Origin: Stylophora pistillata
Lineage: Eukaryota
DNA length: 64,000 bases
Direction: 5' to 3'
NCBI RefSeq assembly: GCF_002571385.2
Contig: NW_019217822.1
Span: forward strand, 1,001,297 to 1,065,296
Positions within the stretch are counted from its first letter, which is position 1; the number at the start of each line of letters is the position of its first letter. The notes beneath the pieces were generated by a model. That model had not been told where the DNA came from and made no database searches. It was given only the letters and a program-made list of their open reading frames with translations. Shown piece after piece: positions 1-64,000 of this stretch. The position numbers were made by a program, and so were the translations under genes.

Positions 1-688
1 TGTCGATGGAGTTCGTTGATTCTAAACTGTGGGTTTCTTTAGCTATATGGAAGAAGACAATTTAGAAAATGAATGTCGAGAAAAAGAATCTCATAACAGT
101 CATGGGGAAACTTTATCCTCTTGCTTAGGAAATCAAAACACACCTCAATCATAAAGTCTTCTAATATCTCAGAAAACTAACCTGAAATCCTTGCGAAAAT
201 GTACGAAGAGGAGCATCAGCTGTTCCTGCGGGGCTGTTATTTAAGTAAAATTTGGATATATCAACAAAGTTGAAGTGGTAAATTGGCCACCGTAACGATT
301 CCAAAAGCAGACGTTTCGAGCGTTAGCCCTTCGTCGGAGCGAATATTCGCTCCGACGAAGGGCTAACGCTCGAAACGTCTGCTTTTGGAATCGTTACGGT
401 GGCCAATTTACCACTTCAACTTTGTTGATATATCCAAATTTTACTTAAATAACAGCCCCGCAGGAACAGCTGATGCTCCTCTTCGTACATTTTCGCAAGG
501 ATTTCAGGTTAGTTTTCTGAGATATTAGAAGACTTTATGATTGAGTTGTGTTTTGATTTCCTAAGCAAGAGGATAAAGTTTCCCCATGACTGTTATGAGA
601 TTCTTTTTCTCGACATTCATTTTCTAAATTGTCTTCTTCCATATAGCTAAAGAAACCCACAGTTTAGAATCAACGAACTCCATCGACA
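1..688. repeat. Spacerless near-perfect palindrome (arms at least 344 bp), in an intron of the myosin gene
   Basis: 1-344 is the reverse complement of 345-688, centre GAAT|ATTC at 344/345. One mismatch seen (143/546). The left arm runs off the window edge. Confidence 0.95.
349..382 (+). ncRNA. Minimal type I hammerhead ribozyme-like motif (Penelope-type); mirror copy at 307-340 on minus
   Basis: GCT-CCGACGA-A-GGGC TAAC GCTC-GAAA-CGTC-TGC. Core with C at position 4, 4-bp stem II, palindromic ACGT stem III, GUC triplet ending at 379. First stem I pair is mismatched in this copy. Confidence 0.6.
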
Positions 689-739
689 ACTCTACGGTGA
701 CTTCTTGTGTAATGTTTTGTTCCTGTGTTTTTCCTCCAG

Positions 740-3700
740 GAAAAACTTGATGGTCTTCTTAAAACTCTGGTGCAAGCGCAACCGACATTTGTAAGATGTA
801 TAAAGGCGAGTTATGTTTGATTGCAGGCTTGTTTGTAACCACCAAAATTTGTTGTTAGATTGGTTTTTCCATTGAATGTCGTAAAATCAAAAAAAACATA
901 ATCGCAACAGCTGCTCAGTACTTTAGAAGTCACTTGTAAAAACTCAAATTGAAAACAACCAAACTGCTTAATGCGCGGGAAAACGCGTCGTGATTGGTTG
1001 AGAGAGTGACACGAGTTTTCTAGACGAATCACAGAGAAGTAAAACAAAACCAATGCAATCTCAGATTACTTTCGATACTCATTTGAAAATTGTTCCACTT
1101 AAAATCTTGTGCTCTTCTGGTGACGCATGAATTGTTTATCTCTTAAACAAAAAATATGAAAAGTCATCAGTAGTGGACACAATGTTGTGCTCTACCAGAT
1201 GGGAGGGACGGTGTCTTAATTTTTACATTTTTCCGCAGACACATCTGTTGTCACTTTGTAGGCAAAAGCATCGATAGTACTCTCCCTCCCTGTTAGTTTC
1301 AGCAATTTTTATTCTTTGCCGTTGACCTTTTGCTTCGTGTTTCACTTTGATTACAGATAAATACTCGCGAGGAGCCATATTCCTTCGACCGTGGAATTGT
1401 CAGTCAACAGATTCGAGTGTTGCAGATATTCGAGACTCTTCAATTGCTTCAGTCAGGTAGTTGACCCTTTAACTCATTAGGGTAACTAAGACAAAATCTC
1501 TCCTTACAATACAAATACAGTATCAAGCAGACAAGTGAAATATATCAATTAAGGTATCATTAGTTGATCCAATACCAAATTCTTCGAAGTACCATTATAA
1601 GAATCGTACAGCCGACTGTAAGGGGAATCACCAGTGAGGTATTAGAAAAGAGCCCCCTGTTCTTGTAGGCCTTGAGACAAACCGTGATACAATCAGCGAC
1701 AAAAATCACTGAATACCGATCATATAATGCAAAGCTTACGGAAAAATCCTTGCGTGTCCCTCATCAGTACACCACGTCTAATTTTATCAAAGAGTTACCC
1801 ATACAAAATTAGAATTTATCGCTAACTTTTTAATGCACGATTATCTTATTTCAGCCCTCGCTAATCGCATTCGACTTCAAGCATTCGCTAGGAGGTATGC
1901 CTTTGTCTCGCTGCGTAAGGTCCGGGGTTTGGAGGAGACTGGGTATGAGGATTGCAAAACTATTCTGGAGACGCTGATGAGAAAAGCTGATAAGTCAAAG
2001 AGTGACGTCATGTTTGGCTCGTGGGTACTGGGAAAGAGATACGTTTTCTATAGGTAACTTGCAATTATTATTTAATATTTTTCTTTTATTTTCAATTTTT
2101 TCAATTGGTGAATCTTCCCTTCGAATTTTTGTAATACGGCGCTTCGAATTTCACTGTGAATTAAAGAGGAAAACCCTTTAGAATTTGGGAAGGCGTTGAA
2201 ACGAAATAGAAGGACGTAATACTTTTTTAACAAGTGCTAGCCTTTGTATAGAAGCTATTTATATGTAACTTTTTTGTCGTGTACTTTTGTAGTGAAGTAG
2301 TGAAGCAAGAATTAGCGAACTTGTATGAAGAAAGAAAAGTGAAGGCCGCTGTGACGATCCAGTGCTGGCTAAGGAGATGGATCTGTCGAAAGAGATGGCC
2401 GAACCTAAAACGTTCATTGGAACTTCAGCGAAAAGGCCGGCAGGGTAGCAAAAGTAATCACAGGTGAATATTGTAAACTGATAGCCGAAGGTGTTTGAAG
2501 GGAGGTTGAGAAGGGCTCCGGTTGCTAGTGAATTAACCACCACGCATAGCATAGATTCTCTGTTTGTCTCACGTTCAAGAAGTACTTTGAAAGTCTTTCG
2601 TGATGTGGTCCAAGACTGTAGCTTGCCTCTTGCTAACAAAGCTTCCTTGTCGAAACTCGGTATCTTTTTACAGTCTTGTTCGCAGATCAGTTTCTCTGTC
2701 GGATGAGCTTCGGGTTGACACGAAGGCTGCCGACCAGTCGTGCTGTCTCTTCGGAATCGATATGGTAAGCCGAAAGAGTTGAAATACAAAGAGTAATTTT
2801 GGATTACGGCTGTTTTGTGTGAAAAATTTCTTCCCAACTCGAGATAAATAGTTGTTTTTGCTTTACAACACTTTGTGATTGATGTAAAACAAAAAAACTG
2901 CGCCACCCTCCCAACCAAAACGGAAAACTAGTATAGAATTTAACGTTTTTTGCTTCCACCTTTTTAGGAGACTCCCCCACCTTTGCCTAAAAGCCGTCCG
3001 TACACTGTGTTAGGAAATATGAAGATGGGGTTCCCACAAAATCGTATCATGAAAATGGATTATCCAGGTAAGTGAACTCTTGCTTGCTTCTTTGTTTTGC
3101 CAAAATAGAAAAAAAAAATTGGGACAAGTATACTCCTGAGCCAAATGTCCTATCCTACCGGAGCTTAGCTTGTGTAACAGGAGCTAATTTTTTTACATTT
3201 TCGGGAAGATTAAGGGGAACGAAAAGCCAATGTGAGGCGGGCGGGAGAAGAGCGTGGGGCGAACGTTGGGCAAGCGCGAGGCGAGCTCGGAGCGAGCGTG
3301 AGGCGAGTGCGAGGAAAGCCCAAGGCGAGAGTTAAGCGAGTAGGAGGAGAGCGTTGTGTTAGCGCGAGGCGAGCGCTAGGAGCTAGCTGCCAGCGCTACA
3401 AATTTTCATTCTTCTGCCTCTTTTAGATGACGGCAGCGAAGTTCTTCTGAAGAAAGGACAAGTTGTAAAGGTGGTTCGGGCGTCAGAAAAAAGAGGGTAT
3501 CTGGTTATAGAGCACAGAGGCACAACAATTCACTTGCCTTTTCAGGTTATGGAGCTTAAGGTACTAGGTTTAAAATGTTTTGTTTTTTTTTACCCTCGTA
3601 TAGTCTTGCAACGTGATAAACTGACGTGACCATGAACAGGACTGGAGCAAAGAAACTGTTTTTGCCCCTGTCCATACCTATAACCGTTCGGTTACTTTAG

Positions 3701-4475
3701 TTGGTCTGCTTGTCTAGCGTCTCTTCTTTTTGATGACAATTAATCAATTAAATCCTTTTGCATGTTTTTAAAATCACGTTTGGTGGCCTCTAAACTTTCC
3801 TTTAACAATTTAATTCTTTCGTTATCCGCATTTAAAATCAACCAGTTTTTTTTTTTTTTTTTTTACACCTGAGGTGAATAAGACCTCCTGAATATGTAGT
3901 TCCAACACTGACGCTGATACAGCATGATTTTAAAACAGTGTTCAGCTTGGATGTGGTATTGAACGTCTTGGGATTAGGTTTCACCAAGAGGACCTTTATC
4001 AATCAGATAAAGATTAATTTTGCAGGGAAGCCAACAAGAACCCAAAAGGGGCATATGATTGGCAGGGAGGATGGCGCGAGATCTTTAGACCAATCAGTCT
4101 TAAGTGGAGATAAACCTCTGCTCTATTTTAACCAATCAATTGTAAAGGAACATCGTCCCTGAGCAAAGCTTGTTTCCACATTGCTGTGTTCGTTTTTGTA
4201 ACACGGTTAGATATGTAGTCAAGTTTGCGTGTCATCGGTTCTTAAATTTTTCTCTTCAATTAGGGGAAAATCAAATTTTTTAAATTGATAACACCTTGTT
4301 AATTGAAAAGTTCCTTTGGGTCGAATGATTTACCTTTTGCCACCTCGGCATTTCACTTGAGAACGATAGATAAGTCTACAGATAGGACCCTTTATTCAAG
4401 CTTTGAGGAACGACCCTCTTGTGTGACTAGAAAGGCATTTTTTTGCAGAATTCTCCGAACCCTTCACCGAGGTGA
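740..4475 (+). CDS. dachs: Dachs-like unconventional myosin, 3' portion (end of motor domain, IQ motif, C-terminal SH3-like tail); 5' exons lie outside the window
   Basis: In-phase exons 740-805, 1357-1456, 1855-2053, 2293-2463, 2674-2764, 2968-3067, 3427-3560, probable last exon 4449-4475 (NSPNPSPR*). Peptides KLDGLLKTLVQAQPTFVRCIK, SFDRGIVSQQIRVLQIFETL, WVLGKRYVFYSE, AAVTIQCWLRRW, PPPLPKSRPYTVLGNMKMGFPQNRIMKMDYP and RGYLVIEHRGTTIHLPFQVMEL match Drosophila Dachs as I recall it. First intron has a GC donor (AAG|GCGAGT). Confidence 0.85.
1462..1645. mobile_element. Decayed TTAA-type (piggyBac-like) MITE
   Basis: Starts TTGACCCTTTAAC and resembles the better-preserved copy at 31840-32050. The right terminus is not clear. 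Confidence 0.45.
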
Positions 4476-6470
4476 CCAGACACAGTGGTGAATAAAGGCA
4501 AGTCTAACTATGGTAAGTTTCTTTTTACCTATTTCACTCTGCGACTACTACTGTGCATTTTCTGGCTTGTTGATAATCGCTGTAGTGAATCTTCAAAAAA
4601 AATGTTCTTCGTTTTATTTTGTCGACCAGGGAAAACACGATTAAACCCTGATGGAACAGTTTTAGCTTACTACGCCTGCTGTCCGTTCTAATCTCAGAAA
4701 GCAGACAGGACTTGGGCCCTCCTTAGCAGAACATGTGATCGCTGTTATTGGCTAGAGTTCTGTTGGATAAAGGAAACACATCACGTGCGAAAAACCTTGT
4801 CCTTTGATAGCATGCGAAGAAACGCACATGATGTGCACGTAAACATAGCATTGTGTTAGGAGTTTATTTACGATTAGTTAGCGCATAACAGAGGTTTAAT
4901 TTGCCCACGTCGTACTTAGCGGATGTGAGCCGACAGCTGCATTGAAAATGATGCTAGCACAGTTCTGGACATTGCGTAGTTTGTCTTGTCAGATAAAGTT
5001 AAGGCAGCAACATGGTGAATATCTATATTTGTATATTGGTTGAAAGTTTATTTTCAGCTCTGTGAGTTTTTACAGCTACGGTGTAAACCTTGACGAATGA
5101 TTGTGTGCGATGATTTTTTTCCCCAAGTGAAAATATTATTGAAAATGGAAATATTTTTGTAACGCATGATAAAGCGTTAAACTTAAGCTACCAGTTGTAT
5201 GGTTCTTTCTACTAACAATGACTAAAATTACATAAGTGACTGCGCGTGTGCCTTCACGCGGATGGGTGAGCGCGTGGCAGTGCATCTGCCGACGCGCGTG
5301 GTTATGTGGGAGTTTGTAGACTCCTTGCATTCAAATCTGTCTTTATAACAAAAAAACGTCAGGAGACTGGAAATCTTTCATTCGCCAAACGTCGAGTCGA
5401 AAAACACCAACAGAACTGAACTGAACTTTGCTTTGTTTTAGTGTTTCTCAGACAGATATCAGATACAAAATTGCTGATAGCTTTTCAGTTCAACTTTCGC
5501 TTTCTGGAGTAACGTCCTTGACAGTTTGCTTATTCTTCTGGTAATCTTACCAAAAAAAGCTTGAGACAAATAAAATGTATAATCAAAGGCTTAACGGAAA
5601 GACATTCCGAAAATATGTAACAGTATTGAAGTTATGAACTTAAAATGATGAAATGTTTCTCGGTTAGAGACGTGTTAGTTCGTCTTAATCGGCGTGTTAC
5701 TCTCGATTGGGTTGCGAGTATATTTCACTACGATATAAAATCGACCATAATATTGTAAGCCATGGTTATCTAATGAAAAGTCTTTAAAGGTGGTAGAAAT
5801 TTAGAAGCAGGGTTTAAATCAAACGATAGTGTTTTAGTTGTTTACTGCAGACGTGGCATTGTTTAGAGATAGAAGCCATATTTTTGTGTTTTCGTGCGAT
5901 TATCGTTCATCGTATTGATAGTCGAAGCTTCGAGTCTTGATGTTGAAGAAGAAGAAACCTTTTTAGAAAAAAAAAAAAGCTTCAGGCATAATTATTTAAT
6001 ACTAGAAGCACTCTATAAGTTCTCCTACTATTTTATTTCTTGTCATTTCCCTTAGTTCTGTCTGCTGAGTTCATCCCAGCAGGTGAATCATATCGATTTC
6101 AGTCTCGTGTCTTTTCCACTCTTTGTAGACTAATTGTCTTCTTTGTACAGTTACAGTTCTCGCATTGTTCACTTTAAAGCCATCGTGATTTCTTCAAACT
6201 TTTAGTTGTGAAATTTAACTGACATGTTGCTTGGAGACGGAATAGAACGGACATGAGAACATCTTAAGAAAGATAATTGTATCAAAAGCCTTAAGTCAAT
6301 TTTGTCAAATTCTTTTATCGCTTTTCCGATAAATCATCTATTTTTAGCGCTCTTAAATGTGGTTCATTTCTAAGCTCAACGGGAGGGAAAAACTCCCCAA
6401 GGAAAAAGACAAAAAATAAGAGTAATGGACGTTGATCTCCGAGAGTGTTCTCAACTTGTGTTGCTTAATA

Positions 6471-6715
6471 ATTTGGATATATCAACAAAGTTGAAATGGT
6501 AAATTGGCCACCGTAATGATTACAAAAGCTGACGTTTCGAGCGTTAGCCCTTCGTCGGAGCGAATAGAGGAAATGTGGGTTGTGTGTGATTTTAAAGGCA
6601 GTAAATGGAGCTACGTTATTGGTGGGTGCATGGCAACGAGAAAAACATGAATAAATTAGTGGAATGAAAAGCGTTCATTGATCCCTGTGGGATTGAGACT
6701 GCCGGTTTGAAAGAA
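6471..6715 (-). mobile_element. Penelope-type repeat copy with hammerhead motif (motif 6528-6561)
   Basis: Near-identical to 250-345 and, reversed, to 47706-47899. Minus strand reads GCT CCGACGA A GGGC TAAC GCTC GAAA CGTC AGC, so stem I GCU/AGC can pair. Confidence 0.7.
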
Positions 6716-8020
6716 TTAATATTGCTAATCGTCCGCTACACCACGCGTTACACCTGACTTCATTTTAAATACCCTCTAGCTATTCGGCTTAAAAATGTCA
6801 TTGTTTGCCGTACATTGCCCCATAAACAAAGAAATCATCATCTAATAGCGATAATTTTCCCTCCGGCTTGTGAAAAGCGCGCTAATTTTGTTTTAGGAAC
6901 GAGAAGAATAGGCGACCGACCAAGCTTCAGTCCAGCTGAGATGTAACTCCAACTCTCTGTTGCGTTGGGTATTGTTATTTTCATTTTTTCTCTTCATTCA
7001 AAATTATTCATCTGAAAATAGCAGCGGCAAAGATTTCATCTCGGCTCGAATTCTGAGCAGAAACATTTTTTATCAGAATCTTAATTTCGGTCGTAAATCT
7101 TGAGTTTACCCAGCCACTTCCTTATCTTAGAAATCTTTGGCCCTTCTCGCCTCTCTACTCCTAAACCTTGTCATAAAGCTATTTCCCTGATGCGGCCTCT
7201 CTCTAAACTTTTAACTTTTATTGCAAATTGTAAAGTCTGATTCCCGTTGAGAAAATACATTAACGTCCATCGTACGGTCCTCTTTTTTGCCCAGCAACGA
7301 CAGGACGAGAAATGTAACCGACAAACCAAAACAAATCGATAAAATCGAAATCTTGTTTTTGTCGTTGTTCTTCTTTTGTGGTGCGAATGTTAACCAGTGT
7401 CATCCGTTTGAAACAAAACCAATAGGAAAGTTATTCTTTCATGCCTTGAAGAAGTACTGTACTGAATTGATAGAGCTGTTCTTTGAGTTGTAAAAAACAA
7501 AAACAGATTCACCTTCAAGCTGCTTTTTTAGACAGACAGAGTCAATCGCAGAAAATCCCTTTTTTTTTTTGTTACTCTAAATCATGCTTATTAACAAATG
7601 AAAGAAAAGACCTGGCGTCCCAAAGTCTCGTGAACTGGCGCAAAAACAATCAGCTTCCCATGAAACTGTCCTTAGTTAACCCCTGAAAGCTTTCTTAACT
7701 TCAAACAAACCTAAACTGCTTTTCCAAACTACATTAAACGCTGAGATGCCCCGGAAATACTGGGTCAGTTTGTCCCCAACTCACGAACAATATTAATTGC
7801 CTGACAGTAATCGAAAGACGCTTTTGTTGGAGTTCGCTCCATTTCAAAACGTCGCGTTAACAATCAAACTGTAGTGTAGTAAAGTTAGAAAGGCGTTGTT
7901 CTCAATTTTCTAAGTAAATATTTTTAAAAGCGATGCATGTGTCTTGCGACGCTGTGAAATGTTGTCTGATGAGTCATTAGTGCGTGAGATGATTTTTCTG
8001 CCAAGCAACCTGTTTCCGCT

Positions 8021-8115
8021 CTAATCGGCCAATGTGTGGTCTAAATGCGGTTATGGATTGTTTGTAAATAAATAATTTGACACAAAAGCTATACCTATCT
8101 TATAAACAAACAGTG
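8021..8115 (+). promoter_or_regulatory. Proximal promoter module of Fox gene 1
   Basis: CTAATC (8021-8026), TGTGTGGTCT (8033-8042, contains the Runx-type TGTGGT) and TAAACAAACAGTG (8103-8115, forkhead-type). The same three motifs occur in the same order upstream of Fox gene 2. Confidence 0.55.
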
Positions 8116-8252
8116 CCGGTGGTCCATAAATAAAAGTCACGGCCCCGTGCGACTTTTTCCCAGTGCCTCCAATGTTGCAAGCGGTCCTGATTGCCCAAGA
8201 TCTCTAGGGTTGCTATTCCGTTTTGAGAGATCGCAAAGTGAACTCAAACGAG

Positions 8253-9377
8253 ATGTTTCCGTCGCACCGCAGTTGTTACTCTTCGCCGTATTTGTGTCAG
8301 CCATCATTTCACCCAGCTTTACCGAGCTATCCTTCAGCATTTTATCCTCAATGGAGTCGAGCCGGCTTCGCTGTTAACTGCCATGGCGGAGGAATATTCT
8401 TCCGTGAACAAGAACCACTCCCAAAACCTCCTTACTCCTACGTGGCTCTCATCTCCATGGCCATCAAACAAGCGCCAAACGAAAAAATTACACTGAGTGG
8501 AATTTATCAGTTTATCACGGAGAACTTTCCGTATTATCGCCTTAACAAGCGAGGCTGGCAGAACAGCATTCGACACAACTTGTCGTTGAACAAATGCTTC
8601 GTGAAAATACCTCGTGAGCGCTCCGATCCTGGAAAGGGATGCTACTGGAGTCTGGATCCGTCTTATGAGGAAATGTTCGAGGAAGGAAATTTCCGAAGAA
8701 GGCGAAGAAGACAGAGAAACTACCGCGGAAAAGAGGATGAAGATGACGAAGGAGATGAAGAGAATGGAATTTCCACTGAGTTGGAGACGTGCTCAAAGGA
8801 AATCGACGGTTTGCAAGAACACGCCGCTAAAAACCTCTTAAACCAAGATGGGCGACGAGAAAAGACGACAGCTCAAGACTTTGCTCATTCACGTTCGACA
8901 ACAAGTACCTGTATGGAGGATTCTTCGACGAACGACCAAAAGGAAGCACAAAGGAGTAAACCCGTAAACCAAGTGAAGCAGGAGCCTTGCGCAACAGAGT
9001 CAGATCACCCTTTCAGTATTGCAAACATTTTAGGGAATAAGCAAGTGAAGGAGAGGAGCGAACAGATAATGAGCGAAGCTTCTTCGATAAACGAGGACAC
9101 AGTTGGAGCGCAGACGGTTTCAGATTTGGTTAAGATTTCATCGTCGTCACGCGTAGACAAGAATTTTCCTGCTCCGAGATTCAGCATTTCTACAGACTGT
9201 AGCAGTCCTGCGAAGAGATTCTATAACGCTTGCACAGCTTTGAACTGTAACAGCACGGGGATAAAACCTCATTCTCTCCACGTTTACAGTTCGATCTGGA
9301 CTGTTCCTGGTTCGCCTCGTTCGAGCGGATTGTGTAGTCAATGTAACTGCCTGAACTGCCGTGCTCTTGGCTACTAA
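8253..9377 (+). CDS. Intronless forkhead box transcription factor (FoxL1/FoxC/FoxL2-related), 374 aa
   Basis: First ATG at 8253. Complete forkhead domain [14 protein letters not shown]...[22 protein letters not shown]...[10 protein letters not shown]...GNFRRRRRR, an acidic tract, and eh1 motif FSIANIL. Subclass cannot be assigned by eye. Confidence 0.95.
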
Positions 9378-12300
9378 CACGGTGAACTGCGAAGATGTTT
9401 AAGTATGTGTGAACCGACATGAACAAGAGCTTGACAGTTTTACATTTCTTCCCGATTTGTGGTTTTAAACAGTTTTCACCAAGCGATAGCGCACGAACAC
9501 AAGGCTAACAAGATCACGTAATGTTGGATTTGAGTTACCAAACGTGGCTAATTGCATGTAAACGAAGTGGTACCGTTCGTGTCATTTTGTTGATAATCGG
9601 ACGAATCTGTTGCTCACAACATTGAAAACTTGTGGGTGTCTCGAAAGATTTTTACGTAAACTTCCCATGGATTTCGCCTTGTAGCGGAATTTGTAGAACA
9701 CATCAATTGTGGATGAAACTAAGTTGAAAATATGTTTTGATCAGAAATATTACATCAGTTCAAAATAGTAATAAAGTGATAAAATCTAAGAAATCGATTT
9801 ATCTTTTTGTTTGATGGGTATTCTCCGCTCTTGAGTACTTAAATAACATACAAGAAAGCTAAAAAATTACGGATGACCTAGAAATTTTGTACATCGATCA
9901 TGGTAGCGTGCACTGTTCTAATCATGGACAAGCTCGCGAAGCATGAATTTGGCAAAAGTTATAGTTATTGGCTCGTGAAGGTTTGCGGTAAATTCTTTTT
10001 TTCAAATTTACTGAAAAACTATTCGAGGCGTGCCTCAAGACCTTTTACCCCAAGCGACCACAGTGGGTTACAGCTTTTCTATTAATAATATCTAGCAATC
10101 CTTTCAAACCTATTTGTCTGTATTGCGCGATTTAGCTACAGAATAAACATTTTCCTTTCCTATTTGCGAACCTTTCGTGCGTGCTGTAAATATTGATACG
10201 ATGAAATATAAACAAATAACTCTCCCCGTTGTCAAGAAATGTTGTTGAAGGGAAGTAAATTTCAGTAAATACGCCGACGACTCGCCTATTTTATTCTGAC
10301 ACAAGAATAGAAAAACTTCAACAGATTTTTGCTTTACAAACACAAGGTCCAGGGAAACACATTTCATTCATTATACATACACGGAGGGATCATTTGATGT
10401 TTACCTCTGACACTTCCGGTTCGCAGAATTGTTATTTCAGGGACTAAATTAACGACTGAAATTGTCGTTTTACTGTTTATCTATCGTATTTCTCAAACAC
10501 AGGTTAATAACTTGGTGGTTTTAAGAAAAAAATTTTTTTTTCGACCCTTACGAATTTTTTCCTATGCTACTCGATATGCGACCTTTCTTGACAAAGTCGT
10601 TTCATAAACATTTTTAATTCACCTAGCTATTGGCGAAAAGACAGCATTTAGCAAAGCGGTTTAGGTCGGTTTATAAAGACAGTAAACTTTTTATAGATGT
10701 TGTTATTTTAGCCGCAGGTCGCTTTTACTGGCTTGGTCTTCTCTCTATGACAAACGCAGGTCCTCGGGGCCACAGTCGCTGAAAACAAAAGATTTCACAG
10801 CCGGGACGAAGCCTTGAATCAGATGCGTTAAATGAGATTGTCGGCTGTGTCTTCAAGGGCCTTTGTTTATCCACGACACCTGTTTTCAAGGTATTTTATC
10901 AAAAATGTAAACCAAAAATTGAGGGCAGACAAAAGAGAACATTTAAACATTGTGGTATGTCAAATTAACCTCATTAATTCTTTAAAAAAAATATAGCAAC
11001 TAATGGAAAAAGTTAAAACTTGAACAATCCGCTTATCGGCCTAAAATCCTTGTAAAAACAACGAATAAATTGTGTATTATCTGGGGGTTTGTAATAATAT
11101 TATAACAGATTCATGAGCCAACAGCGATCAGCAAGAGTTTTCTAAACGATAGCCTCTAATGAAAATAAAGGCAACTGAAAAAAATCCAGACCAGCTTTAT
11201 TTCCCTAACTTCGGCCGTTTTTGTTGCTCAGGTTTGTTTAGTTATCTTTCACGAGGTCAAATAGAACTTTACCGGTTTGTATATACTATATCGTTTTTAA
11301 TGTATTTGTGGAAGAGTTATTTAAGATGTAAGCTTCTTAGAGATTACGAAATATTGTCTGAATTCAATTTTCCATTTTTCAAATTTTATTTCAAGCAATA
11401 TCACTGTCATTCTTTGTTCGCAACTGGCGTATCTACAGAATTTTTGTTGAGTTTTTTTTTTTTTTTTCATGTTCTTGAAGGTTCGTGGCATTATCAGCTA
11501 TTCTATGAAGAAGATTCTTTTATTCACCAATGACGAAGAAAAATGTAACTGGGCGAGGGAAAAACGAAATCGGCACAAGCTAGCCGCCTCACCTCTAAGC
11601 CTCACAGCACCTTTGCATTCGATTATGTGAGAGTTGGGTTTTTGTTTAACTCTTGATTCGATAAAGAATTGGAATAATGTGAAGTAAAACATTCTGTACA
11701 TAGTTTGACCAAAAGAAATAAAAAATTAAGAGAGAAATTGAAAGGGCGAGAGGAAAACATCCTAAACCATTACTGAGAAGATGTCTGTTGAAATACATCG
11801 ACAGGAATTTTTCTAATCAACTAAACGTTTAATTGAATCAGTCAGCGAAACGGAGAGTACGAACTAGGGGGCTTGTAATATTTTTCTTTAATTCAAACTG
11901 AAATGTTGAAAAAATATACCTTTAATGGTTTAGAAATGAATATATTTTTTTATTTACTGGTTGTGGCATTAATTCCCTTCAAGGCTGAACGGCAGACGAA
12001 TAAAGCTTGTTTTTTAATCACAATTTCTAACTTGAAATGAAAAGCTAAAAATCTCTATGGCCTGGTGGCTCTTTAATACAACTACGGTTTCAAGCAGTTT
12101 TTGGTTGCAGCCAACAAATTAAACTAATCTTGATAAGTAAAGTATTGTTCTTCTTCAGGAACGGGTCTGAATCGCTCAAACGTGTCGGTAGATTGTTTCG
12201 CCTCACAGCAGGCTTCACAGATTTTCCTTTTCTTTTAGTCTAGGAGTTCCTGATTATACTACGTGATACATTCGTTCGCACTTATCATTAAGACAGAAAC

Positions 12301-26114: not shown

Positions 26115-27790
26115 CGTTTTGCCAGTTTGGCCACCAGTGGCAGATTTGCCAGTTTGGCCACCAGTGGTAGATTTGCCAGTTTGGCTACTAGTGGCAGATT
26201 TGCCATTTAGGCCACTAGTGGCAAATTTGCCATTTTGGCCATTACTGCCCCATTTGCCATTTTAGCCACAATTGGCGCATTTGCCATTCTGGTCACTAGT
26301 GGCCGATTTTCCATTTTGGCCACTAATTGCCGATGCAAAATTTTGGCCACTAGTGGCCAATTTCCTATTTTGGCTACATATGGCTGATCTGCTATTCTGG
26401 CCACTAGTGGCCGACTTTCCATTTTTGCCACTGTGTGTCCGATCTGCGTTTTGGCCACTGGTGACTGATTTGCGTTTTGGCCACTCATGAGTGGTCGATG
26501 TGCCATTTTGGTCATGTACCATTTTGGCCACAAGTAGCAAATTCGCCATTTTAGCCACTAGTAACCGAATGTCATTTTAGGCACCGCTAGCCGATCTGAT
26601 TTTTGGCCACTAGTGGCCGATTTTCCATTTGGGCCACAAATGGCCGATTTGCCATTTTAGCCACTAAGGGCAGATTCGCCATTTTGGCCACCAGTGAACG
26701 ATTTGCCATATATTATTGGTCATCAGTGGCAGATTTAAAATTTTGGCCACTGGTGGCAGATTTCCCACTGTGGCCTCTTGGGGACAATTTACCACTTTCG
26801 CCACTAGTGGCCGATGTGCCATTTTGGCCACTCGTGGCCGAGTTTCCATTAATATTTGGGCCATTAATGGCATCTTTGCCTTTTTGGCCACTAAGGGCAG
26901 ATTCACCATTTTAACCACTAGTGACCGATTTGGTTATATATTATTAGCCATTAGTGGCGGGTTTGAAAGTTGCCACTTTGACAATTTGCCACTTTGGCCA
27001 CTAGTGGCCGATGTGCCATTTTGGCCACTAGTGACCAATGTGCCCTTTTAGCCACTAGTGGCAGATTTCCAATTTTGGCCACTAGTGGTATATTTGTCAT
27101 TTTGGCCAGTACTGGCCGATTTTCCAATTTGGCGAGTAGTAGCCGATTTGCCATTTTGGCCACCAGTGGCCGATACGCCAGTTTGGCCATTAGTGACAGA
27201 TTTCGATTTGGCCCACTGGTGGCAGATTCGTCATATTGGCCACTAGTGGCCAAAGTCTCACTTTGGCCGCTATTCCCCGATTTGCGATTTTCGCCACAAG
27301 TGGCCAATTTGCCACCTTGGCCACATGTGGCCGACTTGCGATTTTGGCCACAAGTTGCAGATTTGCCATGTTGGCCACTAATAGCAGATTTGATATTTTG
27401 GCCACTAGTTTGGACGATTTGCCATTTTTGGCCACTAGTGGCACATTGCAATTTTGACCACTAGTAGCCGATATGTTATATTGGCCACTAATATTAAATT
27501 TGCAAATTTGGCCACTAGTGGCAGATTTGCCATTTTGTCCACTAGTGGCAGATTTGCCATTTTTTCCACCAGTGGCAGATTTGAGATCTTGTCCAGTAGT
27601 GGAAGATTTTCCATTTTGTCCAGTAGTAGCAGATTTGCCATTTTGTCCAGTAGTGGCAGATTTTCCATTTTGTTTGTTAGTGGCAAACTTGCTAATTTAT
27701 GCAGTAGTGACAGATTTGCCATTTTTTTTCACTAGTGGAAGATTTGCGATTTGCCAACTTGGCAGTAGTGGACGATATGCCATTTAGGCT
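26115..27790. repeat. 27-bp tandem satellite, main block (about 60 diverged copies)
   Basis: Consensus GCCACTAGTGGCAGATTTGCCATTTTG with internal palindrome GGCCACTAGTGGCC. It produces the 9-aa periodic ORFs (WPLVADLPF, ILATSGRFA) in the track. Confidence 0.95.
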
Positions 27791-27794
27791 ACTA

Positions 27795-28205
27795 TAGTGT
27801 TTTCGTGAAATTAGCAGCCTCCACGAGAAGTCGTTTGCTCAAGTTTTCTTTATTTAAAATATATTCTTTTTACCGGAAAAAATCTTAAACGAAATGAATA
27901 AGTACTGATACCTGAAATTAACCGGAAAGAATTGTCTCAAGGAGAAAGTCAAAAAAGTAAACAAGTGAGCTAAATAATTAAACTCAACCCGGATTTACTT
28001 AATAAGGCGGAGTCCGTTCGATTCGCTACCAATACCTTTTTTAGTACCTCAACATAATATAGAAGACTATCCCATTGAATGCATAATTAGTTGATTATAT
28101 ATGTGTTGGCTCTTAAGAGATAAAAAAAATAAAAAATGAAAAAAAAGAGAATAAAACGTGAGCAAATGACTTGTCGTGGAGGTTGTTGATTTCACGAAAA
28201 CAATA
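27795..28205. mobile_element. MITE with about 55-bp imperfect TIRs at the end of the main satellite block
   Basis: Left TAGTGTTTTCGTGAAATTAGCAGCCTCCACGAGAAGTCGTTTGCTCA pairs with right TGAGCAAATGACTTGTCGTGGAGGTTGTTGATTTCACGAAAACAATA. Flanks read GGCTACTA|...|TGGC, i.e. a split monomer palindrome. Confidence 0.8.
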
Positions 28206-28565
28206 TGGCGTCGGGTGTCGATCGATTTCTAAATTAATATAAAGTGTTCTGATCTTTGGCAAGTTAAAAATGATAAAGCTAAGCGACAACTCGTAAACAC
28301 AGATTTTTTTATACTGTTTCGGCTATGTAGAAGTAGATTCATCAGAGTCAAGTTAGTAGAAGCGGACTTAGTATGAAAGCTAGTGTGAAAGTTGTTTGGT
28401 TGCGAATGGATCTTCGCCCTGATCGATCGCATCGTGAAATGATCGCTCAAGATATACTCTAAAGTGCTACAGAAATTTTCTTTAAAAAATCGTTTTGGCT
28501 TTTTACTAAGTTTCATTGATGTTTTCTGTTGATCATTTCCAGTGGTAGCGATCGGACTTCGTCAT

Positions 28566-28718
28566 GGTAACGATAAGACTGTAGTAGGTAGCGATGAGAC
28601 TGTGGTTGGTAGCGAGGAGACTGTGGTTGGTAGCGAGGAGACTGTGGTTGGTAGCGATGAGACTGTGGTTGGTAGCGATCAGACTGTGGTTGGTAGCGAT
28701 GAGACTGTGGTTGGTAGC
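28566..28718. repeat. 21-bp minisatellite (GAGACTGTGGTTGGTAGCGAT), about 7 copies
   Basis: Read directly; translates as repeated ETVVGSD/E. Confidence 0.9.
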
Positions 28719-28758
28719 CTGGTAGCGAAAGTACTTGGTAGCGACCGGACCGTAATTC

Positions 28759-29058
28759 GTGGCCGATGTGCCATTTTGGCCAGTAGTGGTTGATTTGCGA
28801 TTCTGGCTACTAGTGGCAGATTTGCCATTTTGGCCAGTAGTGGCCGATTTTCCACTTTGGCCACTAGTGGCCGATTTGCTATGTTGGCCACTAGTGGCAG
28901 ATTATAAAGTTTGGCCACTAGTGGCCAATTTGCCATTTTTGCCACAAGTGATCGATCTGCCATTTTGGCCACTACTAGCCGATTTTCCATTTTGGCCACT
29001 GGTGGTCGATGTGCCATTTTGGCTGGTAGTGGCCGATTTGTGATTTTTGCCACTGGTG
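28759..29058. repeat. 27-bp satellite, second block (about 11 copies)
   Basis: Same monomer as 26115-27790. Confidence 0.9.
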
Positions 29059-30047
29059 GGGGTGTGGACAAAACCTGGCCTAGGTCATGGCCTACCCTGT
29101 GGCCTACCCTATGGCCTACCCTGTGGCCTACCCTATGGCCTACCCTGTGGCCTACCCTGTGGCCTACCCTGTGGCCTACTCTGTGGCCTACCCTGTGTCC
29201 TACCCTGTGGCCTACCCTATGGCCTACCGGTGGTGAGATTTTTAAAAGGATAGCATTGCTGGAAACCTTTCAACGTTTTCCTGAGTACTGTCTTACCAAC
29301 GACTTTCTTCTGCTGTTTTGGCGGCCACATCCGATCAAAATTTTTTAACCTTCTGATAGAATAAGGAAATCGAGGAACAGAAGCCGGTTAAACGCAACTT
29401 TTGGGCAAACATCATCATATCAGCTCTCCTTTCAAATTAGTGCAATACTGGCCCTTTCTTTGGAAAAGCAAGTAAAGTTGCGAAATGTTTACGACGGCGA
29501 TGCGTGCGTGTCCCGGGGTGCTCGTTGCAAATTCAATACTCTACAGCACTTGAGGGCACTTGAAAAATTGGCTTGGCACGTAATTTTTGCGTTTTCTTAC
29601 CTGGATATGTATGCTCTCCAATATAACGCCGTTCATTACATTTTTACACCAGCACTCCACTATATGTTACCCCCAACTGACAGCCTGCATCATAAAGCCG
29701 CCGTTTTGTTTATCCTCTGCGACCACGCAATATTGGCCCCTCCTCTCCCCTCCCCCTTAACCTACCGTTATGGTTGAGTGCTGTGATATTTGCAGTGTTT
29801 CGTTCCCTCGGACGTTGAAAATCGTGTTAGCGACCTCTTAGTATACCTTTTTCAGAGACAGATAATGGTACACCAGCGTAATCGTTCGACTCTTACTGAA
29901 ATTATTTTTATGTTCTTAAAAATCTGACCACCGGTAGGCCATAGGGTGCGCCACAGGGTAGGCCACGGGGTAGGCCACGCCACAGGGTAGGCCACAGGGT
30001 AGGCCACAGGGTAGGCCATGGCCTGGGCCAGGTTTTGTCCACACCCC
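29059..30047. mobile_element. Foldback-type non-autonomous DNA transposon with internally repetitive TIRs
   Basis: GGGGTGTGGACAAAACCTGGCC ... GGCCAGGTTTTGTCCACACCCC. Each arm holds a 12-bp array (TGGCCTACCCTG, about 12 copies left, about 6-7 right). Flanked by CACTGGTG / CACTTGTG. Confidence 0.85.
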
Positions 30048-30180
30048 ACTTGTGGCCGATTTGCCATTTTGGCTAGTAGTGGCCGATTTTTCATTTTGGT
30101 CACTGTTGGCTGATTTTCGATTTTGGCCGCTGGTGGCCGATTTGCGATTTTGGCTTCTAGTGGCCGATTTTCCCTTTTGA
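30048..30180. repeat. 27-bp satellite, third block (about 5 copies)
   Basis: The monomer resumes immediately after the foldback element. Confidence 0.85.
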
Positions 30181-30478
30181 CTAATATTCCAAGTTTGTTC
30201 TGTTCGGCGGATGAACCAAGAGAAATTCAGCGAAAGTACGCATTCCTTTTCCTTTCAGGCTCTTTCAGTATGGAAATTTCGTTAGACACTGGTTGTAATT
30301 CTCTAATTGTGTGAATTAGAGCACAGAGCTTTTAAAAATATAGCTTTATTTATGAGGAACCGGACCCCAGGCGTTTATCCGACCTACATACGCGGTTTGC
30401 CCTGGGGCCTGTTGACAGTTTTTCAGAGAGAGTATATTTTGTGTAGGGTTACATGACAGATGTTTAGGCAGTGACATT

Positions 30479-31366
30479 ATGGCGGCTCTTTCGAGGTGTA
30501 CGGTGAGAAGCTTGAAGACAAAACGTTGCTTGATCTCGAGTTTAGGAGGTTCACATTTACCAAAACGCTCTCGAGAGGTTACGTTAGTGCTATCCCTGGG
30601 AAGGTGTGTGTCTCCTTTCTTCTACGATTGTTGATATTAGCGAAATGGGGCGATGATGCTGGATTATGTAATCACTGGGGTGTGTAGGACAAGATGCACA
30701 TTTCATTTCGTGTGTTCTTTAAATTCCGTCTCTGTTATATCTCGAAATTTTCTGGCCTCGTAGACCCTTCGTATTGAGTTTACGTGGCTTAATTATAGGC
30801 AATCCCCATTCTGGTAATTCTCATCTTAGGGAGATATCTTACATAGGCTTACTAGAAGCACGAGCCTAGATTAATTGTGACCGAAAATTTCTTAAATTTT
30901 GCCTGATGGTAGAAGTTTTGTTTGGGAAGATAATGTTTTATTTATAGCTAATACCCACCCCACTTCTGTTGTTATCTGGATATTTCCTTTAGGTCTGACT
31001 ATATTTCTCAAGTTTGTTGAATTTCTTTTTTGTACGACTTAACTTCTAACATGTTGTTTGGCGTTCTCTTGCAGCCTACAAGTGGCACAAAGGACATATT
31101 GTAGCCCCGTTAAGGAAACGTCTGAGGAAGATTTAAAAAACAGACCAATACGTTTTTCTACCTCGAGAGCACGGAGTATGACAGTTGGTCAAACGCTGGG
31201 AGAAAGAAAAAAGAGCACATCTATGGTCACGGTCTATGTGAGTCTCACAATCATGGTCATATTGACTTACATTATTTTCTTCTTGCCACCCAATAAACAA
31301 GATGAAGAAGCATTGGATATTCTAAATTCCAGCATGGTGGCAAATGAGCAGGACAAAGGACAATGA
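30479..31366 (+). CDS. UQCC4: UQCC4/CCSMST1 (C16orf91)-like small mitochondrial membrane protein, 138 aa, 2 exons
   Basis: Exons 30479-30603 and 31075-31366 join in phase (417 nt). Arg/Ser-rich N-terminus MAALSRCTVRSLKTKR looks like a mitochondrial presequence. Motif RPIRFSTSRARSMTVGQTLG followed by one TM helix and an acidic tail, as I recall for the CCSMST1 family. Confidence 0.7.
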
Positions 31367-31839
31367 TGTGGGAGGACACCTGTTTCAAAAAGTGTTCTTT
31401 TGGCTCTGGAAATATATATTTGGCATATAAATTCACTTTCTGAGAATTCCATTCCAATGTTTCTTTTTCAGATGGTCTGGAAAGGAAGTCATTATTAACC
31501 CTTACCAGACTTGAAATGTTGCTATGGATCATGTAAGCCAGCAGGACGTTTGAGAATTTATATAATTTGGAACAATAGACAAATTTGAAATTTGTTGTTT
31601 AAGGAAGAAGTTTTCTTGTCTCTCACAACTGATGTAATTAATACATTTTGTGGTTAGCCAGTGTTGAGGATTTAGTTTTACATTTGTGTGCCACTTCTAG
31701 GTGATGGTTGTCTGAATTTTCTCTATCTGTGTTGATCAGCTAAAGAAAGGCTTACTGAAAGAAACCAAACACACCTGAGTGGGCTGGATGGTTCAAGCTC
31801 AGATTTCATAGTGATTAAAAATGTGCTATCAAACCTGGT

Positions 31840-32050
31840 TTAACCCTGAAACTTCCAGAAGTGTTTAACATGTAACTTCTCCCCTTAATATCCTTACATT
31901 ATCCTACAGATAGGTTATGAGAATACTCACACTTATCAGGTAGAAGTTGTTTTCTTGATCTAACAACAAATTCTCGCAACTAATCTACAAGAAATGTGCA
32001 GTGGCTAGAGAGGAGAATGAAATATCAGATCTTGAGACTTGTAGGGTTAA
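31840..32050. mobile_element. TTAA-type (piggyBac-like) MITE
   Basis: TTAACCCT...AGGGTTAA termini, 211 bp. Related decayed copies at about 32370-32575, 34920-35088, 50350-50558, 56240-56437 and 61245-61320. Confidence 0.75.
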
Positions 32051-32369
32051 CTCACCAAGAAAATAATAATATTCCACTCCTAATTTAATAAAATAACAAA
32101 GCGGTATAGTTACTAAAGTTAAATTTTTACTGAAAGGACTTAAAACTTTGCATTCCCACTCTTGTAAAATTGTTAACAGTACATCAAATATGATTTTCTG
32201 ATGAACTGTAGACAATCCTATTTGAAACCCTAGGCTCTAATTTTGTCTTTTATAATTTGTTCTTCAGATGAATTTGAAAACATTGTTCTAGCATTGTTCT
32301 TTCAGTTATAAGATTGTTTTCCAGAACACAATTATGTATGCAGAACAGAAACATCTTAAAAGATATTAC

Positions 32370-32575
32370 TGAACCCTTTCGCTACCAGAAGCAATTAACT
32401 TATAACTTCTCCCAAAATTCTTAACATGTTAGCAATTAAACAGGTAAAGAGAATGCTCAAACTTATCGGGTAGAGGTTGTTGTCTTGATCTGACCTCAAA
32501 TTCCTGTAACTAATTTGCAAGGAAATGTGTAGCAGGTAGAGGGAAGAATTAACAAGCAGATTGTGGGAGGGTAAA
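32370..32575. mobile_element. Second, diverged TTAA-type MITE copy
   Basis: Collinear similarity to 31840-32050 (CCAGAAG...AACTTCTCCC...CTTATC-GGTAGA...TCTTGATCT...AACTAAT). Confidence 0.65.
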
Positions 32576-33514
32576 TTGAGGTGAAGATGTTACTGTAATT
32601 GATTGGATAACTTTTCCTTTTGCAAGCTAGGTTGAGTCAGAAAAAAGCGGAAGCAAATCAATAAGACACACAAAAAAAATGAGTGATTAAATGAAGAATG
32701 AACAAAGTTATTTGACGCATTAAGATGTCAGTGTTAAGCATGGCAGTTTATTTGGAGGCAACCTCCTAGATTTGGGTTATTTCACAAGGATTTACAACAG
32801 GAGCCAAAATGAAACTGATGGGTAGTGCTGGATTTTTACTGAATGCAGGGTCTGAATTAAAATGTGTAACGAGATTAGAATTTACTGCTAATAACAACAA
32901 TTGACTTTTTTGTACACAACTCAATTATGTATGAATATTTTAATCATCCTCTGATGACAGTGTGTGTTGCAATTTTGAATTACATGTTTAATGCTCAATT
33001 ATTATTGTTCATTTCCATAGAGGCTTTTGAGCTTTTCAAAGTTGTTCTGAACATATATTTTTTCAAGCTAGAACCATAGCAAACAATGGAGAGAAACTGG
33101 AAGATAGACCATGGCTTACAAACATTTTGATTTCAGATTTATTTATCCACATTTCTCAAAAAACGAAACTTGGATCTAAGATGAGATGTTTTATCAATGC
33201 TTGTTTAGGAAGTGTGGCGTGACAAAGATCGTAGAGGAGATCATATCGCACCTGGCGTTTAGAAATTTCCCCTTTTTTGGCGTTAGATATCTCTTAATTA
33301 GATCAAATCTTTTGAAAATAAATTTTCAATCGTCTTGGATAGATTTTCAACGTTTCTCATATATATGAAATATTGTTTTAACTGGATAATTTATTGATCG
33401 ATTTTTTGATTCGGAATTTTTCCTAATTAAGCTTGCGTATGCGTCGCTTTAGAACTTAGCACAGACAAAAGCCACGTAAACAGCGGGATGAATTTGTTTA
33501 CCTTGCGACAAAGC

Positions 33515-33570
33515 TGATTGGCTGAATATACTGACGTCACGGAAGTGTTCCATTTACGCGCCGCCATTTT
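33515..33570 (+). promoter_or_regulatory. Housekeeping-type promoter of SGSM3
   Basis: Within about 55 bp: inverted CCAAT (ATTGG 33517-33521), CRE TGACGTCA (33532-33539), ETS CGGAAGT (33540-33546), YY1-type GCCGCCATTTT (33560-33570). The ATG is 70 bp downstream. Confidence 0.7.
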
Positions 33571-33640
33571 GAACATGGTAGTATTTTGGTCGTGTGTGAG
33601 TTGTCACAACGCTGTCTTTTTTCGCGGTTTTACTTGAAAT

Positions 33641-36600
33641 ATGGAGTTGGCCAGGCAAGTTTTTAGTGGCAGCGATAGAAAATCGACCGAGGGATACAGC
33701 ATGTACAGTATAAAAGGTAGGTGGGCAAGACTTGTTTGTATTCGGTAACGGTCGTAGCTTCCTTCAAATTCCCAGCGATACCTTTGTTCACTCGATCATA
33801 TGGAGCGATAAATAAATAATGACTGAGCTTGGTGAAGATCAGAAGATCTTTCCAGGCGTGAAGTATGAATTTTACGAGGCTTATTGGATTAATGATATTA
33901 TGAAAAACACAGCAAAGGACTTAGAATATTAGAGTGCACAGGGGACTTTCATCCTTATTGACACTCGTTTGACAACTCACAAAGATTTAACCGGACATTC
34001 ACTGTCGCCAAACGCGCCGTCCGTAATTGTTCTGTTGTACTAGAGTACATTGTACTTTGCCAATAGTGGTTTTCCTCAAAGTTAGATTGTTCTGTTGTTC
34101 AACTAATTTGACTTTCACAACAAGGAAGGACATACATGCACGTACAACAGCACCGATATTTATCCCTTATTAAATTAGAACTCTATTAACTGAATGTTCC
34201 ATTACTGATTGAGAGCTTTTGTACATGAAGGAAGCAATCTGATATTTCACTCACCAATCGAATCATTAAAGGAAAAATATTGTTCAATTTTGCTAAAAAA
34301 AACCTCTACACACATTCTCAGCACAATTATCCAACTTTCAGAATCAGTAGATACCAGTTAACTTAGTTAACCATATAATTATTTGTTGAAAAGTCGCAAA
34401 TGTTTAAAAAGAACTATTCTGCTTCTCTAGTAACTTCTAATTGCCAATGTAAATGTAATATCACACATTCTTAAGCATTGCACTTGACTGCCCAAAATAT
34501 TGTGACTTGATATTGCCTTTCTTGCGGTATCTTTTTAGAATTTTGCTATAAGTTTAACTGCTGAATGGGTATACTAGATTTCTTTGGGTTTGATAATGTA
34601 TAAATTTTGCTGTGATCGTTTGTAAATTGTCAATGGAGCTGATACCAGTGCCTTGATAATTTTGCCAATAAGAATGTAGATTAAGTGGAAGCTACACCCA
34701 CCAAGGGCTGATGCGGTTTACACATGCAGCTGCAGTACAGCTGATAAAAATTATTTGGAATGTTTCTCTTTTATTAAAATATTTGTTATTGTAAAGTAAA
34801 GTGTATTACATGTTCAAAAATGTTAGTCAAAGCATTCCTAGTTTGTCTCTCTACAAATTTTGTCTTACTATGTCATAAGATACACAAGGCCCTTATACTT
34901 TAATTTGTTGGGAGATCTCTCAACTTATTATATCTCAGGATCAGTATGCAAGTTCCCTTTACTATTACCTATACATTTGCTGTGGTAATTATTAGGAGAA
35001 TTTGTCTAACAATCAAGATCTTCTTCAGAGGTGATACTGTTGGGAGAAATCAGATGCTCATCAACACTCTCATGGATTAAAGTGTTAAAGTTACAATTGA
35101 CTGCTACTTAGCCACTCTATAATTCATTCTCTTCCATGTTATTATTGATTAACCTGGTTTTCTCCTGTGTTTTGGCTTTGACTGCAGTACTGTGTTTTGT
35201 ACAGTTCTTTGTTTGCTGCTCTACAAATAACATGACATAAACGTAATGATGAAAACAAACATTTCCTGCTTTGAATATATGATCTCGACCATCATGGTGA
35301 TGTGCATTTTATTTTCTACTGCATGCTAATTCTTTCAGACCAACTGAAACAAAAAAGTAAGGCAAATTCCTTATAATATGACTCTCAATCTCAAGCTCTA
35401 TATATTCAATATTTTTCGTGATGGAAAAGTTAAGAAAAATCAGGTGTACAGATGTAAAAAACAACTTTGAGCACTTAGAACTTCTTAAAACTCTTTGGTC
35501 AGAGATTATCATCATTGCAGGTCAAGAGCAGATAAAATGAGGTGTTTTAATTCAATTCTGGTGTTAACAATTACTAAATTTATTAGTTCTTGAGGGAATC
35601 ACCAAAATTTATCTCAATTGATAATTTTTACATTAAGTAGCGCTGGAACTGGGTTTAATTTTATATACATGTATTACAGAATTTATTGTTTTGTTTTATA
35701 CCCTTAGGATCTTATTTCAAAGTAAATTTGTGTTTACTTTTTATACTTTTGTAAGTTGCAATGCTGAAGGATACATCTGTTGCTATGGATGAGAATCTTA
35801 ATATCATTTTCCTTGTGACTGGGTTTTTCTCCATGGCTCCTACAGACATTTCATTTCATTTGTGTACTGAGTTGTTGATCCTTGTAAATGCTAGTGTAAA
35901 TTGGATGAGTAGCAATTGTCCTAAAATGTTTTCCACCAAGTGTCTTATGGGTATGACTTTATTCTAGTCTTCCATCATATCATGTTATGATTAACATACT
36001 GTGAGTTTTAATTTATTCACAATAATTTTCCCTTGGCTTAAGCAGACAAATTCAAATGAAGCCTTACAGTGGCTTTTAATGCTCACTGAATCTTGTTTCT
36101 TCACATTGGCAAATCTACAAGATCTGAAAATCCTACTACTGTTGATTGGTATTTTTCATGTTACCCCTATTATTGCAACCATTCAACAAATGCTGTTTTA
36201 AGTATGATCTGCTTTACGATACAAATGCAGTGCTTGCTAAAAGACAACGTAAGTAGACATATACAAATCAGGATGAAGTTTTTATAATTTTATTTGAATT
36301 ACTGGTAACTATTTCATATTCTTGTTAATGATGAGTAATTGTTTTGAAATTTTCTTCTGCAAAAGTAGGAAAATAAATCAGAGACTGAGGTAGTGTTCTA
36401 TTGTTTTTGGTGATAATTAATATTCAAATGGTAGCTTAACTGAAAAATCCCTGATCTATCTATTTTGATAACTCATAAAGCTTAGGTCTACGAGAAGTAT
36501 TAAATATAATTTGTCTCAATTTAAAAGTGAATGAATATTCTAAAAAGATAGTGTTTGACTTTATATGTACATGCTGTCAAATCAGAAGATGCATAGGTTA

Positions 36601-64000: not shown

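What the first reader, a model, noticed from the sequence alone, without database searches (positions are those of the whole stretch)
6528..6561. Dispersed repeat family carrying a minimal hammerhead ribozyme with a shared non-canonical core (CCGACGA)
Seen: the same 34-nt motif occurs at 307-340 (-), 349-382 (+), 6528-6561 (-), 25227-25257 (+) and 47812-47845 (+). It folds as stem I GCU/AGC, core C-C-G-A-C-G-A plus an extra A, stem II GGGC-UAAC-GCUC, GAAA, palindromic ACGU stem III, GUC site. The more diverged copy at 59117-59146 has the canonical CUGACGA. Known: Penelope-like retroelements and retrozymes carry minimal type I hammerheads that cleave as dimers through a palindromic stem III, and U4 is near-invariant in hammerheads. 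Inference: a subfamily amplified after a U4-to-C change. It is either a natural active core variant that CUGANGA searches would miss, or it moves without self-cleavage.
Basis: partly seen in the sequence, partly recalled or inferred. Interest (0 to 1): 0.8.

Follow-up and report, generated by a model that had tools for sequence, protein, structure and literature searches.

The report
Penelope retroelement hammerhead with C4 core
The repeated 34-base motif is the minimal hammerhead ribozyme in the tail of a very abundant, recently active Penelope-like retrotransposon of a coral-type genome, and its youngest and largest lineage spread after changing a near-invariant ribozyme base, which suggests the element does not need efficient self-cleavage to multiply.

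Summary
The motif occurs six times in the window, with none expected by chance, and more than 11,000 times in the 398-Mb genome.

- **What it is:** it lies about 97 nt after the stop codon of a reverse-transcriptase/GIY-YIG (Penelope-like) ORF and 62 nt before the element's 3' end.
- **How the copies look:** they show the Penelope hallmarks: variable 5' truncation, head-to-head and tandem copies, and an optional 3' "tail".
- **How it compares with known ribozymes:** apart from U4, it fits the published minimal Penelope hammerhead in every feature.
- **Counts of otherwise exact 28-mers:** 3,551 copies carry C4 and 556 carry U4. About 97 of the U4 copies are CpG-decay products of C4 copies. The rest form a separate, older lineage with its own diagnostic substitutions.
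- **Order of events:** the C4 lineage is younger, and many copies are 99-100% identical with open ORFs of 800-900 aa.
- **Whether it cleaves:** Indirect evidence favours impaired and dispensable cleavage. 5' ends at the predicted cleavage site are enriched in the U4 lineage but sit at background in the C4 lineage. Most short copies still contain the whole ribozyme.
- **Earlier notes:** the scan had already recorded this CCGA-core variant on other pieces of the same genome.

The parts
6469..6714 (-). Focal copy: a 5'-truncated 3' end of the Penelope-like element. It holds the last 19 codons of the ORF, the 3' UTR with the hammerhead, and the short 3' end.
   Evidence: BLAST to the natural reference copy L046 gives ref 923-1168 at 96.3% identity. 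The sequence was read.
6656..6658 (-). Stop codon (TAA) of the RT/GIY-YIG ORF remnant, 97 nt upstream of the ribozyme core.
   Evidence: The ORF ends with ...NERFSFH* in L046, in L047 and in this copy.
6590..6596 (-). TATA-like box (TTTAAAA here; TATAAA in the U4 lineage), 25-31 nt upstream of the commonest 5' end of short copies.
   Evidence: Its role as a promoter is inferred, not shown.
6565..6565 (-). Position equivalent to the commonest 5' end of short copies (the A that lies 7 nt before C3). Putative transcription start.
   Evidence: 22 of 38 sampled copies start within ref 1069-1079, and 14 of them at 1072/1073.
6528..6561 (-). Minimal type I hammerhead motif with C4. Helix I 5' strand is at 6559-6561, core CCGACGA at 6552-6558, the bulged A at 6551, helix II and its loop at 6539-6550, GAAA at 6535-6538, CG-U-C17 at 6531-6534, and helix I 3' strand at 6528-6530.
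6469..6527 (-). 3' terminal segment up to the short 3' end (...CCAAATTA). This copy lacks the optional 62-nt tail.
249..344 (-). Short copy (ribozyme plus 3' segment), forming the left arm of the 688-bp palindrome.
345..440 (+). Short copy (ribozyme plus 3' segment), forming the right arm of the palindrome. Position 1.1 is U.
25225..25316 (+). Short C4 copy with a 3-nt deletion that removes the GUC cleavage site.
47708..47900 (+). 5'-truncated C4 copy (ref 972-1165).
59087..59150 (+). Old, decayed copy of the U4 lineage (canonical CUGACGA). Its 3' part is lost.

Best explanation
The motif is the minimal, dimer-type, type I hammerhead ribozyme that Penelope-like elements (PLEs) carry in their pseudo-LTR. 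Here it sits in the 3' UTR of an RT/GIY-YIG element, 97 nt after the stop codon and 62 nt before the reverse-transcription start (the 3' end).

An older lineage of the family has the canonical CUGACGA core. One master copy acquired U4-to-C together with about 13 other substitutions in the 3' UTR. Its descendants became the largest and youngest lineage, with thousands of copies and many apparently intact ORFs.

The most likely mechanism is inferred, not shown. C4 strongly weakens self-cleavage, and the element proliferates regardless. PLE protein starts reverse transcription internally near the 3' end of uncleaved RNA, so ribozyme cleavage is not a required step. Transcripts probably begin about 7 nt upstream of the core, from a TATA-like promoter in the upstream pseudo-LTR. 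Reverse transcription to that RNA end gives the very common short copies of about 97-160 nt that still contain the whole ribozyme.
For: PLE identity:
- The ORF shows a YIDD RT motif, a CX4CX2C linker and GIY-YIG (Pfam PF01541, 23.5 bits against a cut-off of 22.6).
- 132 scored ORF matches include many at 99-100% identity with open frames of 800-1,000 aa.
- Copies show variable 5' truncation, head-to-head and tandem arrangement and two alternative 3' ends. This matches published descriptions of PLEs (PMC8557442, PMC11167929).

Hammerhead identity: every feature that PMC4209133 lists for metazoan PLE minimal hammerheads is present. These are the unpaired base after A9, the G10.1-C11.1 pair, a palindromic 15.2-16.2 with no loop 3, and a short helix I.

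Lineage order:
- Counts are 3,551 C4 against 556 U4.
- CpG-decay controls give only 97 and 69.
- U4 with a C-type flank is found 97 times and C4 with a T-type flank 34 times.
- U4-lineage copies lie 7.9% from their own majority sequence, against 3.4% for random C4 copies and 0-1% for young ones.

Cleavage footprint:
- Copies that start exactly at the predicted cleavage product number 6/181 solo in the U4 lineage, against 1-2/443 at a control site (p about 0.003-0.009).
- In the C4 lineage the same figures are 14/3,293 against 8/3,406 (not significant).

Literature:
- Hammerhead catalytic mutants do not affect PLE insertion in vitro (PMC11167929).
- PLE clades without hammerheads proliferate massively (PMC8557442).
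- Mutations in the CUGA turn give low activity (PMC9901934).
Against: The footprint test rests on small numbers and on sorting junctions by hand. U4C is a known natural variant that still supports viroid infectivity despite reduced activity in vitro (PMC3088659, citing Ambros and Flores 1998), and PLE hammerheads can be protein-assisted (PMC11167929), so C4 may retain useful activity. The rest of the ribozyme stayed unchanged between the two lineage masters: 1 change in 35 nt against 13 in 94 nt of flank (Poisson P about 0.05). That hints at continued constraint on the motif. The transcription start is inferred only from copy ends and a TATA-like box.
Confidence: 0.6

Rival explanations
1. C4 is a functional natural core variant. 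The ribozyme still self-cleaves in vivo, as a dimer and/or assisted by the element's protein, and remains under selection. Descriptor searches for CUGANGA simply miss it.
For: Every other ribozyme position is retained in thousands of young copies and between the lineage masters. A U4C viroid hammerhead remains biologically competent (PMC3088659). A PLE hammerhead needs protein for activity (PMC11167929). C4 removes one base pair from a competing inactive hairpin, CUGACG paired with CGUCAG, which could partly offset a catalytic loss.
Against: 5' ends at the cleavage site are at background level in the C4 lineage but enriched in the U4 lineage. Mutations in the CUGA turn give low activity in comprehensive mutagenesis (PMC9901934). 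The family is too young for the conservation argument to carry much weight.
Confidence: 0.27
2. Neither version is a working ribozyme. The conserved segment is an RNA hairpin or protein-binding element of the 3' UTR that only resembles a hammerhead.
For: Rfam hammerhead models do not report it at gathering threshold or in a local E-value scan. The minimum-free-energy fold pairs core bases GACG with CGUC instead of leaving them free. No covariation supports helices I or II. Helix I has only 3 bp.
Against: Four independent hallmarks of PLE minimal hammerheads coincide, and the motif sits where PLEs carry their ribozyme (PMC4209133). The older lineage has a fully canonical core. The U4 lineage shows an excess of copies starting at the predicted cleavage site. 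The Rfam type I model expects a helix III hairpin, which minimal PLE hammerheads lack.
Confidence: 0.1
3. The U4 copies are merely C4 copies that suffered CpG-to-TpG deamination, so C4 is ancestral and there is no canonical lineage.
For: C4-G5 is a CpG, and the diverged window copy at 59117 differs mostly by CpG transitions. About 97 U4 copies do have C-type flanks.
Against: U4 copies number 556, against 97 and 69 for equivalent CpG changes. 22 of 29 sampled U4 copies share non-CpG diagnostic substitutions and are older.
Confidence: 0.03

Closest known systems
Minimal hammerhead ribozymes of metazoan Penelope-like elements (Cervera and de la Pena 2014, PMC4209133; Lunse et al. 2017, cited in PMC6765202)
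   Same: Type I order, no helix III loop with a palindromic 15.2-16.2 (predicted dimer), an unpaired base between A9 and 10.1, a G10.1-C11.1 pair, a short helix I, a position in the pseudo-LTR, thousands of mostly solitary copies, and opposite-strand pairs about 100 bp apart.
   Different: The dominant lineage has C instead of the conserved U4. Helix II is short (4 bp) rather than 6-8 bp. The motif is almost invariant rather than highly variable within the genome.
U4C hammerhead variant of a viroid (Ambros and Flores 1998, as cited in PMC3088659)
   Same: The same core substitution occurs in a natural, replicating hammerhead-bearing RNA. Activity is reduced in vitro but the RNA is biologically tolerated.
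   Different: That case is a sequence variant of an RNA replicon with tertiary-stabilised hammerheads. Here the substitution is a fixed state in a DNA-encoded retrotransposon lineage with a minimal ribozyme.
Poseidon PLE of Anolis carolinensis (PAc; Frangieh et al. 2024, PMC11167929)
   Same: An RT/GIY-YIG element with a hammerhead near the pseudo-LTR/ORF junction, two alternative reverse-transcription start sites that produce an optional tail, and insertion that does not depend on ribozyme catalysis in vitro.
   Different: In PAc the ribozyme overlaps the ORF start. Here it lies after the ORF stop. The tail is about 62 nt instead of 30-40 nt. No biochemistry exists for the coral element.
Naiad/Chlamys PLEs (Craig et al. 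2021, PMC8557442)
   Same: PLE lineages that reach very high copy numbers without a canonical hammerhead, with the same tandem/inverted insertion architecture.
   Different: Those clades have an N-terminal endonuclease and lack the motif altogether. This family has a C-terminal GIY-YIG with a CX4CX2C linker (Neptune/Nematis-like) and keeps the motif with one core change.
Coral non-LTR retrozymes (Cervera and de la Pena 2020, PMC7229834)
   Same: Hammerhead-bearing non-autonomous repeats in stony corals. This genome also has canonical type I hammerheads in 254-nt tandem arrays.
   Different: Retrozymes are tandem repeats with canonical, efficient ribozymes and give circular RNAs. The present copies are mostly dispersed, 5'-truncated PLE tails.

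Membership tests
Hammerhead ribozyme (type I, minimal PLE type) | Conserved core C3-U4-G5-A6-N7-G8-A9 ... G12-A13-A14 | tested here: not met
   The dominant lineage reads C-C-G-A-C-G-A: U4 is C in 3,551 exact copies. The older lineage (about 460 exact copies) meets the core fully. GAAA is present in both.
Hammerhead ribozyme (type I, minimal PLE type) | Helix II closed by G10.1-C11.1, with an unpaired base between A9 and 10.1 | tested here: met
   Direct reading gives A, then GGGC-UAAC-GCUC. The criteria come from PMC4209133.
Hammerhead ribozyme (type I, minimal PLE type) | Helix III reduced to A15.1-U16.1 with a palindromic 15.2-16.2 (dimer formation) and an NUH cleavage triplet | tested here: met
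   GAAA-CG-UC: ACGU is self-complementary and the triplet is GUC.
Hammerhead ribozyme (type I, minimal PLE type) | Helix I pairing of the flanks | tested here: inconclusive
   Only 3 bp (GCU/AGC), followed by mismatches. This is within the 2-5 bp reported for PLE minimal hammerheads but weak. One window copy has only 2 bp.
Hammerhead ribozyme (type I, minimal PLE type) | Covariation supporting the helices | tested here: inconclusive
   Double variants at the 10.4/11.4 pair: 4 of 9 are compensatory, which equals the chance expectation. The motif is otherwise invariant, so the test has no power.
Hammerhead ribozyme (type I, minimal PLE type) | Match to curated Rfam hammerhead models | tested here: not met
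   No hammerhead hit in the window at gathering threshold or in a local E-value scan. RF00163 finds other, canonical hammerheads in the genome. The model includes a helix III hairpin that minimal PLE hammerheads lack.
Hammerhead ribozyme (type I, minimal PLE type) | Site-specific self-cleavage after C17 | not testable with these tools
The only evidence is an indirect genomic footprint.
Penelope-like element (endonuclease-positive, C-terminal GIY-YIG) | A single ORF with RT followed by a GIY-YIG endonuclease | tested here: met
   GIY-YIG is Pfam PF01541 at 23.5 bits against a cut-off of 22.6. RT motifs (QTNG..MG..SP..AN and YIDD) are read in the translation. Short RT pieces alone gave no Pfam hit. 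Open frames of 800-1,000 aa occur at many loci.
Penelope-like element (endonuclease-positive, C-terminal GIY-YIG) | Insertions that are heavily 5'-truncated, in partial tandem, or with an inverted 5'-truncated copy head-to-head | tested here: met
Penelope-like element (endonuclease-positive, C-terminal GIY-YIG) | Optional 3' 'tail' extension from two reverse-transcription start sites | tested here: met
   There are two sharp 3' ends, at +62 nt and about +124 nt after C17. The extension is AC-rich. It is about 62 nt long rather than the published 30-40 nt.
Non-LTR retrozyme | Short tandem repeats, each with a hammerhead, expressed as circular RNA | not tested
   Copies are mostly dispersed. One locus (contig C335, about 93.4-94.4 kb) shows U4 motifs at 135-nt spacing but could not be fetched.

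The most novel reading that the evidence does not exclude
The C4 hammerhead is catalytically competent in vivo (as a dimer and/or with the element's protein). That would make this the first large natural family, with more than 3,500 near-identical copies, that has a U4C core. It would also mean CUGANGA-based censuses systematically miss active ribozymes. Alternatively, and equally novel, the U4-to-C change was itself advantageous because it stops the ribozyme from cutting off the capped 35-nt leader of the element's own transcript.
Probability: 0.27. Interest if true: 0.7.

Novelty: new variant of a known kind. Interest (0 to 1): 0.45.

Why it matters
What hammerhead ribozymes do for Penelope-like elements is an open question. 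They are nearly universal in canonical PLEs, barely active in vitro, and dispensable for insertion in the one reconstituted system.

This coral-type genome offers a natural experiment. Two sister lineages of one PLE family differ at a near-invariant core base, and the variant lineage is the more successful. Cleavage assays and RNA 5'-end mapping on the two cores could show directly whether ribozyme activity helps, is neutral to, or hinders PLE proliferation.

The finding also warns that descriptor searches with a fixed CUGANGA core would miss about 85% of this family's intact motifs.

Tried and rejected
- **RNA evidence:** No expression, 5'-end or circular-RNA data were obtained.
- **Rfam:** there was no hammerhead hit in the window. 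The microRNA-like hits only reflect the palindrome.
- **CpG decay as the origin of U4 copies:** rejected for about 80% of them and accepted for about 97 copies.
- **Covariation in helix II:** at chance level and uninformative.
- **Genome-wide census of the -7 5' end with a two-position filter:** confounded by a frequent 'TC' upstream variant and not used.
- **First control site for the U4 lineage:** confounded by length variation in a T run. It was replaced by the control.
- **First loci examined (L011-L014):** these suggested a short non-coding element, and the large ORF in L014 is a host cadherin gene. Assembly gaps in L017 had hidden the upstream ORF.
- **Limits on sequence:** Full-length elements, the 135-nt array and the other hammerhead families could therefore not be read. 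I did not try to obtain them by other routes.
- **Handling of sequence:** A natural copy (L046) served as the reference. Gaps written as N were left as they are.

Full report
**Observation.** Four matches are exact with a CCGACGA core: 310-337 (-), 352-379 (+), 6531-6558 (-) and 47815-47842 (+). One match (25230-25257) has lost three bases at the GUC site. One (59117-59144) has CUGACGA plus three other changes.

Helix I is GCU/AGC. The core C-C-G-A-C-G-A is followed by an extra A. Helix II is GGGC/GCUC with loop UAAC. Then come GAAA, CG, and U-C at the cleavage position.

Rfam reports only tRNAs in the window at gathering threshold. A permissive local scan finds only hairpin-type microRNA models that respond to the palindrome at 1-688.

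**What the repeat is.**
- **Copy number.** The pattern occurs 4,107 times exactly and 11,131 times with up to three mismatches. The reversed-pattern control gives zero.
- **Copy structure.** Alignment of copies shows variable 5' truncation and frequent head-to-head pairs and tandems. There are two sharp 3' ends, one 62 nt after C17 and one about 62 nt further on, reached through an AC-rich extension.
- **A false start.** The first loci suggested a short non-coding element. That was an illusion caused by assembly gaps.
- **Coding region.** Upstream of the motif is the C-terminal part of a long ORF. It has RT motifs (including YIDD), a CX4CX2C linker and a GIY-YIG domain (Pfam PF01541, 23.5 bits against a cut-off of 22.6). 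The ORF ends 97 nt before the ribozyme core.
- **Recent activity.** A six-frame search with this ORF piece scored 132 loci out of 5,841 candidates. Many are 99-100% identical, with open frames of about 800-1,000 aa. Longer "open frames" probably run through gaps. The family looks recently active.
- **Classification.** All of this matches published descriptions of Penelope-like elements: heavy 5' truncation, partial tandems that form pseudo-LTRs, an inverted truncated copy at the 5' side, an optional tail, and a hammerhead in the pseudo-LTR (PMC8557442, PMC4209133, PMC11167929).

**Is it a hammerhead?** Cervera and de la Pena (PMC4209133) list features of metazoan PLE minimal hammerheads that were not part of their search descriptor. 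They are an unpaired base between A9 and 10.1, a conserved G10.1-C11.1 pair, a palindromic 15.2-16.2 with little or no loop 3 (hence dimer formation), and a short helix I.

All of these are present here. The older lineage of the family has a fully canonical core. The only departure in the dominant lineage is U4 to C.

The arguments against are weak:
- The Rfam type I model expects a helix III hairpin, which these ribozymes lack.
- Helix I has only 3 bp.
- The minimum-free-energy fold pairs GACG with CGUC.
- There is no covariation: 4 of 9 double variants at one helix II pair are compensatory, exactly as expected by chance.

In a family this young, the covariation test has no power.

**C4 versus U4.**

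| Variant (rest of the 28-mer exact) | Copies |
|---|---|
| C4 | 3,551 |
| U4 | 556 |
| CpA at the same CpG (decay control) | 97 |
| TpG at the next CpG (decay control) | 69 |
| U4 with the C-lineage base 8 nt downstream | 97 |
| C4 with the U-lineage base 8 nt downstream | 34 |

Because C4-G5 is a CpG, I asked whether the U4 copies are only deamination products. The two decay controls are six to eight times lower than the U4 count, so U4 is in large excess.

Of 29 sampled U4 copies, 22 share non-CpG diagnostic substitutions in the flanks. They lie 12.8% from the C4 reference copy and 7.9% from their own majority sequence. Randomly sampled C4 copies lie 3.4% from theirs, and young C4 copies 0-1%. 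No C4 copy in the sample carries the U-lineage diagnostics.

So there is an older canonical lineage and a younger, larger C4 lineage. About 97 further U4 copies are decayed C4 copies.

Between the two lineage majorities the 35-nt ribozyme changed once, at U4. The 94 flanking bases changed 13 times (Poisson P about 0.05, Fisher 0.11). That is a weak hint of constraint.

**How it probably works.** Two genomic footprints bear on cleavage.

*First footprint: where copies begin.* In 22 of 38 sampled copies the 5' end falls within 10 nt upstream of the core, mostly at the A 7 nt before C3. This holds both in solo insertions with target-site duplications of 9-12 bp and at head-to-head junctions. A TATA-like box lies 25-31 nt upstream of that A in both lineages: TTTAAAA in the C4 lineage and TATAAA in the U4 lineage.

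PLEs are known to be transcribed from a promoter in the upstream pseudo-LTR (PMC6765202). PLE protein starts reverse transcription internally near the 3' end (PMC11167929). I therefore infer that transcripts begin there. The abundant 97-160-nt copies would then be run-off cDNAs of the leader. These copies contain the entire ribozyme, so their templates were uncleaved, in both lineages.

*Second footprint: copies that begin at the cleavage product.* I counted copies that begin exactly at A1.1, the predicted product of cleavage. The filter required mismatches at positions -1 and -8. I ran the same filter at a control site 20 nt downstream.

| Lineage | Site | All breaks | Breaks with unrelated upstream sequence |
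|---|---|---|---|
| C4 | cleavage | 40 of 3,293 | 14 |
| C4 | control | 25 of 3,406 | 8 |
| U4 | cleavage | 11 of 181 | 6 |
| U4 | control | 10 of 443 (nearly all mutated canonical junctions) | 1-2 |

For the breaks with unrelated upstream sequence, the cleavage-versus-control contrast gives P of 0.003-0.009 in the U4 lineage and 0.2 in the C4 lineage.

The numbers are small and I classified the junctions by hand. The pattern is nevertheless what one expects if the U4 ribozyme occasionally cleaved in vivo and the C4 ribozyme rarely or never does.

**Support from the literature.**
- Hammerhead catalytic mutants do not change PLE insertion in vitro, and no RNA-seq reads end at the cleavage site in Anolis (PMC11167929).
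- Mutations in the CUGA turn give low activity in comprehensive mutagenesis (PMC9901934).

Taken together, the best reading is that C4 cripples a ribozyme that the element does not need. I put this at about 0.6.

**The main rival.** U4C is a known natural variant that lowers activity in vitro yet still permits viroid infectivity (PMC3088659, citing Ambros and Flores 1998). A PLE hammerhead can be protein-assisted (PMC11167929). In this sequence the U4 core can form a 6-bp inactive hairpin (CUGACG with CGUCAG), and C4 weakens it by one pair. An active C4 ribozyme therefore remains possible, at about 0.27.

A pure look-alike with no ribozyme function in either lineage is unlikely, at about 0.1.

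**Novelty and limits.** PLE minimal hammerheads, their dimer architecture, the tail, and the dispensability of cleavage in vitro are all published. U4C is also known elsewhere. What is new is a large, young, apparently active PLE lineage fixed for C4 beside a canonical sister lineage. That makes a long-standing question testable.

Other first-stage notes had already recorded the same CCGA-core variant on other pieces of this genome.

I could not obtain RNA reads. After I could not fetch further genome sequence, so full-length elements and the 135-nt tandem locus were not read.

Gaps written as N were left untouched.

Noticed in passing
window 1-688: A spacerless, near-perfect palindrome with 344-nt arms. 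It mirrors the 97-nt element arm and also about 247 nt of non-element flank. The left arm abuts a 1.27-kb run of N just upstream of the window. It is either an assembly fold-back artefact or a real inverted duplication. It differs from ordinary head-to-head PLE pairs, whose outer flanks are not mirrored.
   Followed up: partly
G000 contig C335, about 93,403-94,381: At least six U4 (canonical) motifs with C-lineage flanks at a regular 135-nt spacing. This may be a retrozyme-like tandem array derived from the short form of this element. It could not be fetched.
   Followed up: no
G000, e.g. contig C28 1,248,043-1,249,111; C137 446,353-446,911; C199 255,613-256,425: Canonical type I hammerheads (Rfam RF00163, 38-40 bits) in tandem arrays with a 254-nt period, like the coral retrozymes described in the literature.
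   Followed up: no
window 38,018-39,103: A cluster of five tRNA-like units (Rfam tRNA, 39-49 bits) in direct and inverted orientation within 210-250-nt repeats. It looks like a tRNA-derived repeat multimer.
   Followed up: no
window 26,000-30,050: Long arrays of a 27-nt unit, with further 21-nt and 12-nt units. The 12-nt array recurs in inverted form about 800 nt away. The region has higher GC (0.42). It may be a repetitive coding exon or a minisatellite.
   Followed up: no
window 46,883-47,136 and 61,807-62,062: A second dispersed repeat of about 250 nt (85-95% identity). It lies just upstream of the 47,708 PLE fragment and is unrelated to it.
   Followed up: no
L014 (G000 C1:349,800-357,800): A short C4 copy sits between exons of a large cadherin gene of the FAT/CELSR type (seven cadherin repeats in one 775-aa open frame). 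It illustrates intronic insertion of the family.
   Followed up: partly
G000, one search list (e.g. C8:855,747; C11:1,535,451; C463:27,292; C715:133,645): Recurrent head-to-head junctions in which an inverted arm ending at the ribozyme core is joined to a direct arm starting at A1.1. The two share the 3-nt AGC/GCT microhomology that also forms helix I. This hints at template switching at or near the cleavage site.
   Followed up: no
L069 (G000 C6:1,423,194-1,426,221): A solo short copy flanked by an 11-bp target-site duplication, with one extra G between the duplication and the element's first base. This would fit reverse transcription of a capped transcript. It is a single example.
   Followed up: no
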